From sequence record PQ341120.1: a stretch of 64,000 bases of DNA; one strand, 5' to 3'. The notes below the pieces were generated by a model. The model was not told where the DNA came from. It did no database searches and saw only the letters and a list, made by a program, of their open reading frames with translations. The position numbers and the translations under genes are program-made. Each line of letters opens with the position of its first letter. Positions within the stretch are counted from its first letter, which is position 1. Positions 1-64,000 of this stretch are shown piece after piece. Source of the stretch: Escherichia phage EAWsc9.

Positions 1-1081
1 AGGCAATAAGCGCATCAACTTCGGCATCAACAACAGCATTGCTATCAATTGCACCCAGCTGGTAATGACGTTTGATTGCGTCACGGAAAGGTTCGTGCTT
101 GAACAACGGACCCCAGAATTCGGTACAGTTAGTATCTTTTGCACGCCATGATTTTTCTTCGCGGACCATTTCACCGGTCTCAACATCAAGATATTCACGG
201 TTATACCAACCAACTTTCGGTTTCACCACAAATCCGATTTCCATTGCCATATCAAGCAGGCCAGAATACGGGTCAATACCCCCATCGAATTTTACATCAA
301 TGAAGAATTTACTTTTCTCTTTGACCATACGAGATTTTTCGGCGTTCAGAACAAATTGGAAACCTTCAAGTTCTTTACCAGTTTCTTTAATCTGACGTTT
401 ACCGATAATGAATACGGTGTCCGCAGAATACATAACACCTGTACCACCGGTCATAACGGTTTTGCTGTACATCTCAATCGTCTCAATTGTATGGTTAACC
501 GCGACACAAGGGATATCCTTGATACTAAAATATGGTGTAACAATACGGAATAGAGATTTCAGGGATTTAGCACGAGTCATATCGCCAACGACTTTTTCGT
601 TCATCGCATCTTCTGTTTCTTTTTTAGACGCCATGTTACCGATTGAGTCAATAAAGATAATGACTTTTTCACCACGCTCAATTGCTTCAAGCTGGTTAAC
701 CATATCAACTTTCAATTGTTCAACCGACTGGATTGGTGTGTGAATAACACGTTCCGGGTCAACTTTCATTGCACGAAGATAGGCTTCTGTGATACCAAAT
801 TCTGAATCATAGAACAAACAGATTGCGTCGGGGTATTTGTTCATATATGCAGAGACCATCGTTAAACCCATATTGGATTTAAAGTGTTTTGACGGACCAG
901 CAAAAATAGTCAAACCTGACTGCATACCACCATCTAGTGCACCGCTGATTGCAATGTTCAGCATCGGGATTTTTGTACGAACTACATCTTTATCATTAAA
1001 AAACTTGGACTTAGTAAGAGTCGCAGTCATTTTGGATGTAGAAGCTTTAATCAAACGGGATTTCAAATCTGCAATAGACAT
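1..1081 (-). CDS. uvsX: UvsX recombinase (RecA-like); N-terminal part, 3' end lies beyond window start
   Basis: Minus-strand ATG at 1079-1081 gives MSIADLKSRLIKASTSK..., near-identical to T4/RB69 UvsX N-terminus incl. Walker A region; reading frame continues past position 1. Confidence 0.93.
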   Translation of the reverse strand, partial: MSIADLKSRLIKASTSKMTATLTKSKFFNDKDVVRTKIPMLNIAISGALDGGMQSGLTIFAGPSKHFKSNMGLTMVSAYMNKYPDAICLFYDSEFGITEAYLRAMKVDPERVIHTPIQSVEQLKVDMVNQLEAIERGEKVIIFIDSIGNMASKKETEDAMNEKVVGDMTRAKSLKSLFRIVTPYFSIKDIPCVAVNHTIETIEMYSKTVMTGGTGVMYSADTVFIIGKRQIKETGKELEGFQFVLNAEKSRMVKEKSKFFIDVKFDGGIDPYSGLLDMAMEIGFVVKPKVGWYNREYLDVETGEMVREEKSWRAKDTNCTEFWGPLFKHEPFRDAIKRHYQLGAIDSNAVVDAEVDALIA

Positions 1082-1134
1082 TCATTTTTTCCATAGGCAC
1101 CATTATATTTTTCTCACAGGTTTAAGATAGGATA

Positions 1135-1162
1135 ATTATATCACTGTATTTTTAGAGCAATT
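1135..1162 (-). promoter_or_regulatory. Candidate MotA-type middle promoter upstream of uvsX
   Basis: Minus strand reads aaTTGCTCTA-12nt-TATAAT; resembles T4 MotA box (TGCTTtA) plus sigma70 -10 at correct spacing. Confidence 0.3.
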
Positions 1163-1166
1163 AATG

Positions 1167-1670
1167 TTAGTTAATACCTTGGCGTGCTTTCTCTTTAGCT
1201 ACACATTTATTAATATAGCTCAGACGGTTTTGAGCAGAACGCTGATACATATCGCGATACTCATTAGCTTTTGGAGAACCCGTCTCTGCTGCCTGATAAG
1301 CTTCCGCGCGCATGATGTTTATCTGCATATTGATGTATGACATGCAGACCTGTGAAATCTGGTTAACAGTATCCAGGTCATTTTGGCGCTTGGTTTCTGC
1401 TTCCAGTTTAGCAATGATTTCGTCATGCTTCGCAGCTTGTTCGCGTTTGTACTCAATTTCACGTTGAGCATATTTCGCGCAGTTATTTCCACATTGATTG
1501 TTGTCGCGTTTGTAGATAAGTCCAGTACCACCTTTGAAATCAAAGGAACCATTATGCACCTGACGGTCTGCAGCAATTCGCGCTTTACCAATCTCACTGG
1601 CATTAACTACATCACCCTGATAAGCACAACCAGATAGCAGCATAACAGCTGCGATAGCTAACTTTTTCAT
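1167..1670 (-). CDS. Predicted lipoprotein (signal peptide + lipobox LLSGC)
   Basis: ORF-track ORF 1167..1697 trimmed to internal ATG at 1670 preceded by GAGGA; product starts MKKLAIAAVMLLSGCAYQG. Confidence 0.6.
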   Translation of the reverse strand: MKKLAIAAVMLLSGCAYQGDVVNASEIGKARIAADRQVHNGSFDFKGGTGLIYKRDNNQCGNNCAKYAQREIEYKREQAAKHDEIIAKLEAETKRQNDLDTVNQISQVCMSYINMQINIMRAEAYQAAETGSPKANEYRDMYQRSAQNRLSYINKCVAKEKARQGIN

Positions 1671-1820
1671 TGTATTTTCCTCAATTAAAACATTCATAGC
1701 GGGCTTGGAGCCCCAAAAATACCCAACCCAAAATTAAAGTTGGAATCATATGCGGAGTCATTATTGCCCAATAGATTGACATACTAAAAAATGCAATCAG
1801 TACAATAATTGTAATTATCT

Positions 1821-2063
1821 TCATTTGGTTTCCTTGATGATAATTACATGTGCATTTGATTTACGCTCAGCAACGAGTGCCCAGATAAATGCAATAAACC
1901 ATCCGACCATTGTCCAACCTAACAGGAGGTTAACAAAGAAGATTCCGCAATTACTTTTGGTTCCTCGCAGTAGCGCGATAATCCACGGCAGAAAATATGC
2001 CAGTGCAGCCAGGAAGAAAGAACCAGCACCAAGAACAACAGTACCTGCAATTAATGTTTCCAT
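1821..2063 (-). CDS. Small two-helix membrane protein at the T4 imm position (Imm-like by synteny only)
   Basis: 80 aa ORF with two hydrophobic segments immediately upstream of gene 43, where T4 carries imm. Confidence 0.5.
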   Translation of the reverse strand: METLIAGTVVLGAGSFFLAALAYFLPWIIALLRGTKSNCGIFFVNLLLGWTMVGWFIAFIWALVAERKSNAHVIIIKETK

Positions 2064-2100
2064 TTTAATATCCTTAAGTTATTCATCAGTTGATGGAGTA

Positions 2101-2130
2101 ATCATACGGCAATCCTTTGCCGTTGTAAAC
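2101..2130 (-). promoter_or_regulatory. Early sigma70-type promoter (GTTTAC-18-TATGAT) with stem-loop in spacer
   Basis: Minus strand GTTTACaacggcaaaggattgccgTATGAT; hairpin ggcaa/ttgcc in spacer; precedes imm-like ORF. Confidence 0.4.
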
Positions 2131-2132
2131 AC

Positions 2133-4847
2133 TTAAAAATCAAACATATCAAAAAGAGATGCTTTTTTCTCGTAATCAACCTTAGCTGCTTCAGAGAACC
2201 CTGTTAACGGTTTGACAAAAGTCTTCTGGAACAGTGTGTTGTAGTCCATCCACTGCAGAACCTGGTCACGGATTTCAATCGGGAGTTCAATCCCTGATGG
2301 CCATGCAATCACGGTTTCGCCAAACGGGTTACCAACTTTAAGAGGAAGCACATACACCTTTTCCCCTTCCATGATTTGTGGAACAGTCTTCAGACCTTTA
2401 GTTGCACGCATATATGCAAGCACACCTTTGATATGAGCCGGGCACTTAAATCCAGGGAAACCACCCTCATTATATTTCTGAATGTTGTTAACCGATGATA
2501 CACCTGCGATGGTCATGTAGTTAAGCTCATTAAATTCCTTATTGAATTCCTTGAAGTATGTCTGCAGAGATTCTTCACCTTCTTGCAGCATGCGACGGAT
2601 ACATTCTTTCAGAGCTTTCTGGCATGCTTTTGGTGTACTCGACTTTTGAGTTTCCAGACCCATGATTTTCAGTTTCGGAACAGCATATCGTGTGCCTTCC
2701 ATATCGTACACGTTCAGAGCATAACGCTTCTTCGCCGTCCAGAATCCACCAACACCTTTAGAACCCAGCGGAGGGCATGCAATCGCTTCACGGTCCATAA
2801 ACATAAGGTGCTGTTTGTTGTTCATGTATTCAGCCAGCTCACGGAAAGCTTTATCGATTGCCGGTTCCAGACGGTCTTTCGCAAACTTGTCCATGAAGTC
2901 AACCAGGTGGTTTGTATCGCGGAATTTAGATTCACCACCAACCTTTTTAATCAGGTTATCGCACTGAATATAAATGGAGTCAGTATCGCCATAGAATACA
3001 TATGTTTCACCACTTGTACCACAAACACTATCAAAATATTCGTTAACTTTACGCTCAATCCACTGCAATGCAAGTTGTCCGAAAGATGTAATCGCGGTTG
3101 CATTTCGCAGGTCAAAGTAACGGAACCAGATATTACCCAGAGCGCCATAACAACTGTTGATAAGCAGTTTACGGTTAATCTGTGCGGTCATACCTGCAAC
3201 TTCTTCCATCTGCGCTTTGTACAACATACCATTCAGAACTGTTTGATTCAGACCGTGCAAGGTTGTTTTCATATTGTCATCGAAGTCATAACGATAATCA
3301 ACTTCAGGCTCGGTTGTACCAGCTCCTGGATTACGCAGAGCTTCCTTAATCAGTTCACCATTACGTTGAGCCGCAAGCATATAACCTTTGTGCTCTTTAC
3401 GCTGATTAAACACCTTGGTGACTTCTGTCGGAATAATACCTGCAACATCTTTAAAATACATCATGCCATTTGGAGCACAACTAAATGTATCGGATGGACG
3501 GTCAGCGGTTCCTGCGATGTATTCGTACATTGGCGCTGGTGCAAATGAGCCGGCAATCGTTTCTGGACTGATGTTAATCTGTCGGATGATGCTCGGATAC
3601 AGAGATGTTAAGTCACAGCTCATAACGTATTTGTATGCGTTTGGAATCGGTTCCTTAACAAATGCACCAGGGAACGATTGGCGAACATGCGATTTGGTTT
3701 CCGGAATGACTTTGTTTTGAGTCTTCAGGCTGTTAAAGATAATCGCATCCCAAGTTTTGATTGGGCTGAATACAGACTGAATCTGCATTTTTGCGTAATA
3801 ACCCATTGACTGACTAAGGTTAATAAACTGACGCTTACGGTCAATCTGTACAACACGATAAACATCGATGATGTTATAAGAAATATACCGTTGGTGATTT
3901 GATTCACGCAGTTTAGAAATCGGACCATCATACGGGAGTTTACCAACACCTAGCTCAGATTCTGCAACATAATCCAACGAATAAGATGGTTGGTTTGTGA
4001 AGCTGAACTTTTTGTACAGGTCCAGATAATCCAGAACAGAGATACCCAGAATCTGAATGATTTCTTGTTCTTCACCGAAGCCGTTGTTAATGACCTTAAC
4101 TTTTGTACGACGATGTGGGCTCAAACGTTTTGCCGTAGCTTCACCAAATACATTTTTAAGGCGGTTGTAGATATATGGAATATCAAACTTCTCGATGTTC
4201 CAACCAGTTAACATAACCGGAGTTTTCTCGTTCCAGAATACCAAATACTGCTGGAGCATTTCTTCTTCTGAATCGAAAGCCATATAAACAATTTTTTCCA
4301 GGATTTCTTCAGGGACTTCATCGCCGCCATCTTCTTGCAGCTTAGCAGCAATATCGATAGACCATTGCTCCACAGTGGCGTATGGTGAGCTCAAAAGGTC
4401 AAAGACATAGAATTTATCGTCTATCGAATCATAGTGCGTCAGGGCATCAATAGGGTGACGTGCTTCAGACGGCTCAGGGAACCCATCAGGAGATGTCACC
4501 TCGATATCGAAGTTAGCCACACGGATTTTACTTGAATCGTATTTGATTTCGTGCGGGTAACGGTCGGACAAGTATGCGAGTTTAAAGTCATCCATACCCA
4601 TAGCTTCGAGACCCATGTCATTCATTCGCTTCATCCACTGGGATGCATCACGCATGGAATCGAATTCTTTTTTCACACAACCTTTATTATAGATGTCTGT
4701 ATATTTTGCAGCCTGGTCTTCGCGGGCATGCATAAACAGGCATGGAGCATAGGGGATTTCACGAACACGTTCATGACCGTTCTTGTCAATGTATCGTTCG
4801 AGCAGATTGTCACCGATTTGTTCGATAGTTAAATAAAATTCTTGCAT
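2133..4847 (-). CDS. 43: DNA polymerase gp43 (family B, with 3'-5' exonuclease)
   Basis: 904 aa; MQEFYLTIEQIG..., DIE exo motif, SLYPSII, YGDTDS polymerase motif; high similarity to RB69/T4 gp43 from recall. Confidence 0.97.
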   Translation of the reverse strand: MQEFYLTIEQIGDNLLERYIDKNGHERVREIPYAPCLFMHAREDQAAKYTDIYNKGCVKKEFDSMRDASQWMKRMNDMGLEAMGMDDFKLAYLSDRYPHEIKYDSSKIRVANFDIEVTSPDGFPEPSEARHPIDALTHYDSIDDKFYVFDLLSSPYATVEQWSIDIAAKLQEDGGDEVPEEILEKIVYMAFDSEEEMLQQYLVFWNEKTPVMLTGWNIEKFDIPYIYNRLKNVFGEATAKRLSPHRRTKVKVINNGFGEEQEIIQILGISVLDYLDLYKKFSFTNQPSYSLDYVAESELGVGKLPYDGPISKLRESNHQRYISYNIIDVYRVVQIDRKRQFINLSQSMGYYAKMQIQSVFSPIKTWDAIIFNSLKTQNKVIPETKSHVRQSFPGAFVKEPIPNAYKYVMSCDLTSLYPSIIRQINISPETIAGSFAPAPMYEYIAGTADRPSDTFSCAPNGMMYFKDVAGIIPTEVTKVFNQRKEHKGYMLAAQRNGELIKEALRNPGAGTTEPEVDYRYDFDDNMKTTLHGLNQTVLNGMLYKAQMEEVAGMTAQINRKLLINSCYGALGNIWFRYFDLRNATAITSFGQLALQWIERKVNEYFDSVCGTSGETYVFYGDTDSIYIQCDNLIKKVGGESKFRDTNHLVDFMDKFAKDRLEPAIDKAFRELAEYMNNKQHLMFMDREAIACPPLGSKGVGGFWTAKKRYALNVYDMEGTRYAVPKLKIMGLETQKSSTPKACQKALKECIRRMLQEGEESLQTYFKEFNKEFNELNYMTIAGVSSVNNIQKYNEGGFPGFKCPAHIKGVLAYMRATKGLKTVPQIMEGEKVYVLPLKVGNPFGETVIAWPSGIELPIEIRDQVLQWMDYNTLFQKTFVKPLTGFSEAAKVDYEKKASLFDMFDF

Positions 4848-4908
4848 TTGGTTTCCTTTATAGTCGAGTGATTGACTTTTGTTTTATGACTTGATGCTAT
4901 TATACTAC

Positions 4909-4929
4909 AAAAGGGACCGAAGTCCCTTT
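4909..4929 (-). terminator. C(UUCG)G tetraloop hairpin followed by U-rich tract upstream of gene 43
   Basis: Minus strand aaagggacTTCGgtcccttt then ttgtagtataat; 8 bp stem. Confidence 0.5.
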
Positions 4930-4932
4930 GCT

Positions 4933-5160
4933 TTAAATTTCTATTGTACGTCGTTCGATGGTTGGATTACCCTTTTCATCTTTAGTTCTAACCATAGCCT
5001 GGAAGGCTCTCTGTCCAGGATGTAATAATTTATTGAGTTCCTTTTGAAATTCTATTTGAAGTTCTTCGGAAAGGTCAAAAATGGTTTGAGTTGGGGAAAG
5101 TCCATATATTTCTTTAAGGCGTTCACATGTTTCAATTTCATGCTTCATATCAATTACCAA
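4933..5160 (-). CDS. Hypothetical small protein between regA and 43
   Basis: 75 aa ORF; start may be the internal ATG at 5148 to avoid overlap with regA. Confidence 0.4.
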   Translation of the reverse strand: MVIDMKHEIETCERLKEIYGLSPTQTIFDLSEELQIEFQKELNKLLHPGQRAFQAMVRTKDEKGNPTIERRTIEI

Positions 5161-5518
5161 TTGTATATTTGGCTACAAGCTTCCAGTCGTCTTTTTGTTT
5201 AAAGGAGATAACACGGAAGTTGTTTGTTACTGCGAACAATTCATTACGCTCTTCTTCTTTGATAGTGATTAAGCCCCAGTCTTCGAGCAGTTGAGTGATG
5301 GAATCACGGCGCTGATAGTCTTCACCATCAATATCCACCTGGCGACCATCCATACGCAGCATTTCTTTGAAGTGAACAATATAATAACGGCCTTGCTTTT
5401 GGAGGATGTGACAGCTCTGGTAAAGTACACGGTCTTTATTATTTGCGATGCCCATACGGGTCAGAGTTTCTTTAACTTTCAGGAAGTCTTCAGGTTGCTT
5501 TAATGTAATTTCAATCAT
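5150..5518 (-). CDS. regA: RegA translational repressor
   Basis: 122 aa; MIEITLKQPEDFLKVKETLTRMGIANNKD... matches T4 RegA along full length. Confidence 0.93.
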   Translation of the reverse strand: MIEITLKQPEDFLKVKETLTRMGIANNKDRVLYQSCHILQKQGRYYIVHFKEMLRMDGRQVDIDGEDYQRRDSITQLLEDWGLITIKEEERNELFAVTNNFRVISFKQKDDWKLVAKYTIGN

Positions 5519-5519
5519 T

Positions 5520-6098
5520 TTACCATTCCAATATTTGTTTTTTAATTTCTTTTTGTTCTTTCACATTACTGGTAACGGTCTTTAAGAATTCATCCGTCAC
5601 CAGACCTTTTGTCTTTTTCAAAACATCTTTAAGACTACCTTTGGCTTTCAATGTTTCCATATACATCAAAGCATCATCTGCATTAATTGTATAATATTTC
5701 ATTAAAAGCTTTAACACAAGCTGGACGCTGACTACATCCGGCTCAGCCTTAGCCCATTTGCCATAACGCTTACCTTGCGGAACTGCATGCAGCAAATAAT
5801 TATAATGCTGTTGGTCTGTTAACCCGGAACCGATTAAGTTCATCACGTTCACCTGCATAATGCAATCGACATGTTGGCTCAATGCGTTTTCCAACCAGAA
5901 TTTATTGTAGTTTTCCGATTGAATCAGGTTCCGTGGTTTTTTACTAACGGTTATGTCATTAAGAATCGCGAACAATTCATTTTCTGCTTTCTCTTTGTAT
6001 GAATCGGACAATTCCTGAATTTTGTTAAAGTCGCGTGATTTCCACGCAACCTCATGTTCGTTTAATTGAACGTCATCATCAAAGAGACTTACAGCCAT
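5520..6098 (-). CDS. 62: Clamp loader small subunit gp62
   Basis: 192 aa ORF in the conserved regA-62-44-45 order; size matches T4 gp62. Confidence 0.85.
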   Translation of the reverse strand: MAVSLFDDDVQLNEHEVAWKSRDFNKIQELSDSYKEKAENELFAILNDITVSKKPRNLIQSENYNKFWLENALSQHVDCIMQVNVMNLIGSGLTDQQHYNYLLHAVPQGKRYGKWAKAEPDVVSVQLVLKLLMKYYTINADDALMYMETLKAKGSLKDVLKKTKGLVTDEFLKTVTSNVKEQKEIKKQILEW

Positions 6099-7048
6099 TT
6101 CATTTCCCCAGCCAGTTGAGCAAACAGATAAGTCAAGTGAACTTCGGTATTGGCTGCAATGCCATGGTACTGATTATTCTCACCCACAATCTCATACATA
6201 CGGATGATGCTTGCACCAGTCAGTTTGCCATACATTTCATCAGCCAGCTTTGCAATGAAGCTTGAATAATCATTTGCATGCTTAGGAGCCAGCCCACGGA
6301 GAACTTTAAAGTTACGGTCCTTAAGGGCATCAATCACATCATCAATTGGTGTGCGATTGTTTGTCACGATGCTCAGAATACCGGAATCGATAACACCTTT
6401 TGCAGAGTAACGGTCAAGCTCATTAATTGTCTTACGCAGGTCCGGGAAGTTATGCTTAACCAGAGCAGCAACAACTTTCAGGTCTTCGATTTCAACGCCT
6501 TCGTTTTTACATATCGCGACTGCACGATGAATCATCTCTTTCATCATAGTAGTCTGGTCAGCTGGAGTTGCTTCACCAAACTTAATTACGCGGCAACGAG
6601 ACTGCAACGGAGTGATGATACCATCGATATTGTTCGCGGTCATAATGATTGAACAGTTGCTCGAATAAGCTTCCATAAAGCTACGAAGGTGTCGTTGCGA
6701 TTCAGCCAGACCCGCACGGTCAAACTCATCGATAACGATTACCTTACGGCGTCCTTCGATTGATTTAGATGATGCAAAGCGAGTCAATTCATTACGCACA
6801 AAGTCAATTCGACAATCGGAGCCGTTAACAAACAGCATATCAGAATTCGTATCCGCACACATAGCTTTTGCAACTGTTGTCTTACCAGTACCAGGGGAAG
6901 AACTGACCAGAATCAAGTTAGGAATCAAACCTTTTTTAACAATCGCCTCTAATGTTTCTTTATCATGTGCCGGGAGAATACACTCTGATAATGTACCTGG
7001 GCGGTATTTTTGTTCCCACATGAATTCTTTGTCATTAACCGTTAACAT
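6089..7048 (-). CDS. 44: Clamp loader ATPase gp44 (AAA+)
   Basis: 319 aa; Walker A SSSPGTGKTT, Walker B VIVIDEFD; T4 gp44 is 319 aa. Confidence 0.95.
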   Translation of the reverse strand: MLTVNDKEFMWEQKYRPGTLSECILPAHDKETLEAIVKKGLIPNLILVSSSPGTGKTTVAKAMCADTNSDMLFVNGSDCRIDFVRNELTRFASSKSIEGRRKVIVIDEFDRAGLAESQRHLRSFMEAYSSNCSIIMTANNIDGIITPLQSRCRVIKFGEATPADQTTMMKEMIHRAVAICKNEGVEIEDLKVVAALVKHNFPDLRKTINELDRYSAKGVIDSGILSIVTNNRTPIDDVIDALKDRNFKVLRGLAPKHANDYSSFIAKLADEMYGKLTGASIIRMYEIVGENNQYHGIAANTEVHLTYLFAQLAGEMKWL

Positions 7049-7084
7049 ATATTTTCCTCATATTAGTTTCTACTTTGTACTCCA

Positions 7085-7100
7085 TGGGGCCGAAGCCCCA
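7085..7100 (-). promoter_or_regulatory. Intercistronic C(UUCG)G hairpin between 45 and 44
   Basis: Minus strand tggggcTTCGgcccca between stop of 45 and start of 44; no U-tract, so likely RNA stability/translation element. Confidence 0.45.
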
Positions 7101-7104
7101 TTTA

Positions 7105-7800
7105 TTAATCTTGGAATTCGTGGCTAGAGCCTTGTTCCATTGCAATCACATAGCTTGCTTGTGTGCCTTCAAACTTCGTAGCAAATTTATCATCTTTCGC
7201 CCAAAGCATAACACGGTAATCAGCCGGAATCATTTTCATGTTCAGTTTGTTAATGATAAATTTAAACGCTGCATCGCCTTCGTAATCGCCACACACCAGG
7301 GAATACAATGGACGCGCTAACTCTTTATCTTCGAGCTGATTATAACCATGGATAACAATCTTACCGTCTTTGTTGGTGATTGCAAAAGTATCCAGAGACA
7401 AACCACCAGCCACACGCAGAAGCTGTTGCAGGTCACTACCTTTCAGGTCGAAAATAACCTTAGCTACCGGGAAAGGAATCTTCTTAGCAGGGAACACGAT
7501 AGTGCTCGGGTCTGCAGCAGGCCAGTGAATCGTTGAACGTTGGTCTTTGATAATGATGTTTGATGCATCTTCAGCCAGAGATACTTCAGCTTGGTCAGTT
7601 ACCAGGCCCAGGATACTTAAGAAGCCGTTTAGGTCATAAATTGCAGCTTCAAAGTCAATTGTATCATTGATTTCGGCTTCGCCATATGACGCTCCAGTTA
7701 CGGAACGAGTCAGGATGGTATTACCTGGCTTAAGCATAATGCCAGAGTAAATGGAAGTGAAGTTTTTCAGAACTGCGATAGTGTCTTTAGAGAATTTCAT
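7105..7800 (-). CDS. 45: Sliding clamp gp45
   Basis: 231 aa; MKFSKDTIAVLKNF... colinear with T4 gp45. Confidence 0.95.
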   Translation of the reverse strand: MKFSKDTIAVLKNFTSIYSGIMLKPGNTILTRSVTGASYGEAEINDTIDFEAAIYDLNGFLSILGLVTDQAEVSLAEDASNIIIKDQRSTIHWPAADPSTIVFPAKKIPFPVAKVIFDLKGSDLQQLLRVAGGLSLDTFAITNKDGKIVIHGYNQLEDKELARPLYSLVCGDYEGDAAFKFIINKLNMKMIPADYRVMLWAKDDKFATKFEGTQASYVIAMEQGSSHEFQD

Positions 7801-7827
7801 TTAATTACCTTTTATTCAAATCAAAAA

Positions 7828-8235
7828 TTAAGCAACAACTGCCATTTGTTTGCGGATAGCTTCCGGAAGAGATTCAATATACTCTGGAAGTTGTGCAGCA
7901 ATAATAGAACCAGCTTGCACCAGATGGTCATCAGAGTTAACGCAATAATCATCTTCAAGACGTTCGGAACCGTCACGGTCGATAACCAGTTTAGCACCAG
8001 CAGCCAGTGAATCGTTATAGTGATTACGCATCAGTTCAATCCACTTATCAGATACATCAGTATCAATCACACCATACAGCATAAATTTAATTTCTTGCGG
8101 CAGAGACTGCAGACGGGTAGCAGATGCTTCATCACAGGCCAGAACCCAGGATTTACGAACACGGTTTTGGTTATGCGGGTTAGCGTCGGTGCGGATGGTT
8201 TTAACTTGGATATCTTTAGCAGTTACGTTGTTCAT
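7828..8235 (-). CDS. RpbA-like protein (by position between 45 and 46)
   Basis: ORF 7828..8259 (non-ATG start codon) trimmed to internal ATG at 8235; identity assigned only by synteny. Confidence 0.4.
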   Translation of the reverse strand: MNNVTAKDIQVKTIRTDANPHNQNRVRKSWVLACDEASATRLQSLPQEIKFMLYGVIDTDVSDKWIELMRNHYNDSLAAGAKLVIDRDGSERLEDDYCVNSDDHLVQAGSIIAAQLPEYIESLPEAIRKQMAVVA

Positions 8236-8259
8236 AATATTCTCTCTATTCATTATCAA

Positions 8260-8451
8260 TTAATCAAAGTATTCATATGCGAACCAGGCATTGTGTCTGT
8301 TCGCGATTATTTTAACATATTCTTCACCGAAAGCGTTTTGCAAGTCACGTTCAGTGACAAGGTGTTCATCTTTCGAAAAGGTATTAACTAACACATACCG
8401 TTTAATTTCAGGGACAGCCAATAAATGCTGCCCGGTTAAGAAGTCAGCCAT
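8260..8451 (-). CDS. Hypothetical small protein (45.2 position)
   Basis: 63 aa ORF, tight packing with flanking genes. Confidence 0.45.
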   Translation of the reverse strand: MADFLTGQHLLAVPEIKRYVLVNTFSKDEHLVTERDLQNAFGEEYVKIIANRHNAWFAYEYFD

Positions 8452-8486
8452 AATAGCCTCTATTATAACATCCTTGTTTTAAAACA

Positions 8487-10169
8487 TTATTCCATAACAG
8501 TGAATCGACCAACTTTTTTCATCTGGAGATGTTGTCCGTATGCTTCCGGGTCATGGTCTCGGTGACTGATGATAAAGATGTTGGTGTCTTCCAATTTGTT
8601 CAGGATGGTAGCAATTGCTTTAACACCCTCTACATCTGTGGCCGAGTCAAAAACTTCATCCAGAATCAATGTGTTAATATTAACACCAGATACTTTCGCA
8701 GCAATATCGCGCCATGTAAACAGCAATGCAATATCTATACGAGCTTTTTCGCCCTGGCTAAATGATGCATAACTAAAGTCTTCACGTCCACGAGATTTAA
8801 TCGTTTCGTTGAACTCTTCATCTAACGTAAAGCTATAATCAGCTTCCATAACTTTAAGATAAGCATTTATCTGCTTATTAAAGATAGGAATATATTTCTT
8901 AATAATCGCGCCCTTGATACCAGAATCTTTCAACATATCCGTTAGGATACCACGTTGATATTTTTCCATCACAAGGTCGGATTTTTGTTTGACTATTTTA
9001 TCAAGCTGGTCTTGAAGCATTTTAATGTCTGCTGCATGGTCAATAAATTCCGACTTAGCTTGCTCGATTAATGCTTTAACCTTTTTAGCTTTTTCGACAG
9101 TCTGGACTAAGGTTTGTTTCTTAGTTTGAATGTCTTGAGCTATTGTACGCTGGTTTTGTCTTGCCTTGGTATACGCATCAAATTGCTCTTGAACAGCATT
9201 CTGGCGAGCTTTATGCTTATCAGCTGATGCATTACATTCTTCAATCTTTGACTCAATCCTGGCGACAATAGGGTCTCCTGGATGTAACTGACTGGCACAA
9301 GTCTGACAACAACCGCCCTTCTCGTACAGACCAACAACCTTTCGGTAATCGTCAATCTTCGATTTAATCAGGAATGATTCCTGCTTTAACTTTGTGAGTT
9401 CGTGCTCGGGGTCTTCTCCCAAAATTATCTCGGTCAGTCTTGTTGTTGCTTCTTCGATAGTTGCCTTGATTCCACGTGCTTCTGTAGCAAGTTCATCATA
9501 CATCGTTTGCAGTCGCAACAGATTATCACCTGACAATTTTCTTTGACGGTCTTCGTTGTCCTGATAGATTTTAATCTGTTGAACGATACCATCATGCTGC
9601 ACATCCATTACCTGGATTTGGCTATTGACTTCGCGGATAAGAGATTTGTTCAGCTTATCCATATCGGCCAGTACAGAAACCTCTAAAAGGTCTTCGACAA
9701 GCTTTCTTCTGGCAGGAGTGGATAGGCCCATAAAAGGGGTATATCCAGCTGTGCCGAGTACGACAATTTGTTTGAAACTGGCGTATGACATTCCGATAAG
9801 CTGTTCAAATTCCGCTTGGAAGTCTTTACTGCTGGCAGATTCATCAAGACGTTTACCGCCACAAGAGATTTCAAAAACATTGGGTTTTTGCCCGCGTTTG
9901 ATATAGTATTCTTTTCCATCATATTCCATCCACAATTCAACGAGCATATCTTTTTTGTTGCTCGAGTTAATCAACTGGCCTTTCTTTACATCACGGAAAG
10001 GCTTACCGAACATAGCAAAGGTAACCGCTTCAAGGAACGTAGATTTACCCGCGCCATTCTTGCCGGTGACCAGAGTTTTCTGGACTTTATCCAGTTCAAC
10101 AGTAATCGGTTTAGCACCAACCGACATAATATTTTTATAGATAACTTTCTTAAGCTTAAACGTTTTCAT
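8487..10169 (-). CDS. 46: Recombination nuclease subunit gp46 (Rad50/SbcC-like ATPase)
   Basis: 560 aa (same as T4 gp46); Walker A GKNGAGKST, central coiled coil with CxxC hook, C-terminal signature/Walker B LILDEVFD. Confidence 0.95.
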   Translation of the reverse strand: MKTFKLKKVIYKNIMSVGAKPITVELDKVQKTLVTGKNGAGKSTFLEAVTFAMFGKPFRDVKKGQLINSSNKKDMLVELWMEYDGKEYYIKRGQKPNVFEISCGGKRLDESASSKDFQAEFEQLIGMSYASFKQIVVLGTAGYTPFMGLSTPARRKLVEDLLEVSVLADMDKLNKSLIREVNSQIQVMDVQHDGIVQQIKIYQDNEDRQRKLSGDNLLRLQTMYDELATEARGIKATIEEATTRLTEIILGEDPEHELTKLKQESFLIKSKIDDYRKVVGLYEKGGCCQTCASQLHPGDPIVARIESKIEECNASADKHKARQNAVQEQFDAYTKARQNQRTIAQDIQTKKQTLVQTVEKAKKVKALIEQAKSEFIDHAADIKMLQDQLDKIVKQKSDLVMEKYQRGILTDMLKDSGIKGAIIKKYIPIFNKQINAYLKVMEADYSFTLDEEFNETIKSRGREDFSYASFSQGEKARIDIALLFTWRDIAAKVSGVNINTLILDEVFDSATDVEGVKAIATILNKLEDTNIFIISHRDHDPEAYGQHLQMKKVGRFTVME

Positions 10170-10390
10170 GTATTGTTCTCACGAATTGTTTGTTCAGCAT
10201 ATTCTAGCATTTCTTCGGAAGAAGCAAACACGTCGTCAAGTTCCATGGCCCATGAAACACCTTCAGAATATTCAGAAGTGACATACATAGTTCCGGTATA
10301 CCAAGAACCATCCACGTCCCATTCTACATTACCGAACCAGCCATCGCCAATATGAAAATCATGTTTATACATTTTCATCATTATAAGCAT
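10166..10390 (-). CDS. Hypothetical acidic small protein (46.x position)
   Basis: 74 aa ORF rich in D/E/W/Y, overlaps gene 46 start by 4 nt. Confidence 0.5.
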   Translation of the reverse strand: MLIMMKMYKHDFHIGDGWFGNVEWDVDGSWYTGTMYVTSEYSEGVSWAMELDDVFASSEEMLEYAEQTIRENNT

Positions 10391-10628
10391 CCTTGATGCA
10401 TGATTCAGCCATATGAATTAATGTTTCTGGAGTATCATCTACCATTACATTAAAGCTAAATTCCACAGCCCAATCGGTGACTACATAGACTTTGATAAGT
10501 TGACCGGTTTCCCGGTCAGTGATAGCTTCAAACCAATACTTAATAGTATTCGGTTGATTATCGTCGTCAACAACATCACATTCGCGGATATGCTCAAGTC
10601 CCGCTTCATTAAAATCATAAAGTCTCAC
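10365..10628 (-). CDS. Hypothetical acidic small protein (46.x position)
   Basis: 87 aa ORF between 47 and 46. Confidence 0.5.
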   Translation of the reverse strand: MRLYDFNEAGLEHIRECDVVDDDNQPNTIKYWFEAITDRETGQLIKVYVVTDWAVEFSFNVMVDDTPETLIHMAESCIKDAYNDENV

Positions 10629-11644
10629 GGTTGCACCTCAAGATATAATTTGTTGGCCAATGCTTTAAGAGCTTTTGATTCTTTCTCATTGGTGTCAGGT
10701 AATGCATCAATATATTCTGCCATCATATCAGTTAAGCGTTTTATGTCTAACTCTTCTTCGGAGTCAGTCGTATCAACACTGTTATCAACCTTATTGACAA
10801 CACGCAATTCATGTACACGCTTTTCTAATTCAGATTCGAACTTGGTCAGGTCTTTATCGACTTTTTCTACAATAACACGGACTGATAAGTCTTTGAAGTC
10901 GTCGTAGTTAATAGTTTCGTTTGGATAAAAAATCTTCCGATGCCAGGTGGTTTCATTCGGAATAAATTTCATCTCTTCGGTTTCTGTATCAAATTCCCAG
11001 AATCCGCGCGGGTCATTCTCATCACCTGCTGTTAATGTCCATGGTGTCCCTATGTACTTAACGTTCGCAGCTTCCGAAATGGTATGGAAGTGCCCAGACC
11101 AAACTTGCTTGTACTTCTTAAGGAAATCGGGCTCAAGTCCGTGGGATTTCAATCCTTTATAGAAATAAAACCCGGTTAATTCCCAGTGACCGATGCAATA
11201 TTCGGCACCAGAAGTTTTGATGTGTTGATGAATGTCAGTCGCGTTCTCGTCACACATCCATGGAATCATATCAATCTGACAACCGTCAAAATCAACAGTC
11301 GTTGGCTTGTCGTAGATTTTAACATGGTCATACTTATTCAGGAGTTCAGTGATAGCATTAGGATGAATCTTATTCTTCAGATTCATGTCATGGTTCCCGA
11401 CTATCGTGTGCATAGTAATTCCTGCTTCACGAAGGAGTTCCATAATCTCGCGGCTGAATTCCATTGTCTTATGCGTTACGGCCTTACGGACGTCAAAAAT
11501 ATCACCATATTGAATCCAGACTTTAATTCCATTCGCTTTGGAATATGCAATCGCCTGTAAAATACCATCACGTTGAATGTTTTGAGCCCATGGGTCGTCA
11601 GCTTTGACACCTAAGTGCCAATCACCTAAATTTAAAATTTTCAT
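10625..11644 (-). CDS. 47: Recombination nuclease subunit gp47 (Mre11/SbcD-like phosphoesterase)
   Basis: Start set to internal ATG giving MKILNLGDWHLG... (339 aa, as T4 gp47); metallophosphatase motifs GDWH, GDIFD, GNHD. Confidence 0.93.
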   Translation of the reverse strand: MKILNLGDWHLGVKADDPWAQNIQRDGILQAIAYSKANGIKVWIQYGDIFDVRKAVTHKTMEFSREIMELLREAGITMHTIVGNHDMNLKNKIHPNAITELLNKYDHVKIYDKPTTVDFDGCQIDMIPWMCDENATDIHQHIKTSGAEYCIGHWELTGFYFYKGLKSHGLEPDFLKKYKQVWSGHFHTISEAANVKYIGTPWTLTAGDENDPRGFWEFDTETEEMKFIPNETTWHRKIFYPNETINYDDFKDLSVRVIVEKVDKDLTKFESELEKRVHELRVVNKVDNSVDTTDSEEELDIKRLTDMMAEYIDALPDTNEKESKALKALANKLYLEVQP

Positions 11645-11826
11645 AAGCCAAGCGCCGTTATCGCAATGCAAAATAAAATTATTGAAATGAACCCGTCAGG
11701 AGTAGAAAAGAATCCTATCCAACAAGCTCGTGTGAATGTGTAGAATGCCATGAATAACACGACATATCCTAAAAATAATACCATATACTCTCCTCAGTTG
11801 GTTCATTTTATCATCCCGAATATAAA

Positions 11827-11852
11827 GCAAAAAAGGAAGCACTAGGCTTCCT
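11827..11852 (-). terminator. Rho-independent terminator-like hairpin
   Basis: Minus strand aggaagcCTAGTgcttcct followed by tttttt. Confidence 0.45.
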
Positions 11853-12015
11853 TTCCAATTAATACACCATACAGAGGTTCATGAGAAGACCTGAACTTGA
11901 TAGGCTTATAGGTAATAGTACCTTCATTTTCTGCTTTAATACGAGCGGCTTCAAATTGAAGTATCATCTCGTTTTTGTCAGATTTAATCTTATCAAAATC
12001 CGTCGAATTCGTCAT
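11842..12015 (-). CDS. Hypothetical 57 aa protein (below ORF-track size cut-off)
   Basis: Hand translation MTNSTDFDKIKSDKNEMILQFEAARIKAENEGTITYKPIKFRSSHEPLYGVLIGKEA; AAGAGG 8 nt upstream of ATG. Confidence 0.3.
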   Translation of the reverse strand: MTNSTDFDKIKSDKNEMILQFEAARIKAENEGTITYKPIKFRSSHEPLYGVLIGKEA

Positions 12016-12170
12016 TCATATGACCTCTTAAAAATCAGGATGTTCGTCTTGAAATATATTACCCAATCGTTTTAATTCGTCGGAAGTAAGAATATCTACA
12101 TCATCAATAGTCATAATACACCTCTTAAACTTTTTCGTATTCGTCTTTCATTAGCCACCTGTCCATGTTA

Positions 12171-12371
12171 TCATCGCTGCCACCACTTCTTAAGTTGATG
12201 TGAATCTACCCAAACCTTGGCTACAGGCTCAATCCGAAAAATTTCATCGGAATACTGCCCAACCATTTTATATTCGGTTTCAGTCTGCTTGATACAGATA
12301 TTACCATATGAGCGAAGTCTGAAAGCGGCTCCGACAAGAAGCCGTTTAAAAGGTTTATTTACTAATGCCAT
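12171..12371 (-). CDS. Hypothetical small protein
   Basis: 66 aa ORF in the 47-55 interval. Confidence 0.4.
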   Translation of the reverse strand: MALVNKPFKRLLVGAAFRLRSYGNICIKQTETEYKMVGQYSDEIFRIEPVAKVWVDSHQLKKWWQR

Positions 12372-12666
12372 TTACGATTTCCCAAATTTGTTTGCGAGTA
12401 GTTTCCCACATCAACTTAATCAGGTCTTCCGTAACTGGTTGGCGGTAAATTCCACGCAGTTTAACTAAAGCATATTTGTATGCTTCAAAATTGTTTTCCA
12501 GCACTGCCCCTTGAGCATGCTTATTCAGTCGTGCAATTTCACGAGCATTCTTTTTCAGAATCTTTGCCGCTTGACTCTGTGCTTCGAGTGCGTTCGCTTC
12601 TTCGAGACGTTCCTGTGCTTCTTCAATCTGCTTATCGGTCAGTTGAGAAATATCTGGAGCTTGCAT
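12355..12666 (-). CDS. Hypothetical coiled-coil protein
   Basis: 103 aa ORF, charged helical sequence. Confidence 0.5.
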   Translation of the reverse strand: MQAPDISQLTDKQIEEAQERLEEANALEAQSQAAKILKKNAREIARLNKHAQGAVLENNFEAYKYALVKLRGIYRQPVTEDLIKLMWETTRKQIWEIVNGISK

Positions 12667-12667
12667 A

Positions 12668-12919
12668 TTAATCCTTGGGAGTTAACTCAATTGTAAAATA
12701 TAGATTAGCATTATCCACATGATAACGGTAATCAACGTTATTATCCGGCGAAGTAAATTCCAGATTCCGGACGTTTAAAGGGTCGATATCAATTGGAAGA
12801 CCTTTTATGTCTCGCAGATAAAGTTTAATGAAATATGGGAGCGCAGTAAAGTCTTCCTCGATTTTATCTAAAAAATCGGTAATATCAAATTGATGTTCCA
12901 TATAAAAAATCCAAATCAC
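12668..12919 (-). CDS. Hypothetical small protein
   Basis: 83 aa ORF immediately downstream of 55. Confidence 0.45.
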
Positions 12920-13442
12920 CTTCTTTATCTTTGGCGCTCTTATCAGACCCTGGCGCTTTAACTAAAGAGGATTCGTACTGTGTCATTTTGTCATAGATGT
13001 CCTGGATAAATGTTTCATCAGCCAGAGCCACCATATCGTCGTCTCGTGAATCATACACGTTATGAACGAAGTAGCTATATTTCTTTGCCATTTCTTTACG
13101 TTCTTTTTTGATACGCTGAACGAAAGCATTGAAGCAAGCCATTGTTATGTAAGCATGTGGATTATCGTATTTTGTTTCGTCGAAGTTATGAAGACCTTTT
13201 ATTGCGGCCTCAATTCCGTCTGCAATCATTTCTTGCTTCCAGGATTGGGTATATCCGGAGAAGTTGAAACGTTTGCTAAGACCTTCGGCTATAAGCATAA
13301 TTGCCAGACCAATAACATCGTTCTGGCGAATAATTTTATTCGGGTCGGTGTTCGCATTCAGCTTCTGTTTCCACTCCGAAATAGCTTTCAGAAGCTCTTT
13401 ATTATTTACATAGTTATTCTTGGTTAATTTAATTTCGTTCAT
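12885..13442 (-). CDS. 55: Late-transcription sigma factor gp55
   Basis: 185 aa (as T4 gp55); [25 protein letters not shown]... matches T4 gp55 N-terminus. Confidence 0.93.
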
Positions 13443-13490
13443 ATCGCCTCGCTTAGTATATGAATATTATATCATCCTTAATACAAAGCA

Positions 13491-13757
13491 TTAGCGAAGT
13501 AAACAGTAAGCCTGAAAGACCTTCTCCATAATTGCCTTAAATTCATGAATGTCAATATAAGGAATAACCTCGGCATCACTAATGAATTCCATCAGGCGGT
13601 CATGTTCGTTGCGGTATTGCCCTTCATTCAGCATACTGATATGGGACTCCCAAGAGCCATACCCTTCTGCGTGCGGGAAGAATGTTATTTTCATAAATTC
13701 ATCCACCCAAAACGTTCCCAGGTCCTGGACGGATATCATTGTATGATTGATGTGCAT
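13491..13757 (-). CDS. Hypothetical protein
   Basis: 88 aa ORF, ATG start verified. Confidence 0.5.
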   Translation of the reverse strand: MHINHTMISVQDLGTFWVDEFMKITFFPHAEGYGSWESHISMLNEGQYRNEHDRLMEFISDAEVIPYIDIHEFKAIMEKVFQAYCLLR

Positions 13758-14023
13758 CAGTACACCATCTGAGCAGCTTCTAAAACATCGTCAAGCTTAT
13801 CAAACTGGTCAACATAATCAATCCCACCTACTTCATCTTTGGCATACAACCAATACTGATGGAATTCATATTCAATAATAAAGTGGTCACCTTCAATCTG
13901 GAGAACACCAACATCATTAAATTGAACTGCATAACCCGCCAGACGTACATCATTCAGGAGTTCTTCTTTCATAGTAATCATTTCCAGGTTTTTCTCATAA
14001 TGAGAGAGTTTAATTTTAATCAT
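13757..14023 (-). CDS. Hypothetical protein
   Basis: 88 aa ORF, contiguous packing. Confidence 0.5.
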   Translation of the reverse strand: MIKIKLSHYEKNLEMITMKEELLNDVRLAGYAVQFNDVGVLQIEGDHFIIEYEFHQYWLYAKDEVGGIDYVDQFDKLDDVLEAAQMVY

Positions 14024-14264
14024 TTAAGTAGTCCAGGAATTCGTCTAATGTCATGCCTTCCGCCCAAGCTATTTTAGGGTCAGGCATTTTCATATAAGTG
14101 GTCTTAGAGCTTATAGGAAGTATCCTGAAATCATAATGACTTCCACGTAGCCTCTTAGCCTCTTTTATAATAGTTTCACTATTAACCATCATAGATGTAC
14201 GTTGGAAACCAGATAAAGCTTTAAGGACGATTATGACTGATACACCTTCTGGTAAATTATTCAT
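14016..14264 (-). CDS. Hypothetical protein
   Basis: 82 aa ORF. Confidence 0.5.
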   Translation of the reverse strand: MNNLPEGVSVIIVLKALSGFQRTSMMVNSETIIKEAKRLRGSHYDFRILPISSKTTYMKMPDPKIAWAEGMTLDEFLDYLND

Positions 14265-14587
14265 TTCGCACCCTTAACAATTTTCAGGTCAACAAAACCT
14301 TTCTTGCGCTGGGACTTCATACGCTTGATAGCTTTATCAGAAACTTCTTTGTTTTCGCGCAGAAGCGGCAGACCAAACGCTACTACATCAAATTCGTTCA
14401 GGATATACTGGACAAGGCTTTCACGAATACGCGCTTTACCCATTGTCTGACCTTCTGCAATAATCAGTTTCTGTACATCGCCTTCCCACTGGTCCAGAAT
14501 CTCAGGGGTAACAAAACCAGATTTCATCAGAGTGTTAACTTTAGCAAATGCGAAATTAGCGATGATGTTAGTGATAGATGCAGTCAT
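14261..14587 (-). CDS. Hypothetical protein
   Basis: 108 aa ORF. Confidence 0.5.
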   Translation of the reverse strand: MTASITNIIANFAFAKVNTLMKSGFVTPEILDQWEGDVQKLIIAEGQTMGKARIRESLVQYILNEFDVVAFGLPLLRENKEVSDKAIKRMKSQRKKGFVDLKIVKGAK

Positions 14588-14659
14588 GATATATTCCTCA
14601 GTCTCATTAAATTAAAATTTTATTATCCTGGGGCCATTATACCATGACCCCGTTGATTT

Positions 14660-14857
14660 TTATTGCGCTTTAGCCGCTTTCCAGCCTTCATACATCATTG
14701 CGGCTGATATCAATATTGCTCCTGAGCAACTTGAATATTTGTGATTCCAAAACCAGTTCAGAAAAACTTCGTCATCAATACCTTGAGCTATCATATTTTC
14801 AAAGAACTGACGACGAGATTCAGCAATTCGCTGTGATAATTTAGATTCAGGATTCAT
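14660..14857 (-). CDS. Hypothetical small protein
   Basis: 65 aa ORF. Confidence 0.4.
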   Translation of the reverse strand: MNPESKLSQRIAESRRQFFENMIAQGIDDEVFLNWFWNHKYSSCSGAILISAAMMYEGWKAAKAQ

Positions 14858-14996
14858 TTAAATTTTCCAGTTACCGTTTTCATCAATAAATTTAATCCAG
14901 TCATTTACTGACCACTTAGTTGTATCGCCTTTTGGAGCAGAATTTAAAGCGTATAATCCTTGTTTAAAAAGCATTCGTTTGATATTCATGTTTTCC

Positions 14997-15290
14997 TCAG
15001 CTGTAACGATAGCACTCGTTTGATTTACGTTTTGCAACAAGATGAGAAGTATTATAATCCAAATCATCCTCAACGTATACATCTTTTTTCAACTGACGAA
15101 CTTCTTTACGAAGCTGGCGATTCATTTCATTCTTAACTTCAGAATCAACACCACGCATACGCTTCCATTTGTCTGAACGGAAGATATTTTCTTCAACTTG
15201 TTCCTGACTTACACCATCAGGTGCCTGACGGCGTCCTGAATAATAAAAATCTTTTACAGACAATTCTTTGCGACGAATAGTTTTACCCAT
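14997..15290 (-). CDS. Hypothetical basic protein
   Basis: 97 aa ORF; preferred over overlapping 14858..15082 frame. Confidence 0.45.
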   Translation of the reverse strand: MGKTIRRKELSVKDFYYSGRRQAPDGVSQEQVEENIFRSDKWKRMRGVDSEVKNEMNRQLRKEVRQLKKDVYVEDDLDYNTSHLVAKRKSNECYRYS

Positions 15291-15292
15291 AG

Positions 15293-15547
15293 TTACCTCA
15301 GCAGTTTGTATCCAATAAGATTTTTAATGTACTGGATATCTTTGACATCCAAATCCAACTTAAGGTCTTTCAGACGGTCACCCAGGGTCAAAAAGGTTAC
15401 ATGTTTCCAATTCTTCACTGGGCAACAATAAGTCTTAGAACCATTTGCAATTTCAATATTCTTATCAGTGACGGTGATAAAAATCAGGCGCTCATCATCA
15501 AGATTAAGGGTGGCGACATTTTTCATTGAATGTAATTTCAGGCTCAT
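15293..15547 (-). CDS. Hypothetical protein
   Basis: 84 aa ORF; start overlaps stop of upstream small ORF (ATGA). Confidence 0.5.
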   Translation of the reverse strand: MSLKLHSMKNVATLNLDDERLIFITVTDKNIEIANGSKTYCCPVKNWKHVTFLTLGDRLKDLKLDLDVKDIQYIKNLIGYKLLR

Positions 15548-15720
15548 AATTTAATTTCCTTAGCTACTGAACAAAATACACCACGGTCACAAATCATTTT
15601 AATATTAAGGTCAATTATGGTATACCACACATCCAGACTAGATATTTCAGTTACTAGAACAGCTTTGCCGTTGATTGAATAATACTGGTTGACTTTAATT
15701 TCTTTATCTTGGATAGTCAT
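15544..15720 (-). CDS. Hypothetical 58 aa protein (below ORF-track size cut-off)
   Basis: Hand translation MTIQDKEIKVNQYYSINGKAVLVTEISSLDVWYTIIDLNIK...; sits directly behind an early promoter. Confidence 0.4.
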   Translation of the reverse strand: MTIQDKEIKVNQYYSINGKAVLVTEISSLDVWYTIIDLNIKMICDRGVFCSVAKEIKL

Positions 15721-15751
15721 TATGTTTTCCTCATCATTAGTTGATGGGATA

Positions 15752-15781
15752 ATGATACACCGTTCAAAGGGGCTTGTACAC
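15752..15781 (-). promoter_or_regulatory. Early sigma70-type promoter (GTGTAC-18-TATCAT) overlapping a hairpin
   Basis: Minus strand aaaaggggtGTGTACaagccccttt...TATCAT then conserved leader tcccatcaac. Confidence 0.4.
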
Positions 15782-15786
15782 CCCTT

Positions 15787-16104
15787 TTAATCTTCAATTA
15801 AGTCCTGGTCATACCCCAGGGATATCAGTTTTGTTTTAAAGGCAGGAATATTGGTCATTTTTTCATCATTGACAAAAATCACCGGGTAACGAATGTTAAG
15901 GGTAGGATATCCAGCACGCTTAGCCAGAGACACGATTAAAGGCCTGTCATAAGCGATTTCAGAGCCTTGTTTGTTAAGGACTGAATAGAATGTATAAGGA
16001 AGGTTTAAGGAGCCCAGAAGGCTCCTGACGTGCATACAACCAGGGCATCGACCGACTTCTTCGGGGATACCATAGATTTCAATCTTAGTCGAGTTTTGGC
16101 CCAC
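15787..16104 (-). CDS. nrdH: Glutaredoxin-like protein NrdH
   Basis: 105 aa with CPGC redox motif, adjacent to nrdG/nrdD; start codon appears to be GTG. Confidence 0.75.
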   Translation of the reverse strand: MGQNSTKIEIYGIPEEVGRCPGCMHVRSLLGSLNLPYTFYSVLNKQGSEIAYDRPLIVSLAKRAGYPTLNIRYPVIFVNDEKMTNIPAFKTKLISLGYDQDLIED

Positions 16105-16384
16105 AGGAAATCACTCCTTGGTAGTTCCAGGTTTTAATAACTTCTTCATCGCTGGTGGTTGCATACGGGACATAAACCTGAATAAGGAAACCTGTGTCAT
16201 CGAAAGAGAAATAAACCGTCGGTTTGATTCCATGAATCTCAGATAGAGCATAGATATCTTTAAGGTCTTCTTCTTTATCAGCAAAGAATTTCGGGTCCAG
16301 GTCACAGTCGTGGAAGTACCATTCATCACCGAACTTGTCCCACGCGGTCCAATTAGTAGCTACATATTCTTCAAAACGTTTCAT
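16085..16384 (-). CDS. Hypothetical protein
   Basis: 99 aa ORF. Confidence 0.5.
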   Translation of the reverse strand: MKRFEEYVATNWTAWDKFGDEWYFHDCDLDPKFFADKEEDLKDIYALSEIHGIKPTVYFSFDDTGFLIQVYVPYATTSDEEVIKTWNYQGVISCGPKLD

Positions 16385-16596
16385 TCTTTCACCTTCATCA
16401 TTTTAGTAATAACACTATGGACAGCCTGGATTCGTTTGTCGAACTCAGACCCTTCGAGGCCCTTTTCAGTACTCAGGGCACCAATCATCACAAACAGCAA
16501 TCCAAATGGGATAACCAGGATTAAAAGGCACACAATAAACAGGACAAATGTAATATTGGCCAGGATATCAGAAACAGCATTACGAAATTTATTCAT
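16381..16596 (-). CDS. Hypothetical small membrane protein
   Basis: ORF 16381..16620 trimmed to internal ATG; one long hydrophobic segment. Confidence 0.45.
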   Translation of the reverse strand: MNKFRNAVSDILANITFVLFIVCLLILVIPFGLLFVMIGALSTEKGLEGSEFDKRIQAVHSVITKMMKVKE

Positions 16597-16710
16597 ATTT
16601 ACCCTTAATTGATTAACCAAGCATTGATAAGCACTAAACTATACTGCGAATAAAATTCTGGACCAAAATGAAAAATCATATCATTTATAGTATCCATAAT
16701 ATAATTAAAT

Positions 16711-17181
16711 TTAATCATGTTTCCACACCCCATCGGTATTTGACCAAAGTCGCTGATTATCTGACCCTCGCCACAGTTTTTTGGTCGGAAGATTTTTCTC
16801 ATACTTCCCATCAATAATAACATCAACATATTTAAGCATTTCTAGTTGTTTAATATCTTCAAACTTATATCCTGTCCACATCCAAATGCTTTTATTTGGA
16901 TAAAGATTTTTAACAGTTTGAACCACAGAGTGAATAACATCTCGGTTATCAGGATAGAGAGGGTCTCCTCCAGTTATAGTTAATCCTTCTATATAATCAT
17001 TATTCAAACATTCAATTAATTGTTCTAGTGTTTCACCAGTGAATGGAACCCCATTTCTAGCATTCCATGTTGATTTATTATAACACCCTTCGCATTTATG
17101 CAAACAACCTGTGACGAAAAGAACGACCCTGCATCCAGGGCCATTAATAAAATCACAAGGATAAATTCTATCATAATTCAT
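16711..17181 (-). CDS. nrdG: Anaerobic ribonucleotide reductase activase NrdG (radical SAM)
   Basis: 156 aa; Cys cluster CRVVLFVTGCLHKCEGC; adjacent to nrdD. Confidence 0.92.
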   Translation of the reverse strand: MNYDRIYPCDFINGPGCRVVLFVTGCLHKCEGCYNKSTWNARNGVPFTGETLEQLIECLNNDYIEGLTITGGDPLYPDNRDVIHSVVQTVKNLYPNKSIWMWTGYKFEDIKQLEMLKYVDVIIDGKYEKNLPTKKLWRGSDNQRLWSNTDGVWKHD

Positions 17182-18995
17182 TGGTGTTTAACCCTATGCA
17201 TGATTTCTTTATTTTTGCCGAGATTAAATCCGCGCTCGTTCGGATTTCCCAAATAACCACAAGTTCTTCTTATTGTGTTCATCTTTTTAGGGTCAGTTTC
17301 TCCACAAATAGAACAAACAAATCCGTTTTCAGTAGGAGTCATTTCATGGGTACTTCCACACGTAAAACATTTATCTACTGGCATGTTAACACCAAAATAA
17401 TCTAAATGTTGCGCAGCATAATCCCATACAGCCTCAAGACCTTTTAAGTTATTTTTCATATCAGGAAGTTCAACATAAGAAATGTGACCACCTGTCGCAA
17501 TGAAATGATATGGAGCTTCGCGGGAAATCTTTTCAAACGGGGTGATATTTTCTTCTACTGAAACATGGAAACTATTAGTGTACCAGCCTTTATCAGTAAC
17601 ATCCTTTACACTTCCATATTTTTCAGTATCAAGTTTACAGAAGCGATAACAAAGGTTTTCAGCAGGTGTAGAATACAAGCTAAAAGCAAAACCGGTTCTT
17701 TCAGTCCACTGCTTAAGACGAGCATTCATTTTAGTCAAAATTTCCTGTCCAATATCACGACCGACAAGAATATTCAATTCGTGAATACCAATGTATCCCA
17801 AAGACACTGAACTTCTACCGTTTTTAAATAACTCAATTATATCATCATCAGGTTTAAGACGAACCCCGAATGCACCTTCTTGGTAAAGAATAGGAGCAAC
17901 AGTCGCTTTAACTCCTTTTAAGGAATTAATTCTACACATCAAAGCTTCAAAACACAAATCCATTCGCTCATTGAACAATTCGATAAATTTCTGTTCATTG
18001 AACTGTGTTCCAATATAAGAATCTAACGCAATGCGAGGAAGATTCAGTGTTACAACGCCAAGATTATTACGTCCATCAAGAATTTCATTGCCAGTCGAAT
18101 CTTTCCATAAGCTCAAGAAACTACGGCAACCCATTGGAGAAACAGGAATAGATGAACCAGTGATAGCTTTATTATTCTTAACTGAAATAATATCAGGATA
18201 CATCCTTTTGCTTGCACACTCTAGAGCAAGCTGCTTAATATCATAGTTCGGGTCGTCTTTATAAAGATTAACACCTTCTTCAACGAACATAACAAGTTTA
18301 GGGAAAATAGGAGTTATCCCATCACGGCCAAGACCTTTGATACGATTTTTCAGAATTGCTTTCTGAATCATTCGTTCAGTCCAGTCAGTTCCCGTACCAA
18401 ATGTAATGGTTACAAAAGGCGTTTGTCCGTTTGAACTAAAGAGAGTATTTACTTCATATTCATAAGCTTGGAATGCATCGTATACGTCTTTTTCTGTTTT
18501 AGATTGGGCGTAATTCAATGCATCAGTGATTTGCCATTTTTCTGCATCTTCAATATGTTTTGCGTATGTACGTTTAACATAAGGAGAAAATACTTTGTCT
18601 ACATTAGCAAAAGTCGTTCCACCATATTGGTGAGAAGCAACCTGTGCAGTAATTTGTGCCATAATTGCAGTAGCAACACCAATTGATTTAGGAGTTTCAA
18701 TCTGTGCGTTACCAAGCTTAAATCCGTTCTCAAGCATTCCTTTTAAATCTACTAAACAGCAATTAGTAAATGGAAGAGCAGGGGAATAATCAATATCATG
18801 GAAATGAATAATTCCACTTTCATGTGCTTTCATAATAAAAGACGCAACCATATTTTTGGCAATGTGTTTAGATACAATACCAGCCATAAGGTCCCGTTGA
18901 GTTGGAAAAACACGAGAATCTTTATTAGCATTCTCGTTTAAAAGGTCTTTATTAGTTTTATGAATCAATCCTTCAATTTCGTTTTCAATTGTCAT
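17178..18995 (-). CDS. nrdD: Anaerobic ribonucleoside-triphosphate reductase NrdD
   Basis: 605 aa (as T4 NrdD); C-terminal zinc ribbon CFTCGS...CSICG and glycyl-radical motif RRTCGYLG; ORF is uninterrupted (no intron). Confidence 0.95.
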   Translation of the reverse strand: MTIENEIEGLIHKTNKDLLNENANKDSRVFPTQRDLMAGIVSKHIAKNMVASFIMKAHESGIIHFHDIDYSPALPFTNCCLVDLKGMLENGFKLGNAQIETPKSIGVATAIMAQITAQVASHQYGGTTFANVDKVFSPYVKRTYAKHIEDAEKWQITDALNYAQSKTEKDVYDAFQAYEYEVNTLFSSNGQTPFVTITFGTGTDWTERMIQKAILKNRIKGLGRDGITPIFPKLVMFVEEGVNLYKDDPNYDIKQLALECASKRMYPDIISVKNNKAITGSSIPVSPMGCRSFLSLWKDSTGNEILDGRNNLGVVTLNLPRIALDSYIGTQFNEQKFIELFNERMDLCFEALMCRINSLKGVKATVAPILYQEGAFGVRLKPDDDIIELFKNGRSSVSLGYIGIHELNILVGRDIGQEILTKMNARLKQWTERTGFAFSLYSTPAENLCYRFCKLDTEKYGSVKDVTDKGWYTNSFHVSVEENITPFEKISREAPYHFIATGGHISYVELPDMKNNLKGLEAVWDYAAQHLDYFGVNMPVDKCFTCGSTHEMTPTENGFVCSICGETDPKKMNTIRRTCGYLGNPNERGFNLGKNKEIMHRVKHQ

Positions 18996-19465
18996 TTTAA
19001 ACTCTTTCTAAGCTGCTTCTTAAATGAAGCCATTAATTGTGTTTTGGTGTCAGATTCATTATAAGTCATACCATTCAAAAGCATTTCCCGAATCATTTCT
19101 TCTTTCCCCAGACGACCGAACTCTTTGGCTTTGTCTGTTACAAAATTGGGGTGAATATTGTTTTCGGTATAATCAGATTTCAGATAGACAAGCAAACTCT
19201 CTAACCATTCCAGGTAGTCAACATCGCGACTTTTCAGACCCGAACGGCTGAACTTATGCTTCATTTGTCCTTCTGTCCCATTGCACAGATTGCATAGTAA
19301 CCCGCGAACCTTACCAGCTTTTGGCCCGTTCAATTCGTGGTCATGGTCAAGATGGTTGGCCTGAACATCGGAGTCCAAATCACGGTGGCAAATTGGACAC
19401 TTACCAGCTTGTGCATCATAAAGTTTTTGTTTTTCTTCTTTGTATAATTTGCCAGTCAACAACAT
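18992..19465 (-). CDS. 49: Endonuclease VII gp49 (Holliday junction resolvase)
   Basis: 157 aa; MLLTGKLYKEEKQK...HLDHDHELNGPKAGKVRGLLCNLCN matches T4 endo VII. Confidence 0.95.
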   Translation of the reverse strand: MLLTGKLYKEEKQKLYDAQAGKCPICHRDLDSDVQANHLDHDHELNGPKAGKVRGLLCNLCNGTEGQMKHKFSRSGLKSRDVDYLEWLESLLVYLKSDYTENNIHPNFVTDKAKEFGRLGKEEMIREMLLNGMTYNESDTKTQLMASFKKQLRKSLK

Positions 19466-19676
19466 AATAAACCCTTACCATTATTAGATAAGGGTATTTA
19501 TTAAATCTTATAAAACGCGCGGTGTAACCGTTTAAATTGACGAATCATCTTTTTAGTAGGACGAGTATACAATCCCACACAGGTGGCCATAAACTGGTCG
19601 GTAGGACTTCCTTTAATAAGAAGTTTCCAGACCTTGTCACCATTTAACTTTTCAGTATAGACTAATGCAGTTTTCA

Positions 19677-19949
19677 TTAAACAATCCTAAAACAAGGATA
19701 ATGACATTCAACGTTACCATTATCAATTATCATATACTCAGTGATACAGGTCCATGACCCTTCAATTTCTATGGTATCAAAAAGGTATTCATCTGTTTCA
19801 ACAACGTCCCAAACATTACATTCAACATCAGGGTCAAAACGTTGTCTTAACGCATGGATAACATCACCATTTTTAAATCCTGCGTCTTGAAGCTCTTTCA
19901 TAAAACCTGATTGAGCAGCCGCATGAATATTAACAATTTCTAAAAACAT
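19677..19949 (-). CDS. Hypothetical protein
   Basis: 90 aa ORF. Confidence 0.5.
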   Translation of the reverse strand: MFLEIVNIHAAAQSGFMKELQDAGFKNGDVIHALRQRFDPDVECNVWDVVETDEYLFDTIEIEGSWTCITEYMIIDNGNVECHYPCFRIV

Positions 19950-20239
19950 TAAAAGGCCTCATCAGCAAAGCGAAGTTGAGCTTCAAGCCAATGGATATAA
20001 TCCGCCGCGGCAAAAATTAAAGCAGATTCTTCATCAGGTAACTTACGGGAATCCGACAGTTCATAAAGTGATTTTTCAATCAGGCGGCCTTTATGACGGC
20101 CAATTTCAATTTTGGTACTCATATCCAAACTCCATATCGATTAAATCATTGTTTGAAGGTTCATTATAATCTATTTCGGAATCGTTGTAAACAGGTTCCT
20201 CTGGCTCGACGGTTTCCCATCGAGCGGTATACCATGGTT

Positions 20240-20560
20240 TTATAGCGTAATCCATTCTCTGATAGTTTGGGTTACGACACGTTCTTGGAGCTTAACCAGT
20301 TCAACAGTCGGGACCATATGGTCCCAGTCGGTATGATAAGAACCGGTACGAGTTTCGTTTACAGCCACATGCACATTATGTTTTTTGCTGAAATAAATTG
20401 CCTGGCGATATTGGTATTTGCCGGTTTGTGTCCATTCGCCTAATTCAACCGGAACCAGGTAGTCCGAAAATTCAAACTCGTATGATTCAGTAAACGCATC
20501 ATGGTCTTCAATGATTTCGCTTAAAACAGCATCAACATCTAATTCATTTTCAATAGTCAT
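20240..20560 (-). CDS. Hypothetical acidic protein
   Basis: 106 aa ORF. Confidence 0.5.
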   Translation of the reverse strand: MTIENELDVDAVLSEIIEDHDAFTESYEFEFSDYLVPVELGEWTQTGKYQYRQAIYFSKKHNVHVAVNETRTGSYHTDWDHMVPTVELVKLQERVVTQTIREWITL

Positions 20561-20865
20561 TGGTCACTCCAATAGCTTGATACTTCAAAATCAGGCTCGC
20601 CGTCGTCCCAGTACCAGGGACCCACCGGATGCCAATCGCCATGCTTATCTTCTTCATATTCTATAGATTCAAGCCCAACGTATTGCCATTGGACTTCATA
20701 AGCAGTGCCGCCGATTACAACAGTGTTCTCACCATACGGGTTAGCCACAGCAAAGTCAATACCTTCTTCCTTTGCCAGGGCGACCATGTATTCGTATAGT
20801 TTATATTCCAGGTCGTCTTCGTTGCCATCACCCAGATAAATTGTTTGTCCGTCTAATTCACTCAT
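20557..20865 (-). CDS. Hypothetical strongly acidic protein
   Basis: 102 aa ORF, very high D/E/Y/W content. Confidence 0.5.
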   Translation of the reverse strand: MSELDGQTIYLGDGNEDDLEYKLYEYMVALAKEEGIDFAVANPYGENTVVIGGTAYEVQWQYVGLESIEYEEDKHGDWHPVGPWYWDDGEPDFEVSSYWSDQ

Positions 20866-21050
20866 AATTCCACCATAAATTCAAATAACTGGTCGCGTAC
20901 ACAAGTATCAGTCCAACCCCATTCGTTGGCTTCTTCTTTTAACCAATCCGGGAGATTTGCCAATACGGTTTCTTTACTAGGCGCAGGAGTATCAAACTCT
21001 CTTGCAAACTCTCTTGCGCAGGTTTTATAGGCCATATCAAATTCGGTCAT
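20862..21050 (-). CDS. Hypothetical small acidic protein
   Basis: 62 aa ORF. Confidence 0.45.
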   Translation of the reverse strand: MTEFDMAYKTCAREFAREFDTPAPSKETVLANLPDWLKEEANEWGWTDTCVRDQLFEFMVEL

Positions 21051-21210
21051 TTAAAGTTCCAGAATGAAGCACCAACCAGAAATAAAGGCCAACAAATCAT
21101 AGACGTCAGCCACCAACAAAAGTCACCTGCACCGAAATCATCTAATTTAGCTAGGGTCTTAGCATAACCAATACCGATGATAAGATACAAAATACCCAAC
21201 AATAATTCAA

Positions 21211-21474
21211 TCATTTAAAATATTCTCGCAGTTCAGTGAATCCGCCAATATGACTTCCGTCAGGAGCAAATACTTGCGGCATGGTCAAACCAATTTGAGA
21301 TTCGCGACCAAGTGCAGCCAGGAGTTGGGCAATCTTCTCATCATCAAACACACCTTTTTCTGGCATAACGTTGATGAACTCGTAAGGTTGTTTTTTAACA
21401 TCCAAAAAACGTTTTGCATTATCGCAGAATACACAGCGATGAATAGATGAATCATAACCATATACTTTAAACAT
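21211..21474 (-). CDS. nrdC: Thioredoxin/glutaredoxin NrdC
   Basis: 87 aa; MFKVYGYDSSIHRCVFCDNAKRFL... CxxC motif; near-identical to T4 NrdC. Confidence 0.92.
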   Translation of the reverse strand: MFKVYGYDSSIHRCVFCDNAKRFLDVKKQPYEFINVMPEKGVFDDEKIAQLLAALGRESQIGLTMPQVFAPDGSHIGGFTELREYFK

Positions 21475-21475
21475 A

Positions 21476-21718
21476 TTATTCCTTAATTCCTAATACTTGT
21501 TTGAAGGTCTCAGTATAATCGGGGTATTGACCGGTTTGTTCTTTATGTTTGACCATAATACCATAAACTTCTGAACGCATATTATTATATGAACGAGTTA
21601 AAGCAGATTTCAATACTGAATAACTATCCGGAAGTTTACCGTGTTCTTTATAATAGGCCAGAGTTAATTCACGGACCGCCTTATCAGCAGTCTCAAGATA
21701 TTCTTTACGCTTTGCCAT
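21476..21718 (-). CDS. Hypothetical protein
   Basis: ORF 21476..21733 trimmed to internal ATG. Confidence 0.45.
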
Positions 21719-22049
21719 TTTCGTCTCGCTCAAATTTGTGTTTACAATGTCTGCATTTGTAACGAAGAGTACTAGTCTGCCAATGGACTAACTGGACCTG
21801 TTCAGTTCCGCATTCTGGACAGTTTGGAACACGTTTAGAAGCACGTTCACGCCGACGAACCATAGCCATTACCATATCCCAATCAGGAACCTGACTATAA
21901 TCATCACAGCCATGAATCTTTCCTAACTGCACAAGGTCAGCACCCTCAGCGTTTTCAATAAATTTTAAAAGACCTTTATTAACCCCCGCAGCGGGGGTCC
22001 ATTCTGGAAATGCAGTTTCTGCAATATCTTCAGCTAAACGTTGTTTCAT
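21705..22049 (-). CDS. Hypothetical protein with C-terminal zinc ribbon
   Basis: 114 aa; CPECG...CRHCKHKF. Confidence 0.5.
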
Positions 22050-23035
22050 TTCAGCAGCTCCAGAGCCTGTTCCAGTTTATCCAGACGATTAGTTGATTCT
22101 TCCCAAAGTCGCTTGGCTTTGGTATAGTCTTCAGTTGCCTTTTTATTAACAGCAAGAGCTTTATTATACGCCATTTCCAGAGCAACAATTTCAGGCGCTT
22201 TTTGTTCCACTGGCTCATTATTCAGATTATCAATCAGGTCTTCAAGGGTGGTTTCTTGCGGAGCATTCATAATTTCCTCACTTTTCTTTTTATAAATTTC
22301 TGCATCAGTTGGTTGTTTTGCGCATTTAACTTCGCGTAATGTCACCACAATTTTCCAACCTTTCCAACCATGAGTACTGGTGATAGGGTCTACTTTAATT
22401 TTTTCAACAGTACGCATATAATTAAGGGCACACTGCATCTGTGAAGTAAGCGTACTCGCAGCATCAAAATACTTTTTGACATTTTCTGGAGTAGCCACTG
22501 GCGTAAAGAATCCATACTTAGCTGTAATAATTACCTGGTTTTCACCAGACTCTTTAACCTTGACCATGTGCTCAGCCAAATGGGAGATAGTGCGATAATC
22601 GCCACCCATCAGCTTTGTTGCTGATTTGATGATAGACATTTTGTTATCTCTGAATTCACGAGCCCAGCAATTTGCGAATTCAGAAACAGTATAGCCTTGA
22701 TTATCAAGGTAGTATTTTTCAACATCACCAAACCAATGATATCCAATTGTACCTTTACCACGTCTGGATTCAACACCAAACTTATTAAGAAGGTCTTTAT
22801 TAACTAGGTATGCCAGGACTCGGGAACCTTTAAAAGTTTTCTTGATATCATCTTTACCGGCACGACTCGCAATAGTCGCAATGTCTTTCTTGAAGCGACC
22901 GGATGCAACAATCGTCGAGTCAATCTGATTTAACCAGTAATTGATAATTAAAAGGATAGCCGATTCACCTATTAATGGTTTTACTTTTGCATCGATAGTG
23001 GTGTTAAAGGCCTGGATATATTCGTTACGCGTCAT
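22046..23035 (-). CDS. Hypothetical protein with C-terminal coiled coil
   Basis: 329 aa ORF. Confidence 0.55.
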   Translation of the reverse strand: MTRNEYIQAFNTTIDAKVKPLIGESAILLIINYWLNQIDSTIVASGRFKKDIATIASRAGKDDIKKTFKGSRVLAYLVNKDLLNKFGVESRRGKGTIGYHWFGDVEKYYLDNQGYTVSEFANCWAREFRDNKMSIIKSATKLMGGDYRTISHLAEHMVKVKESGENQVIITAKYGFFTPVATPENVKKYFDAASTLTSQMQCALNYMRTVEKIKVDPITSTHGWKGWKIVVTLREVKCAKQPTDAEIYKKKSEEIMNAPQETTLEDLIDNLNNEPVEQKAPEIVALEMAYNKALAVNKKATEDYTKAKRLWEESTNRLDKLEQALELLK

Positions 23036-23093
23036 AGTGTTCTCCTCATAAAGTAGGAATTCATTATACTCCCTCCATCCTTGGAAGTAAACA

Positions 23094-23993
23094 TTATTTT
23101 AATGCTAAAATCGCCGCCTGCAATTTATTGCGTTGTTTTTCCATGTTCTTGATGCGATTCAGAACATCCTGGATACCCTTTTTCTCATCTTCAATCAGAC
23201 CGTTTAAGCGGTTGACTGATTCCTGGATAGCATCAGCATGATAGCTCTCAATAGGCTTCATTGGTGGGTTAAAGATTTCAAGAGAGCTGTTTGGCTGGAT
23301 TTTCCATTGATACATATTTTTAACTTCCAGTGGTGAAATTTTAGCCTGGTCGTAAGATTTAAACTGACCTGTAACTGCTGGGTTATATGCTGCAGTAGGG
23401 GTTTCCATTTCTGGTTCCTTTTTCTCTTGATAAGGAGCATAAGACAAAAGATATTCTTTAGTTAATTTAATATCAATGACTATAGTTTTAAGGAATTTTT
23501 CTGTTTGATGGATATAATTTGTATCTTCTTCAAACGTGTATGCTTCAACGGCATGACGCATATAAAACAGAGCAATACCCATAACCTCTTTAAAGGTATC
23601 ACAAAGAGCAACATCACCCTTAGTAGTTGGCTTGAACTTAATCTGCACGCCATCGTTCTTGATATTAATAATCAAGTTATCGGAGTTAAAATTATAGTTC
23701 TTGATGTTAACCGGAGCCTTGCGAATACGAAGCCCTGCAGCCAGGATTTCCTTAATGCTCTTACGAACTGTGGCACCAAACAAAAACGCAGGGCGGCGGC
23801 AGTAATCATTCAGAGAGTTAATTCTTACAATACGTTGTCCATACCCCTGGGTGGCAGAACCTGATTTGATTTTACCAAAGTTAACCAGAGAATTCATCGC
23901 GATAAGACGGGTTGCACGACCTTCACGCTGTTCAAATCGAGAATATTCTTTACGTGTTTTAATTTTCATATCATAATCCAAATAATTTTTCAT
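23094..23993 (-). CDS. Hypothetical protein with C-terminal coiled coil
   Basis: ORF 23094..24005 trimmed to internal ATG. Confidence 0.55.
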   Translation of the reverse strand: MKNYLDYDMKIKTRKEYSRFEQREGRATRLIAMNSLVNFGKIKSGSATQGYGQRIVRINSLNDYCRRPAFLFGATVRKSIKEILAAGLRIRKAPVNIKNYNFNSDNLIINIKNDGVQIKFKPTTKGDVALCDTFKEVMGIALFYMRHAVEAYTFEEDTNYIHQTEKFLKTIVIDIKLTKEYLLSYAPYQEKKEPEMETPTAAYNPAVTGQFKSYDQAKISPLEVKNMYQWKIQPNSSLEIFNPPMKPIESYHADAIQESVNRLNGLIEDEKKGIQDVLNRIKNMEKQRNKLQAAILALK

Positions 23994-24186
23994 AGAGTTT
24001 AGCAAAAGGCCAGGTCACACACATTATAACAGCGACTACCCAGAATATAGGCCAGCAAAATGTTGTGAACGCCGCATCATACTCGTCCCCACTTTCGTAG
24101 GGACTATCAAACTTGTGGAGCAACAGGGTAGTAATAAAACCTATCACAAGATAACCAAAAATAATACTGATAATCAAAATGGTCAT
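23971..24186 (-). CDS. Hypothetical small membrane protein
   Basis: ORF 23971..24207 trimmed to internal ATG with AAGGA upstream; two hydrophobic helices. Confidence 0.45.
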   Translation of the reverse strand: MTILIISIIFGYLVIGFITTLLLHKFDSPYESGDEYDAAFTTFCWPIFWVVAVIMCVTWPFAKLYEKLFGL

Positions 24187-24187
24187 A

Positions 24188-25033
24188 TTAATCCTTAAGC
24201 AATTCAATAACGTTCATCAGTTTCTGACGTTCGGCTTTCGCTGCATTGTTCAGTCCTGACAGACGGAAAATTTCATCATCTTGTTGCTGGATGGTGATGT
24301 TAAGCTCTTCAATCTGTTTAGTGAAAAGCTCAATTTGCTCTGAATATTTTTCATTGCTTCGCACTGGTACGGGTTCCATTTTAGGAGCTTGTTCTGAATG
24401 TTCTTCAGCCAGGTCTTTAATTTTATAAAGTTTAATACGTTGACCTACTCCAGTTTCAGCATCACCAAAACTAAGAACGCCGTGTTGTTCTAATTCAGAC
24501 AGGGCCAAGCGCAGATGGAACTTCCAGTTGTCATATTGACAACCACTAAAAGTTGAAATGGTATACTCATTTTCATTTCCGGGGTGGTTAACAATATTAA
24601 AGATAATCCAATCACCTGAACCGTTAGTCTTAAATGTCATTTGTTTATCAAGACCTTTTGCAAGACGAGCACCAAGGGCCAGTAGACGACGTTGATTAGT
24701 ATTAAGGTCTTTAACAACTTCGCCAAATGACATCGCCGGGATTAAACGACCATAAAGGTCGTAGCCTTTGTTATAATTTTTAAGAATAATTTTGGCATTA
24801 GCACGAGACAACATACCTGTTTTACGAAGAGTTTTCATGACTCGGTCTTCTAAGGTAAACGAACCTTTAGTCTTGTCAAAGATTTTAGTGAAGTCATCTT
24901 TAACAGTACAAACATTGAACTTGTCCCACATCATATATAGGACCTTTTCAACCACTTCTTTAGTGCTTGGAATACGACCGAATTTAACAACTTTTTTAAC
25001 TTCAGAACGAATTTCATTAATTGCTTGCGACAT
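24188..25033 (-). CDS. Hypothetical protein with C-terminal coiled coil
   Basis: 281 aa ORF. Confidence 0.55.
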   Translation of the reverse strand: MSQAINEIRSEVKKVVKFGRIPSTKEVVEKVLYMMWDKFNVCTVKDDFTKIFDKTKGSFTLEDRVMKTLRKTGMLSRANAKIILKNYNKGYDLYGRLIPAMSFGEVVKDLNTNQRRLLALGARLAKGLDKQMTFKTNGSGDWIIFNIVNHPGNENEYTISTFSGCQYDNWKFHLRLALSELEQHGVLSFGDAETGVGQRIKLYKIKDLAEEHSEQAPKMEPVPVRSNEKYSEQIELFTKQIEELNITIQQQDDEIFRLSGLNNAAKAERQKLMNVIELLKD

Positions 25034-25096
25034 AATAATTTCCTCAATAGATTAATCAAAGGTCAGAACCATTATACCATCCTTGGTATAAAGCGT

Positions 25097-25621
25097 TTAT
25101 GCGAGAACCGTCTTTAAACGCTCTTCAAACTTCTGAAGGAGTACCTGGCGCTCTGCTCTTTGTTTGGTATAGGTTTCAATACGCTCTGAAGTGAGATTGT
25201 ATTGTTCATTAACTGATTCCCTCATGAATTCAGGAATCTCTTTACATGCTTTGATTTCATTGAACTTATCAAGCACCGCTTGTTGTTCAGCAATCAGACC
25301 ATCATAATATTGGATATCTGATTTGATGTTTTGTACATCAGATTCAGTAGGCATATTTTTCTTCGCTCTTGTCGCCTGATACTCTGCATTAGTCTCTCTT
25401 GACCAGAACAAAGAGCGATTTTTGTTGGTGTTTTTATACACATCAACAATACCTACTGAATCAACAGTCACAATCCAGTTCCAGGCGTTTTTATAAGTTT
25501 GACCACCTGATACTGTAATCTCACCCGCACAAGCAACATCATTAAAGAACTTGCTTTGTGCTTCTGATTTAAAATTACCATTATTGTAATTAATCAGATT
25601 AAAGATTGATTTGGCTTCCAT
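25097..25621 (-). CDS. Hypothetical protein behind repeated promoter/leader cassette
   Basis: ORF 25097..25687 trimmed to internal ATG preceded by conserved leader ...cactggagaataaaATG. Confidence 0.5.
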   Translation of the reverse strand: MEAKSIFNLINYNNGNFKSEAQSKFFNDVACAGEITVSGGQTYKNAWNWIVTVDSVGIVDVYKNTNKNRSLFWSRETNAEYQATRAKKNMPTESDVQNIKSDIQYYDGLIAEQQAVLDKFNEIKACKEIPEFMRESVNEQYNLTSERIETYTKQRAERQVLLQKFEERLKTVLA

Positions 25622-25689
25622 TTTATTCTCCAGTATTTGGTAACTCAGTATGGGAACATTATACGCCCATCCCCATACCATGTACACAT

Positions 25690-25992
25690 TTAATTAAAAG
25701 TTCTTTCAGTATTTTCACCACTGAACCAGACGCTCTTAACGGCTTGCTGGGCGCGATGTAGCTGCTCTGCCATATAAACACCAAGGGCCTCAGCCTTACG
25801 TGTCCTGTGGGCTTCTGCGGCGACTATTTGCAACTTATCCATCATGATAAGAGCTTTACATTTCTCCTTCAGAGCATATCGCTTCTTCTCTTCTGGAGTT
25901 TTGACCATTCCTCTTAACTTGTGCATTTTCAACTTAAAATGGTCAGCAGATTTCAGACATGCCTCAATCATGTCAAGTTCATACTTTTTCAT
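25690..25992 (-). CDS. Hypothetical protein
   Basis: 100 aa ORF. Confidence 0.5.
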   Translation of the reverse strand: MKKYELDMIEACLKSADHFKLKMHKLRGMVKTPEEKKRYALKEKCKALIMMDKLQIVAAEAHRTRKAEALGVYMAEQLHRAQQAVKSVWFSGENTERTFN

Positions 25993-25998
25993 AATTCC

Positions 25999-26205
25999 TC
26001 ACTTGCGACGACGTTTTGGTAATGGTTTAGGGAAGAACATTGCTTTACCTGCAGGGGTCAAAGTCACACGCAAAGCATTACCAATACCAAGGGATGCTTT
26101 AACCAGACCTTTGGCTTTTAACTCACCAAATGCTTGACGTTGTTCAGGGTCACGAGTGTTAACCATCAGACCTTTTTCACCAGCAGCTTTGATTAATTCT
26201 AACAT
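25999..26205 (-). CDS. Hypothetical small basic protein
   Basis: 68 aa ORF preceded by conserved leader cassette. Confidence 0.5.
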   Translation of the reverse strand: MLELIKAAGEKGLMVNTRDPEQRQAFGELKAKGLVKASLGIGNALRVTLTPAGKAMFFPKPLPKRRRK

Positions 26206-26246
26206 TTTATTCTCCGTTTGTTTATTTGGTAACTCAGTATGAAATC

Positions 26247-26276
26247 ATTATGCATCATGACCATCTGGTTGTACAC
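26247..26276 (-). promoter_or_regulatory. Early promoter (GTGTAC-18-CATAAT) of repeated cassette family
   Basis: Same cassette recurs at 25622-25690, 45004-45086, 45555-45636, 46063-46140. Confidence 0.4.
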
Positions 26277-26322
26277 ATATACTAAATAAAAATACTTAAT
26301 AAAACCATAAAGGAGAAAGTTT

Positions 26323-27069
26323 ATGATTTTATCCGGAAGAACTGTTGATGAACTCAATGAAAAAGTCCAGGCTGCCTTGGCTAATAATTGGTATTTGTTT
26401 GGTTCTACTATGGTGTTGCCGAATACCCCTACAGATAGCAAAGAGCGTTTTTTCCAAACTATGTCCAGCTCGGAAACTCAGATACCGGGCCCGCCTGGGC
26501 CAAAAGGAGACCCGGGTGTACCAGGACCAAAAGGAGACCCAGGCGGGGATGGAAAGTCTTCTTATCAGATATGGCTTGACTTGGGAAATACAGGAACTGT
26601 TGATGATTTTTTAACTGATACAGCAGGAAAGAGGGAAAAATCCGAGGTGTTTTGGAGTGGTATAAACGTTCTATTAACTAATGGTACGACTTCAAACATA
26701 ATTAGTGTTTTAAAGGGGATTCCACCGACTGCAGGGACTCTATCTCCGTTTTTTAGAACCACTGATGATAAGTTGTGGCCATATAACCAAGACAGAAGCC
26801 TAATGTTTAAACTCAACCTTATTGGTAATTTTGCAGGAGCCTCGCAAGCTCGAAGTATAACATTAAATTTCGTTGGAACCAACGGAAACACTTATATACA
26901 GAATCGTCCGGAAAATGCTACAGATATTTTGTCTTTTACAACGTTCTTTAGCATTGATAAAGATGGGGCAATGGCAACCAATGGTACAGCTATAACTGTT
27001 ATGCCAAATGGCGGCAACTTTACAATAACCTCTGCATTGTTAGTAGCCGAACAAACAGTGACTTCATAA
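26323..27069 (+). CDS. Collagen-like repeat protein with fibre-type C-terminal domain
   Basis: 248 aa plus-strand ORF; AGGAG 6 nt upstream of ATG; eight G-X-Y triplets (GPPGPKGDPGVPGPKGDPGGDGKS) then S-x-Y-Q-I-W-L motif typical of phage fibre proteins. Confidence 0.7.
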   Translation: MILSGRTVDELNEKVQAALANNWYLFGSTMVLPNTPTDSKERFFQTMSSSETQIPGPPGPKGDPGVPGPKGDPGGDGKSSYQIWLDLGNTGTVDDFLTDTAGKREKSEVFWSGINVLLTNGTTSNIISVLKGIPPTAGTLSPFFRTTDDKLWPYNQDRSLMFKLNLIGNFAGASQARSITLNFVGTNGNTYIQNRPENATDILSFTTFFSIDKDGAMATNGTAITVMPNGGNFTITSALLVAEQTVTS

Positions 27070-27075
27070 ACAAAA

Positions 27076-27093
27076 AAGGGCCATCCGGCCCTT
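27076..27093 (-). terminator. Hairpin terminator (minus-strand sense) abutting collagen-like gene stop
   Basis: Perfect 7 bp stem aagggcc/ggccctt with 4 nt loop; A6 on plus = U6 after hairpin on minus. Confidence 0.5.
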
Positions 27094-27280
27094 AGATTGC
27101 ACTCCAAAAATTATGGAATCTTATAGTATTGATAGCCCAGTTAACAAACCCGCGAGTTTGTTTGGGAGTTGGTTTGCATATGTACTTATTGTTGATTCGT
27201 CTGCCAGTTTCCCGACAGACTGCTTCGAGATACCAGCGCCGACCTTTATTAGGTCTTCCGTATGATAAGAAGACCTTCAT
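27092..27280 (-). CDS. Hypothetical small basic Cys-containing protein
   Basis: ORF 27092..27334 trimmed to internal ATG to avoid 47 nt overlap. Confidence 0.3.
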   Translation of the reverse strand: MKVFLSYGRPNKGRRWYLEAVCRETGRRINNKYICKPTPKQTRGFVNWAINTIRFHNFWSAI

Positions 27281-27287
27281 TTCTTCA

Positions 27288-28298
27288 TTAACGATAATAG
27301 GAATTGTGGTTGTCAAGATATACCTCTTCAACAAACTTGTCCCAGAACTTCATGTCTACCTTATCAGGCATACCATTCTTAGCAGCCTGGATGGCCAGAA
27401 CTTCAACTAAATCGACAGTATCTTCAAGAAGTTCTTGAACTTCTTTAAATGGCAATTCACCAGCTTTAATCAGCTTAATGATAGAGGCTTCACGCAATGG
27501 GAATACCAAGTCACCCGTTTGGTAGATTTCCATCAATTGATACCCTGCACGATAAGCATGGCTCAGTGCTTTCCAATCAATACCTTCGTTAGCTTCTGCT
27601 TTACGAGCACGTTCACCATATTCGGCGTCGAGTTTATTCAGAGATTGCTTGAGCTCGATTAATGACAGAGTAGTTTGGTATTTACGACCGAGGACAGTAT
27701 AGAACGTTTGAGGACCTGTTTTCTCATGGTTATGAAATACCCATTCGCAGAACTCGTTTTCAGGGAGTCTGTGTTTGATATCTTCTACCTTAGTACGTCG
27801 TTGCTTAGCGGAACCATCTTCTTGATAGTCAACCCATTGTTCAGGAATCTGGTTAACAATTTCCAATACACCACGCAGTGCAGCCAATCGAGAACCTTTA
27901 ACACCATATTTGGAAGCTTGCTTACGGACGTACCCCAAATAGGCTTTCATGTTAGTTGTATAGAACCGTGAACGGTTGTCCTGAATAAACTTCCATACAT
28001 CTGGTAAATCGGATTTGACTATCAGGTCAGCCGGGGTGTGAATCATATCCAGAGCAACGGTTTCGCCATCAGCCGCCAGTTTAAAGAAATATTTCAGACT
28101 ATAAAGTTCATGGTCAACATCATCTTTTGTATTTTTGGTAGCCGTGTTATTCGTGTTCAGGTTGGTATGGTTCATCGCGGTTCCGAGCAGGATATCTCGC
28201 GGATGAGGAACAAAGATTTCTTTAAAATCGACATCAGATTCCGGGGTACTTGTTCCATAAAGATGGCTACCGAAGTAGCCTTTCATAATAGCTTTCAT
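27288..28298 (-). CDS. Putative Pol-beta-superfamily nucleotidyltransferase
   Basis: ORF 27288..28328 (non-ATG start codon) trimmed to ATG with GAGGA upstream; N-terminal motif GSHLYGTSTPESDVDF resembles the G[GS]-x9-13-DhD NTase signature. Confidence 0.45.
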   Translation of the reverse strand: MKAIMKGYFGSHLYGTSTPESDVDFKEIFVPHPRDILLGTAMNHTNLNTNNTATKNTKDDVDHELYSLKYFFKLAADGETVALDMIHTPADLIVKSDLPDVWKFIQDNRSRFYTTNMKAYLGYVRKQASKYGVKGSRLAALRGVLEIVNQIPEQWVDYQEDGSAKQRRTKVEDIKHRLPENEFCEWVFHNHEKTGPQTFYTVLGRKYQTTLSLIELKQSLNKLDAEYGERARKAEANEGIDWKALSHAYRAGYQLMEIYQTGDLVFPLREASIIKLIKAGELPFKEVQELLEDTVDLVEVLAIQAAKNGMPDKVDMKFWDKFVEEVYLDNHNSYYR

Positions 28299-28747
28299 TC
28301 TTTGTCCTCGAAGTGGATTACTGGGCACATCTTAGATTTACGAGCTTTGATATATTGAATGAAAACATTTTCTTTAATTTCCTTTCCTTCACGTTTAGCT
28401 TTAATGCGTTCCCATTCTTTTTCTTCTTTACGTAAATCGTACCAGGCCCATAAATTCATTAGACCATACATTAGACCAAATGCTACCGTCAGAATAAGAG
28501 CCAGTGTAGCTAGTCCTAAAATAAACCCTAAGCCTAAACCGACCGGGGTGCTTAATACAAAGAAATGCTCTAATACACCTGCACCCGCGACAGTTAATCC
28601 AAAAACCATACTACCGATAAAAACGGCACAAACAAAACAAGCCCAAACCATTTTCCAGAAATAAGCACACAAAGAGTGTGGACGAGAATGACGGTCATAA
28701 AAACGGTCGTGGAAACGAGCGTGCCATGAGTTTGTATTGATAATCAT
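28295..28747 (-). CDS. Hypothetical membrane protein
   Basis: 150 aa with three or four hydrophobic helices. Confidence 0.5.
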   Translation of the reverse strand: MIINTNSWHARFHDRFYDRHSRPHSLCAYFWKMVWACFVCAVFIGSMVFGLTVAGAGVLEHFFVLSTPVGLGLGFILGLATLALILTVAFGLMYGLMNLWAWYDLRKEEKEWERIKAKREGKEIKENVFIQYIKARKSKMCPVIHFEDKE

Positions 28748-28758
28748 AATAATTTTCC

Positions 28759-29319
28759 TTAAGAGTTCATAGTTGGGATAACAGAGTTCAGATAAGAGAC
28801 TAAAACTTTTAGCTCGTCCTTAGTAAATACCACTTCACTTTCGCCGTCATGTCTTTGGACAATAGATAACAGGTCACGGCCGTTATGTTGATGCACAGTT
28901 AATTCAGTATTATAATCTAGTTCCTCTTCATCGCCTTCAAACGTTTCACTAGAGCGAATCAGTGCATCTTGTCCCGGAACTTTCCATTCAACTTCCGGTT
29001 TACATTCTTCCTGGAAGAGTTTGAAAATACAATCAAAGAATTTATCAGAATCGCTAATGCTCAGGCATTCTATACCATTTTCCAGATTAAACCCATTTTC
29101 ATTTTTATAGATATAAGCGTATAGCTCATCGTTAATATCGACAGGAGCACTATTACGTCCATTGAGATAGTCAGCTCTATCCAAAACCATTAAATCATAA
29201 AGTGGTTTAATATCTTGGATAGTCAGTACGATTTTATCGTCTTCTTGGCAAAGCTCGATTGCGTTATTAACCACTTCAGCAGTCAGTTCGCCAAACAATT
29301 CAGTTGTTTCAATAATCAT
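28759..29319 (-). CDS. Hypothetical acidic protein
   Basis: 186 aa ORF. Confidence 0.5.
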   Translation of the reverse strand: MIIETTELFGELTAEVVNNAIELCQEDDKIVLTIQDIKPLYDLMVLDRADYLNGRNSAPVDINDELYAYIYKNENGFNLENGIECLSISDSDKFFDCIFKLFQEECKPEVEWKVPGQDALIRSSETFEGDEEELDYNTELTVHQHNGRDLLSIVQRHDGESEVVFTKDELKVLVSYLNSVIPTMNS

Positions 29320-29329
29320 TTTCTGTTCC

Positions 29330-29614
29330 TCAACGGTTATGTTTTAAAATACTATAAAGCGCTTCTACTTGGCTTGCATCCAGGTAAATAACATCATCAT
29401 CTTGCTCAATGGAAATCCCACCGGTATTACCTTTAACAAAATTACATTCGCATACTTCAACTGGGCGGTATACGTCACCAACTGGATGCTCAGGCTCCAG
29501 AACAATCACACCATTTTCAGAATTACCGCTTGGGTCATATAACATTACATTTTCCTCACTAACCACGAAAAGAATAAACCGATTAAAATAGGACCTATAA
29601 TCATTGTTGACCAA
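29330..29614 (-). CDS. Hypothetical protein
   Basis: 94 aa ORF. Confidence 0.45.
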   Translation of the reverse strand: MVNNDYRSYFNRFILFVVSEENVMLYDPSGNSENGVIVLEPEHPVGDVYRPVEVCECNFVKGNTGGISIEQDDDVIYLDASQVEALYSILKHNR

Positions 29615-29636
29615 GCCCAGGGTTCTAAGTAATAAA

Positions 29637-29894
29637 TCATCTCATGCTCCTGTGCCAACAATTTCTTGGTTCACGTTTAAAAATTTCATCATGCATTGAT
29701 TGACAACCAACACAATATATCACACCTTTAATCGCTTGTCTCCGCGCTTCAGGAATTTTTTCGTCGCAGTCAAAACAGAATTCAGCAGACTCCCTTTCAA
29801 CTGCAACTTGTGCTCGTGCGTGAACGATAGCGGCTTGGACAACCGCTTCCATCTCTAACTGTTCAGCACCATCTTTTGCAAATCCAACAGCCAT
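29637..29894 (-). CDS. TraR/DksA-type C4 zinc-finger protein
   Basis: 85 aa; CFDCDEKIPEARRQAIKGVIYCVGC matches CxxC-x17-CxxC of TraR/DksA family. Confidence 0.5.
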   Translation of the reverse strand: MAVGFAKDGAEQLEMEAVVQAAIVHARAQVAVERESAEFCFDCDEKIPEARRQAIKGVIYCVGCQSMHDEIFKREPRNCWHRSMR

Positions 29895-30076
29895 TATTCT
29901 TTCAACTCATTCAGATAAGCAATTAATTCTTCTTTAGAACTATTCAAATCACGCTTGCACTGTTCTATTCCAGAATATGAATAACCTTCACAATATTCAA
30001 CAGCCAGGTCATTGGATGCATTTTCAATGTGCCAGGCGAGTTTGATAATTTTTTCAATCTGTTCAGTAGTTAACAT
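29894..30076 (-). CDS. Hypothetical small protein
   Basis: 60 aa ORF. Confidence 0.4.
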   Translation of the reverse strand: MLTTEQIEKIIKLAWHIENASNDLAVEYCEGYSYSGIEQCKRDLNSSKEELIAYLNELKE

Positions 30077-30314
30077 AATATCACCAGTATTTTTTGATGG
30101 TAGAAATTAATTCTTGGACTTGAGTAGTCTTCAGCTTACACCCACAACCCTTTAAGGTATCTTTAAGGAGCCATGGTTCCTTGAGCTCATCCTTTTCCAG
30201 GCGAATTCTATATCCGCGGTAATCAGCAAATATGCTTCCGTCATCAAATATCTTAATTTCAAGAATATGATTATTGGTTTCATATTCTTGAAACCATGGT
30301 ATTTGTAAGTTTCA

Positions 30315-30521
30315 TTATTCCACCACATATGATAATGAGAAAATTGCTGATGAAAGATGGGTAGCATCTTCTTCACACAGTTCAAATGGAGCTTTCTGTA
30401 AGAGTTCAACCACTTCTTCATCAGTGGCACTGTCCATAAAGATTGCATAATCATTAAGATAGATAACAACCTCATCACCAGTATTAACTGCATCAATCTT
30501 GATATTTTTAATTCTCATCAT
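30315..30521 (-). CDS. Hypothetical small acidic protein
   Basis: 68 aa; preferred over overlapping low-complexity frame 30152..30496. Confidence 0.45.
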   Translation of the reverse strand: MMRIKNIKIDAVNTGDEVVIYLNDYAIFMDSATDEEVVELLQKAPFELCEEDATHLSSAIFSLSYVVE

Positions 30522-30546
30522 GTTCTCCTCAGTAGTTGATGGGATA

Positions 30547-30576
30547 ATAGTACACCCTTTTTATGAGGATGTAAAC
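30547..30576 (-). promoter_or_regulatory. Early sigma70-type promoter (GTTTAC-18-TACTAT)
   Basis: Followed by conserved leader tcccatcaactactgaggag. Confidence 0.4.
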
Positions 30577-30588
30577 CCCCTAAATGAA

Positions 30589-30616
30589 AAAAGGTCCACC
30601 CGAAGGCAGACCTTTT
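30589..30616 (-). terminator. Rho-independent terminator with UUCG-containing loop
   Basis: Minus strand aaaaggtctgccTTCGggtggacctttt followed by U-rich tract; directly after stop of 30620..31003. Confidence 0.5.
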
Positions 30617-30619
30617 GAA

Positions 30620-31003
30620 TTACTCTAGTGTTAACAGATACTTAGTCTGAAAGAAAACTCCAACGATATCGTCCAGAGTCGATTGAATAGCCTTAGGTAC
30701 AACTTTATAGACTCTTTCCGAGCTTTTAATCATTTCATCTAAAAACAAAATTGTATCTTTCGGCAAGTCCGAGGCGGACGGTAATGCAGCTTTGTATTGT
30801 TTCCCGCTGTAACCTAACCATTGCTCACTGAACTGGTCGAGTGGACCTTGGATTTCTGTGAAGTAGAAATCATAAGCTTTATGGCGGGCGTAACTTTTGG
30901 TTTCAAGATGGGCAGATTTAAAATAAGCCAAAGAGACTAACAACCACCCAATATATGAATCCACCTCAGACCCACGACCCGTTACGAAATCATCAAATTT
31001 CAT
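30620..31003 (-). CDS. Hypothetical protein (rI.-1 position)
   Basis: 127 aa ORF adjacent to rI. Confidence 0.5.
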   Translation of the reverse strand: MKFDDFVTGRGSEVDSYIGWLLVSLAYFKSAHLETKSYARHKAYDFYFTEIQGPLDQFSEQWLGYSGKQYKAALPSASDLPKDTILFLDEMIKSSERVYKVVPKAIQSTLDDIVGVFFQTKYLLTLE

Positions 31004-31286
31004 CTTCCAATTTTACCTTCATTAATTTAGCGTATTCGACTGCAGCAGCACGGCCATCAATTTGACATGTGATTTCATTTACACATTGGCTCTTATTGTT
31101 CCATTCAGTTTTAATAAAAGCCCAAAATTGTTCGGACTGCTCGACGCTTGGTTCTTTGAATTGCGAATAGATTTGCATCGCACTATCTGCATACTGGGTA
31201 AATTTACCATCTGTCGCAGAGGACATATTTGGGCCTAAACAGCCCATTAGTAATAGACTTAGAGAAAGTCCTCGAATAAGGTCCAT
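30993..31286 (-). CDS. rI: Lysis-inhibition regulator RI (antiholin)
   Basis: 97 aa from internal ATG with AAGGAG; signal-anchor then SVEQSEQFWAFIKTEW...C..C...AAAVEYAKLMKVKLEDEI, colinear with T4 RI C-terminal domain; located just upstream of tk as in T4. Confidence 0.75.
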   Translation of the reverse strand: MDLIRGLSLSLLLMGCLGPNMSSATDGKFTQYADSAMQIYSQFKEPSVEQSEQFWAFIKTEWNNKSQCVNEITCQIDGRAAAVEYAKLMKVKLEDEI

Positions 31287-31360
31287 AAAGGACTCCTTAT
31301 TGTTGGTCATGATTACGCTTTGCAGCCTTAACATAGCGGAATACTAGTTAGTAACTGTAT

Positions 31361-31636
31361 TTATAATCTTTTAAATTTGAAGCAATACATTGCAAATAAA
31401 TCAGAAAAATGTCTATCAACCCATATTCTTTGCACTGGACTAGTAACAGTCAGCATATAATGTGATTTTTGTAAATTTATTCCATTTTTATTCGGGCATT
31501 CTTTATTAACAGAATGGTACGTGCTTGCTACTATTTCAATTTCCCTTTCATATCTCTCGCTATCTGTTTGTGTGGGAATAAATGCAATTCCAGCAATAAC
31601 AAAAATAGAGATATACGTCCAAACCTTGTATACCAT
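31361..31636 (-). CDS. Hypothetical secreted/membrane-anchored protein (rI.1 position)
   Basis: 91 aa with N-terminal hydrophobic segment. Confidence 0.5.
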   Translation of the reverse strand: MVYKVWTYISIFVIAGIAFIPTQTDSERYEREIEIVASTYHSVNKECPNKNGINLQKSHYMLTVTSPVQRIWVDRHFSDLFAMYCFKFKRL

Positions 31637-31643
31637 GCGAACC

Positions 31644-32216
31644 TCAGCTTGTTAATTCGAGCCAATGTTTTCTGCATAAAGATACGTACGATTCATTCCC
31701 ACCGACTAACACTTGCTCGCCGTCCTTTACAGCAGCACCGTCGATTACTCTCGCGGTCATGGTTGCTTTCCGGCCGCAATGACAGACGCCCTTTAATTCA
31801 ACCAGTTTATCCGAAATAGCCAGAAGTCTGGCTGAACCGGGAAATAATTGACCCCGAAAATCTGTTCTTAACCCGTAACACATAACGGGGATATTGTAAT
31901 TATCAACCACTTGAGCTAACTGGTCAATTTGCTCTGGTAACAAAAATTGAGCTTCATCGACCAGGACACAGTGGATATCCTTTTGAGACTCGGCCCATTT
32001 ATAGAATTCAAACAGGTTCATGTCGGCCGTTACCAGGTTTGCTTCCTGGCTAATACCAATACGTGATTTAATTTCAGATTCCGAGTCCCGATTATCAATA
32101 ACAGGTTTTAGCAAAAGCACGCTCATTCCACGCTCTTTATAGGAATAAGCTGCAGTCAGCAATGAAGCTGTTTTGCCTGCATTCATTGCTGCGTAATGAT
32201 AAATTAAACTCGCCAT
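31644..32216 (-). CDS. tk: Thymidine kinase
   Basis: 190 aa; P-loop AAMNAGKT, C-terminal zinc ribbon CHCGRKA; similar to T4 Tk. Confidence 0.92.
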   Translation of the reverse strand: MASLIYHYAAMNAGKTASLLTAAYSYKERGMSVLLLKPVIDNRDSESEIKSRIGISQEANLVTADMNLFEFYKWAESQKDIHCVLVDEAQFLLPEQIDQLAQVVDNYNIPVMCYGLRTDFRGQLFPGSARLLAISDKLVELKGVCHCGRKATMTARVIDGAAVKDGEQVLVGGNESYVSLCRKHWLELTS

Positions 32217-32225
32217 ATCACCTTC

Positions 32226-32411
32226 TTAAAGCGTATTCACATAAGCTATTAATTCGTTTTCTTTCGCATCAAATCGATTAGCAAATTCTTCTTGCTGTTC
32301 GGGAGATAGCGGGCCATATTCATCGTAAAAAGCGTTTGCTTCTGCATGCTCTTCTAAAAGCTCATGGATAAGCTCAAACAATCTACTTTTCTGACTAATA
32401 CTTAAACTCAT
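32226..32411 (-). CDS. Hypothetical small acidic protein
   Basis: 61 aa ORF. Confidence 0.4.
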   Translation of the reverse strand: MSLSISQKSRLFELIHELLEEHAEANAFYDEYGPLSPEQQEEFANRFDAKENELIAYVNTL

Positions 32412-32614
32412 TTCGGTTCACCATATCGCACAAATTTAGGATGTTCGCAATAACCAGAATGAAAACCTTCGCCTTTATGGTTAATGCACCCTTTATTGGA
32501 ACAGTACCACCAGTAATCGAATTCGCAATTCATTTCATCATTGCATAAAGCTGCGATTACTGGCCATTCGCATTTTTCACATTTGGCCGTTTTAAGAATT
32601 CGGGCTTGGCTCAT
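32408..32614 (-). CDS. Hypothetical Cys-rich small protein
   Basis: 68 aa with eight Cys. Confidence 0.45.
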   Translation of the reverse strand: MSQARILKTAKCEKCEWPVIAALCNDEMNCEFDYWWYCSNKGCINHKGEGFHSGYCEHPKFVRYGEPK

Positions 32615-32773
32615 AATTCAATTCCGTCCATAGCCAAAATTCTTTTTCGTTGGGCCTTGAGAGCTTCATTAGCCCGGTCATAATCTTCTTGACTACCGCT
32701 AGGCTGTAAAGCCGCTACTTTTTTGGCCAAGTGAATAAGCTTATCCAAGTTTTCAACAATACGTTCTTGTTCT

Positions 32774-33238
32774 TCATTCAGTCTCATAATCCACCACTAT
32801 TAAATCAATATCAGGAGTAAACATGTCGATTAATTTAGAAACCTTTTCCCAATCTCCACCTGCAATACCACAACCAATGCGAGGAATGTAAATTACCGGT
32901 TTAAACAAAAGGGTTTCTGCTTGTAGATTTAATTCTATCATACAATTTACTAAAGCACCATAATCAAGATTAGGGCCCGGTTCATATTGGGTGTACAAAT
33001 TATAACACATACCAAACCCAGTAGGTTTATGTTTAAAAACAATAGACATATCGCCTAATTTATCACGAGAACCATATTCAGTAGTGGTTTTATCTATTTC
33101 TAAAACTTTTGGATAAGCCTTCGCCAACTGTCCAGCTACACCAGAACCCATTGTGTGGAAGCAGTTGCAACCATGAGCAATAATATTGCCTTGAAGAAAG
33201 AGGGCGACGATATCGCCCTTAATATACTGGGTAATCAT
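32774..33238 (-). CDS. Macro-domain protein (ADP-ribose binding/processing fold)
   Basis: 154 aa; KGDIVAL...N-x5-GSGVAG and IPRIGCGIAGG align with macro-domain GDIT / N-x5-GGGV / G-I/V-x-G motifs. Confidence 0.5.
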   Translation of the reverse strand: MITQYIKGDIVALFLQGNIIAHGCNCFHTMGSGVAGQLAKAYPKVLEIDKTTTEYGSRDKLGDMSIVFKHKPTGFGMCYNLYTQYEPGPNLDYGALVNCMIELNLQAETLLFKPVIYIPRIGCGIAGGDWEKVSKLIDMFTPDIDLIVVDYETE

Positions 33239-33594
33239 TTAGAGTTCAATCCTCTATTATATGAATCCACTAACCTGTCAACCATACTGGTGCAGGCCGC
33301 CTTATATTTTGCACTTGAAAGAATGCAATCCATTTCAAATAATTTCTTTTCATATTTGTTGGATAATACATTCTTTTTCAAAAGTGTATGTTCAACATCA
33401 TTTTGACCATCTTTATATGCCGCGGTGAGCTTGGCGCTGAACTGGATTACACAATCCACATTGCTTGGTGCGCAATAATCTTTAGCCGTCCTCGTTGCAT
33501 ATTCTATGATGCTGTTGTTGTCATCGCTCTGTACTGAAGCTATTCCTCCCATGCTGAATACTAACCCTATGGCTAAAGTGATAACTCTTACCAT
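33235..33594 (-). CDS. Hypothetical secreted protein
   Basis: 119 aa with cleavable-looking signal peptide. Confidence 0.5.
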   Translation of the reverse strand: MVRVITLAIGLVFSMGGIASVQSDDNNSIIEYATRTAKDYCAPSNVDCVIQFSAKLTAAYKDGQNDVEHTLLKKNVLSNKYEKKLFEMDCILSSAKYKAACTSMVDRLVDSYNRGLNSK

Positions 33595-33596
33595 TT

Positions 33597-34139
33597 TTAA
33601 TCCACCGTTTTTAATAGGCCTCGTGATTTTAAGTAGTTAGCTTTTTCTAGGACCTGTGAAGCATACGTATTACCAGCTTTCACATTCCATCCTGCGTTAT
33701 ATGATGATAGTGTTTTCCTTATATCCCCCTTATGAATATTCAACCAGTATGAAAGCTCAATGTAAGCCCAGCGTGCACTGTTCTCTCTCTTGCTTATCAT
33801 TTTGATTATTTCTTTATCTGTCATTGTCCACCCAACCTGTTTCACGCGTTCGCGCACGGTTGGAAGATAATTTTGGAATATACCATATGCATGATGCTTA
33901 TCTTTATTTAATCCAGTATTAATCCCAGCAGAACTCTCCTGCCAGGTTAAACCAGCCATGATATATCCCAAACCATTATGTTGGTGCGGATTTTCTTTGT
34001 ACTTACCATTTTTCTGGAACTGTTCTCCAAACGCATAAGCATATTGGAGGTTTTCCATTTGTTCATTACTGAAAGTAGGCTCTACGCTATGGGCAGACAT
34101 ACTAACTGTCAATAGTAAGGTGGCGATTACTTTTTTCAT
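33597..34139 (-). CDS. Secreted lytic-transglycosylase-like protein (SLT-like)
   Basis: 180 aa; signal peptide MKKVIATLLLTVSMSAHS; catalytic-type E-S...AYGIFQ motif. Confidence 0.45.
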   Translation of the reverse strand: MKKVIATLLLTVSMSAHSVEPTFSNEQMENLQYAYAFGEQFQKNGKYKENPHQHNGLGYIMAGLTWQESSAGINTGLNKDKHHAYGIFQNYLPTVRERVKQVGWTMTDKEIIKMISKRENSARWAYIELSYWLNIHKGDIRKTLSSYNAGWNVKAGNTYASQVLEKANYLKSRGLLKTVD

Positions 34140-34149
34140 GAATTCCCCA

Positions 34150-34608
34150 TTAGATATAAATCACTTTTGTGCTAATTTTTCCTTCCAGACGATTAGAGTT
34201 AACAAACGCCATACGACAACACATGGTCGGAGACTTCCCAGGAATAGCGGGGTTAACTGTCATTCCTAACCATAGGTTCTTGTCCGTGATTTCCAGACGA
34301 AGTGGACGGTAGTTCACATTCGGGTCAATTTGTGCTTCAACTTCCGGGAGTGGTTTCATCTCCAAGAATTCAACGATTTCTTTTACATGTGGTGTGATTT
34401 TTCCAAACAAGTCAAAAACATATTGTTCATCAATTTCACGTTGGATTGCACGGTCCAACAGGTGCGGACTGTACTTAATGAAGAATGCTTCAAGGCCTGC
34501 TTCTTTACAAGCCTTGTTGATAGCATTATTAATTTTGAGGAACTCCGTTTCAAAAATGCGACGAAGTTTATTGCGGCGAATGTAAACACTTGAATCGATA
34601 GTAGTCAT
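34150..34608 (-). CDS. regB: RegB endoribonuclease
   Basis: 152 aa from internal ATG with AGGAG; MTTIDSSVYIRRNKLRRIFETEF...HLLDRAIQREIDE colinear with T4 RegB. Confidence 0.88.
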   Translation of the reverse strand: MTTIDSSVYIRRNKLRRIFETEFLKINNAINKACKEAGLEAFFIKYSPHLLDRAIQREIDEQYVFDLFGKITPHVKEIVEFLEMKPLPEVEAQIDPNVNYRPLRLEITDKNLWLGMTVNPAIPGKSPTMCCRMAFVNSNRLEGKISTKVIYI

Positions 34609-34664
34609 GATTATCTCCTTTTGTTTGATGGGATAATCATAACTCATTTCAATCTGCTTGTACA

Positions 34665-35244
<580 letters not shown>

Positions 35245-35248
<4 letters not shown>

Positions 35249-35463
35249 TTCACTTCCTCATCAGATGCAGTATCATATTCTACCAAACGAAGGCCATCAT
35301 ATCCGCCACGAACAGAGATATACGTACTCGGATAAACAATTTCTTTACCATTCCATTGGCCACCGTCCCAACATTCCATAAAGCCTTGTTCGCCCTGTTC
35401 GTGGAACCAGTCAACAAACAGCTTCAGAGCTTCTTCAGAACCTTCAATTGTCAATTTAGACAT
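35245..35463 (-). CDS. Hypothetical acidic small protein
   Basis: 72 aa ORF. Confidence 0.5.
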
Positions 35464-35752
35464 ATTTTTTCCAATCAGAAATCATATGAATCTCTTGGTC
35501 ATAAGTCAAGAGACTACGAGTAATAATACCCTTACAAGGCCCAGAGATGAACTCGAGAGTAAAGTAAGGAACCTGTTTCATTAATCGGATACTTGGAGCA
35601 TGACATCTAAAACGAGAGCCCTTAAAGGGCCCCGACATGAATACATATTCTAATGGATAGAAATAAGCATATTCAAAATTTGTAGTAAGGTCCTCTCTTC
35701 GGACCTTACGTGAGAAATAGCAGAACTCAAAAAGTTCTTCATCAGTCATCAT
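35456..35752 (-). CDS. Hypothetical protein
   Basis: 98 aa ORF. Confidence 0.5.
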   Translation of the reverse strand: MMTDEELFEFCYFSRKVRREDLTTNFEYAYFYPLEYVFMSGPFKGSRFRCHAPSIRLMKQVPYFTLEFISGPCKGIITRSLLTYDQEIHMISDWKKYV

Positions 35753-36276
35753 TGCATTCCTATCACAAAGAACAGTGGCAGAGGTTTAGAACCTTGGCAC
35801 ATAAATTTATTCATCATTGTCTGATAAGCTTCATAGAACTTATCCATCGCTGGTAGGCGAATAGGCTCTTCAATAATAATCAATAATCGGGTAACAGATA
35901 GTCCACGGTACTTGTGAAAATTATCTTCGTCTAAAAATGAACGAACAGTATCATATACAACAAACCCCGGTCGTTCAACATTAAGATGTGGTTGAGCTTT
36001 AGAAACCCGTTTTATTATATTACAGATTTCTCGTGAGCGATGCGAAGAACTCGACATAACAATCACATCATTACCCTTAGAAACCCAATCCACAGCAAAC
36101 TGTGCAATGGCACTTGTTTTACCTGTTTGTCTTCCGCCGTCAAGTCTAAGAGTACCAAACTCTTGCATTCTTGAAGCGGGTTCATACCAGGCGTATTGGT
36201 CTGAATCTAAGCGTTCAATGGCGCGTTCAGCGAAGGCGTGCATTAAGGTTAGATAAATTGGAGTTAAAAATTTCAT
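35749..36276 (-). CDS. Small P-loop NTPase-like protein
   Basis: 175 aa; Walker A-like GGRQTGKTS and hydrophobic-D/E stretch LLIIIEE. Confidence 0.45.
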   Translation of the reverse strand: MKFLTPIYLTLMHAFAERAIERLDSDQYAWYEPASRMQEFGTLRLDGGRQTGKTSAIAQFAVDWVSKGNDVIVMSSSSHRSREICNIIKRVSKAQPHLNVERPGFVVYDTVRSFLDEDNFHKYRGLSVTRLLIIIEEPIRLPAMDKFYEAYQTMMNKFMCQGSKPLPLFFVIGMQ

Positions 36277-36425
36277 AGTTGTCTCTTAATTGTGGGGCCG
36301 TTCCTTGGCACATTAATTCATCCCTTTCTGCATTTACCCATTACCGCACTTGGGCTCGACCTTATTACAGGTTGGTGGGAGTCCCTCACAGAATTGTGAG
36401 GTCCAGGTTGCTCCCCATTTAATTA

Positions 36426-36686
36426 TTACGCTTTACCGCCGGAAACAATACCAAAGGTCTCAAAGTCCCATTCAATATCATCAACATCAACTTTCTTACC
36501 AGCAACCACGAATGCGATTTCGCGACGTTTTGCATAGGTGACAATTTCTTTACCATCACCACCAAAGAAAGAATAACCATTGCGCTTCATGGTGCCAAAG
36601 TCTTCAGCATCGCCAGCAAAGGCGCGAACTTTAAAAGCACCAGTAGGAGCTTTGGCTTCTGTGATAAATTCTTGATAAGTTTTCAT
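36426..36686 (-). CDS. Internal protein (IP-type, capsid-targeting N-terminus)
   Basis: Start set to internal ATG giving MKTYQEFITEAKAP...; T4 IP capsid-targeting consensus MKTYQEFIAEA; own early promoter upstream. Confidence 0.7.
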   Translation of the reverse strand: MKTYQEFITEAKAPTGAFKVRAFAGDAEDFGTMKRNGYSFFGGDGKEIVTYAKRREIAFVVAGKKVDVDDIEWDFETFGIVSGGKA

Positions 36687-36716
36687 TTTATATTCCATTG
36701 TTTGGTTGATAAAATC

Positions 36717-36746
36717 ATTATACAACCTTTTTAGTTAAGCGTACAC
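36717..36746 (-). promoter_or_regulatory. Early promoter (GTGTAC-18-TATAAT) overlapping denV 3' end
   Basis: Minus strand GTGTACgcttaactaaaaaggttgTATAAT upstream of IP gene. Confidence 0.45.
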
Positions 36747-37151
36747 AGCTTTCCCATAGTATTTGTACCAGGTAGGCTTTTGAGAAATTTTCTCATTCAG
36801 TCTGGCTTGACTGATTTCAATTGACCAGATTGATGGTTGATAATCATTCTTCCATTCATCAGGAATATCAGTTAAATCTTGGGTAGAAATATCTTTTATG
36901 TTAAACCCTCGCTTTAAACATTCCGCAATAAGTTCTTGATGCCGGTTTTTAAGGAACAAAAGCTTATCATAAAAGAAGGTGACATGACCAGTCCCTAAAA
37001 GGAAAGATGATGGGATTTTAAAGTCAGACACCTTTTTACCATTTTGCACATGCTTACGAACAGCGCCAAAAACGCGAGGAAGTTCACGATATTCAGCCAT
37101 AAGATGTTGGTCAGCGAGTTCAGATACCAGGGTTAAATTAATGCGAGTCAT
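36735..37151 (-). CDS. denV: Endonuclease V (pyrimidine dimer DNA glycosylase) DenV
   Basis: 138 aa; [34 protein letters not shown]... near-identical to T4 endo V. Confidence 0.95.
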
Positions 37152-37177
37152 GTTTGTTCTCCGTAGTTGATAGGGTC

Positions 37178-37207
37178 ATTATAACCCTATCATTTGGAGA
37201 TGTACAC
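37178..37207 (-). promoter_or_regulatory. Early promoter (GTGTAC-18-TATAAT) upstream of denV
   Basis: Minus strand GTGTACatctccaaatgatagggtTATAAT; hairpin in spacer. Confidence 0.45.
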
Positions 37208-37695
37208 TAATATGCGTCAAAAGTTCCGGTGCGGAAAGTTTCAATAACTCGTTTAGCCCGGTTCGGAGTCTGGACTTTATACCATCTTGAGTCTGCCAGT
37301 TCCTTGGCAGCCGCTTCCCATGATTTAGCCTTCAGCAATCGCATACCCTTAGGAAAACCAGCAACACCAGCAACACCCATCTGGAATACCATATTAATGA
37401 GTGCACAACGACGAACTTCATCAAGTACATCATAAACAGGTTTTAAGACAGGATGTCTCAAGATTCCGGCTTTAGCCTTTTCGACCGAACGGTTAAACAG
37501 TGTTTCGGCTTCGTGCTGGGTTATACGACCATTACAGACGCGACCCATGAGCTTATCGAGCTCGGCGCGAGCAACATCTTTTGATGGGTTCTTAGTTATC
37601 AGTTGCCCGATACCAATGGTCCAATAGCCTTCAGTATCTTTATACAAATCCAACTTACAACCTTCATCTATGCGTAACATTTCGAATATATTCAT
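37207..37695 (-). CDS. e: Lysozyme (endolysin) e
   Basis: 162 aa; [32 protein letters not shown]... near-identical to T4 lysozyme incl. catalytic E11/D20/T26. Confidence 0.95.
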
Positions 37696-37721
37696 AATAC
37701 CCCCTTATATAGGGGTATTTA

Positions 37722-38180
37722 TTATCCGAAAATTTGAGTCATTACCTTGTACATCGATTTGCCCATCACATACTGCCATTGACTCGGTTTAATCAGAGCA
37801 AATGCATCGAACTCTGGAACCGAACTACCATCCGGAAAGGTATGATAGGCAGAGCATTTACTATGTCTGAACTGCTCATGCTCGACCGGAACCGTGTACA
37901 AAAACAGGTGAAGATTTTTGTTATCTGAATAACGGAACTCACCTAAGTCTTTTAAGAATGCTGGGTCGTATTGGGTAAACCCGGTTTCTTCTTCGGTTTC
38001 ACGGATAGCCGCTTCAATCGGGGATTCACCAGCTTCAACATGACCCTTAGGGATGTCCCATTTGTGTGCAGGCATACCTGGTTTACGAGAACCAGTCACA
38101 CGACCCATGAATAACTCTTTATCTTCAGTCATGAAAATAATGCCGGCGGATAATTCTTTCACCTTGTTTTTCTTACTCAT
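37722..38180 (-). CDS. nudE: Nudix hydrolase
   Basis: Nudix box GHVEAGESPIEAAIRETEEETGF; ORF 37722..38213 (non-ATG start codon) trimmed to internal ATG; adjacent to e as T4 nudE (e.1). Confidence 0.8.
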   Translation of the reverse strand: MSKKNKVKELSAGIIFMTEDKELFMGRVTGSRKPGMPAHKWDIPKGHVEAGESPIEAAIRETEEETGFTQYDPAFLKDLGEFRYSDNKNLHLFLYTVPVEHEQFRHSKCSAYHTFPDGSSVPEFDAFALIKPSQWQYVMGKSMYKVMTQIFG

Positions 38181-38409
38181 CGTCACGTTTCCATGATTGG
38201 TTAAAAATATCACTCATTAAAAATTCAAGTCTATTTTCCAATGAAGGGCTTTCACTACTAGAAACTTGAACCATATAGTCAGCAATAGGTCGGAACATAT
38301 CCAAGTCAGTTTCTAAATCATCTTTGATTTTCTCTTCTGATGTACCTGTATCATAGGAATACAGATAAGAATCGCATGACTCAGATTTAATATAAATTGC
38401 AATACTCAT
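38173..38409 (-). CDS. Hypothetical acidic small protein
   Basis: 78 aa ORF. Confidence 0.45.
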   Translation of the reverse strand: MSIAIYIKSESCDSYLYSYDTGTSEEKIKDDLETDLDMFRPIADYMVQVSSSESPSLENRLEFLMSDIFNQSWKRDDE

Positions 38410-38993
38410 TTACGACATTCCTCAATAAAGGAGTTCAATGTATTTTTCTTAGTGATATCGTCATATACCTTTTTAACTTTAGAAATACGAAAAGGTACTT
38501 CAATAACCATAGTCCATAAAAATGATGCAATAAGCCCAGCGAGAGCAGTAGAAAAGCACGCACCCATTACAGCTACTGGTGCTTCATTTTTGCCTGTCAA
38601 GAAAAACCACAGGAATGGTAAAAATAAGATTCCAGCCCAGGCATAAAACCTGGAACAAATTAACTTATCAAATTCATCACTCCAGGTACGAAATCCATAT
38701 TTCTTGCTATAAGAAATTAATGGGTCGGGTGTCTGTTCTTTGAGCGGTTCTGGTTGATGCCCATTAATGATGTATCCCATTTTATATTCCTTAATTAAAA
38801 GCTCTTTCACATGACGATTGCATCGCGACCAATCAACATTTTCCACCTTGATTCCTTCATCACCATCATCAAGGTTCGCCCAATATTTTTTGGTAATCAT
38901 AAATTCGTCTCTTGATACAATTATACCTGCATTTTCTGCCCGGCGGATGAAGTTTACATCAACACCCATGCAGCCGGGTTCATAAAGGGCCAT
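38406..38993 (-). CDS. Hypothetical membrane protein with C-terminal FIEEC motif
   Basis: 195 aa; soluble N-domain, two C-terminal TM helices, ends ...LNSFIEECRK. Confidence 0.5.
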   Translation of the reverse strand: MALYEPGCMGVDVNFIRRAENAGIIVSRDEFMITKKYWANLDDGDEGIKVENVDWSRCNRHVKELLIKEYKMGYIINGHQPEPLKEQTPDPLISYSKKYGFRTWSDEFDKLICSRFYAWAGILFLPFLWFFLTGKNEAPVAVMGACFSTALAGLIASFLWTMVIEVPFRISKVKKVYDDITKKNTLNSFIEECRK

Positions 38994-39685
38994 TACCAGC
39001 CCTCCATGGGGAATTCCAGATATACTTGAGCATTAACGCGGATTTCATTGGTAACTTTATTAACACGGTCAGTTTTACGAGATACGCGACCAAACCAACG
39101 CCAACCGTTACTAACTGTTTTTGTTCCAGTATGCCATGTCTGCCAGTTGAATTCACATAATGTGCGGTCAGGAGCTTCTTGAACTAAAAGTTCACCTGCC
39201 TTGATTTTTTCCAGAACTTCCTGGTGCCACTGGCGATAGATAAGTTCGCCATCAGGAATCTGACTGAATTCTGCAGTTCCAAGAGCAAAATTAGTAGGGC
39301 AAACAGAAGCGTTAACCAGACCCAGGATGTGTTCAGAATGGTAACGAGGGTTATCATAATCAGGTTGTCCTGCTGTAATAAAATGTTGTCCTGCTGGAAT
39401 ATCTGGACGTGGTACATCATCATGGTGATACCCAGGGATAGCGGGATACCAACCAGGCATCAACATATGGACGCGAGAATCAAACACCAAATTATCAGGA
39501 CCATCAGTCCATTCTTTTGGTAGGTTATCAAGAAAACTGCGCGTGATTGGGCCACCATGCTTATGCGCAAATTCTGGATAGCAGTTAAAGAACATAGGCT
39601 CATTTTTGATTTGGTCATTACTGATATCTTGAGCAAATTGACCAACTTCACGCATTTGACTATTAAAAGTTTTTGAACTATTCAT
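38993..39685 (-). CDS. Hypothetical protein
   Basis: 230 aa ORF, ATG start verified. Confidence 0.55.
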   Translation of the reverse strand: MNSSKTFNSQMREVGQFAQDISNDQIKNEPMFFNCYPEFAHKHGGPITRSFLDNLPKEWTDGPDNLVFDSRVHMLMPGWYPAIPGYHHDDVPRPDIPAGQHFITAGQPDYDNPRYHSEHILGLVNASVCPTNFALGTAEFSQIPDGELIYRQWHQEVLEKIKAGELLVQEAPDRTLCEFNWQTWHTGTKTVSNGWRWFGRVSRKTDRVNKVTNEIRVNAQVYLEFPMEGW

Positions 39686-39744
39686 AATATTTTCCTCATT
39701 GATTGTGGGACCATTGTGTCATAGTCCCACTTGGATGTACACAC

Positions 39745-40704
39745 TTATTTTTCGAAAGGACGAATTAAATGTTGGTTAGCTTTGAAACGTTTAACATAGT
39801 CTTCGTGCCCCAGGGTGTTGTACATATTAACCACTTCCTGATAATGTTCCCAAGCATACTCGCGGAACCATCCAGAAGTAATGGAGGTGCAGACTTTTTC
39901 CAGAGCAATATGGAAGCTCACGGATGGAGAGATATTGAACTCATTGGGAACCTGCGAACGCTCCAGAGCGAGTACACATGCTTCTTCATAAACCCCTGCC
40001 AGTTTAATAATCTCAGGGAGTGCTTCAAATTTTTCACGCGAGGTCATAACTTCTGAATCATCCTTCATATAGAACTTATATGCAGGCTTATCAGCAAGCG
40101 CCACAGCCTCGTGGATGGAGTCATGGTCAAGGGTATAGATTGTATCATTAAAGAAAGTTTTCTTGCCCACGTCTAGTTTAGGGTGACTATATGACAATGT
40201 TTCTGCCTGGCGCTGCAGCATGATTTTATGCAGTTCGTCATTAAGAACAACACCCTTATTGCGAAGGTAATTAATATGACTCATTGTCTTCAGGAAGAAT
40301 GGATTGTTCTTCAGGTAACGATGAGACAGTTTAATTGCCAGACAAATATCAGGAGTCGCCCAATAGAAACCTGTAAGACGGTCTTTCTTAATATGATTTT
40401 CAGCGTATTTCAAGAGACGATAACTTGAGGTGAAATCTTCATCTTGAAGCTCACCAGTAATTTCTCGTACGTTAGTCAGGGCACGGACAATATAAGCTTC
40501 AAAATAGGTTTCTTTTCCATTGTACATACATTTAAAAGCTTGGACATCAGGGTTATCCACAGGAACATGAGCACCGAACATACGTGCTTTAAAGTGGTTC
40601 CAGGAGCCCTGGTCAGCGATAAAGTCCCAATCAGAGTTTTCAATTTTCTGACTTTCAATCAGACCAGCGTTATGTAATGCACGAGAACCAATAACTAACA
40701 TCAT
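39745..40704 (-). CDS. Hypothetical protein
   Basis: 319 aa ORF, ATG start verified. Confidence 0.55.
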   Translation of the reverse strand: MMLVIGSRALHNAGLIESQKIENSDWDFIADQGSWNHFKARMFGAHVPVDNPDVQAFKCMYNGKETYFEAYIVRALTNVREITGELQDEDFTSSYRLLKYAENHIKKDRLTGFYWATPDICLAIKLSHRYLKNNPFFLKTMSHINYLRNKGVVLNDELHKIMLQRQAETLSYSHPKLDVGKKTFFNDTIYTLDHDSIHEAVALADKPAYKFYMKDDSEVMTSREKFEALPEIIKLAGVYEEACVLALERSQVPNEFNISPSVSFHIALEKVCTSITSGWFREYAWEHYQEVVNMYNTLGHEDYVKRFKANQHLIRPFEK

Positions 40705-40895
40705 AATATTTTCCTCATTAGTAAAGACGAGTTACTTCATATTTTCCAATTGCCGATTTTTTCGCTTCAATTCGTGAGGCAGCAAGATTGGCGGCCTCTA
40801 GTGAAGAAAATTGAACCACTTGAGAAGTATTCTGTCTTACTCCACCTTGCGGGTGAGTGACAAAAACAATAAGAATATTATACATAATATTTTCC

Positions 40896-41096
40896 TCAAA
40901 TAATACCGTATGCGTAAATATCTCTTTTAATGCAGGAAACTACTTCTTCCAAAGAATCACAAACACGTTCTGTGGCGCCTGCGTAATCACCACTGATGGT
41001 TACTTTAATGCCATCAGAAACTTCCTGGAGATTAACCTCCAGTTGGTTGACTTTGGCTTCGTTCAGAACTTTGATTAATTCGTTTGCGATAGACAT
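40896..41096 (-). CDS. Hypothetical small protein
   Basis: 66 aa ORF. Confidence 0.4.
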   Translation of the reverse strand: MSIANELIKVLNEAKVNQLEVNLQEVSDGIKVTISGDYAGATERVCDSLEEVVSCIKRDIYAYGII

Positions 41097-41160
41097 TTTT
41101 ATTCTCCTGTTCTGATAACGTGATTGTCATCAGTTGATAGGAGTATAGTAACACAGTTTT

Positions 41161-41505
41161 TTAGACTTGTATACTGCTTCTACAATATTCTAAAAATAAT
41201 TTATCGTTGTTTACCTTATCCCAACGACGCCAAGATGGATTCCAGACCAGAGCGTTGTCACCGCAATCATTGAGCTTAAAGTGGTCGTAGTACATAGCTA
41301 TATGTCTGGTTTCGTCACCAGAGAACCCCAGTATATGCTCACCGTGGGTATGATACATATGATGATGCATTGAGAGGTCGCATTTGTAAAACATCTCACG
41401 TTTACCACGAACGAACAAGAAGGCTTGCTCATTCATATAGAATTCTTTATCTGTTTTCAAAAGATATTTGAATACCGAATCTTTATGCATAATTCCTCCT
41501 ACCAC
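41161..41505 (-). CDS. Hypothetical His-rich protein
   Basis: 114 aa; cluster MHHHMYHTHGEH suggests metal binding. Confidence 0.5.
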   Translation of the reverse strand: MVGGIMHKDSVFKYLLKTDKEFYMNEQAFLFVRGKREMFYKCDLSMHHHMYHTHGEHILGFSGDETRHIAMYYDHFKLNDCGDNALVWNPSWRRWDKVNNDKLFLEYCRSSIQV

Positions 41506-41520
41506 ATCCTTGTGATTAAA

Positions 41521-41748
41521 TTATTTTCCTAACGAAATACGAGTAGGTTTTTTACCGAAATATTCTTCATAGGAACCATCTAAACGACCCGCTTTAGACC
41601 GACAATACGAATCATACTTTTTGTAATAAGTCAACTCGTTATTATAACGTGGATGTCTATCAGCCATAATAATACTTAATGGCCAACCTTTGGCATAATC
41701 ACGAAGACCATTTATTTTACGAATATATCTTTTCTTTAATTTTAGCAT
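41521..41748 (-). CDS. Hypothetical basic small protein
   Basis: 75 aa; start overlaps upstream stop as ATGCTAA. Confidence 0.5.
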   Translation of the reverse strand: MLKLKKRYIRKINGLRDYAKGWPLSIIMADRHPRYNNELTYYKKYDSYCRSKAGRLDGSYEEYFGKKPTRISLGK

Positions 41749-41966
41749 GAGCTCGGGTACCAGATTTTACCGTCGGCGCGGGCAACGAAGGTACGACCAG
41801 CTTCTTCGCCGTAACAAGAGCTATTCAGCCAATCTTCAAGACGAACTTCACCGTCATAATCATCTAGCTCAACACCAAAATCCTGAGCAGAAGCCATATC
41901 TTTTACTTTCTTATACAGGGCAGCCAGTTCAAGAGCAGCTTTTTCTAATTCGTTAATATCAGTCAT
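41742..41966 (-). CDS. Small protein ending W-Y-P-S-S-C (paralog family member)
   Basis: 74 aa; C-terminus ...GKIWYPSSC. Confidence 0.55.
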   Translation of the reverse strand: MTDINELEKAALELAALYKKVKDMASAQDFGVELDDYDGEVRLEDWLNSSCYGEEAGRTFVARADGKIWYPSSC

Positions 41967-41976
41967 TTTTTATTCC

Positions 41977-42189
41977 TTAGCATTCGTAAGAGGAGGACAC
42001 CCAAGAGGTACCACTAATTGTAATACAACCATTATAAAGCGTGATATGTCGTTCTAAGTCACGAACACCATCAATGTAGATATCAGCTTCTTCGCGTTCT
42101 TCTTTACAAATCTGGATAACATTTTCAATAGCTGCCGCGGCAGTACGGATTGCACAATCTAATTCACGAGACATAACATTCCTTAACAT
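41977..42189 (-). CDS. Small protein ending W-V-S-S-S-Y-E-C (paralog family member)
   Basis: 70 aa; C-terminus ...SWVSSSYEC. Confidence 0.55.
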   Translation of the reverse strand: MLRNVMSRELDCAIRTAAAAIENVIQICKEEREEADIYIDGVRDLERHITLYNGCITISGTSWVSSSYEC

Positions 42190-42464
42190 TCAGCAGAAGA
42201 GGACACCCAACCACCATTTTCCAGGTCAGTTGTATAGTCATGAGTATTAACAATAGCCCATTCAGGATGACCATGTTCTTCCCAATGAGCAAGGTCAGCT
42301 TTCAGGGCGCCAGGAGAATAATAGTCACCGCCCATACCGCGAGCAGGGTATATATTAAAATGAGTCTCATATTTGTCTGCAATTTCCTCGGCACGACGAA
42401 TAGCTTTATGGATGTCATTTACTGCGTTAGCCAGTTCTTTATTTTTACGGTAATCATTCATCAT
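42183..42464 (-). CDS. Small protein ending W-V-S-S-S-A-E-C (paralog family member)
   Basis: 93 aa; C-terminus ...GGWVSSSAEC; shares EEIADxY core with next gene. Confidence 0.55.
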   Translation of the reverse strand: MMNDYRKNKELANAVNDIHKAIRRAEEIADKYETHFNIYPARGMGGDYYSPGALKADLAHWEEHGHPEWAIVNTHDYTTDLENGGWVSSSAEC

Positions 42465-42473
42465 AACGTTTCC

Positions 42474-42764
42474 TTAGCACATTGCCGAAGAGGAGACCCA
42501 AGCACCAACTGTAACGACACCGTTTTCAACTTCACCGCCGTTGTTTTCAATTTCATCTTTAAACCACTGGGAGCACTCATAACCGACAGGATAATATGTA
42601 CGGCCTGAACCATAATCACCGGTACCGAATTGGATACCATATTCATCTGCGATTTCTTCACAGTGTTTTTCAATTTCAGAGGTCTTATTTAGAAGAGAAT
42701 AGATGGCTTTTTCTGCAGATTTCTCATCATAATACTTGGGGATAGCAATTTCAATTTTATTCAT
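42474..42764 (-). CDS. Small protein ending W-V-S-S-S-A-M-C (paralog family member)
   Basis: 96 aa; C-terminus ...GAWVSSSAMC. Confidence 0.55.
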   Translation of the reverse strand: MNKIEIAIPKYYDEKSAEKAIYSLLNKTSEIEKHCEEIADEYGIQFGTGDYGSGRTYYPVGYECSQWFKDEIENNGGEVENGVVTVGAWVSSSAMC

Positions 42765-43114
42765 GATTTACATTCCTTAATAAAGGTTTCAAGGTCATTA
42801 CGTTTTGTTTTGTCTAGGAACTTATTATACTCAGCCATTGCTGAAGCATATCTCTTCCGACTAGGAGCATTCACGGCGTTTGTGTGACAAATATCATACA
42901 CAACCGGGATAAAATAAGCCACAACAGCCGGAGCGATTATCATAAAGAAACCCATCTCAATGGGCATGACTCCCTCGATTGCAGCCATAACCGTGGTCAT
43001 TACCAGACCAACCAAACCACCGAGCATACCGGTGACAATTCCCAATAATAAATTGCCGCCAATATCATATTCAGCCAATTGATAAACATGTGATGCAAGA
43101 CTAGGCCGTTCCAT
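42761..43114 (-). CDS. Hypothetical membrane protein with C-terminal FIKEC motif
   Basis: ORF 42761..43207 trimmed to internal ATG with AAGGAGG upstream; two TM helices; ends ...LETFIKECKS. Confidence 0.5.
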   Translation of the reverse strand: MERPSLASHVYQLAEYDIGGNLLLGIVTGMLGGLVGLVMTTVMAAIEGVMPIEMGFFMIIAPAVVAYFIPVVYDICHTNAVNAPSRKRYASAMAEYNKFLDKTKRNDLETFIKECKS

Positions 43115-43460
43115 TACGAACCTCCTTAATAAATTCTTCGGCACATTTAATTTTGTGCTCTTCTTGTAGGGAAACACATTTTTGTTCCCACTCTTTAACT
43201 CGCCCACGATATCCTTTATTCATATGATTTTGATGCCACACATTTATCAATATCATACTCAGGACCGTAATAAAAGGAGCTGCGATTATTAGCGCCCAGG
43301 CAACTCCAACACTAATGATATCCATATCCCCGCAAAGCACCATCATTATAACCCCAACGATGCACATGGACAAAGCTCCAAATGGAGGCATAAGGTCTTT
43401 ATCAATCTTGTCTGCGTATACAAATTTTTCTGGTTTACTTGGCAGATATAGCGTTCGCAT
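43101..43460 (-). CDS. Hypothetical membrane protein with C-terminal FIKEV motif
   Basis: ORF 43101..43496 trimmed to internal ATG; two TM helices. Confidence 0.45.
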   Translation of the reverse strand: MRTLYLPSKPEKFVYADKIDKDLMPPFGALSMCIVGVIMMVLCGDMDIISVGVAWALIIAAPFITVLSMILINVWHQNHMNKGYRGRVKEWEQKCVSLQEEHKIKCAEEFIKEVRNGTA

Positions 43461-44007
43461 TTTGAACCCCTTTAGCATATTCACGACATTCAGCAATAAA
43501 ACGATTAAGCTTACGTTTCCGTTTACGACCCTCTAATGTGTACTCAGCCGCCAAATCAAGAAGCTCATCTTTATCATAATTTTTAATATCAGTATAAGTT
43601 GGGCGGCGGTCAACCATTCCAAAGTGGTCACCATTTTCCAACATCAAATAACACACCAAATGGTCATCATCGTCCGCATTAATAAGCTGCTTATAATCAC
43701 TTGGTTCATTTAACGCATACACAGAATAACTCAGCCCAGCGAATTCCACTCGTTGAATACCCAGATTTACGTCAATAATTTCCAAGGCATCTGCAAAAGA
43801 AAGGTCTTCAGCTAAAGCAAAAATAAAAGGCAATTTGGTAGTATCGCCGCGACTTGTTGTTCTTCTTAAGAAATCATTGGAATAACCCAAGTCGCGGCGG
43901 ATTCTATAAAGAACTGTGTTAGTTTCAGTGGCAAGACCACTACCGCCAAACCATTCCACATTTGATAAAAGATTATCATATAAAGTCATAATTTTCTCCT
44001 CTCCCAA
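43435..44007 (-). CDS. Hypothetical protein with C-terminal FIAEC motif
   Basis: 190 aa; ends ...KLNRFIAECREYAKG... Confidence 0.5.
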   Translation of the reverse strand: MGEEKIMTLYDNLLSNVEWFGGSGLATETNTVLYRIRRDLGYSNDFLRRTTSRGDTTKLPFIFALAEDLSFADALEIIDVNLGIQRVEFAGLSYSVYALNEPSDYKQLINADDDDHLVCYLMLENGDHFGMVDRRPTYTDIKNYDKDELLDLAAEYTLEGRKRKRKLNRFIAECREYAKGVQNANAISAK

Positions 44008-44031
44008 TTAGGGGGCTTTGCCCCCTTTATC

Positions 44032-44625
44032 TTACTTAAGTGAATTGATGTATTCTTCAATGTCAGCGGACGTGGTATCCACACCAACCTGTGGACCTTT
44101 GAAGGTTTCAACACGCATCAAGGTGTCTTCAATATCAATCTTAGTCAATGCAGCGATTTCAACAACATCATCTGCAGTCGCAATACCCAGGGCAGATACC
44201 TTACGGGTTTCGCGGATGTATTCCAGTTTAACAGCTAGTTCCTGACGAGAATCATCCAGCTCTTTAACTTTCAATTTAATTTCATTACGCATTTCAACAT
44301 AATCGTCTGCCTTCTTACGAAGTTGTTTAGCAGTGCGACGATACAGGAGACCCAGTTTAGCATGGACCTGGACATCCGCACCATCAGCAATCAGTTTGCG
44401 GATTTCACGCTCTTTTGAGGCGGCAAGTTGGTCTTTTTCATTCGCTAACTCGCGGATGCGTTTTTCTTCATTAACAGACTTAACGTGGGCGGTCTGGAGC
44501 TCAGTAATCTTGTCAATCAGGGTAGACGCCGCTTGAGTATATTGGTCTTCAATAGACAGGTTTTTTGCCATTGCAGTACCCAGTTTGGAGCGGATGAATT
44601 CAACAAGTTTCTTTAAAGTATTCAT
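44032..44625 (-). CDS. Coiled-coil protein, tentatively PspA/IM30-like
   Basis: 197 aa, almost entirely heptad-type helical sequence with N-terminal amphipathic helix; family assignment tentative. Confidence 0.45.
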
Positions 44626-44697
44626 GGTATTTCCTTCAGTTGGTTAATGTTTTATTATCCAGGGAACATACTATCATGTTCCCATTAAAGCACTAAT

Positions 44698-45003
44698 TTA
44701 GATTTTGTTTTCCTGCACACCATAATAAAGTTCATCAGACACAATATCCAGGATGCGGCGAACATATTCATCATGGTATTGGCAGTCAAAATCAAATGCA
44801 ACAGTAGTTTCCGCTTCACGAGTGAATTTAACTTGCACATTCAGGTGATTAACAACGTTAGTTAATTTATCAGTAAAGAACTCTTTTGCTACCGCCTGTT
44901 GGACTTGCACTTTAAACTTGGTGTTGCGAATCATATTTTCAGCAGATGCGAAATTACCAGTTTTATCAAAGTCAACAAGCGCCAGGTTGATGATGAATTT
45001 CAT
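44698..45003 (-). CDS. Hypothetical protein behind repeated promoter/leader cassette
   Basis: 101 aa ORF. Confidence 0.5.
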   Translation of the reverse strand: MKFIINLALVDFDKTGNFASAENMIRNTKFKVQVQQAVAKEFFTDKLTNVVNHLNVQVKFTREAETTVAFDFDCQYHDEYVRRILDIVSDELYYGVQENKI

Positions 45004-45086
45004 TTTATTCTCCAGTGTTTTATTTGGTAACTCAGTATGGAATCATTATGCCTTAAAGCAGGGGGCTTGTATACCCCCTTTTTGAA

Positions 45087-45554
45087 TTAAATTTCAAATT
45101 CTTTGCGGAAGTTGGAAGCATAAGACTGAACTGATGCTTTGTTGAATCCAAACTCACGCACAATCATATCAATAACAGCTCTGCGAGCAGCACCATTAGA
45201 CATATTAACAGTTTTGAACATATCATAGCATAAATCTTTGTTGCTCATACCGGAGCGTTTAGGTGCCTTACGTTCAGCTTTTGGTTCAGCTTTTGGTTCA
45301 GCTTTTGGTTCAGCTTTAGGAGTAGGTTTAACTTCTGGTTTAACCTGTCCATCATTCAGACCTTTAAAAATTTTACCTGCCAGAGTTGCCAGTTTAGCAG
45401 CTTCGCCACGAGTGATACCAAATACTGCCGGGTTAAATGAAATACCTTCAGCTGCCAGACGTTTGAAGAACATACGTGCTGCGGATTGTGCTTCAGCTTC
45501 AGAAGAGTTGTTTAATGCCAGCTTAACGTACTTAACCAGTTTTGAAGTTTTCAT
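45087..45554 (-). CDS. Hypothetical protein with (PKAE)n repeat and conserved C-terminal domain
   Basis: 155 aa; PKAEPKAEPKAEPKAERKAPKR linker; C-terminal GAARRAVIDMIV...VQSYASNFRK shared with 45637..46062. Confidence 0.55.
   Translation of the reverse strand: MKTSKLVKYVKLALNNSSEAEAQSAARMFFKRLAAEGISFNPAVFGITRGEAAKLATLAGKIFKGLNDGQVKPEVKPTPKAEPKAEPKAEPKAERKAPKRSGMSNKDLCYDMFKTVNMSNGAARRAVIDMIVREFGFNKASVQSYASNFRKEFEI
45277..45318. repeat. 12 bp tandem repeat (about 3.5 copies) inside CDS
   Basis: gcttttggttca x3 plus partial copy; encodes the PKAE repeats on the minus strand. Confidence 0.8.
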
Positions 45555-45595
45555 TTTATTCTCCAGTGTTTTATTTGGTAACTCAGTATGGGATA

Positions 45596-45625
45596 ATTAT
45601 ACACTATCCCACCTGGAAGTAAAAC
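45596..45625 (-). promoter_or_regulatory. Early promoter (TTTTAC-17-TATAAT) of repeated cassette family
   Basis: Minus strand gtgTTTTACttccaggtgggatagtgTATAAT followed by conserved leader. Confidence 0.4.
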
Positions 45626-45636
45626 ACTTTTCTCAA

Positions 45637-46062
45637 TTATTTTTGAGCTTTGCGGAAGTTGGAAGCATATGACTGAACAACAGTCTTTTTGATATCATAG
45701 GTGTTAACCAGAACATCAATCAGGGCGCGGCGAGCTGCACCATCTGCCATATCAATTTCTGCAAATGCCTGGAAGCAAATGTCACGAGCATTACCAGATT
45801 TGGACTGGATTTTTTCTTCTTTAACTTCTTCAATTGGGAATTCAATCATTTCAGCTTGGATTAATTCAATGATAGATTCTTTTGACTGTTTGGTGTTTAC
45901 CTTCAGTTCAGAATTAAGGGACTTAGCGATGGCAACAATCTGGGTTGAAGTCAGATGAATAAGTGCATCTTCACGAATGCAGATTTCACATACTTCGTCG
46001 GCAACCATTTTGTTAGTGATGCGGGTAACAGAGAATGCAGAAGTCAGGGTCAGGAAGTTCAT
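45637..46062 (-). CDS. Hypothetical protein, paralog of 45087..45554 C-terminal domain
   Basis: ORF 45637..46143 (non-ATG start codon) trimmed to ATG preceded by conserved leader ...ggagaaataaaATG. Confidence 0.55.
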   Translation of the reverse strand: MNFLTLTSAFSVTRITNKMVADEVCEICIREDALIHLTSTQIVAIAKSLNSELKVNTKQSKESIIELIQAEMIEFPIEEVKEEKIQSKSGNARDICFQAFAEIDMADGAARRALIDVLVNTYDIKKTVVQSYASNFRKAQK

Positions 46063-46168
46063 TTTATTTCTCCAAAGTTTTGTTTGATTCAGTGTGTAAC
46101 TCAGTATGGAATCATTATGCATCCAGTCAATTCGGATGTACACTACTTTTTGAAGAAATATTAAAAAT

Positions 46169-46188
46169 AAACCCGCCGAAGCGGGTTT
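46169..46188 (-). terminator. Rho-independent terminator with UUCG tetraloop
   Basis: Minus strand aaacccgcTTCGgcgggttt followed by atttttaatattt. Confidence 0.55.
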
Positions 46189-46190
46189 GA

Positions 46191-46745
46191 TTAGTTCTTA
46201 TAAAAGCGGAACGGATTTATATGAAAGGCGAGCATAGCCTTAGGGATTGGTCGGGACAGAAGACTCTTGAGCTTCCAGCCACAATAAACACGCAGATAAA
46301 AGGTGATTCCACCGACCTTAAGATAAGGAACAGAAGCAAAAACACCCCAGGCATTATCCGTCCACATCCAGAGCCAGCCATGGTGAGCTTTGTCTGGGGA
46401 GCCGGATTCAACATCAGGATTACCTTTATAATGGAATTCTGAATTGCAATCACGACCAAGCTTGTGGTAAGCAAAATTGTATGCTTTATTTCGCCAGAGC
46501 CAGGCTACTCGTTGGAAGTAAACACCTAACGGCCATTTTCGGATTTTTGACCAACGTTCGACATGACCCCGGTCACCATCAATCGGATTGTCATATGTCA
46601 TCATCCAATCAAATCCGAACGGAAGTTTACCAGTCTTTTTATTATGGAATGGAACTACAAATGGAGCCAGGATAACGGCCAGAATCATGGAGATAAAATC
46701 CAGCGGAACTAACAGAATCCAACTCAAATATTTTAACAGTTTCAT
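46191..46745 (-). CDS. Hypothetical N-terminally membrane-anchored protein
   Basis: ORF 46191..46823 (non-ATG start codon) trimmed to internal ATG; MKLLKYLSWILLVPLDFISMILAVILAPFVVPF then W/H-rich soluble domain. Confidence 0.5.
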   Translation of the reverse strand: MKLLKYLSWILLVPLDFISMILAVILAPFVVPFHNKKTGKLPFGFDWMMTYDNPIDGDRGHVERWSKIRKWPLGVYFQRVAWLWRNKAYNFAYHKLGRDCNSEFHYKGNPDVESGSPDKAHHGWLWMWTDNAWGVFASVPYLKVGGITFYLRVYCGWKLKSLLSRPIPKAMLAFHINPFRFYKN

Positions 46746-46834
46746 ACGTTTCTCTTTAGTTGATTTATAAAAAAGCCCCAACCTTTCGGAAGGGGCTATA
46801 CCTTGTCGGGGTTCCACCTGCAAGGCAAGTGTTC

Positions 46835-47218
46835 TTATCCGCGAGCGAATGCCATTGCAGCGCGTTCGTTGGCACGGTCGGTGATGTTCAAGAATTTATC
46901 ACGAGCAATTTCGATTGGGGCGCCGACCCAGTCAGCAGCACCATTACCCGGAGACTGTTTAGGGCGAACCATATAAGTTGAAACTTTGGAACCAGCTAGT
47001 TTGGCACCTGGCGCCGCGGCATTTTTAACGTCTTTAGCTTTGATGCCAAACCCAGTTACGATACCCCAAGAAACGCCATTAACTGGTTTCTTGAACATAA
47101 CACGGTCACCAATTGAAACACCGGCTTTTTCTGGAGCCACTAAAGAAAATTTACCAGCTTCAGTCAGTACGGATTCGGTGATGGTATTGCGATTTAAAAA
47201 TTCTGCATATGTAAGCAT
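46835..47218 (-). CDS. Hypothetical late protein (possible IP-like N-terminus MLTYAEFL)
   Basis: 127 aa; perfect late promoter TATAAATA 32 nt upstream. Confidence 0.55.
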   Translation of the reverse strand: MLTYAEFLNRNTITESVLTEAGKFSLVAPEKAGVSIGDRVMFKKPVNGVSWGIVTGFGIKAKDVKNAAAPGAKLAGSKVSTYMVRPKQSPGNGAADWVGAPIEIARDKFLNITDRANERAAMAFARG

Positions 47219-47249
47219 TTTGTTTTTCCATTATTAGGGTTGTTGTTAA

Positions 47250-47257
47250 TATTTATA
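47250..47257 (-). promoter_or_regulatory. T4-type late promoter TATAAATA
   Basis: Minus strand TATAAATA upstream of 46835..47218. Confidence 0.6.
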
Positions 47258-47451
47258 TTCCATAGTACCGGATGCACCATCCGCTCGGATTTCTCATACT
47301 ACCGGACGCACCGTCCGCTCTGGAAAAACTCCGTTAAAAGGGTGCGCCGTTTCAGCTGTGGTAGTAAAGAACCAGAACACAGTAAAACTGTGGGAGGAAC
47401 TATACTTCAGGGAACTTCAGTCCGACGACTTACCGGTAGCGACCCGGTTTC

Positions 47452-47691
47452 TCATTCAATTGTAATAGCTAATTTGACTTTAACAACCTTATAATTGGAA
47501 TCAAGGTCATTGAATTCCATAAAATTTGTTGCTAATCTGCGAGTCGGGAAACTTAGATATTTATTATGCTCAGGTGGAGCAGTTAATGCAAACCATGGGA
47601 CTTGTTTATCATTTTCATCAAACTCATCAAAGCTATAAACCAGCTCGTTGTTGGTTATATCCATAACTGCATATGATTCACTAATAACCAT
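47452..47691 (-). CDS. Hypothetical acidic protein
   Basis: ORF 47452..47736 (non-ATG start codon, overlaps tRNA) trimmed to internal ATG with GAGGA upstream. Confidence 0.45.
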   Translation of the reverse strand: MVISESYAVMDITNNELVYSFDEFDENDKQVPWFALTAPPEHNKYLSFPTRRLATNFMEFNDLDSNYKVVKVKLAITIE

Positions 47692-47706
47692 AATATCCTC
47701 GGTAAT

Positions 47707-47783
47707 TGGTCGGGGTGGTGGGATTCTAACCCACAACCTACGGTTTAGAAGACCGTTGCTCTATACAATTGAGCTACACCCCG
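47707..47783 (-). tRNA. tRNA-Arg (anticodon UCU)
   Basis: Hand-folded cloverleaf: acceptor 7 bp, D stem gctc/gagc, anticodon stem acggt/accgt with loop cuUCUaa, T stem gtggg/cccac, encoded CCA; unusual D-loop and T-loop (U19/A56). Confidence 0.7.
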
Positions 47784-47859
47784 GGTGGCCCCATCCGGAC
47801 TTGAACCGGAAACCTGCCAGTTATGAGCCGGATGCTCTAACCAATTGAGCTACAGGGCC
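47784..47859 (-). tRNA. tRNA with anticodon CAU (Met or lysidine-modified Ile)
   Basis: Hand-folded cloverleaf: acceptor ggccctg/tggggcc, D-loop aattggtta, anticodon loop cuCAUaa, T arm tccgg-ttcaagt-ccgga; 3' end encodes CC only; abuts tRNA-Arg. Confidence 0.7.
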
Positions 47860-47864
47860 TAAAA

Positions 47865-48134
47865 TTAAATTACAAATCCAGCGGGAGCATTATCATCTTT
47901 AGCCATGTGCTGAATTGTATGATAAGTCATTTCTTCTGGTGCAACCAGATAAGCCGCTGCGTTAACCAACGGGATTAATTTGACTTTATTAAATGTTGGA
48001 CAACCAATTGACATAAAGGTTTCGCCTGTTGGATGCTGAATTTCGCCAAATTGACACTCATACGAAATAGAGCAACGTTTGGTAGTGGTTGTCTTTGTTT
48101 TAGGGTCGTAAAAAGCTAATTTTAATACTAACAT
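47865..48134 (-). CDS. Hypothetical protein
   Basis: 89 aa ORF. Confidence 0.45.
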   Translation of the reverse strand: MLVLKLAFYDPKTKTTTTKRCSISYECQFGEIQHPTGETFMSIGCPTFNKVKLIPLVNAAAYLVAPEEMTYHTIQHMAKDDNAPAGFVI

Positions 48135-48254
48135 AACACCTCAAGTAAAATTAAGTAAAGTAAGTTTGATTAATAGCACATGCTATTATGAAAGGTTCTT
48201 TGAGGGAAGAACCTTTGGTAATAGAGGGTACTTATTAATAATAACGCGTTTTTA

Positions 48255-48737
48255 TTAAAGCATATCAAGCGCTTTAACAGATGGGATTTGGATTTCTTCT
48301 TCGATTATATATAGCTTAACATAAGAAATTACACGCATGAAATCGCCATCATATTCGCAAGCCATACCAAGGAGCTCAGTAAGGGCTTCATTCAAATAGT
48401 ATGCTTCTTCATCATTATTCAGCAAGGCTTCTAAGTCTTGGATACCAAGAACTTTATCCAAAAATTCATAAGTCAACTGGCCAGATTTTACGCCAGATGC
48501 AATGTGGGCGATAACCAAGTGTTTAACTACATCCCATTCTGAATTACCACATTTATTGCAGTTATTGCAATGCGAACCATGGAAAAGTTCCAGGATATAT
48601 TTGTACTGTTGGATTTCTTGTTCTTCTACACCAAATACCGTTTGGGTTTTATAGTTGTCACCATCATTTTCCCAGGTTTCAATTTCAATCACATAACCTT
48701 TAGGGATGGTCTGACCAAATTTGATATTCATTCGCAT
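48255..48737 (-). CDS. Hypothetical acidic protein
   Basis: 160 aa; contains CNNCNKCGN cluster. Confidence 0.5.
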   Translation of the reverse strand: MRMNIKFGQTIPKGYVIEIETWENDGDNYKTQTVFGVEEQEIQQYKYILELFHGSHCNNCNKCGNSEWDVVKHLVIAHIASGVKSGQLTYEFLDKVLGIQDLEALLNNDEEAYYLNEALTELLGMACEYDGDFMRVISYVKLYIIEEEIQIPSVKALDML

Positions 48738-49117
48738 GTTCCTTCATCAACAATAGTATGCGTATTGGCATTAACAATCTGCCACCAGTCAAAACGGTTG
48801 GAACCATAACAAGGCTTCTTCTCGTTTTCTTTAATGATATCACGCAGTTCATCTTCAGTCGCAGCCTTTGCGATTAAGTCAGCATAACCGCCACGAGGAT
48901 AATAGCTATCACCAGCAAAGAGCAAAAAGTTTGTTTTGATATTCTTGAATTCTTCAAGAGTAATAACTGTTCCACCCGGTTGAACAATATCTACATAACT
49001 ATATCCTAATTTCTGTGCTTCATTTACCGCTTCGAGCAGGGTGTCGTGTGCCCACCCAATTTGACAATCTGGTTTTTCAGATGGGTTTGCCTGATAATCC
49101 GCATACACTTTATACAT
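48728..49117 (-). CDS. Hypothetical protein
   Basis: ORF 48728..49165 trimmed to internal ATG to remove overlap. Confidence 0.45.
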   Translation of the reverse strand: MYKVYADYQANPSEKPDCQIGWAHDTLLEAVNEAQKLGYSYVDIVQPGGTVITLEEFKNIKTNFLLFAGDSYYPRGGYADLIAKAATEDELRDIIKENEKKPCYGSNRFDWWQIVNANTHTIVDEGTCE

Positions 49118-49118
49118 T

Positions 49119-49304
49119 TTACTCACCTTTGGAGATTTTATCCATAACGAAAGAGATTGAACCAATTAAAAATGCAACTACTAAAGAGATTATATTCTCA
49201 GAAGTTGAAAGCATATTCAACATAAAGCCAGCAAACATGCTAAAACCAAAAGCGGTAACAGCAACAAGGGCAGTAACATTTCTAATTAATTCGCAACGTT
49301 TCAT
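49119..49304 (-). CDS. Hypothetical small membrane protein
   Basis: 61 aa with two hydrophobic helices; conserved leader with GAGGAG. Confidence 0.5.
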   Translation of the reverse strand: MKRCELIRNVTALVAVTAFGFSMFAGFMLNMLSTSENIISLVVAFLIGSISFVMDKISKGE

Positions 49305-49332
49305 TTTATTCTCCTCAGTAGTTGATGGGATA

Positions 49333-49361
49333 ATTATACGCTATCCCATTCAAAAGTACAC
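49333..49361 (-). promoter_or_regulatory. Early promoter (GTGTAC-17-TATAAT)
   Basis: Minus strand GTGTACttttgaatgggatagcgTATAAT then leader tatcccatcaactactgaggag. Confidence 0.45.
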
Positions 49362-49616
49362 TTATTTTTTAGGGATACGATAGTAACGCATCTCAACATC
49401 TTTCTGCTTGTGCCACTTTTTGATAAGGTCTTCAGAACCTTTAATGGTAACGATGTCATAGCGACCATCATGCGATACTTCAGCACTTAACTGCATGAAG
49501 TTGTCTAGTGAACGGCGCAATTCCTCATTAGAAAAACTACCACGCGGGGAACCAACATAAGCAAACTCAACTTTTGCATCTGCGGCTTCGTTAATAAATT
49601 CTTGATAAGTTTTCAT
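49362..49616 (-). CDS. Internal protein (IP-type)
   Basis: 84 aa; N-terminus MKTYQEFINEAADAK matches T4 IP capsid-targeting sequence. Confidence 0.7.
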   Translation of the reverse strand: MKTYQEFINEAADAKVEFAYVGSPRGSFSNEELRRSLDNFMQLSAEVSHDGRYDIVTIKGSEDLIKKWHKQKDVEMRYYRIPKK

Positions 49617-49641
49617 GTTGTCTCCAGTAGTTGATGGGATA

Positions 49642-49671
49642 ATTATACTGCAGTTATCCCATCGCGTATAC
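49642..49671 (-). promoter_or_regulatory. Early promoter (GTATAC-18-TATAAT)
   Basis: Same cassette as 49333..49361. Confidence 0.45.
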
Positions 49672-49672
49672 T

Positions 49673-49915
49673 TTATTTTAAGTCTTCCAGACGTTTTTTC
49701 ATCTTGGTGCCATTCTTAGCAATTTCGCCAGCATCAGAACAAAGAGCGAGGAGAGCTTTAACTTTACCCTGGTCGCCTTTAAAAGATGATGCATCTACAG
49801 AATCAGCAAGTTCTTTGATACGTGCAAACAGGCGCTCTGCTTCAGCAAGGGCTTGGCCAAGTTTAACTTCCATACCATGGGAAGATTCTGTTATAAATGT
49901 TTGATAAGTTTTCAT
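49673..49915 (-). CDS. Internal protein (IP-type)
   Basis: Start set to internal ATG giving MKTYQTFITESSHG...; GGAGAcaacATG. Confidence 0.65.
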   Translation of the reverse strand: MKTYQTFITESSHGMEVKLGQALAEAERLFARIKELADSVDASSFKGDQGKVKALLALCSDAGEIAKNGTKMKKRLEDLK

Positions 49916-49960
49916 GTTGTCTCCAAGCCATAAAAAGGGGATAATTATCCCCATTTGTTA

Positions 49961-50260
49961 TTACATCTTACTACCACGAATTACGCCATAAGCGGCGAAG
50001 TCGTCAGTGATATTTTTAGGGGTGTTCTTACCAGTTTCAATGAAGGCAATGCTTGATTTCTGACTAAAAGAGGTAATTTTGTTATAGTTAGAGTCAAGGA
50101 AGGTATAACCATTTTTACGCAACTGGTCAAAGTCTTCAGCGTCGCCTTTACCTTTGAAGTCAACCCATTTGTAGGTGTTTTTCTTCTGAAGGCCCAGAGG
50201 CCAGGTTTTTGCTTCTGCTAGGTAATTGTTTTCTACCAAAAATTCATGAAAAGTTTGCAT
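49961..50260 (-). CDS. Internal protein (IP-type)
   Basis: 99 aa; N-terminus MQTFHEFLVEN; shares GDAEDF...NGY motif with 36426..36686. Confidence 0.65.
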   Translation of the reverse strand: MQTFHEFLVENNYLAEAKTWPLGLQKKNTYKWVDFKGKGDAEDFDQLRKNGYTFLDSNYNKITSFSQKSSIAFIETGKNTPKNITDDFAAYGVIRGSKM

Positions 50261-50268
50261 TTGAAATC

Positions 50269-50541
50269 CTATTTTAAATAAATTGCATATTTTTTATAAC
50301 CAGCCGTCTCATGACGGAGACCCTTGTCATTGGCAAAACGCTCAATGTTATTAATTTGGTTCTGGTCAAGTTCTGAAATGTCAAACGCGAAAAAGTTGCG
50401 TTTGTTGCCAATTGTTATATGGTCAGTTAAGTCAATGCTATACAGGTGATTGATATTGTCAATCATAGCTTTGACCGCTTTACTAATTTTTACTTCTTCA
50501 TTCAGTTGTGACTCGTTGAAAAATTCATTGAAAGTTTTCAT
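50269..50541 (-). CDS. Internal protein (IP-type)
   Basis: 90 aa; N-terminus MKTFNEFFNES. Confidence 0.65.
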   Translation of the reverse strand: MKTFNEFFNESQLNEEVKISKAVKAMIDNINHLYSIDLTDHITIGNKRNFFAFDISELDQNQINNIERFANDKGLRHETAGYKKYAIYLK

Positions 50542-50549
50542 AAGAAACC

Positions 50550-50882
50550 TTATTTATAAAGTTTTGCCAGTTCTTTACGTCCGCGAGCAGACATAATAAA
50601 TTGTTCATCGCCAATTTTAAAATAAGCCATACCGCCGTCAACAGCGATACCAATTTCTTTAGTACCTTCTTTGCCTTTCCACTTGCCACCAGATTTCAGG
50701 ACAGCTTCAACTGCAGCTTTGGAATATTTGGACGTTTGAAAACGTTCATTACCAATCTGAAAGAAAACACCATCTGCATTTTTGGTTAAACCAAATTTCA
50801 GAGAGCCTTCACTATCATCAATTGATTTGGTCTCATTGATGGCGGATTCGGCTAAAAACTCGTTGTAAGTTTTGATGTTCAT
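50550..50882 (-). CDS. Internal protein (IP-type)
   Basis: 110 aa; N-terminus MNIKTYNEFLAES. Confidence 0.65.
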   Translation of the reverse strand: MNIKTYNEFLAESAINETKSIDDSEGSLKFGLTKNADGVFFQIGNERFQTSKYSKAAVEAVLKSGGKWKGKEGTKEIGIAVDGGMAYFKIGDEQFIMSARGRKELAKLYK

Positions 50883-50946
50883 ATTAACTCCGTTTGTTCA
50901 TTCGTTGGTGTAGGAACATAATACTGTACCTACACTTATTTGTACA

Positions 50947-51637
<691 letters not shown>

Positions 51638-51638
<1 letters not shown>

Positions 51639-52315
51639 TATATTACCTTATTAATTTTATCAAAAAGTTCTTCGAGTGTGCCATTGTTTTTAATAACAAT
51701 GTCACTAGCTAGTGGTGGAAGTCCAGCTTCCGTAATGTGTGTATCGGTAGAATGATTTGCTTCATCGCGTTCTACAAAGATTATTGTAGCACCCATCGCC
51801 CGAAGCGAATCAAGTTCGTTCTTTTGACGAACATCTGGGACAACGTAATATTTATATCCAGAATAGAGGTTGTCAAGATAATCGCACGCAAAAGTTTTAA
51901 TCCAAAACATGCTGTCGAACTCTGTACAAACGATGTCAGTTCCAAGGGTCTGCATGAAACGTCTAACTGTCCAGGGCTCAACATTATTTAGTGTGTGAAA
52001 TTCAATGATTTTACGAACCATATCTGGATTCGGAAGGTCAAGATTGTATTGTTGTTTCAACCATTCAAGAGCATCAACCAGAAGAATATAAGCTTCGGTG
52101 TTGTTCATTATCAAGGTTTTTTCACGGTCATAACCTTGTCCATCAAAATTTTCCAGGGTCAAATTGTGTGGCAGGTCTTGACGAATCCACGCTTTATAAA
52201 GCGCTTCTTTAATCGGACCTGCAAGCTGCCACTTTGTTCCGTTTTGACTAATAACATAATCAGCAGTCGTATCTTTACCACTGCGTTTTTTGCCCACAAT
52301 CGCAATTAATTTCAT
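51638..52315 (-). CDS. 1: Deoxynucleoside monophosphate kinase gp1
   Basis: 225 aa; P-loop GKKRSGKDTTADYV; colinear with T4 gp1. Confidence 0.92.
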
Positions 52316-52911
52316 ACGTTTCTCATAGATGGATGCATTGACTTAGACCTGATTTCCTGTTGCATTGCTGCATTACTATCAATCTGTGGTCTACCTTCTA
52401 TTATTATACCATCAATTTCTACAGCAAAAGACTTAAAGTTAAAAGTTGCTGTTGCATTGATAGCCGGGTCAGAATCTTCTTTATATGAGTACTGAATCTC
52501 TGACAGGTCGGACGGCCATGCTCCATAGTAATGGATTGACATGACAATTTTGTCCTTGTTGTTATCTAAGATATGAAGCGTGACCGCTTCGGGGCGACCC
52601 TTCGGATGCCATGCTTTTGATTCGTGTGTGATGTAGTTGTTGAGCGAGAGCATCCATTTATAAATGTCAAGCCATGCTCTTAGGTCTTTGTCACACAGAA
52701 AGTTAACAATCAGCGGGTCGAATTCTATTGTACTACCAGGAAGGCTGGAGCGATTTATACCTTGTGTTCCGCCCGGAACATCCGTCACAGGAATGTGAAC
52801 TCCAGGGAGGGTAACGTCTTGAACGTTGAGTTTAAAGGTCTGTGTGAGGTTTGAATCGCTTACCTCTAATATAAAGTTAGTCGTGTTAGTTTGATTATAT
52901 AAACCTGACAT
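52312..52911 (-). CDS. 3: Tail completion / sheath stabiliser gp3
   Basis: ORF 52312..53073 trimmed to internal ATG (MSGLYNQ...) with AAGGTG upstream; position between 1 and 2. Confidence 0.8.
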   Translation of the reverse strand: MSGLYNQTNTTNFILEVSDSNLTQTFKLNVQDVTLPGVHIPVTDVPGGTQGINRSSLPGSTIEFDPLIVNFLCDKDLRAWLDIYKWMLSLNNYITHESKAWHPKGRPEAVTLHILDNNKDKIVMSIHYYGAWPSDLSEIQYSYKEDSDPAINATATFNFKSFAVEIDGIIIEGRPQIDSNAAMQQEIRSKSMHPSMRNV

Positions 52912-52996
52912 AATGCACCTTGTTTGCTTTAAAACAATCAGTGTTATAATGGTTCTAGACCTTTTGTCCTTACCAATAACACTGACCGATAATAGA

Positions 52997-53830
52997 TTAT
53001 GAATTTCTCCATACTTTCTGTGAAGAGAATCTTTTGCCTTTCGACATAAATTGTTGCAACGGAAGCATAACAACGTTTGCCCAGTCGCTGGGCTTGATTT
53101 CAGTGATAGTACCTTTTATATTGCCAGGTATATATGCTTTAATCATCTGGTCAGCCCCTTTAAATCCCTTCACCTTTGACCAATCAATCTTCAGATGAGT
53201 CTTGTTCGTAATCGTAGGAGTATTGGCATATTGCTTAAGAAGTTCCTCAAGGAACTCTTGACGCGCCTTCGGTGGAATATAGTGCAAGTTCAAACCATAC
53301 ATCAAATTGTGCTTACCTAGCCCAAGATAAATGATTAACGGATATTTGTCCCAGTACGGAAGAGTATCCTTATGCTTTGCATCATAGATATAAGCATAAA
53401 GTTTACCTGGTTGAGGTTTAGCCGTTACGTGGCCACGAACTGATTTCTTAATTGTCTCTGCGAACCATCTGGCGGATTTGGTGTTGCTTGCAGCGCCTTC
53501 GTTAGCAATCTTATCTCTTATGCTCTTCCTAAAGCTATTCACCATTATCAGCTGGCGTTCAGCCTTCGTAAGTTTACCAGCAGGTTTCTTTTTGAGCTTG
53601 GATACTTTATAAGCAGTCTGAATTCTTGAATGATACCTCGACATGCTTTTGGTAAAGGTCGAATAGTTGATTCCTTTCTCTTCAGCAAACTTCTTCGAGG
53701 TCATTCCTTTTTCTTTTGCTGTATAAAATTCAACCCCTATCTCAACCCATTGTTGTTCGGATTTACTGGGTTTCGGACCTGGTTTATCTGCAGATTCATT
53801 GATAAATGTAAAAATACTCATCCTTTCCAT
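52997..53830 (-). CDS. 2: DNA end-protector protein gp2
   Basis: 277 aa; size and position as T4 gp2 (274 aa). Confidence 0.8.
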
Positions 53831-54267
53831 CCTAATTTTTTCAGTGAGTTTTCAGTGATTATCCTGAACGTTATACCCATTTTATCTGCGGTAGCTTGCG
53901 CAGCTTTCCATTTGTCAGAGTTAACACTCCAGGTGTACATCTCGTTAATAAATCTCTTTTTACTCGCGGCTGTATTATTAACTGGCTTGGTTGGAGGTCT
54001 TGTTTCTTTTAATGGCTTAACTTCGAAAAAGAACTGTTGTCCTGTATCAAACTTAACCCAGAAATCCATATAATATCTGCGCTTTTTCCCTTCAGCATTG
54101 CAGAAGTATGGAATAATCACAGTCTCAGAGCCCCATTGAACAACGTTCGGATGGTTGTCGAGCCATCTCATCAACCAAGCCTCCCAGCTTGACCGGTATT
54201 GTATTTTCTTCCAGTCGCCCTTATATTTTTCTATATTAGTGGGCTTAAATTTCCCGGAGTATGCCAT
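53818..54267 (-). CDS. 4: Head completion protein gp4
   Basis: 149 aa; [29 protein letters not shown]...; AGGAGG upstream. Confidence 0.9.
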
Positions 54268-54295
54268 ATAGCCTCCTAATAAATATTGATATACT

Positions 54296-54303
54296 TATTT
54301 ATA
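54296..54303 (-). promoter_or_regulatory. T4-type late promoter TATAAATA for gene 4 (divergent from 53)
   Basis: Minus strand TATAAATA 29 nt upstream of gene 4 ATG; overlapping plus-strand TATAAATG may serve gene 53. Confidence 0.6.
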
Positions 54304-54315
54304 AATGGAGGCTTT

Positions 54316-54918
54316 ATGCTTTTTTCATTTTTTAACCCAATTGATTATGATGCTAAAACAATCAGAAAAAACTCGGCATCATTAACGAAAGAAGATGTCT
54401 TAAGCATCCCAATGACTGACATCTTCAGAAACTATCGTGCGTATTTTGATAAGGTTGCGGTTAATTATACACCGAAAACATATTACATCGCCGGAGCTCC
54501 GAGACCTGAAGAACTTGCATATCAGCTCTATGGTAATACTCAACTCTATTGGGTTCTCCTTATGCTTAATAATATCTATGACCCGTATTATGGTTGGATA
54601 TGTTCACAAGAATCATCATATCAGGCATCAATTCAACGCTATTCGAATATAGGTGGTAATCAGGTCCTTTATCATGTAAATGAAGACGGTGAAAAATTCT
54701 GGAATCTTGTTTCTTATCCTGATAATCCATACATATGGTACGATAAAGGTGATAAGAACAAATTATACCCACAGTATGAAGGCCCATTAGCTGCAGTGGA
54801 TATCTACGAAGATGCTATTCGCAAAAATGAATATAAACGAGAAATAAAGATAATCGACCCTAATGATATCGAATCATTTATTTCGGCATTAATCCGCGAG
54901 ATGGAGAAGGCGCTATGA
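54316..54918 (+). CDS. 53: Baseplate wedge protein gp53
   Basis: ORF-track start 54286 is TTG; ATG at 54316 gives MLFSFFNPIDYDAKTIRKN..., matching T4 gp53 N-terminus (MLFTFFDP...). Confidence 0.9.
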   Translation: MLFSFFNPIDYDAKTIRKNSASLTKEDVLSIPMTDIFRNYRAYFDKVAVNYTPKTYYIAGAPRPEELAYQLYGNTQLYWVLLMLNNIYDPYYGWICSQESSYQASIQRYSNIGGNQVLYHVNEDGEKFWNLVSYPDNPYIWYDKGDKNKLYPQYEGPLAAVDIYEDAIRKNEYKREIKIIDPNDIESFISALIREMEKAL

Positions 54919-56657
54919 TTAATATGTCAGATAGTGTAAGTTGGTTCGTCGGTGTTGTCGAAGACCGAATGGACCCACTTCAACAAGGTCGTGTTCGCGT
55001 CCGGGTATGGGGTATGCATCCATATGAGAAATCACAAGGGCCTGTAAAAGGTATCAGAACTGAAGACCTGCCATGGATGTCCGTACTGATGCCAACATCA
55101 TCTGCATCGGTTTCCGGTATTCAAACTGCCATGACTGGTATGGTACCAGGGACTCAGGTATATGGTCACTTTTTGGACAAGTGGAAGCTCAATGGATTAG
55201 TCCTTGGTACATATGGCTCAGCATCAAGACAGAAGGCAAACACAACAGAAGGTTTTAGTGACCCCACAGGGCAATATCCGCTTTATGTGGGCAATGATGC
55301 TGCTGCGCTTAACCGAGGCGGTGAGGTCGGTTATGATGACACTTCAAACGTAATACAAGATGCAAACACTGATGTAGGTATTAATCCAGACGGGTTAGAT
55401 TTAAGCCAAGTTAAGCCTGATGATAATCCTAATTTCACAATAGAAAACATGCTTCACCGCGATGAAGGTCTTCGTCTGAAAGTATATTGGGACACTGAAG
55501 GTTATCCTACTATAGGTATAGGACACTTAATTACACCACAACCTATTAGAGATATGAATCAGATAAACAAAATATTATCTAATCAAATAGGCCGTGAAGT
55601 TAAAGGTAACCCTGGTGCAATATCAATGGACGAGGCTTCTAAGTTATTCCAAGAAGACCTTAAAAAAGTCCAAAATGATATAGGCAGGCATAGCGTTGTA
55701 GGTCCGGTTTACAATAAAGAAAACCGTTCAAGACAAATGGCTCTTGAAAACATGGCTTTCCAAATGGGATTAGGTGGACTTGCTAAATTCCGTGGAATGC
55801 TTAGTGCAATGTTAATAGGCGATTATAAAAAGGCATTTGAAGAAGCTCGTAATTCAGTATGGTTTAACCAAACTAAAGGGCGTGCATCAAGGGTATCAAT
55901 GATTATCCTTACCGGTAATATGGAATCATATGGTATTATGGCTCCCAAAGAAAGGGAATTTAATGGGCGTTCTTATAGGATGATTCAAACCTTTGCAGCC
56001 CCTACAAATTCCGACCCGGCCGACCCGTGGACTCCAGAAGATACGAGGATTCTATTTAAAGAGCCAGAATCAAGTTACAAGGGCGAATATCCTTATGTGC
56101 AGACAATGCAAACTGAAGGCGGGCATATTCAGGAATTCGATAACACTCCAGGACAAGAACGTTATCGATTGATTCATCCGACCGGTTCCTATGAGGAAGT
56201 TGCACCAGATGGTCGTAAGACTTCGAAGACGGTAGCCGATGGCTATTATATGACCCAGGGTGATTCAAACACTTATGTTGGCGGGAATAATAAAGTCAAC
56301 GTTGGTGGTGATGAAACCTATTACAATATGGCTAACGTTCGTCGTCAGACCGATGGAAACGAAACCATCCATATTCGTGGTAACGAAGAGAAAACTGTAG
56401 AAGGTAATGGAACACTCAGAGTTAAAGGCAACGTTACTGTTATTGTTGAAGGAAATGCTGATGTTACTGTTAAGGGTGATGCGACTACCTTAGTAGAAGG
56501 TAATGAAACTCGCACGACTAATGGTAATTTAAACTGGACTGTAAATGGTACCGTATCTTGGACTTGTGCAGGTGCTTGGTCCGAGACTATGGCTTCAATG
56601 AGTTCTATTGCATCTGGTCAATATACTATTGATGGTTCGAGGATTGACATTGGCTAA
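54915..56657 (+). CDS. 5: Baseplate hub / tail lysozyme gp5
   Basis: 580 aa; N-terminal OB-fold, lysozyme domain YWDTEGYPTIGIGHLI, C-terminal VxGxxxx beta-helix repeats. Confidence 0.95.
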   Translation: MINMSDSVSWFVGVVEDRMDPLQQGRVRVRVWGMHPYEKSQGPVKGIRTEDLPWMSVLMPTSSASVSGIQTAMTGMVPGTQVYGHFLDKWKLNGLVLGTYGSASRQKANTTEGFSDPTGQYPLYVGNDAAALNRGGEVGYDDTSNVIQDANTDVGINPDGLDLSQVKPDDNPNFTIENMLHRDEGLRLKVYWDTEGYPTIGIGHLITPQPIRDMNQINKILSNQIGREVKGNPGAISMDEASKLFQEDLKKVQNDIGRHSVVGPVYNKENRSRQMALENMAFQMGLGGLAKFRGMLSAMLIGDYKKAFEEARNSVWFNQTKGRASRVSMIILTGNMESYGIMAPKEREFNGRSYRMIQTFAAPTNSDPADPWTPEDTRILFKEPESSYKGEYPYVQTMQTEGGHIQEFDNTPGQERYRLIHPTGSYEEVAPDGRKTSKTVADGYYMTQGDSNTYVGGNNKVNVGGDETYYNMANVRRQTDGNETIHIRGNEEKTVEGNGTLRVKGNVTVIVEGNADVTVKGDATTLVEGNETRTTNGNLNWTVNGTVSWTCAGAWSETMASMSSIASGQYTIDGSRIDIG

Positions 56658-56691
56658 TATACTTCCGATGAGCACTGACCTAGGAGACTCC

Positions 56692-57189
56692 ATGGAAGGA
56701 GCCTCAATCGATGTTACGTTTACAGCTCAATTAGAAACAAACGAAACATTAGTCGAAATAAATATAACTGAATATGAGGCCACCCCTGGCGTTAATGTTG
56801 AGGGAAATCATCTTTATGGTGTTTATGAATCCGTGTTCGGATTTGCAGATGATGCACTTAAATATCGGCTTAATGCTGAATTTAAAACTGCTGGTTCATG
56901 GGAAGACCTTCCTACCGATAAGAGTACTCAATTGTATCTCTGGAGGGCCCCATCGAGCCTCCAGAAGGTCTTTTCATACACGGTAACCCTAACCTATGAT
57001 TTTCAAGAAGAGAGCTCTGGTGGAGACACAGGGAACTCTGGTGGCAGTAATAGCCGTACAGGTAATGAGACCGACCCACCTCCTGCTCCAGTAAGAAAGA
57101 CAATGACAAAAGTTTACACAAAAACTATCGTTGGCAACTGGTCAAGATGGGCCGATAAATTGCGTTCATACGTATACGCGAGGGATTAA
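56692..57189 (+). CDS. 5.1: Baseplate-associated protein gp5.1
   Basis: ORF 56608..57189 trimmed to ATG at 56692 with AGGAG 5 nt upstream; position between 5 and 5.4. Confidence 0.6.
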
Positions 57190-57482
57190 TGGCTGGATTA
57201 AGTTTTAATCAATGTGTTACAGCAGGCCACGAAGCATGGCCGCCGACTGTAATTAATGCAACTCAAAGTAAAGTATTCACCGGGGGAATTCCAGTATTAG
57301 TTGCTGGAGACCCTATTACCGAGCATACCGAAATTAAAAAACCATATGAAACCCATGGTGGAGTAACACAACCGCGTACATCAAAGGTATTTGTTACTGG
57401 TAAGAAAGCTGTTCAAATGGCAGACCCGATTTCATGTGGTGATACTGTGGCTCAAGCCTCATCAAAAGTCTTTATAAAATAG
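57189..57482 (+). CDS. 5.4: PAAR-repeat spike tip protein gp5.4
   Basis: 97 aa (as T4 gp5.4); PAAR-like motifs, follows gp5. Confidence 0.85.
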
Positions 57483-57490
57483 GAAATAAA

Positions 57491-59437
57491 ATGGTTACTC
57501 CTACGAATTACCAATTAACAAGAACCGTTAACGCTATCCCAAAAGTATTTGTGGGAGCTACGTTTGAAGAAATTAAAAAGAATATCATCGACTGGTTATC
57601 AAGCCAGGATGAATTTAAGGATTATGATTTCGTAGGTTCGCGAATGAATATCCTGATTGACATGCTTGCATATAATACATTGTATATGCAGCAGTTTGCT
57701 AACACGGCGGTTTACGAATCATTTATCGGAACTGCAAACTTAAGGTCTTCAGTTGTTCAGGCTGCACAGGATAATGGTTATCTTCCATCTTCTCGCTCAG
57801 CTGCAAAGACTTCGGTTATGTTGACATGTTCTCATGCTCTGCAACCATCGAATATTGAAATCCCACGAGGAACTAAATTCCTGGCCTATGCTCGTGATAC
57901 ATCAGCTGACCCTTATGTTTTTGTTACCACGGAAAACGTTATCGCGGTTAAAGATATTAACAACCAATATCTTCCGATTGTATCTCTGGCGCAGGGTCGT
58001 ATTATTCGTACAGAACTTTTATATGACCCGAAACAACCTATTCTTATCCGCGACCCGGATATTGACCGCAAAGAAGTTAAGTTATATGTGAATGGTGTTG
58101 AGTGGGATGACTGGACGAACAAATCAATGGTTCATGCTGGTTCGACTTCCACCATATTTTATATGCGTGAAACAATCGATGGCTATACCGAATTTTTCTT
58201 TGGTGAAGGTGAATCCACCAAATCTGTGGCCGGTGGCGTTATGGAAGCCAACTATATTGGCGGTCTTAAACCCGTGCAAGATTCAACAATTGTTATTGAG
58301 TATCTTCGTACTTCCGGGGCAGATGCAAACGGCGCTGTCGATTTCAGTTATGCTGATACGTTGTCTTATATCACAGTGGATAAGATTACTGAAAACTACA
58401 ATAATGACCCTGATTATGTCGGTGCTGATGGTGGTGGTGACCCAGAAGATATCGAACGTATCCGTGAACTGGCTGTTGTTAAACGTGAAGCGCAGATGCG
58501 TGCTGTCACCGGAACAGATTATGATACCTTCGTATCCGAAAGATTTGGCTCAATCGTGCAAGCTGTGCAGACGTTTACAGACGCTAATAAACCCGGGTAT
58601 GCGTTTATATCAGTTAAGCCTAAATCGGGCTTGTATCTCACTGCAGTGCAGCGTGAGGACATCCAGAACTACCTTAGCGAGTTCAACGTATCAACAATTA
58701 CACCATCGGTAATTTCTCCGGATTATTTGTTCCTTAAACATAATATCAAAGTGTCTTATGCGCTGAACAAATTGCAAGAATCTGAACAATGGTTGCAAGC
58801 ACAAATCATTAATCAGATTGACCGTTATTATATTGATGAAGTTGAAATCTTTAACAGAAGTTTTGCTAAGTCAAAAATGCTTACATACGTGGATAATACC
58901 GACCATAGTATTCTTGGTTCGTCTGCAACCATTTCGATGGTGCGTGAGGTCCTGAACTTCTTTAAGACTCCGGAATCCGGCATTAAATACTATAACCAGT
59001 ATGGCAACCGTTCAGTCGAATCAAGCGAATTTGAATTTGTTCCGACTACGGGTGAAGCCTATAACGTTCGCATTGTTGCAACTGATAAAGATTCTCGTGG
59101 TGATGGCAAAATGGTAATTGGTCCATTCCGTCCGGGTGATGTTATCGAAAACGTAAACATCCAGCCTTACCTACAAGATGACTTTAATAAAATGGAAGCT
59201 CCGGCTGACCAAACAGTTTATTACGCAATTGGCGAAATTGACTATTACTCTGACTATATTTTTTGGGATATCGCCGCGATTGGATTGACCTCCGAGCGCT
59301 TTGAAGTTCAATCAATCGAACTTTATGCAAGTCCCAACCAAGATAATATATACACGCAAGATGGTTCACTGATTGTATTTGAGAATGACCTTCGTCCGCA
59401 ATATACAAAGATTGACCTTGAACCGATTACACTATAA
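57491..59437 (+). CDS. 6: Baseplate wedge protein gp6
   Basis: 648 aa in conserved 53-5-6-7-8 order. Confidence 0.9.
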   Translation: MVTPTNYQLTRTVNAIPKVFVGATFEEIKKNIIDWLSSQDEFKDYDFVGSRMNILIDMLAYNTLYMQQFANTAVYESFIGTANLRSSVVQAAQDNGYLPSSRSAAKTSVMLTCSHALQPSNIEIPRGTKFLAYARDTSADPYVFVTTENVIAVKDINNQYLPIVSLAQGRIIRTELLYDPKQPILIRDPDIDRKEVKLYVNGVEWDDWTNKSMVHAGSTSTIFYMRETIDGYTEFFFGEGESTKSVAGGVMEANYIGGLKPVQDSTIVIEYLRTSGADANGAVDFSYADTLSYITVDKITENYNNDPDYVGADGGGDPEDIERIRELAVVKREAQMRAVTGTDYDTFVSERFGSIVQAVQTFTDANKPGYAFISVKPKSGLYLTAVQREDIQNYLSEFNVSTITPSVISPDYLFLKHNIKVSYALNKLQESEQWLQAQIINQIDRYYIDEVEIFNRSFAKSKMLTYVDNTDHSILGSSATISMVREVLNFFKTPESGIKYYNQYGNRSVESSEFEFVPTTGEAYNVRIVATDKDSRGDGKMVIGPFRPGDVIENVNIQPYLQDDFNKMEAPADQTVYYAIGEIDYYSDYIFWDIAAIGLTSERFEVQSIELYASPNQDNIYTQDGSLIVFENDLRPQYTKIDLEPITL

Positions 59438-59456
59438 GCCTCTTCGGAGGCTTTTT
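59437..59456 (+). terminator. UUCG-tetraloop hairpin with T-tract after gene 6
   Basis: agcctcTTCGgaggct followed by ttttt. Confidence 0.5.
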
Positions 59457-59465
59457 AAGGAAACC

Positions 59466-62400
59466 ATGATGAGTGTTAAAGCCCCTTATGTAACCAGCTT
59501 ACGGATTGATAAACTATCTGCTAACCAGGTTAGCATAAAATGGGATAATGTTGGCGCCAACTTTTATTATTTTGTTGAGATTGCTACGACAAAAGAAAAT
59601 GGTGTTGCTATTCCAGAAGAAAATCTGTTATGGAGGAATTTAGGTTATACTCCAGACAATGAATGGTTCGAACAAGATTTTATTCGTCCAGTATCATTTT
59701 ACAAAATGCGTGTTGCTGTTGCAGCAATGGGTTTTGAACAATCTGATTGGGTTTATACCGAAGAATTTGAAACCTTTGCAACTAACGCATACACATTTGA
59801 GCACATGCGTGAATTTACATTAACAAATAAATTCATCGAAGAAAAATTTACAAACAATAACCAAGCTTATATCAACTTTAATAATGATGCAATTATGGCA
59901 TCGCTGATGTCTGAAGATTTTAGCTTTACTCCTGCGTATTCTCATTTGTCTTCAATTTCAAACTATGTATTAAAAGAAGACCAATATCACGAAATTCAGG
60001 GTAGTATTCAGCCGGTGTGTAATGATGTTAATCGTACAATGATTGCTGAACTTGGTGGCGTACTGTATTTGTTTGAACGATTCCAGACAACTGTCAAAGT
60101 CTCCAATGATAAAGGGCAGAACTGGTATTATGTAAAATTGTTTAATGACCGTATCGGTAACCCGGTATCGCGCACAATTTATTATCAATCAGATACGACA
60201 ACTTACGTACTCGGGTATGACCGAATTTTTTACGGCCGCAAATCAAGTGACATAAGATGGTCTGCTGATGATGTTCGATTCAGTTCCCAGGATATAACAT
60301 TTGCAAAAATTGGTTCGGATATCAATCTTGGATTTGATATTGAAATATTTGGCACATACGCAAGACTTCCTGCTTATATCTCGACAATTGCTGAAGCAAT
60401 CACTACGACCGATTCCATGATTTACGTTGCCGGGCGCGACCGCGTGTACAAAGCTAAATCTTCTGATGCTCCAATTGATAATGACCCCAACTCCCCAACA
60501 TTCGGTGAAAAATTATTTGAAGCTGGATATAGCACAATAAGTGGTAACCCAAAAGCTGTTTGTTATAAGATGGATTCAATTGACGGTGAAGTATTTGCAT
60601 TAATCACGGGGGAAGTAAAAGAAGAGCGACAAGACCCGACTAAACCTGAAAACGTTGTCGATTCGTTATCTAAGGGCGTTTATAAATTAAATGCTGACAC
60701 CGATACATGGACACGAGTTTTTGGTAACACAGAGGATGAACGTCGACGTATTGAACATGGTTACACAAGCATGTCAACCGACGGAATTGAACTTTTTATC
60801 AGTTCAAGCAACTTCCGTTATTCCGTAGAGCCGGATACTGAACTCCCTGCTAAGTATCCTGAAGAAGTTAATGAAGCAGTCAAATATGTGTATGACGAAC
60901 AATGGATACATGACAAGCATTATTTGATGATGAGTTTTAGGTCGAATAAAGATTCAGGTTGGGAAGAGTTTAAACCTGGTCGTATGTCATATTACGCTGA
61001 ACCGTTCTTTAACTGGTCTCGTCGTGATGATACTCGTTGTTGGATTACCACATCAGACAGAGCTCTGGTTGTATATAATGACATGCTATATCAAAAGATT
61101 ATCGATACCTTTGGTGGTTCATCGCCTGAACGTATTGTACACGAATACTGGAATAAAGGTCAAGTAAAAGTTACTTCTCCTAACATCGAATTCAATGGCT
61201 TTAAAAAATACGCCTCGGGTATTATGTTACACAAAAATACTGGAGAGCTTATTGGTTATTTTGAATTTGACTATCGTAAACGTGATGAAGTTAGATTAAT
61301 CTGGAAACCGAAAGAAGTTATGTTCACTGCAGAATTACAGAACCAGGAACATGATATTCCATGGACCCCAGATAATGACGAACAAGAGAAAGACCCAGAC
61401 TTGCGTCCTCTTTTAACAAAGATGGTTCCGGATAGTTATTTGCTCCAGGATAGCAACTTCGAAAAATTCTGTGAATATTATTTGCAGTTTATCAGTGATG
61501 GCTCTGGTACCTATTATAACAACCTTTTGAACTTGATTCGCAACCAGTACCCGCGCGAGGAAGATGCATGGGAATACCTTTGGAGCGAAATGTACAAAAG
61601 AAATATATATTTGTCAAAGACCAAGCGTGACGAAGTAGTTCGTTTCTTTGAAGCAAGACAGTCTGATTTTTGGGCCACTAAGGGTACTGAAGCATCCTAT
61701 AAGTTTTTGTTCAAATTGTTATATAATGAAGACGTTGAAATCGATATTGAATCCAAGAACGGAACCGAGTATGACATAATCGTCGAATCTGATAACATCA
61801 GCGAAGATATTGTTGGACAAACAATTTACACACCAACTGGTCGCAGTAACGTTACTTATATGGAACGTGACTACAAACAGGGTAAATTGAGATGGCGTAT
61901 CACGATTCATAACTTACTTGGTCGCTTTATTGTTGGGCAAGAAATTAAATCCGAAAGGACTTCCTTTGAAGGTATGATTGTTCAGGGTGTTCGTGGGAAA
62001 GAATTACTTAGCAACAACATCGATTATATCAACCGAAATCGTTCTTACTATGTAATGACCATTAAATCAAGTCTCCCAACATCTCGTTATCGTAATGACG
62101 TATTGCGATTTGTTCATCCGGTTGGATTTGGATTCGTTGGAATTACATTATTGACAATGTTTGTTAATGCTGGTCTGTCATTAAAACATACAGAAACTAT
62201 TATCAATAAACTGAACAACTATCGTTGGTCGTCTGGTATTCCGTCAGAATGGTGCGACCGTATCGCAGTTATTGGGGCCGATGGAAACATTGAGCATAGT
62301 CCTGTTACAGGTGAAGCAGTATATAATATTGCTCCTAATGCAGGTTTACCATTCCCATTACCAGCAGATTACGATGCCGAAAACGATTTTTCGGATTTTC

Positions 62401-62564
62401 ATGGGACTCTCCCGTCTGAACGTCGTAAAAAATACAGTCCATTGTTTGACCAGTCTGCCGTGACTTTTGCTAACTGGCGCAATTTGGTTAATCAACGTCT
62501 TAAGGATGATATTGGTAATCCACGCGACCCGAAAGACCCCACACAGGTAAAGGTAAATGAATAA
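59466..62564 (+). CDS. 7: Baseplate wedge initiator gp7
   Basis: Internal ATG with AAGGAAACC upstream gives 1032 aa, the length of T4 gp7. Confidence 0.9.
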   Translation: MMSVKAPYVTSLRIDKLSANQVSIKWDNVGANFYYFVEIATTKENGVAIPEENLLWRNLGYTPDNEWFEQDFIRPVSFYKMRVAVAAMGFEQSDWVYTEEFETFATNAYTFEHMREFTLTNKFIEEKFTNNNQAYINFNNDAIMASLMSEDFSFTPAYSHLSSISNYVLKEDQYHEIQGSIQPVCNDVNRTMIAELGGVLYLFERFQTTVKVSNDKGQNWYYVKLFNDRIGNPVSRTIYYQSDTTTYVLGYDRIFYGRKSSDIRWSADDVRFSSQDITFAKIGSDINLGFDIEIFGTYARLPAYISTIAEAITTTDSMIYVAGRDRVYKAKSSDAPIDNDPNSPTFGEKLFEAGYSTISGNPKAVCYKMDSIDGEVFALITGEVKEERQDPTKPENVVDSLSKGVYKLNADTDTWTRVFGNTEDERRRIEHGYTSMSTDGIELFISSSNFRYSVEPDTELPAKYPEEVNEAVKYVYDEQWIHDKHYLMMSFRSNKDSGWEEFKPGRMSYYAEPFFNWSRRDDTRCWITTSDRALVVYNDMLYQKIIDTFGGSSPERIVHEYWNKGQVKVTSPNIEFNGFKKYASGIMLHKNTGELIGYFEFDYRKRDEVRLIWKPKEVMFTAELQNQEHDIPWTPDNDEQEKDPDLRPLLTKMVPDSYLLQDSNFEKFCEYYLQFISDGSGTYYNNLLNLIRNQYPREEDAWEYLWSEMYKRNIYLSKTKRDEVVRFFEARQSDFWATKGTEASYKFLFKLLYNEDVEIDIESKNGTEYDIIVESDNISEDIVGQTIYTPTGRSNVTYMERDYKQGKLRWRITIHNLLGRFIVGQEIKSERTSFEGMIVQGVRGKELLSNNIDYINRNRSYYVMTIKSSLPTSRYRNDVLRFVHPVGFGFVGITLLTMFVNAGLSLKHTETIINKLNNYRWSSGIPSEWCDRIAVIGADGNIEHSPVTGEAVYNIAPNAGLPFPLPADYDAENDFSDFHGTLPSERRKKYSPLFDQSAVTFANWRNLVNQRLKDDIGNPRDPKDPTQVKVNE

Positions 62565-63561
62565 TTCATCTGTAGTTTATCGTTCGATAATTACCTCGAA
62601 ATTTCGAACTGAAAAAATGTATAACTTTTATAAAATGATTGGTAATGAGCCCGACCAAAATACGATGTATGTAACATTCGGTCGTGCTGAACCCTGGGCT
62701 TCGAATGAGAATGACCCAGGGTTCGCCCCTCCTTATCCGGTTGATACAGCACAAGGTGTTGAAGATACTTGGACCAATATGATGGGGGCAGTCAAAGTTT
62801 ATAAATCAATGCTTGATTGTGTTGTCCCACGTAAAGACTGGGGCGATATCAGATATCCTAATCCGCTTAACTTCCAGGTAGGGGAAATTGTTGTAGCTAA
62901 CAGTGCTCCATATAACCGAACTGATGTTGGTAAAGGTTGGATGGTTTATCGTTGTGTAGATGTTCCTGATGTTGGGACTTGCTCCATTTATTCCATTATC
63001 AATAAAGAAGAGTGCTTAAAACTCGGTGGTAAATGGACGGCGGAATATAACTCGACGAGAGCTCCAGCAGGGACTGGCGACACTGAAGGACGAGTTGATA
63101 TGGGCGATGGTTATCTCTGGGAATATTTGTATGAGATTCCGCCTGATGTATCCATCAACCGTTGTACTAACGAATATATTGTTGTTCCATGGCCTGAAGA
63201 AATCGAAGAAGACCCATCACGTTGGGGTTACAAAGACAATATCAGCTGGCAACAAGATGATTTCGGTTTAATATATAGAATCAAAGGATATACAATCAGA
63301 TTTAAAGCATTTATGGATTCCATTTACTTCCCAGAATTCAGTCTCCCGGGAAACAAAGGCTTCCGACAGCTGTCGATTATATCCAACCCACTTGAAGTTA
63401 AAGTGCATCCTAATGACCCAAATATCAAAGCAATCAAAGAATACTACGATGCAATTGATTTGGACCGTCATTCTGGGGAAATGATTTATATGGAAAACCG
63501 CCCACCAATTATTCGTGCAATGGACCAGACAGAAGAAGTTAACATTATTTTTGAATTCTAA
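62557..63561 (+). CDS. 8: Baseplate wedge protein gp8
   Basis: 334 aa, the length of T4 gp8; follows gp7 with 8 nt overlap. Confidence 0.9.
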   Translation: MNNSSVVYRSIITSKFRTEKMYNFYKMIGNEPDQNTMYVTFGRAEPWASNENDPGFAPPYPVDTAQGVEDTWTNMMGAVKVYKSMLDCVVPRKDWGDIRYPNPLNFQVGEIVVANSAPYNRTDVGKGWMVYRCVDVPDVGTCSIYSIINKEECLKLGGKWTAEYNSTRAPAGTGDTEGRVDMGDGYLWEYLYEIPPDVSINRCTNEYIVVPWPEEIEEDPSRWGYKDNISWQQDDFGLIYRIKGYTIRFKAFMDSIYFPEFSLPGNKGFRQLSIISNPLEVKVHPNDPNIKAIKEYYDAIDLDRHSGEMIYMENRPPIIRAMDQTEEVNIIFEF

Positions 63562-63564
63562 CTA

Positions 63565-63586
63565 GGGACCTTCGGGTCCCTTTTTT
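63565..63586 (+). terminator. Rho-independent terminator after gene 8
   Basis: gggaccTTCGggtccc followed by tttttt. Confidence 0.6.
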
Positions 63587-63590
63587 ATTC

Positions 63591-63598
63591 TATAAATA
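63591..63598 (+). promoter_or_regulatory. T4-type late promoter TATAAATA for gene 9
   Basis: Perfect TATAAATA 28 nt upstream of gene 9 ATG. Confidence 0.65.
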
Positions 63599-63625
63599 TA
63601 GCTATATCAATAACGAGGCTTACCT

Positions 63626-64000
63626 ATGATTAATCAAACCCCAAAATTATTAGTAGACATCGGCGAGATTGGTAACGCCAGCACCGGTGATATTCTATAT
63701 GAAGGCGGTCGTAAACTGAACGTGGATTTAGACAGTTTGTATAATACATTCGGCGACCAGCGTCTGTACTCTGTGAACAATGGAGAAAACTCCCAGGTAC
63801 TTCATGCGACTGGCTACTATCAAAAAGCCACAAATATCATCGAATGGAACTCGACTGTTGCTCTCGGTTCTATGCGAGACGTCAATACTTCCGAAGGTGT
63901 TATCACTGCAAGAATTGCAAAAGGTAAAGCAGGCGAAGGTGTTATCTTTATTAACTCCAATGGTTCATTATCCACCTCGATGCCTCTGGAAGTTGAACTA
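63626..64000 (+). CDS. 9: Baseplate protein gp9 (N-terminal part; continues beyond window end)
   Basis: MINQTPKLLVDIGEIGNASTGDILYEGGRKLNVDLDSLYNTFGDQR... matches T4 gp9 N-terminus; no stop before 64000. Confidence 0.9.
   Translation, partial: MINQTPKLLVDIGEIGNASTGDILYEGGRKLNVDLDSLYNTFGDQRLYSVNNGENSQVLHATGYYQKATNIIEWNSTVALGSMRDVNTSEGVITARIAKGKAGEGVIFINSNGSLSTSMPLEVEL

Follow-up and report, generated by a model that had tools for sequence, protein, structure and literature searches.

The locus examined here raises the question of what a 336-residue protein encoded in the nrdC-tk region of a T4-like phage does, and on which substrate it acts. The sequence-only reading of the window (the whole stretch of 64,000 nucleotides that was analysed) had called the protein a putative Pol-beta-type nucleotidyltransferase (NTase) and had offered a choice of generic roles for it: synthesis of a nucleotide signal, interference with one, or nucleotidylation of a host or phage target. 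The coordinates it had given for the open reading frame (27288-28298) and the length of 336 aa proved exact; the strand, which it had left out, is the minus strand. According to the ORF list and the sequence, the coding sequence starts with ATG at 28298-28296 and ends with a TAA stop at 27290-27288, and the protein begins MKAIMKGYFGSHLYGTSTPESDVDF. A 346-aa version starting from GTG was considered and is unlikely, because the listed homologs begin MK(T/A)(V/I)(M/V)K.

The gene is embedded in a co-oriented unit. The sequence together with the ORF list places a Shine-Dalgarno sequence, GAGGA (28305-28309, minus strand), 6 nt 5′ of the ATG, and the ORF upstream ends in a TGA (28295-28297) that overlaps the ATG within the tetranucleotide ATGA, an arrangement suggestive of translational coupling between the two genes. 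This upstream ORF (28295-28747, minus strand) encodes 150 aa and is annotated 'membrane protein' in the RefSeq records of phages RZ and SP18; a Pfam scan of its product found no family over the cutoff. Downstream, on the same strand, a 62-aa ORF at 27092-27280 begins 7 nt past the TAA stop (ATG at 27280-27278) and is the final gene in the transcription unit; its product is a DUF7279 protein according to both Pfam (PF23945, 29 bits against a cutoff of 24.5) and the annotation of phage P8. A terminator-like hairpin, AAGGGCCGGATGGCCCTT, followed by a T run was found by a terminator scan and in the sequence at 27076-27093 of the minus strand; by its match to the consensus it is a candidate intrinsic terminator closing the unit. 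A tail-needle-knob-like gene on the opposite strand also lies downstream. A scan for sigma-70 promoters found 15, about as many as the 13 expected from shuffled sequences, and was left unused.

Comparison with known phages gave the identity of the gene. The 4 kb around it are 99.7% identical to Yersinia phage vB_YenM_P8 (P8) and 94% identical to Escherichia phage vB_EcoM_RZ (Straboviridae, Tevenvirinae, Gaprivervirus); the window comes from a T4-like phage that belongs to Gaprivervirus. Records of that genus in RefSeq name the gene nrdC.11 and its product 'nucleotidyltransferase'. The NrdC.11 protein of T4 (NP_049709.1) aligns with the protein described here without gaps at 81% identity, both being 336 aa long, and shares all its conserved residues except that at position 60. 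In T4, nrdC.11 occupies the equivalent map place between nrdC and tk. The sequence-only reading was thus correct about the region, but it had not recognised the gene as the named and already annotated nrdC.11. The adjacent genes are not the same: in T4 they are mobD on the upstream side and nrdC.10 on the downstream side, whereas the present phage has the membrane-protein ORF upstream, in the slot that the homing-endonuclease gene mobD fills in T4, and the DUF7279 ORF downstream. We regard it as almost certain that the gene encodes a Pol-beta NTase of the RlaP family and is the ortholog of T4 nrdC.11. The nucleotidyltransferase assignment (COG3541) appeared in a comparative paper in 2006 (PMC1524935), and a 2025 preprint by Carruthers, Fatma and Huang (PMC12776372) names T4 NrdC.11 as an RlaP, in cluster 5 of PF10127; fold and family were therefore already known from RefSeq, the 2006 paper and the preprint.

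The call from a single motif had been put forward as tentative, and rightly so. When the pattern G[GS]-x9-13-D-h-[DE]-h was counted in six-frame open stretches of at least 60 aa of the window and in residue shuffles, this loose pattern occurred 4 times in the window against 1.1 +/- 1.0 times in the shuffles. The Pol-beta-type assignment itself was borne out by profile matches and conserved residues, and by the predicted structure described below. The Pfam family RlaP (PF10127) matched with 47.2 bits (gathering cutoff 23, E 3e-12) over residues 9-133, corresponding to profile positions 26-141 of 249, so that the match is not full-length and stops short of the C-terminal helical domain. PHROG 388 ('nucleotidyltransferase') matched end to end with an E value of 1.2e-131. 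The RlaP family was reportedly defined by Burroughs and Aravind in 2016, and its name derives from genomic association with RNA ligases and RNA end-healing genes. A search of 1.8 billion representatives of 50% identity clusters found 3248 clusters at E <= 1e-3, including 838 at E <= 1e-30, and among the best 150 of the 3248 nearly all were full-length proteins of about 305-360 aa. From these data, the family named last among those originally offered (CD-NTases, antibiotic NTases, RlaP-type enzymes) is the one that held, with an RlaP Pfam match in 130 of 131 diverse relatives (34-53% identity); for the other two no family match was found.

In the same 131 relatives G10, G15, S21, D22, D24, Y131, H247, R250 and P267 were invariant, and S11, D60, D62, D84, K130, R137, R230, D241, W242 and K243 were conserved in at least 90%. 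The catalytic motifs hG[GS] and DhDh are recognised, from sequence and this conservation, in G10-S11-x10-D22-V-D24-F25 (28224-28271, minus strand); the motif that had been placed at the start of the protein is thus present, although it begins at residue 10 and not at residue 1. The third acidic residue is likely to be D62 (28113-28115, minus strand), in the sequence V-D-H of predicted strand 61-67, which would complete a two-metal site as the third catalytic carboxylate. D62 is favoured over the nearby D60 because position 60 is N in T4 and so appears dispensable, and in a profile alignment D62 pairs with the invariant D72 of canonical RlaP proteins. An acidic triad, the lack of which had been named as a ground for abandoning the NTase call, is therefore found in the alignments, with D22 and D24 invariant.

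A PDB search by sequence returned a best E value of 1.6, to an irrelevant entry, and a structural model was predicted with AlphaFold2 (AF2) from the alignment of relatives. The model is confident (pLDDT 95, pTM 0.85): an alpha/beta core at the N terminus gives way to helices, which are followed by a beta-rich insert and, at the C terminus, by a helical bundle. The NTase core with the first helices takes up residues 1-131 (27906-28298, minus strand), delimited by the predicted strands 2-9, 23-30, 44-48 and 61-67 and by profile alignment (hhalign). Within this core F9-G10-S11 directly follows strand 2-9, and D22-V-D24-F stands at the beginning of strand 23-30. The earlier description of the remainder as a long helical domain holds for the helices predicted there, but overlooked the insert at residues 154-208 (27675-27839, minus strand), a predicted beta-rich segment within the helical region that is supported by AF2, hhalign and the ortholog alignment. 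Its strands (154-158, 164-168, 184-191, 195-202 and 205-208) were predicted with high pLDDT. The insert is also the most variable segment of the T4-like orthologs, with three sequence types in alignment columns 150-200, and is possibly a module of substrate specificity. It is followed by a predicted HEPN/KNTase-C-like bundle at residues 213-335 (27294-27662, minus strand), inside which lies the family-wide motif D241-W-K243-A-x-S-H247-A-x-R250 (27549-27578, minus strand). This predicted architecture of insert and bundle, and D62 as the likely third carboxylate, are described here.

Searching solved structures with the model returned Pol-beta NTases exclusively as the best matches, in agreement with an alpha/beta NTase fold, and a non-NTase fold, which had been named as the outcome that would overturn the call, was not seen. 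Named neighbours among the predicted viral structures of BFVD were nearly all 'nucleotidyltransferase'. The crystal structure of PfRlaP was absent from the PDB matches of both the sequence and the fold search. Four alternatives to a role in RNA repair have to be weighed, all of which draw on fold-level resemblance or on motif matches below threshold.

HalB, of the Hailong system, makes an oligodeoxyadenylate defence signal and does not repair RNA. Its structure (PDB 9dbh) is the closest solved one to the model, and NrdC.11 could by this resemblance be a HalB- or CD-NTase-like enzyme that makes or mimics a nucleotide signal and so manipulates host defence, for example by holding a Hailong-type effector off. 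The identity is only 15%, and the match is to the generic NTase core (145 of 336 residues); HalB, with 217 aa, is without the extended C-terminal region, and the present phage does not appear to have a HalA-like partner. No CD-NTase or cGAS-like family was found among the Pfam matches or the top structural matches. PADLOC gave two matches, of 12-15 bits, to the GS-motif stretch, neither of them significant (best E 0.004, 15 bits). Bacterial homologs do not lie beside effector or channel genes, and RlaP requires an RNA 3′-OH as acceptor. Signal synthesis is accordingly disfavoured among the roles first offered, and we consider it distinctly improbable.

The GS...DxD motif is also common to NrdC.11 and the MntA/MNT antitoxins of HEPN-MNT (type VII) systems, which are minimal NTases. 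By analogy, NrdC.11 could nucleotidylate a protein, silencing a host HEPN-type RNase toxin such as an anticodon nuclease by MntA-like AMPylation, or acting on some other protein. Membership of the MntA family was rejected, as NCBIfam NF047752 scored 15.5 bits against a cutoff of 60, over an 18-residue GS motif, and no HEPN toxin gene is adjacent. In general, known defence and toxin-antitoxin families in PADLOC and NCBIfam gave sub-threshold matches to this 18-residue motif only. HEPN-like bundles are present among the structural matches of the model, but the Rx4-6H motif is absent from the C-terminal bundle of NrdC.11. Action on a protein is, in our judgement, quite unlikely, also in view of the operon partners and of the substrates of a characterised RlaP given below.

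The remaining comparison by fold is with kanamycin nucleotidyltransferase, ANT(4′) (PDB 1kny, 6nlt), at about 10% identity. An enzyme that nucleotidylates small molecules, like the kanamycin and lincosamide nucleotidyltransferases, would fit this likeness, yet a family-level sequence match to antibiotic NTases is absent, no metabolism of that kind recurs in the gene neighbourhoods, and it is hard to see why a lytic phage should require such an activity. We find this alternative hardly credible.

The relation of NrdC.11 to canonical RlaP was examined with 14 canonical sequences of 254-289 aa, each encoded next to an NrdC.11-like gene in bacteria; three of them scanned against Pfam gave end-to-end RlaP matches of 175-272 bits. 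The alignments of the two types matched in hhalign with a probability of 94.9% (E 4.3e-8), confidently over residues 1-131 only, pairing G-S with G-S, D22/D24 with D39/D41, and D62 with D72. When the comparison was forced into the C-terminal half, confidence fell to near zero past about residue 131, and the insert had no confident RlaP counterpart; we therefore make no sequence-based claim that the C-terminal domains are homologous. Both types share the G-S, D-x-D and third-Asp motifs, the order of an NTase domain and then a helical domain and, in bacterial members, RNA-repair operons. They differ in length (about 250-290 aa for canonical RlaP against 336 aa for NrdC.11 here), and the C-terminal half of the NrdC.11 type, unlike that of canonical RlaP, has the beta insert and a motif of its own, DWKAxSHAxR. 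On sequence grounds NrdC.11 forms a divergent branch within PF10127, set apart by its C-terminal half, in line with the sequence similarity network of the 2025 preprint, where T4 NrdC.11 belongs to cluster 5 and the Pseudomonas enzymes that have been characterised belong to cluster 1a (PMC12776372). Canonical RlaP was found in 86 phage records, nearly all of genomes larger than 260 kb and none T4-like; T4-like phages kept only the NrdC.11 type.

Gene neighbourhoods of bacterial members bear on function. Scanning one genome per species, we obtained 80 bacterial or archaeal loci with NrdC.11-type genes (34-51% identity), whose neighbours were clustered and confirmed with Pfam. RNA-repair genes were found beside them, namely those for RtcB (8 loci), Pnkp (5), Hen1 (5) and Ro60/TROVE (3), as well as RtcA. 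Three operons illustrate the arrangement: Hen1-Pnkp-NrdC.11-like-RlaP (L059), Ro60-RtcB-RtcA-NrdC.11-like-RlaP-Hen1 (L037) and RtcB-NrdC.11-like-RlaP (L065). Among 149 same-strand operonic neighbours the top Pfam families were RlaP (15), RtcB (4), the Pnkp kinase domain (4), methyltransferase domains (4 each) and Hen1_L (3); RNA repair was the sole recurrent theme, with no other theme comparable. The methyltransferase-domain counts include the C-terminal domain of Hen1. That the NrdC.11 branch itself, beyond canonical RlaP, occurs in RtcB and Pnkp/Hen1 operons is described here. Because this branch shares its operons with enzymes of RNA ends, all four alternatives are disfavoured. On the other side, about 80% of the bacterial loci have no RNA-repair neighbour within 5 kb, which counts against a role in repair.

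The frequent tandem of the two types is likewise described here. Of the 71 loci whose sequence reaches far enough downstream, 15 have a canonical RlaP gene immediately after the NrdC.11-type gene and co-oriented with it, so that about one-fifth of the bacterial loci pair the two types. That bacteria keep both types side by side suggests that the two are not functionally equivalent and probably not interchangeable, and within repair the task of the NrdC.11 type may differ from that of canonical RlaP.

In phages the association is looser. P8 encodes both RNA ligase 1 (Rnl1; PF09511 and PF20819) and polynucleotide kinase/phosphatase (Pnk; PF25109 and AAA_33), at about 85 kb from nrdC.11. The T4 Pnk/Rnl1 pathway was the first RNA-repair system to be discovered. 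The phage nrdC.11 locus itself is not adjacent to pnk or rnlA, and the association with RNA repair holds for the bacterial members. Genus-level counts of Rnl1 in phages run nearly parallel to those of NrdC.11; this may reflect no more than that T4-like phages carry both among their near-core genes. On viral contigs, an Rnl1-like, Pnk-like or RtcB gene lay within 6 kb in 4 of 80 loci (L154, L157, L158 and L159), those of divergent phages, and linkage of the phage gene thus lends the repair reading little weight.

Biochemical data are available for Pseudomonas RlaP (PMC12776372). The enzyme adds one or two NMPs to an RNA 3′-OH, preferably with Mn2+, and is inactive on DNA and on protein; E. coli proteins were not substrates, which also bears against action of NrdC.11 on a protein. 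On a mimic of cleaved tRNA it acts at the broken anticodon-loop end in preference to the tRNA 3′ end, and it partly restores aminoacylation of a tRNA missing one anticodon-loop nucleotide (PMC12776372). By analogy with this enzyme, and from the operon partners, our preferred reading is that NrdC.11 extends the 3′ ends of damaged tRNA by nucleotide addition, ahead of ligation, and to this reading we assign a probability of roughly 0.6. Of the roles offered before, nucleotidylation is the favoured one, with RNA 3′ ends in repair as its target. Further points count against the repair reading: the characterised RlaP proteins belong to a sequence cluster other than that of NrdC.11, and RlaP shows little base specificity (PMC12776372), which makes restoration of the correct nucleotide harder to explain.

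In such a mechanism D22, D24 and D62 would hold two metal ions, probably Mn2+ as in Pseudomonas RlaP, and one or two NMPs from NTPs would be transferred to the 3′-OH of RNA damaged by a nuclease, chiefly of the 5′ half that remains when a host tRNA is cleaved in its anticodon loop. There NrdC.11 would replace the nucleotide lost to nucleotide-excising anticodon nucleases such as RloC. The product would carry a 3′-OH, the end required by T4-type 5′-phosphate ligases such as Rnl1, and Pnk and RNA ligase 1, encoded elsewhere in the P8 genome, could then reseal a functional tRNA.

The same biochemistry permits a fourth alternative, in which NrdC.11 tails RNA 3′ ends without repairing them, so that host or phage RNAs (tRNA 3′ ends, mRNA fragments) are marked for decay or blocked, or the processing of phage RNA is regulated. 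Many E. coli RNAs, rRNA and full-length tRNA among them, are labelled by Pseudomonas RlaP, which accepts any NTP for this (PMC12776372). The nrdC.11 locus shares its early-gene region with RNA-acting genes such as regB, and the insert and divergent C-terminal domain particular to NrdC.11 could mean a different RNA target. What speaks for repair instead is that the recurrent operon partners are ligases and end-healing enzymes, not decay RNases, and that RlaP favours the broken anticodon-loop end above the tRNA 3′ end. Tailing apart from repair is therefore unlikely in our view.

Addition of nucleotides to damaged tRNA before ligation has itself already been proposed in the literature. Excision of the wobble nucleotide by RloC was reported in 2008 with the proposal that the lesion defeats repair by T4 Pnk/Rnl1 (PMC2610378), and the idea that this is countered by nucleotide addition has been stated for the RlaP of jumbo phages (PMC7824862). 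A more specific proposal, which we put forward tentatively and think somewhat more doubtful than probable, is that the NrdC.11 type is a functionally distinct second NTase of RNA-repair modules and, in T4-like phages, the missing third tRNA-repair enzyme, which would restore the wobble nucleotide excised by RloC for Pnk and Rnl1. On the preferred reading of repair in general, nrdC.11 would be a conditional counter-defence function. The block from nrdC.11 to mobD.3 can be deleted in T4 in the laboratory (PMC9825161), which fits a role of this kind. If NrdC.11 does restore the nucleotide excised by RloC, one further step would be documented in the tRNA arms race between phages and their hosts.

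The gene is widely distributed. A tblastn search of INPHARED matched 1511 phage records, down to about 31% identity, all of T4-like phages and including those of Escherichia, Klebsiella, Aeromonas, Acinetobacter and Vibrio; were the proposed role true, a gene of all these records would gain a function. Many records, that of P8 among them, and several UniRef names label NrdC.11 'thioredoxin'. The label looks like a carry-over of the gene-name prefix nrdC; it is widespread, also in phages that are therapeutic candidates, and needs correcting.

The T4-like orthologs of NrdC.11, the RlaP-family Pol-beta NTase encoded at 27288-28298 on the minus strand, are strongly conserved across most of the enzyme, unlike two variable segments. 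Alignment revealed three discrete sequence types of the predicted beta insert (residues 154-208; window 27675-27839), one of which carries two 4-residue deletions. The helices at residues 265-300 also occur in alternative versions, block by block, the variable blocks corresponding to window 27390-27500 (approximately residues 267-303). Judging from the alignment, these block-wise alternatives look like recombinational mosaicism.

In bacteria, a canonical RlaP gene was found directly 3′ of the NrdC.11-type NTase gene in 15 of the 71 loci with enough downstream sequence. The RlaP copy is full-length in 13 of these tandems (L012, L014, L016, L023, L024, L037, L043, L057, L059, L065, L067, L075 and L077), in most of which the tandem lies at about 8000-9800; only RlaP fragments were found in L018 and L042. 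Several of the tandems are enclosed by RtcB or Pnkp/Hen1 operons. These data suggest that the NrdC.11-type NTase and canonical RlaP constitute a two-NTase module with non-redundant parts.

In the phage, nrdC.11 is preceded on the same strand by a DksA/TraR-type C4 zinc-finger ORF (29637-29894; PF01258), a gene for a MobD.1/y05I-like putative transcription factor (28759-29319; PF24449 and PF24448), and a 150-aa ORF (28295-28747), which is named 'membrane protein' in related RefSeq records and for which a Pfam search found no family above the cutoff. An ATGA overlap joins the latter ORF to nrdC.11, and the two are predicted from it to be translationally coupled; T4 instead has the homing endonuclease gene mobD in this slot. 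Directly 3′ of nrdC.11, and also on the minus strand, is a small ORF encoding a basic DUF7279 protein of 62 aa (27092-27280), followed by a terminator-like hairpin (27093-27076).

Convergent on this putative terminator of the nrdC.11 unit is a gene of 248 codons (26323-27069, plus strand), the only plus-strand member within the minus-strand early cluster. Its product contains a collagen-like G-x-y run (GPPGPKGDPGVPGPKGDPGGDG) and the Sf6-type tail-needle-knob domain PF16532 (E 2.6e-32), which is unusual for a T4-like phage. The gene is present in Yersinia phage vB_YenM_P8 and in the related phage RZ; SP18, another related phage, and T4 lack it and have other genes at that position.

Many NrdC.11 orthologs in GenBank and UniRef are labelled 'thioredoxin' (e.g. 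PP693301.1 ORF109), a label which looks like a carry-over of the nrdC name prefix. The record of P8 names neighbouring genes apparently by the same kind of carry-over: nrdC.x genes are likewise entered as thioredoxin and mobD.x genes as molybdopterin-guanine dinucleotide biosynthesis protein, while 'thymidine kinase' is the name given to the ortholog of mobD.1. Elsewhere in the window, two adjoining phage tRNA genes, tRNA-Arg(TCT) and tRNA-Met(CAT), were found at 47707-47859 on the minus strand.

Follow-up and report, generated by a model that had tools for sequence, protein, structure and literature searches.

A YbiI-type member of the DksA/TraR zinc-finger family in a T4-like phage is a candidate regulator of host RNA polymerase

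The stretch of DNA analysed here (the window) comprises 64,000 nucleotides of Escherichia phage EAWsc9 (PQ341120.1). The gene under study lies on the minus strand, which the preliminary description of the sequence had not given, and its open reading frame exactly fills positions 29637..29894, with an ATG start at 29894-29892 and a TGA stop at 29639-29637. It encodes an 85-aa protein, MAVGFAKDGAEQLEMEAVVQAAIVHARAQVAVERESAEFCFDCDEKIPEARRQAIKGVIYCVGCQSMHDEIFKREPRNCWHRSMR. The preliminary description had reported a C4 motif, CFDC-x17-CVGC, behind an acidic helical N-terminus; the translated ORF contains exactly this motif (C40-F-D-C43, 17 residues, C61-V-G-C64), and the N-terminus proves mildly acidic, with four acidic and two basic residues in positions 1-30, and is predicted by AlphaFold2 to be helical over residues 10-29. 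A plus-strand ORF at 29700-29858 (52 aa, TTG start) was set aside because codon-level constraint is found in the minus-strand frame. The features of the gene and its immediate surroundings are as follows.

29637..29894, minus strand: coding sequence, including the stop codon, of the 85-aa C4 zinc-finger protein, DksA/TraR family, YbiI-like (ORF, family matches, dN/dS).
29859..29894, minus strand: N-terminal tip, codons 1-12, MAVGFAKDGAEQ, invariant among the phage sequences (n = 23).
29808..29867, minus strand: predicted N-terminal helix, residues 10-29, counterpart of the channel-filling TraR N-helix (AlphaFold2 model; Foldseek matches 6n57_M and 5w1s_M).
29703..29777, minus strand: C4 zinc finger, C40-x2-C43-x17-C61-x2-C64 (Pfam; four cysteines invariant, n = 58 homologues).
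29739..29756, minus strand: I47-P48-E49-A50-R51-R52, equivalent to TraR I44-P45-E46-A47-R48-R49 (HMMER alignment to TraR).
29682..29711, minus strand: C-terminal helix (predicted), residues 62-71, corresponding to the C-helix by which TraR touches beta lobe-Si1 (AlphaFold2; Foldseek).
29640..29681, minus strand: C-terminal tail, residues 72-85, IFKREPRNCWHRSMR region, with RNCWHRSMR invariant in the phage clade.
29894..30076, minus strand: upstream 60-aa ORF, DUF7438, phrog_653, whose TAA overlaps the zinc-finger ATG (TAATG).
29545..29640, minus strand: downstream 31-aa hydrophobic ORF, phrog_12165, whose ATG overlaps the zinc-finger TGA (ATGA).
30547..30575, minus strand: sigma-70-type promoter-like site, TTTACA-17-TACTAT, the nearest candidate for the small-ORF run, kept in phages VR20 and VR26.
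30589..30616, minus strand: strong intrinsic-terminator-like hairpin, 12-bp stem followed by a T run, closing the upstream tk-rI unit.

T4-like genomes have a variable early-gene region, tk - rI - mobD, to which this locus belongs. Along the minus strand, tk (31644-32216) is followed by a 91-aa ORF, the rI antiholin, a DUF5856 protein, the terminator-like hairpin and the promoter-like site; there follows a run of co-oriented small ORFs with overlapping stops and starts (68 aa, a frameshifted 78 aa, the 60-aa DUF7438 ORF, the zinc finger, the 31-aa hydrophobic ORF and a 71-aa DUF7189 ORF), and then a y05I-like protein, a membrane protein and a nucleotidyltransferase. The TAATG overlap suggests that the DUF7438 ORF and the zinc-finger gene are translationally coupled. 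Terminator-like sites were found 10 times against 4.0 expected; promoter-like sites numbered 16 against 19.6 expected from shuffles, and because this count does not rise above the shuffles the site at 30575-30547 is only a candidate. Reading about 700 nt upstream revealed no TATAAATA late promoter. Early expression is plausible, given the position of the gene among co-oriented small ORFs of a T4-type early region and the candidate promoter-like site. We note that the hairpin and the promoter-like site, at most 15 nt apart, divide the tk-rI unit from the small-ORF cluster, and that the pair is kept in VR20 and VR26.

Over 2.7 kb around the gene the window is 99.6% identical to Yersinia phage vB_YenM_P8 (hereafter P8), 99.0% identical to Escherichia phage ECML-359 and 88-96% identical to T4-like coliphages of the VR7/VR20/SP18 type. 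The identical protein in P8 (ORF104) is annotated 'TraR family C-4 type zinc finger protein', a label also used for UPEC07 and UPEC01. A DksA/TraR domain was listed for the T4-like phage 44RR in 2006 (PMC1524935), a 2015 genome note described the gene as prevalent among T4-like phages and absent from T4, and the concept that phage TraR homologues reprogram host RNA polymerase (RNAP) has been published (PMC9239242). Since an identical protein with the same annotation is already in GenBank and the concept is in print, the finding is correct yet already known: the family membership of the gene is ordinary and its identity is not new.

Orthologues in T4-like phages are found at the same locus, with rI/DUF5856 on one side and the nucleotidyltransferase on the other, and this placement persists in relatives with as little as about 72% protein identity. 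In jumbo-phage contigs and at the most distant orthologue loci, none of the genes that neighbour it in the window were found beside it, and because the immediate neighbours change and are absent from distant loci, the zinc-finger gene behaves as a stand-alone gene. A module made up of the zinc finger with the 60-aa DUF7438 and 31-aa ORFs was considered and rejected, as the three co-occur only in the closest relatives and not in Merlin-like or jumbo phages.

Three observations concern other parts of this region. The 78-aa ORF (30081-30317, minus strand), which lies between the 68-aa and 60-aa ORFs in P8, VR20, VR26 and L004, is frameshifted in the window by a 2-bp (TT) deletion at about 30277-30279, such that the ATG frame ends after 11 codons and the long frame lacks a canonical start; this reflects either a pseudogene or an error of sequencing or assembly. 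A 248-aa ORF on the plus strand (26323-27069), the strand opposite to that of its neighbours, contains a collagen-like GPPGPKGDPGVPGPKGDPGG stretch and is named 'tail needle knob' in P8. Lastly, several product names in the P8 record (PP693301.1; L001, corresponding to window 27288-30521) look like name-transfer errors: ORFs of the T4 mobD region are named 'molybdopterin-guanine dinucleotide biosynthesis protein MobD', the y05I-like protein is named 'thymidine kinase' and the RlaP-like nucleotidyltransferase is named 'thioredoxin'.

The zinc-finger reading frame is under purifying selection. We compared the window gene with 22 orthologous genes from related phage contigs by the Nei-Gojobori method and obtained dN/dS values of 0.03-0.24 for the 15 pairs with estimable dS; dS was saturated in six further pairs and one orthologue was identical. 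The full-length frame is intact in all 23 compared sequences, and every one of them has the same residues 1-12 (MAVGFAKDGAEQ) and the same C-terminal nine (RNCWHRSMR), barring a single GTG start codon. Synonymous codon changes occur throughout, the invariant N- and C-terminal residues included, which identifies the protein, as opposed to an overlapping nucleotide signal, as the level at which the constraint acts. Truncated or fused remnants of the gene are known in other T4-like phages (phrog_25948, RPN187 gp103), and one could imagine on this account that the ORF of the window is itself a chance ORF or a decaying, non-functional remnant. We consider this barely credible: it is refuted by the intact frame in 23 of 23 sequences, by the dN/dS values and by the invariance of cysteines, tip and tail amid synonymous variation, and it is further opposed by tblastn matches in 681 phage records (among them phages of Klebsiella, Escherichia, Acinetobacter, Erwinia and Aeromonas, and jumbo phages of about 350 kb), 411 of which cover 80% or more of the length. 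The gene is genuine and under constraint.

The remnants themselves form a two-part ORF of 49-64 aa in some Mosigvirus-type and related phages (proteins P0048, P0049, P0058, P0059 and P0063; phrog_25948; gp103 of Escherichia phage RPN187, L030 2459-2623). The N-terminal part resembles the DUF7189 ORF (window 29330-29545, 'MLYD...'); a 'VIY' microhomology marks the junction, beyond which come the final 30 aa of the zinc-finger protein, comprising the second CxxC, the C-helix and RNCWHRSMR. As the first CxxC is missing, a C4 site cannot form in these proteins. The full fusion is present in about 25 phage records.

Membership in the DksA/TraR family is clear from several models, with scores far above chance. 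The protein matches Pfam PF01258 (zf-dskA_traR) over residues 38-66 with 36.3 bits (gathering cut-off 24.9; E 5.7e-9), and PHROG 54, 'DksA-like zinc-finger protein', over residues 12-77 (E 3.9e-20). The top-scoring NCBIfam model is the YbiI-type NF008243 (PRK11019; residues 1-71, E 3.5e-21), whose curated equivalog cut-off is missed (75.4 bits against 96); the second-ranked, the TraR subfamily model TIGR02419 (C4_traR_proteo), is likewise missed at 52.1 bits against 59.7, and the model for DksA proper, NF033459, is essentially unmatched (12.8 bits, cut-off 105). The solved structure that matches best by sequence is E. coli YbiI (2kgo, E 1.2e-9), followed by F-plasmid TraR in its RNAP complexes (5w1s and 6n57, E about 2e-4), with IPEARR identical. 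A profile of the phage and YbiI sequences aligned in hhalign with a profile of 26 TraR-type proteins at 99.7% probability (E 1.7e-26, residues 12-73).

Scanning 1.84 billion cluster representatives for homologues yielded 395 clusters at E <= 1e-3 and only seven at E <= 1e-10, with the phage form accounting for one 50%-identity cluster and one truncated remnant. Four viral contigs (L026-L029) that match RNCWHRSM were discarded as chance matches, lying in an alternative frame within a 307-aa gene. Our survey of subtypes covered 214 sequences (211 collected homologues, TraR, YbiI and the window protein), among which two subtypes stand out: a TraR type of about 70 aa, with the N-terminus M(A)DxxDxA and without a tail, and a YbiI type of 85-91 aa, with the N-terminus MAxG[F/W]AxDGAxQ. 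We took as YbiI-type those sequences with this N-terminal signature and an Asp 31-33 residues ahead of the first Cys; the signature occurs in 133 of the 214. The window protein carries it (MAVGFAKDGAEQ), with D8 32 residues before C40. About two-thirds of the YbiI-type sequences have a conserved C-terminal tail, either the bacterial ..YNRRGSKDSQLR or the phage ..PRNCWHRSMR; in the window protein the bacterial tail is absent and ..PRNCWHRSMR stands in its place. Tails that bridge the two forms are found in P0068 (HNRKVWHRSMR) and P0092 (NRKANYHTQLR). By these features of its sequence, the window protein belongs to the YbiI type, as a phage form of it, and is not TraR proper.

We also note a further small subgroup of DksA/TraR-type zinc-finger proteins (P0140, P0144, P0152, P0157, P0158, P0162 and P0207), which has an N-terminal signature of its own (MSGMGGPD.. 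or ..GY[IA]G..) as well as its own hydrophobic C-terminal tails (..MLTKML, ..LTYMT, ..MFTYMP). The existence of a separate subgroup with its own signature and tails raises the possibility that distinct pairings of tip and tail are a general theme of the family.

The preliminary description had named the lack of a DksA-like fold, together with a lack of RNA polymerase binding, as what would refute it; the structural model predicts a TraR-like fold. The AlphaFold2 model, built on 58 homologues (mean pLDDT 73), contains helices at residues 10-29, 49-54 and 62-71 and a weak helix at 80-83, and Foldseek superposes it on RNAP-bound TraR (6n57_M) with TM scores of 0.67/0.78 and an rmsd of 2.3 Å over 70 columns; TraR in 5w1s_M is also matched, and DksA in RNAP complexes (7khi_M, 5vsw_M) more weakly. 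The three-element architecture of N-helix, zinc domain and C-helix is thus present in the predicted model, and in this model, built without RNAP, helix 62-71 overlies the C-helix of TraR. Its tail makes the protein 12 aa longer than the roughly 73-aa TraR.

Work by the Gourse and Darst laboratories has defined how TraR engages RNAP: its N-terminal helix, residues 2-27, extends down the RNAP secondary channel, the beta' rim helices and beta'Si3 are bound by its globular domain, which contains the zinc, and its C-terminal helix contacts beta lobe-Si1 (PMC6970531, PMC9239242). TraR requires P43 and P45 to bind, R48 plays an important part in binding the rim helices, and the Si3 interface includes E46, R49 and K50 (PMC6970531, PMC9239242). 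The equivalents of P45, E46, R48 and R49 in the HMMER alignment are kept in the window protein as P48, E49, R51 and R52; the position of P43 is not conserved, its equivalent being K46. Across the 58 homologues all four cysteines are invariant, as are I47, P48, R51 and R52, and E49 is at least 90% conserved.

The two ends of the protein depart from TraR. D3 and D6 of the TraR DxxDxA motif are required for function (PMC6970531, PMC9239242), as each of them is both in TraR and in lambda Orf73 (PMC9239242). The full motif (D3, D6, A8) is absent from the window protein, whose tip reads M-A-V-G-F5-A-K-D8-G9-A10, so that at best D-x-A is kept, with two or three extra residues preceding the incomplete motif. 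The Asp of YbiI-type sequences lies 31 residues upstream of the first Cys in 83 of 133 cases, the same distance as from TraR D6 to C37, and the comparison suggests that D8-G-A10 corresponds to TraR D6-E-A8, with F5 in place of D3. The predicted positions of the helix ends and the distance to the first Cys point to an offset of 2; HMMER and hhalign give an offset of 3 within the helix, and because the tip falls outside both alignments (the profile-profile alignment covers residues 12-73 only) the equivalence of the tip is uncertain by one residue. The layout of a TraR/DksA-type regulator proposed in the preliminary description therefore stands as regards the family call, the C4 finger, the single N-helix and the three-element fold, and does not extend to the DxxDxA tip or to scores above the TraR and YbiI model cut-offs. 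At the other end, a 14-residue tail, its last nine residues (RNCWHRSMR) invariant, is added after the C-terminal helix.

We note, as a separate matter, that in the phage clade His25 (29820-29822) accompanies the Cys80-Trp-His82 tail (29640-29681), that bacterial YbiI-type proteins have Arg25, and that the intermediate P0068, with the tail VWHRSMR, likewise has His25. From this pairing a contact between tail and helix, or a second metal site, is conceivable; the pairing could equally reflect shared ancestry.

The protein is a member of the DksA/TraR family with a TraR-like predicted fold and conserved rim-helix and Si3 contact residues. From this homology and the predicted fold we infer, with a probability of roughly 0.6, that it binds the secondary channel of host RNAP in the fashion of TraR, without ppGpp, and alters initiation kinetics at host promoters. 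Binding to RNAP would be direct, requiring neither DNA nor ppGpp. The N-terminal helix would extend through the channel in the direction of the active site, the beta' rim helices and beta'Si3 would support the zinc domain with the invariant IPEARR, and the C-terminal helix would pack against beta lobe-Si1. Open-complex kinetics would change as a result, with unstable host promoters (rRNA, ribosomal-protein) being inhibited and RNAP being released for phage promoters, presumably early in infection. Five phage or prophage TraR homologues have been tested by the Gourse laboratory (lambda Orf73, P2 Orf82, VP882 Orf61, VHML Orf8 and X. bovienii Gp34), and each of them was able to bind RNAP, to compete with DksA and to inhibit rrnB P1 (PMC9239242).

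The tip bears on whether the outcome would be that of TraR. TraR S2 already lies 4.3 Å from the catalytic Mg2+ (PMC6970531), so the extra N-terminal residues of the window protein may not fit the same binding mode, and an N-terminal extension has been suggested as lowering the activity of VHML Orf8 (PMC9239242). It is possible, if improbable, that the protein binds the secondary channel as a mere plug, excluding DksA, GreA and GreB or blocking the catalytic centre, without allosteric tuning of promoters. Such a role would accord with the missing first Asp, with the invariant F5-A-K-D8-G9-A10 in an extended, Gly-rich tip and with the closeness of TraR S2 to Mg2+; moreover, D3N cripples inhibition by Orf73 and D-to-N variants of DksA still bind RNAP (PMC9239242), and Rnk provides a precedent for a channel binder that only competes. 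However, Gp34, which lacks D3, still inhibits rrnB P1 with an IC50 of 415 nM (PMC9239242), Gp34 and P2 Orf82 (which lacks A8) both being active at reduced potency (PMC9239242). In addition, a 2009 paper states, as 'data not shown', that a dksA mutant was rescued from its amino-acid auxotrophy by overexpression of E. coli YbiI (PMC2613031), a rescue that needs activation of amino-acid promoters and so speaks against simple plugging.

A second alternative dispenses with RNAP: the YbiI-like subtype might act on another target, a host protein or nucleic acid, through its N-terminal hook and basic tail, with the likeness to TraR reflecting only a shared scaffold. The two most conserved segments of the protein, tip and tail, are precisely those that it does not have in common with TraR, ybiI is sigma-S dependent (PMC4447067) and the authors who first noted this suggested a link to iron metabolism; the authors of a study of TraR homologues (PMC9239242) warn that some intermediate-length C4 proteins of the family lack DksA/TraR activity, and the Merlin genome note gives the function of the gene as unknown. 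Against this, the invariant IPEARR comprises the rim-helix and Si3 residues of TraR, including the P45 needed for binding, and the conformation that TraR adopts on RNAP can be superposed on the predicted fold. The examined gene neighbourhoods of two bacterial YbiI-type genes, which have nothing in common, yield no functional clue in another direction, and in the literature on 'ybiI' the relevant results are confined to sigma-S dependence and the 2009 dksA rescue. We regard a target other than RNAP as unlikely.

A more speculative proposal, to which we attach little weight, is that YbiI-type proteins, the phage clade included, constitute a distinct class of secondary-channel factor, in which the tip acts as a hook into the active centre and the tail clamps a second site on RNAP or a partner, with an outcome unlike that of TraR. 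The MAVGFAKDGA hook is longer than the TraR tip, which itself approaches Mg2+ to 4.3 Å, and could thus reach the active centre. If this were so, the result might be, for example, a general shut-off of transcription, or the exclusion of DksA and Gre factors during T4-like infection.

If the TraR-like function that we favour is correct, a ppGpp-independent switch that lowers host ribosome synthesis by way of the RNAP secondary channel is present in many T4-like and jumbo phages. T4 lacks this switch, which would be an addition to ADP-ribosylation, AsiA/MotA and Alc, the classical tools of T4. This would carry an established principle, that of TraR and lambda Orf73, over to lytic phages and would not be a new one. 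An account of what the YbiI-type tip (MAVGFAKDGA) and tail (RNCWHRSMR) add would also give E. coli YbiI a function.

Among known relatives, the closest are the annotated orthologues in UPEC07, the Citrobacter phages Merlin and Moon, 44RR (ORF130c) and Asteriusvirus-type 350-kb phages, which are labelled TraR family or DksA-like zinc finger and do not differ in substance from the window protein; the orthologues in P8 and ECML-359 are identical to it, and others from T4-like and jumbo phages are 60-98% identical. E. coli YbiI (2KGO), its best match by sequence, and bacterial YbiI-type proteins share with it 35-48% identity, the MAxG[F/W]AxDGAxQ signature and a length of 85-91 aa; unlike the window gene, ybiI is chromosomal and sigma-S dependent. 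The bacterial YbiI-type proteins similarly have a conserved C-terminal tail ending in a hydrophobic residue and Arg, but theirs reads NRRGSKDSQLR where that of the window protein reads RNCWHRSMR. With DksA the protein shares the Pfam zinc-finger domain, and its D-x-A resembles the channel-tip D74-R-A76, whereas the two-helix coiled coil is replaced by a single N-helix and the length is about half (85 against ~150 aa); residues of a ppGpp site are not identifiable in it. Like the tested TraR homologues it is small, phage-encoded and devoid of a DksA-type coiled coil; those homologues come from temperate phages and conjugative elements, while the window phage is lytic and T4-like. With F-plasmid TraR (5W1S, 6N57) it has in common the single N-helix and the C-helix as predicted, the C4 zinc domain, the CxxC-x17-CxxC spacing and IPEARR. 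It differs from TraR in an overall identity of 25-30%, in the replacement of DxxDxA by F-A-K-D-G-A behind M-A-V-G, and in 12 more residues, which form an invariant basic tail.

Follow-up and report, generated by a model that had tools for sequence, protein, structure and literature searches.

The macrodomain SCO6735 of Streptomyces coelicolor removes DarT-made, thymidine-linked ADP-ribose (dT-ADPr) from DNA in vitro faster than DarG or TARG1, shows no activity on guanosine-linked ADP-ribose (dG-ADPr) and rescues E. coli from DarT (PMC9411070). Its Q85A mutant is inactive and its N27S mutant nearly so, and the substrates of both SCO6735 and TARG1 are Glu/Asp-linked and thymidine-linked ADP-ribose (PMC9411070). 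Phages offer precedents for orphan, antitoxin-like erasers in AdfN of T4 (PMC11825919) and gp104 of PhiKZ, a stand-alone macrodomain, also named AdfM, that has been shown biochemically to remove DarT2-made ADP-ribose from DNA and that protects against DarTG2 (PMC13309987).

An A1pp/macro domain was reported in the orthologs of T4 Tk.4 in 2006 (PMC1524935), and the RefSeq entry for T4 mentions an 'A1pp phosphatase motif' at this gene. T4 without adfA and adfN stays resistant to DarTG2, so that a further factor was expected (PMC11825919). No T4 macrodomain is tested in the CmdTAC paper. In a preprint of November 2025, tk.4 was the single significant gene when a T4 transposon library was grown on a DarTG2 host, with read counts that were lower specifically in the presence of DarTG2, and a clean tk.4 knockout sensitised T4 to this system (bioRxiv 10.1101/2025.11.20.689424). 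For T4, the experiment that a first-pass annotation of the present locus had proposed, plating of a knockout on a host with an ADP-ribosylating toxin, is therefore already available. The preprint noted the predicted similarity of Tk.4 to M. tuberculosis DarG, renamed the gene adfM, for 'anti-DarT factor macrodomain', and wrote that it 'seems likely' that ADP-ribose is taken off DNA enzymatically (bioRxiv 10.1101/2025.11.20.689424). Two phage macrodomains that are only remotely related, one from PhiKZ (PMC13309987) and one from T4 (bioRxiv 10.1101/2025.11.20.689424), have independently received the name AdfM. Tk.4 protein has been detected in the proteome of T2 infection (10.64898/2026.06.19.733364).

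Here we describe the tk.4 ortholog in a stretch of 64,000 nucleotides of Escherichia phage EAWsc9 (PQ341120.1; the whole analysed stretch is called the window below). The gene is already known: its domain was reported in 2006, it is annotated in GenBank, and its function in T4 was assigned in 2025.

The tk.4 locus and its neighbours

The macrodomain gene is an ORF of 154 codons with an ATG start on the minus strand, and its end coordinate takes in the TGA stop. The codons of its translation were verified by hand against the nucleotide sequence. The features of the locus, with the evidence for each, are as follows.

33597-34139, minus strand: vs.1 (gene order shared with SP18 and T4)
33235..33594, minus strand: vs homolog, valyl-tRNA synthetase modifier (ORF; annotation by synteny with SP18 and T4)
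32774..33238, minus strand: tk.4 (adfM) ortholog, single-domain macrodomain protein, 154 aa (ORF and translation)
33131..33175, minus strand: codons H22-G36, with H22, N25 and the first ADP-ribose-binding loop, N-x5-G-S-G-V-A-G (conservation and profile alignment)
32987..33001, minus strand: codons N80-L-Y-T-Q84, the strand with the predicted key active-site Gln (conservation and profile alignment)
32849..32884, minus strand: codons P119-W130, the second, phosphate-binding glycine loop, P-R-I-G-C-G-I-A-G-G-D-W (conservation and profile alignment)
32611..32787, minus strand: tk.3-like ORF, 58 aa (ORF; synteny with SP18 and T4)
32408-32614, minus strand: Phage_zn_bind ORF between tk.3 and tk (Pfam, E = 2.6e-29)
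32226-32411, minus strand: DUF7438 ORF between tk.3 and tk (Pfam, E = 2.4e-15)
31644..32216, minus strand: tk, thymidine kinase, transcriptionally downstream of tk.4 (Pfam TK, E = 5.7e-58)

In the direction of transcription, the genes run regB, vs.1, vs, tk.4, tk.3, the Zn-binding ORF, the DUF7438 ORF and tk, all on the minus strand. Pfam scans of the neighbours confirmed RegB, thymidine kinase and antiholin. The first-pass annotation had placed the gene downstream of tk, which is correct by window coordinates alone; as all genes there lie on the minus strand, tk.4 is transcribed before tk and is upstream of it. The TGA stop of vs and the ATG of tk.4 share bases (ATGA), and the start of the tk.3 ORF shares the final 14 nt of tk.4; these overlaps with the preceding and following genes place tk.4 inside a tightly packed transcription unit. 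A GAGGA lies 11 nt 5′ of the tk.4 start codon. A scan of 31400-36500 for sigma-70-like sites returned 15, against 14.7 +/- 3.6 in shuffled sequence; there is no excess, and the scan is uninformative on expression.

The 6 kb around tk.4 are 92-98% identical to T4-like coliphages over full or nearly full length, with 93.6% identity to Shigella phage SP18 (Straboviridae, Tevenvirinae, Gaprivervirus). By this comparison the window comes from a T4-like coliphage close to SP18. The 154-aa product is 57% identical to the 155-aa T4 Tk.4 over 152 aa without gaps, and the order regB, vs.1, vs, tk.4, tk.3 ... tk is common to T4, SP18 and the window. Because of this ungapped identity and the gene order shared with SP18 and T4, the ORF is assigned as the syntenic ortholog of T4 tk.4 (adfM), at the same position between vs and tk.3. 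H22, N25, N80, Y82, Q84, G122, G124 and W130 are invariant in T4 as well. The two proteins differ in the phosphate loop, which is GCGIAGGDW here and GAGIGKGNW in T4, and in charge, the present protein being more acidic (pI 4.97, against 5.93 in T4). The window covers a part of the genome that does not include adfN (30.3), alt, modA or modB.

Several further observations concern this region. A GC-rich, terminator-like hairpin lies inside the tk.4 coding region on the minus strand (33201-33219; AGGGCGATATCGTCGCCCT followed by CTTTCTTCAA), starting 20 nt past the start codon and with a weak T-run. This palindrome has probably arisen by chance, though an effect on the start of translation or on the stability of the mRNA is possible. 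The small Zn-binding and DUF7438 ORFs are co-transcribed with the macrodomain gene. The vs homolog (33235-33594, minus strand) has a hydrophobic, signal-peptide-like N-terminus, MVRVITLAIGLVFSMGGIASVQS, which is odd for a modifier of a cytoplasmic enzyme, and the N-terminus of Vs.1 (33597-34139, minus strand) is likewise signal-like. Neither has a Pfam match at E <= 0.01, and relatives are annotated as SLT/lytic transglycosylase. In the HIDEN-SEQ preprint, no other T4 gene was depleted as strongly as vs in minimal medium (bioRxiv 10.1101/2025.11.20.689424). A gene in phage ECML-359 that is 99.4% identical to the tk.4 ortholog (OL631482.1, 53886-54347) sits under a feature annotated as 'vs: valyl-tRNA synthetase modifier'.

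Elsewhere in the window, a 248-aa ORF on the plus strand (26323-27069) amid minus-strand ORFs matches PF16532, the knob domain of Sf6-type tail needles, at E = 2.6e-32 and has a weak, sub-threshold collagen-repeat match as well; the place and orientation of this knob-like protein are unexpected for a T4-type genome. The window holds two tRNA genes alone, Arg(TCT) and Met(CAT), which adjoin each other on the minus strand (47707-47859); T4 itself has eight.

Macrodomain class and active site

The macro-domain hallmarks listed at first pass (GDI, N-x5-GSGVAG and IPRIGCGIAGG) are all found in the translation, in that order. K7-G8-D9-I10 lies close to the N-terminus, N25 is followed after five residues by G31-S32-G33-V34-A35-G36, and the second glycine loop reads I118-P119-R120-I121-G122-C123-G124-I125-A126-G127-G128. 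The protein thus contains both glycine-rich ADP-ribose-binding loops of the Macro superfamily (N25-x5-G31-S-G33 and G122-x-G124-x-x-G-G). The Pfam Macro profile (PF01661), with a gathering cutoff of 22 bits, is matched from position 2 to position 117 of its 118 at 33.2 bits and E = 5.6e-8, and PHROG 335 ('phosphatase') at E = 4e-70. An AF2 model built on an alignment of 108 homologs reaches a pLDDT of 95.4 and a pTM of 0.90 and has the three-layer alpha/beta/alpha macro fold, so that structure prediction, the check that the first-pass annotation had named, returns a confident macro fold. Profile, predicted fold and conserved loops agree, and with matches far past chance the tk.4 product is confirmed as a true macrodomain.

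Single-sequence searches against solved macrodomains gave Bt_1257 (8e-11), yeast Poa1p (1.5e-9), SCO6735 (4e-7) and human TARG1 (2e-3). When the 108-homolog profile was used, Bt_1257 (4e-19), TARG1 (2e-16) and SCO6735 (3e-16) ranked first, with Poa1p at 2e-14 and the DarG macrodomains at 4e-12 and 2e-10. The closest neighbours in sequence and structure fall in the ALC1-like/TARG1-like class (TARG1, DarG, SCO6735 and Poa1p), and because of these profile and solved-structure matches and the AF2 model we place the tk.4 product in the TARG1/DarG/SCO6735 ('ALC1-like') class. Of 50,697 phage records, 2,756 contain homologs, under labels that vary between 'phosphatase', 'macro domain-containing protein' and 'hypothetical'.

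DarG was the sole match in PADLOC (4.8e-7), where T4 Tk.4 scores 1.3e-9. The match covers positions 4-143 of the 329 in the PADLOC DarG profile, the macrodomain part alone, and the NCBIfam DarG profile is matched over positions 3-138 of 338 at 28.3 bits, against an equivalog cutoff of 250. The DarG of DarTG2 (PDB 5M3I, 5M31/5M3E and 7OMU) has a C-terminal DarT-binding domain that is absent from the tk.4 ortholog, and no darT lies next to tk.4, whose neighbours are vs and tk.3. An identity as a DarG antitoxin was rejected, since the match takes in the macrodomain part alone, falls far under the cutoff and comes with no adjacent darT. The one bacterial homolog examined, from Pelagimonas, is likewise a stand-alone gene with no adjacent DarT.

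For the active site, reference sequences were aligned to the family HMM, and the register of the result is supported by its exact agreement with the residue numbers in the literature for TARG1 K84/D125 and SCO6735 H24/N27/K34/Q85/G126/G128. A plain MAFFT alignment of six divergent macrodomains was rejected, as it misplaced the central catalytic strand (NLYTQ against GIYKD). Across the 108 homologs, H22, G23, N25, C26, G33 and A35 of the first loop and P119, G122, G124 and W130 of the second are invariant, as are N80, Y82 and Q84 (108/108). The residues correspond as follows.

Gln84: SCO6735 Gln85, Bt_1257 Gln82 and TARG1 Lys84; the catalytic-lysine position
Ala126: TARG1 Asp125 (catalytic); acidic partner absent
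His22: SCO6735 His24; conserved
Asn25: SCO6735 Asn27; conserved
Gly122 and Gly124: SCO6735 Gly126 and Gly128; conserved

The equivalent of Gln84 in DarG is the catalytic Lys80 (PMC9411070). The site departs from the TARG1/DarG catalytic type, with Gln84 and Ala126 in place of the catalytic pair Lys84/Asp125 of human TARG1/OARD1, and has the residues of the SCO6735/Bt_1257 subclass, namely Gln at the catalytic position together with the His, Asn and two Gly equivalents. The active site is accordingly predicted from the alignment to be of SCO6735 type, with Gln in place of the catalytic Lys.

SCO6735 (PDB 5E3B) and Bt_1257 of Bacteroides (PDB 2FG1/2AFC) are the best matches in both sequence and structure. 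Like the tk.4 ortholog, they are single-domain proteins with no paired DarT gene and retain the Gln, His, Asn and Gly-x-Gly; unlike it, they are bacterial rather than phage-encoded, and identity is about 31%. Their mobile loop exceeds that of TARG1/DarG by about five residues and that of the phage protein by 5-6, Bt_1257 carrying a 6-residue insertion relative to the tk.4 family. The DNA-positioning Lys34 and Lys89 of SCO6735 are S32 and E86 in the tk.4 ortholog, and whole-protein pI is 9.5 in SCO6735 and 4.97 here. As the phage protein is acidic and lacks both these lysines and the long mobile loop, its DNA binding must differ or be weak.

PhiKZ gp104 shares with Tk.4 the character of a phage-encoded, stand-alone macrodomain. 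It is remote (hhalign probability 95%, about 23% identity, with short patches alone in BLASTP), is imported into the phage nucleus and has, as read from its gene sequence, a DarG-type P-T-K motif rather than the T-Q of the present protein; this P-T-K falls two residues out of register in both hhalign and hmmalign, and its correspondence to T-Q is tentative. PhiKZ gp104 and T4 Tk.4 appear to be macrodomains that were recruited separately to one task.

Proposed function and alternative readings

Beside the gene, fold, class, orthology and active-site residues, which are established directly here, we infer that the protein has the same anti-DarTG2 role in this phage as in T4; the DarTG2 phenotype is a T4 result, and the ortholog here is 57% identical. 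The tk.4 ortholog is likely to encode an enzyme that works as an orphan counterpart of an antitoxin and frees the thymidines of phage DNA from the ADP-ribose that DarT2 attaches. In the proposed scheme, host DarT2 of a DarTG2 system would ADP-ribosylate thymidines in single-stranded phage DNA and block replication. The phage macrodomain would then bind the ADP-ribose moiety in the cleft between its two glycine loops and hydrolyse the thymine-ribose bond, restoring unmodified DNA. Catalysis, with no catalytic lysine, would follow the scheme of SCO6735 rather than that of TARG1/DarG, Gln84, held by Asn25, positioning the distal ribose for attack by water. The invariance of Q84, N25, H22, G122 and G124 and the SCO6735 mutant data make this type of mechanism the most likely, and enzymatic removal of ADP-ribose from DNA is the mechanism that we favour on these grounds.

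The first-pass annotation had offered three roles, of which reversal of host ADP-ribosylation is the one with evidence behind it. T4 needs tk.4 to resist DarTG2; the target is likely to be thymidine in phage DNA and not protein.

A more tentative reading, which we think doubtful though worth weighing, is that the Tk.4 clade forms a distinct, mostly phage-borne, TARG1-like branch of broad-spectrum erasers with substrates beyond DarT2-modified thymidine. Such a clade may be marked by the Gln-type site, short loop, acidic charge and lack of the SCO6735 DNA-positioning lysines. Wider substrates might include uracil-linked ADP-ribose on RNA or the products of other host ADP-ribosylating toxins. Like AdfN, which seems to depend on a phage co-factor, Tk.4 might require one too.

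It is unlikely that the substrate is instead a soluble ADP-ribose derivative (ADP-ribose-1''-phosphate, O-acetyl-ADP-ribose or an immune signal such as Thoeris gcADPR), the last being another of the roles first suggested. Poa1p, to which the protein is similar in sequence and structure, is a phosphatase that acts on a soluble metabolite. TARG1 chains are deposited as O-acetyl-ADP-ribose deacetylase, and the family label in PHROG 335 and RefSeq is 'phosphatase'. That label, however, is a product of domain-name transfer, and the NCBIfam O-acetyl-ADP-ribose deacetylase match is weak (13 bits against a cutoff of 291). The tRNA repair by T4 Pnk/Rnl1 is not known to leave a 2'-phosphate, so it is not apparent where a phage-specific supply of ADP-ribose-1''-phosphate would come from. 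A general comparative-genomics argument (PMC9503650) also speaks for soluble substrates, whereas the sole phenotype of the T4 ortholog in the transposon study is sensitivity to DarTG2 (bioRxiv 10.1101/2025.11.20.689424).

Less likely again is protection that is mainly non-catalytic, through binding and inhibition of DarT2 or through shielding or sequestering of ADP-ribosylated sites. Catalytically inactive SCO6735, DarG and TARG1 do inhibit DarT in vitro, SCO6735 most strongly and through direct interaction with it (PMC9411070), but the C-terminal DarT-binding domain of DarG is absent from the tk.4 ortholog, and the strict invariance of Q84, N25 and H22 in 108 homologs points to selection for chemistry. 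A non-catalytic contribution beside the catalysis that we propose is possible.

T4-type phages carry three ADP-ribosyltransferases, and a resident eraser would be their natural partner; regulation of the phage's own enzymes had been among the roles offered at first pass. Even so, it is very unlikely that the protein regulates or reverses the ADP-ribosylation (or RNAylation) that Alt, ModA and ModB carry out on host proteins: the target of Alt and Mod is arginine, and this linkage is undone by ARH-type hydrolases rather than by TARG1-like macrodomains, the substrates of SCO6735 and TARG1 are Glu/Asp- and thymidine-linked ADP-ribose, the fall in tk.4 read counts was specific to DarTG2, and no alt or mod genes adjoin tk.4 or lie in its part of the genome.

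Public annotation of the family is inconsistent, RefSeq giving tk.4 as 'phosphatase' (NC_014595.1 and NC_000866.4) and other records giving 'macro domain protein' or 'hypothetical'. The propagated 'phosphatase' label is probably misleading, and 'anti-DarT factor macrodomain (AdfM)' could replace it. The Gln-type site of T4-type AdfM, which resembles that of SCO6735 and contrasts with the Lys-type site of DarG and PhiKZ AdfM, predicts which point mutants matter, namely those at Q84 and N25. Should the wider substrate range prove true, Tk.4 would erase a broad spectrum of modifications and would not be dedicated to DarT2.

What the first reader, a model, noticed from the sequence alone, without database searches (positions are those of the whole stretch)
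36426..36686. A sixth internal-protein gene displaced next to denV and paralogous to one member of the distant array
This ORF carries the same targeting peptide (MKTYQEFITEA) but lies 13 kb from the main array, between a P-loop gene and denV, with its own GTGTAC-18-TATAAT promoter overlapping the denV 3' end. Its cargo shares a GDAEDF...(K/R)NGY(S/T)F core with 49961-50260, so at least one cargo domain has been duplicated and relocated. The ORF-track start (MYNDFINQTMEYKMKTYQEF) would put the promoter -10 inside the coding region, which supports the shorter start.
Basis: seen in the sequence. Interest (0 to 1): 0.5.

Follow-up and report, generated by a model that had tools for sequence, protein, structure and literature searches.

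The report
Internal head protein gene beside denV
This is an ordinary, already catalogued "internal head protein" gene of a T4-like phage, sitting in the usual second internal-protein locus next to denV: it was not moved there from the main array, although it has an old, diverged paralogue in that array.

Summary
ORF 36686..36426 (- strand, 86 aa) starts with MKTYQEFITE, which is 9/10 identical to the T4 IPII/IPIII capsid targeting sequence. It lies between denV and a Walker-A vs.8 homologue. A GTGTAC-N18-TATAAT early promoter overlaps the denV 3' end. Its cargo is significantly similar to 49961..50260 (BLASTP E=7e-16; cargo-only z=20.6).

The word "displaced" is not supported. The window is from a Gaprivervirus (relatives of SP18 and VR7). 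The e–denV–vs.8 interval is a standard internal-protein (IP) locus in Tevenvirinae; T4 keeps ipII and ipIII there. This family (RB69 ORF125c / VR7 ORF127c, PHROG 2667 "internal head protein") sits beside denV in three genera. It was found in 205 phage records. The array-type paralogue covers most of the query in only 40.

Close relatives carry every combination of three cassettes (ip10, 125c, ip7-like) at this site. The breakpoints fall exactly at the ATG and the stop codon, which fits known promoter/targeting-sequence-mediated cassette shuffling.

A family member, Morganella phage MP1 gp136, was detected in purified virions by mass spectrometry.

The likely mechanism is packaging through the targeting peptide, cleavage by the prohead protease gp21 after Glu10, and injection of a 76-aa alpha/beta protein. 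An anti-defence role is inferred, with no known target. Already known; low interest.

The parts
36426..36686 (-). Internal head protein gene: 86 aa plus stop, of the RB69 ORF125c / VR7 ORF127c family (PHROG 2667).
   Evidence: ORF and translation. phrog_2667 'internal head protein' at E=8.9e-22. 93% nucleotide identity to SP18gp123. Cargo 100% identical to ECML-359 and TH54.
36657..36686 (-). Capsid targeting sequence, codons 1-10 (MKTYQEFITE). Predicted gp21 cleavage is ITE|A after Glu10, giving a 76-aa mature protein of 8.2 kDa and pI 6.5.
   Evidence: 9/10 identical to T4 IPII/IPIII MKTYQEFIAE. The single L/I-x-E site is at residue 10. The roles of residues 4, 7, 8 and 10 come from PMC9026906.
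36717..36746 (-). T4-type early promoter: -35 GTGTAC at 36746-36741, 18-nt spacer, -10 TATAAT at 36722-36717. The -35 lies within the last denV codons.
   Evidence: Sequence. The motif class occurs 6 times, all on the - strand, against 0.21 in shuffles. The promoter and leader are identical in SP18, ECML-359 and fPSFA and near-identical in RZ, ahead of three different cargos.
36693..36696 (-). Weak Shine-Dalgarno-like GGAA, 6 nt upstream of ATG 36686. It overlaps the alternative ATG at 36698-36696.
   Evidence: Read directly from the sequence. Function is inferred.
36735..37151 (-). denV (endonuclease V), the upstream neighbour. It has its own TGTACA-17-TATAAT promoter at 37206-37178.
   Evidence: Annotation of orthologues. 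Promoter scan 10/12.
36277..36425 (-). Non-coding spacer between the IP gene and vs.8. The first ~50 nt go with the upstream cassette; the remaining ~100 nt are conserved upstream of vs.8 in all relatives. There is no intrinsic terminator, so read-through into vs.8 is likely.
   Evidence: Alignment of six genomes. Fold z=-0.03. No terminator reported here.
35749..36276 (-). vs.8 homologue with Walker A motif GGRQTGKT, the downstream neighbour.
   Evidence: phrog_1488 at E=1.6e-68, with a weak hit to a terminase ATPase PHROG. Annotated vs.8 in SP18, VR7 and T4.
49961..50260 (-). Diverged paralogue in the ipI-locus array (VR7 ORF154c type, 99 aa). Its targeting peptide is MQTFHEFLVE, and it has a second gp21-type site, LAE16.
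   Evidence: BLASTP E=7e-16. Cargo-only z=20.6. phrog_2667 at E=5.9e-21. Distribution. Cleavage sites.
49362..50882 (-). Five tandem IP genes between 57B and trna.4, at the position of the T4 ipI locus.
   Evidence: ORFs. Targeting-peptide scan. PHROG assignments. T4 map. ECML-359 annotation, which names ip5 and ip9.

Best explanation
The ORF at 36686..36426 is a T4-type internal head protein (IP) gene of the RB69 ORF125c / VR7 ORF127c family. It occupies the regular IP locus that flanks denV in Tevenvirinae.

**Proposed mechanism**
1. The gene is transcribed by host RNA polymerase from its own early promoter, and probably also by read-through from the denV promoter.
2. Translation starts at ATG 36686.
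3. The first 10 residues (MKTYQEFITE) target the protein to the scaffolding core of the prohead.
4. The prohead protease gp21 cuts after Glu10 (ITE|A). This leaves a 76-aa, 8.2-kDa, near-neutral alpha/beta protein among the packaged DNA.
5. That protein is injected with the DNA at the next infection.
6. By analogy with IPI (blocks GmrS/GmrD), IpII (blocks fused GmrSD), IPIII (needed on ECOR17) and Bas37_0260 (blocks McrBC), it most likely neutralises a host defence that acts on incoming modified DNA. Its target is unknown.

**How the locus evolves**
Genes here behave as cassettes bounded by a shared promoter, leader and targeting-peptide sequence. Recombination in those repeats adds, removes or swaps cargos. 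In this phage only the 125c cassette is left.

**Shown versus inferred**
- Shown: sequence features, family membership, locus conservation, cassette breakpoints, the paralogy, and virion presence of one homologue.
- Inferred: packaging and cleavage of this particular protein, its injection, and the anti-defence role.
For: **Targeting peptide and processing site**
- The peptide is 9/10 identical to T4 IPII/IPIII, including Y4, F7, I8 and E10. Those are the positions mapped for targeting and processing (PMC9026906).

**Family and locus**
- PHROG 2667 'internal head protein' at E=8.9e-22.
- Orthologues are annotated as internal head protein in RefSeq records of VR7, VR20 and STP4-a.
- The same family lies next to denV in Gaprivervirus, Mosigvirus and Gelderlandvirus, in 205 records overall.
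- T4 keeps ipII and ipIII beside denV.

**Virion presence of a homologue**
- MP1 gp136 is identical to P0009. It scores z=15.8 against this cargo and Foldseek E=2.9e-7, TM 0.76 against the model.
- It was found in purified virions with 6 unique peptides and 59% coverage (PMC5384007).

**Promoter**
- The promoter class is strongly enriched and strand-specific.
- T4 ipI, ipII, ipIII and denV each have a comparable GTTTAC promoter.

**Cassette behaviour**
- Observed combinations are ip10+125c+ip7, ip10+125c, ip10+ip7, 125c+ip7, ip7 alone and 125c alone.
- Homology breaks exactly at the ATG and just after the stop codon.
- PeSL-mediated shuffling is documented in PMC2839356 and PMC4122927.

**Fold and function analogy**
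- The AF2 model is confident (pLDDT 82.5, pTM 0.72) and compact.
- Anti-defence roles of other IPs: PMC3012670, 10.1101/2023.04.06.535777, PMC9391042, 10.1101/2025.11.20.689424.
Against: - There is no direct evidence that this protein, or any denV-side orthologue, is packaged, cleaved or injected. The mass-spectrometry evidence concerns a 35%-identical member of the array-type subfamily, in a preparation that also contained non-structural proteins.
- The mature protein is near-neutral (pI 6.5), unlike the basic T4 IPII and IPIII.
- The Shine-Dalgarno sequence before ATG 36686 is weak (GGAA).
- The -35 is a poor match to TTGACA, and the generic sigma-70 scan missed the promoter.
Confidence: 0.75

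Rival explanations
1. The protein is packaged, but it serves the head itself, for example core assembly or charge balance with the DNA, as reported for T4 IPIII. It would not be an injected anti-defence factor.
For: A T4 IPIII mutant assembles heads more slowly and has a burst about 40% of normal (PMC9026906). The family is conserved at 73-100% identity across three genera at one locus. That is more conservation than one expects from a pure arms-race gene.
Against: The gene is absent from close relatives (RZ, VR26) that are viable phages, so it is dispensable. The mature protein is near-neutral (12 K+R, 12 D+E), which argues against DNA charge neutralisation. Four IPs have been linked to overcoming host restriction or defence, three of them with an identified target.
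Confidence: 0.15
2. The protein is an early cytoplasmic protein that is not packaged. The N-terminal similarity to the targeting peptide would be a relic carried along with the shared promoter and leader cassette.
For: The gene has only an early-type promoter. No TATAAATA late promoter lies nearby; the nearest are at 31358 and 47250. Its targeting-peptide DNA is identical to that of neighbouring cassettes in relatives, so recombination rather than selection could maintain it.
Against: T4 ipI, ipII and ipIII, which are packaged, also have GTTTAC early-type promoters. The peptide is kept, with Y/F4, F/Y7 and E10, in all family members, including distant ones with diverged DNA (alignment A2). MP1 gp136 is virion-associated.
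Confidence: 0.07
3. This is the first reader's model: a recent duplication of the array gene 49961..50260 moved to a new site beside denV in this genome.
For: The two cargos are paralogous. Both are followed by a similar TAATAA..AAATGGGGA 3' flank.
Against: Protein identity is only 30%, and the longest exact DNA match at the targeting peptide is 6 nt. Both paralogues are already present at the same two loci in Gaprivervirus and Gelderlandvirus. The denV-side copy is also found in Mosigvirus, where the array-type query gave only partial, ~40% identity matches at the denV-side gene. The denV flank is an IP locus in T4 as well.
Confidence: 0.03
4. The real product is the longer ORF, starting at TTG 36725 (99 aa) or ATG 36698 (MEYKMKTYQ..., 90 aa), which would bury the targeting peptide behind an N-terminal extension.
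For: The ORF is open from 36725. Annotators chose the MEYK start for the first gene after denV in SP18; the annotated lengths in UPEC01 and RZ agree. Read-through transcripts from the denV promoter would contain both upstream starts.
Against: The -10 hexamer abuts the TTG, so promoter-derived transcripts lack it. No Shine-Dalgarno sequence is correctly spaced for either upstream start. Where the orthologue is the second gene in the cluster, an in-frame TAA lies 4 codons upstream of the ATG (SP18, UPEC01). Every family member aligns from M1 of the targeting peptide. fPSFA is annotated with the short start.
Confidence: 0.05

Closest known systems
T4 internal proteins IPII and IPIII (ipII, ipIII, next to denV)
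   Same: The capsid targeting sequence is nearly identical (MKTYQEFIAE in T4, MKTYQEFITE here). The gp21 site after Glu10 is the same. Each gene is small and has its own GTTTAC/GTGTAC early promoter. All lie in the e-denV-vs.8 interval.
   Different: The cargos are unrelated in sequence (z=-0.4 and 0.5). In T4 the IP genes lie upstream of denV; here the gene lies downstream. The mature protein is near-neutral (pI 6.5), against pI 9.6 for T4 IPII and IPIII. IpII has a known target (fused GmrSD). This family has none.
RB69 ORF125c / VR7 ORF127c / SP18gp123 family (PHROG 2667, 'internal head protein')
   Same: Direct orthologues with 73-100% protein identity, the same length, and the same position after denV in Gaprivervirus, Mosigvirus and Gelderlandvirus.
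   Different: In this phage (and fPSFA) it is the only cassette left between denV and vs.8, and it has taken over the promoter and leader that precede ip10 in SP18 and VR7. One codon (Ser11) is missing, and the end of the targeting peptide matches the ip7-like cassette.
VR7 ORF154c / STP4a_129 / Morganella phage MP1 gp136 (array-type paralogue subfamily)
   Same: The fold family and core motifs are shared: GDAEDF..(K/R)NGY(S/T)F...IAF..GK. They fall in the same PHROG. MP1 gp136 is experimentally virion-associated.
   Different: They are 30-40% identical to the target, have longer propeptides with a second cleavage motif, and sit at the ipI locus between 57B and the tRNA genes.
T4 IPI* (GmrS/GmrD inhibitor; its solved NMR structure is described in PMC3012670)
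   Same: The mature product is also 76 residues, and is a compact mixed alpha/beta protein delivered through the same targeting route.
PeSL (promoter-early stem-loop) mobile regulatory cassettes of T4-type phages
   Same: Variable small ORFs in hyperplastic regions are each preceded by a conserved early promoter. Recombination between those motifs inserts or deletes ORFs. The T-even consensus is TTTACW-N17-TAYWAT. Neighbouring promoters in the window carry the stem-loop.
   Different: The promoter of this gene has no convincing stem-loop, and its -35 is TGTACG. Here the recombining repeat extends into the coding region (the targeting-peptide codons), and breakpoints fall at the ATG. In RB49/phi1 the breakpoints lay between the -10 and the ATG.

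Membership tests
T4-type internal proteins (targeting-peptide-bearing, packaged and injected) | An N-terminal ~10-residue capsid targeting sequence resembling MKTYQEFIAE, with the targeting determinants at positions 4 and 7 | tested here: met
   MKTYQEFITE is 9/10 identical to T4 IPII/IPIII, with Y4 and F7 kept. Determinants are from PMC9026906.
T4-type internal proteins (targeting-peptide-bearing, packaged and injected) | A gp21 prohead-protease site (L/I-x-E|) at the end of the targeting peptide, with processing determinants at positions 8 and 10 | tested here: met
   I8-T9-E10|A11 is the only such motif in the protein. Actual cleavage cannot be tested here.
T4-type internal proteins (targeting-peptide-bearing, packaged and injected) | Location in one of the two IP loci of T-even genomes: the e/denV/vs.8 interval, or the 57B/tRNA interval | tested here: met
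   The gene lies between denV and vs.8. T4 ipII and ipIII are in the same interval.
T4-type internal proteins (targeting-peptide-bearing, packaged and injected) | Physical presence of the processed protein inside the virion, and ejection into the host | not testable with these tools
   Only indirect support: the homologue MP1 gp136 was detected in virions by ESI-MS/MS, with 6 peptides and 59% coverage.
RB69 ORF125c / PHROG 2667 internal head protein family | A significant profile match over the whole cargo | tested here: met
   phrog_2667 at E=8.9e-22, residues 1-84. tblastn of the cargo alone gives 74-100% identity in 205 records. Alignment A2 shows the conserved NGY.F and G..D.F cores.
Orthologue of T4 IPI, IPII or IPIII | Cargo sequence similarity to the T4 protein | tested here: not met
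   Cargo-only Smith-Waterman z = 0.7, -0.4 and 0.5. hhalign to IPI aligns only the 10 targeting-peptide columns.
Anti-restriction / anti-defence internal proteins (IPI, IpII, IPIII, Bas37_0260) | A demonstrated defence system counteracted by the protein | not testable with these tools
PeSL mobile regulatory cassette | An early promoter of the T-even PeSL type (TTTACW-N17-TAYWAT) directly upstream of a variable ORF | tested here: met
   TGTACG-N17-TATAAT gives 4/6 at the -35 and a perfect -10. It precedes ip10, 125c or ip7-like cargos in different genomes. Consensus is from PMC4122927.
PeSL mobile regulatory cassette | A stem-loop associated with the promoter | tested here: inconclusive
   Only a weak A/T stem (TAAAA..TTTTA) flanks the -10 here. 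The denV, a1, a5 and trna.4 promoters in the window have clear G+C-containing inverted repeats around the -10.

The most novel reading that the evidence does not exclude
The two paralogues may be a sub-functionalised pair of injected inhibitors aimed at two variants of one host defence. One copy is beside denV and the other is in the ipI array. The precedent is T4 IPI against two-subunit GmrS/GmrD and IpII against fused GmrSD. On this reading, their joint retention in Gaprivervirus and Gelderlandvirus marks a defence system that is common in Escherichia, Shigella and Salmonella and has not yet been linked to any phage inhibitor. The clean ATG-to-stop cassette boundaries would then make the targeting-peptide codons themselves a recombination module for swapping such inhibitors.
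Probability: 0.15. Interest if true: 0.5.

Novelty: already known. Interest (0 to 1): 0.15.

Why it matters
As a discovery it matters little. The gene, its family label, the locus and the shuffling mechanism are all in public records and papers.

It is useful in two practical ways:

- **Annotation.** The correct start is ATG 36686. Several public records extend the first gene after denV to the upstream MEYK ATG (SP18, and by annotated length UPEC01 and RZ), or leave these genes unannotated (ECML-359).
- **A candidate for screening.** This is an internal-protein family conserved across three Tevenvirinae genera, with a confident small alpha/beta model, one virion-proteomics hit and no assigned target. 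That makes it a reasonable candidate for anti-defence screens of the kind that assigned IpII to GmrSD and Bas37_0260 to McrBC.

Tried and rejected
- **Rfam.** A search of the whole window at gathering thresholds found only two tRNAs, at 47710-47859. Nothing was found near the gene.
- **Intergenic fold.** The 171-nt region 36270-36440 folds no better than shuffles (z=-0.03). The alignment fold has 1 covarying pair out of 22. It was not pursued as an RNA element.
- **Pfam.** No hit for any of the six IPs or for vs.8.
- **Word-indexed protein search.** Only 3 close homologues were returned.
- **Exhaustive hmmsearch.** It gave 14 hits. Those to large proteins (about 310-1390 aa) are IPT/TIG-repeat, EF-hand-repeat or other multi-repeat proteins, whose scores are sums over 5-10 weak stretches. 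The scanned ones also 'hit' unrelated Pfam families with no individually significant stretch. I rejected them as repeat artefacts.
- **Late promoter.** No TATAAATA lies near the gene.
- **Bas37_0260.** I tried to obtain the sequence or GenBank name of this McrBC-inhibiting IP to test homology, and failed.
- **Repoila et al. 1994 (PMC395341).** Not held in the library. Its content is cited only through later papers.
- **MotA box.** I considered a MotA-box reading of CGCTTAA, 12 nt upstream of the -10. It has one mismatch to TGCTT and was not tested, so no claim is made.

Full report
**1. What is in the sequence**

On the minus strand the gene order is nudE (38213..37722), e lysozyme (37695..37207), denV (37151..36735), the target ORF, then a 175-aa vs.8 homologue (36276..35749).

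The target ORF is open from TTG 36725 and also contains ATG 36698 (MEYK...). The protein MKTYQEFITEAKAPTGAF... begins at ATG 36686 and ends at the stop codon 36428-36426. It is 86 aa long.

A loose targeting-peptide pattern finds exactly six such ORFs in the window: this one and five in tandem at 49362..50882. Those five lie between 57B and trna.4, which is the position of ipI in T4.

**2. Promoter and start codon**

GTGTAC (36746-36741), an 18-nt spacer and TATAAT (36722-36717) lie across the denV stop codon (36737-36735).

The motif GT[GT]TAC-N17-19-TATAAT occurs six times in the window. All six are on the transcribed strand and all lie just upstream of ORFs. Shuffled sequence gives 0.21 occurrences. 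The generic sigma-70 scan lists the denV promoter but not this one, because TGTACG matches TTGACA at only 3 of 6 positions. T4 denV, ipI, ipII and ipIII each have a GTTTAC promoter of the same build. The published T-even PeSL promoter consensus is TTTACW-N17-TAYWAT (PMC4122927).

The TTG of the long ORF abuts the -10, so transcripts made from this promoter cannot contain it.

The comparative evidence for the short start is stronger. In SP18 and UPEC01 the orthologue is the second gene of the cluster. There it is preceded by a 13-14-nt spacer with an in-frame TAA four codons upstream of the ATG. All family members align from Met1 of the targeting peptide.

**3. The paralogy is real**

BLASTP of the two whole proteins gives E=7e-16. 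With the targeting peptides removed, z=20.6. No other pair among the six IPs exceeds z=2.3. Both proteins fall in PHROG 2667, 'internal head protein' (E=8.9e-22 and 5.9e-21).

**4. Where the window comes from, and what the locus is**

The region is 91-97% identical to Gaprivervirus genomes such as SP18, VR7, ECML-359 and RZ.

The gene orders are:

| Phage (genus) | Order |
|---|---|
| SP18, VR7 (Gaprivervirus) | denV - ip10 - ORF125c-like - 'ip7' - vs.8 |
| T4 (Tequatrovirus) | e - ipIII - ipII - denV - vs.8 |
| phi25-307 (Mosigvirus) | e - IP - denV - 125c-like - ip10-like - IPIII - IPII |
| STP4-a (Gelderlandvirus) | denV - IP - 125c-like - IP |

The flank of denV is therefore a standard IP locus.

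The target is the orthologue of SP18gp123 / VR7ORF127c / RB69 ORF125c, with 93% nucleotide identity. tblastn with the cargo alone finds it in 205 phage records, 37 of which have a second place. The array-type paralogue (VR7 ORF154c type) covers at least 80% of the query in only 40 records: Gaprivervirus, Gelderlandvirus, and a 42%-identical copy in Morganella phage MP1.

The two copies are 30% identical and share at most 6 nt of exact match at their targeting peptides. The duplication is old, and the denV-side copy is the widespread one. 'Displaced' and 'relocated' are not supported.

**5. Cassette behaviour**

Close relatives carry these sets between denV and vs.8:

| Cassettes present | Phages |
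|---|---|
| ip10 + 125c + ip7-like | SP18, VR7 (VR20 and VR25 by annotation) |
| ip10 + 125c | UPEC01 |
| ip10 + ip7 | VR26 |
| 125c + ip7-like | ECML-359 (unannotated there) |
| ip7-like only | RZ |
| 125c only | fPSFA and this window |

Whichever cargo comes first inherits the same promoter and leader...TTGTATAATGATTTTATCAACCAAACAATGGAATATAAAATG (one base differs in RZ).

Homology with the alternative contexts breaks at the ATG. At the 3' end it breaks immediately after the stop codon: TAATAATTAA when the gene is last, and TAACTGTTTAC (the next promoter) when another cassette follows.

In the window the end of the targeting peptide (ATCACAGAAGCCAAAGCTCCTA) matches the ip7-like cassette, and one codon (Ser11) is missing. 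That suggests exchange among the targeting-peptide repeats; this is an inference.

This is the behaviour described for PeSL-bounded ORFs in T4-type phages, including differences in IP genes between T4 and PST (PMC2839356 and PMC4122927).

**6. The protein**

The only L/I-x-E motif is ITE10|A. Cleavage there gives a 76-aa mature protein of 8.2 kDa and pI 6.5.

The AF2 model, built on a 10-sequence alignment, has pLDDT 82.5 and pTM 0.72. Its topology is beta-alpha-beta-beta-alpha-beta-alpha-beta.

An exhaustive hmmsearch of 1.84 billion representatives found only a handful of true clusters, all short proteins with a targeting peptide. It also returned repeat-protein artefacts.

**7. Evidence for packaging**

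The first 10 residues of IPIII are sufficient for head targeting. Residues 4 and 7 matter for targeting, and residues 8 and 10 for processing (PMC9026906). All four are kept here.

MP1 gp136 is identical to P0009, which scores z=15.8 against this cargo. It was identified in purified MP1 virions with 6 unique peptides and 59% coverage (PMC5384007). That preparation also contained some non-structural proteins, so this is supportive rather than conclusive.

**8. Function**

- IPI* inhibits GmrS/GmrD (PMC3012670).
- IpII inhibits fused GmrSD (10.1101/2023.04.06.535777).
- IPIII is needed on ECOR17 and works without its targeting peptide (PMC9391042).
- Bas37_0260, a targeting-peptide-bearing protein at the ipI locus, blocks McrBC (10.1101/2025.11.20.689424).

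By analogy, an injected anti-defence role is the most likely function here.

**9. Verdict**

The object is an already catalogued internal head protein gene in a known, plastic IP locus. Interest is low.

Noticed in passing
window 37207-37165, 49361-49320, 49672-49625, 50945-50890 (- strand): Several early promoters carry an inverted repeat straddling the -10, for example AGGGT-TATAAT-GACCCT before denV and GGGATA..TATAAT.TATCCC before a1 and trna.4. T4 denV, ipI, ipII and ipIII promoters do the same. These match the published PeSL (promoter-early stem-loop) motifs.
   Followed up: partly
window 36277-36375: About 100 nt of non-coding sequence upstream of vs.8 is conserved in all Gaprivervirus relatives, whichever IP cassette precedes it. 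It has no promoter motif and no significant fold (z=-0.03). Its role is unknown; T4 lacks it, because there denV abuts vs.8.
   Followed up: partly
window 49961-50260 (- strand): The array paralogue has two gp21-type sites, LVE10 and LAE16. This suggests a longer propeptide removed in two steps, reminiscent of the 19-residue propeptide of T4 IPI (95-aa precursor, 76-aa mature form).
   Followed up: no
window 50551-50558 (- strand): An exact T4 late-promoter motif, TATAAATA, ends 9 nt before the ATG of the fourth array gene (50541). A transcript started there would have almost no leader.
   Followed up: no
window 36734-36740 (- strand): CGCTTAA lies 12 nt upstream of the -10 of the IP promoter. 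It resembles a MotA box (TGCTT) with one mismatch, so the promoter might also act in middle mode. Not tested.
   Followed up: no
L005 776-1434 and L004 1482-1836 (Escherichia phage ECML-359, OL631482.1): This public record leaves both IP genes between denV and vs.8 unannotated. It also leaves unannotated the stretches matching window genes 49961..50260 and 49362..49616.
   Followed up: partly
window 35749-36276 (- strand): The vs.8 homologue has a Walker A motif (GGRQTGKT) and a weak match to the ATPase region of the terminase large-subunit PHROG (E=1.2e-4). Its function is unknown.
   Followed up: no
proteins P0005, P0011-P0015, P0017 (hmmsearch hits): Large IPT/TIG-repeat and EF-hand-repeat proteins reached E-values down to 5e-16 against the small IP profile by summing 5-10 weak repeat matches. 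They are artefacts, not relatives.
   Followed up: yes
window 47710-47859 (- strand): Two adjacent tRNA genes (Rfam tRNA, 73.7 and 62.2 bits) lie downstream of the IP array, as in the T4 tRNA region.
   Followed up: no
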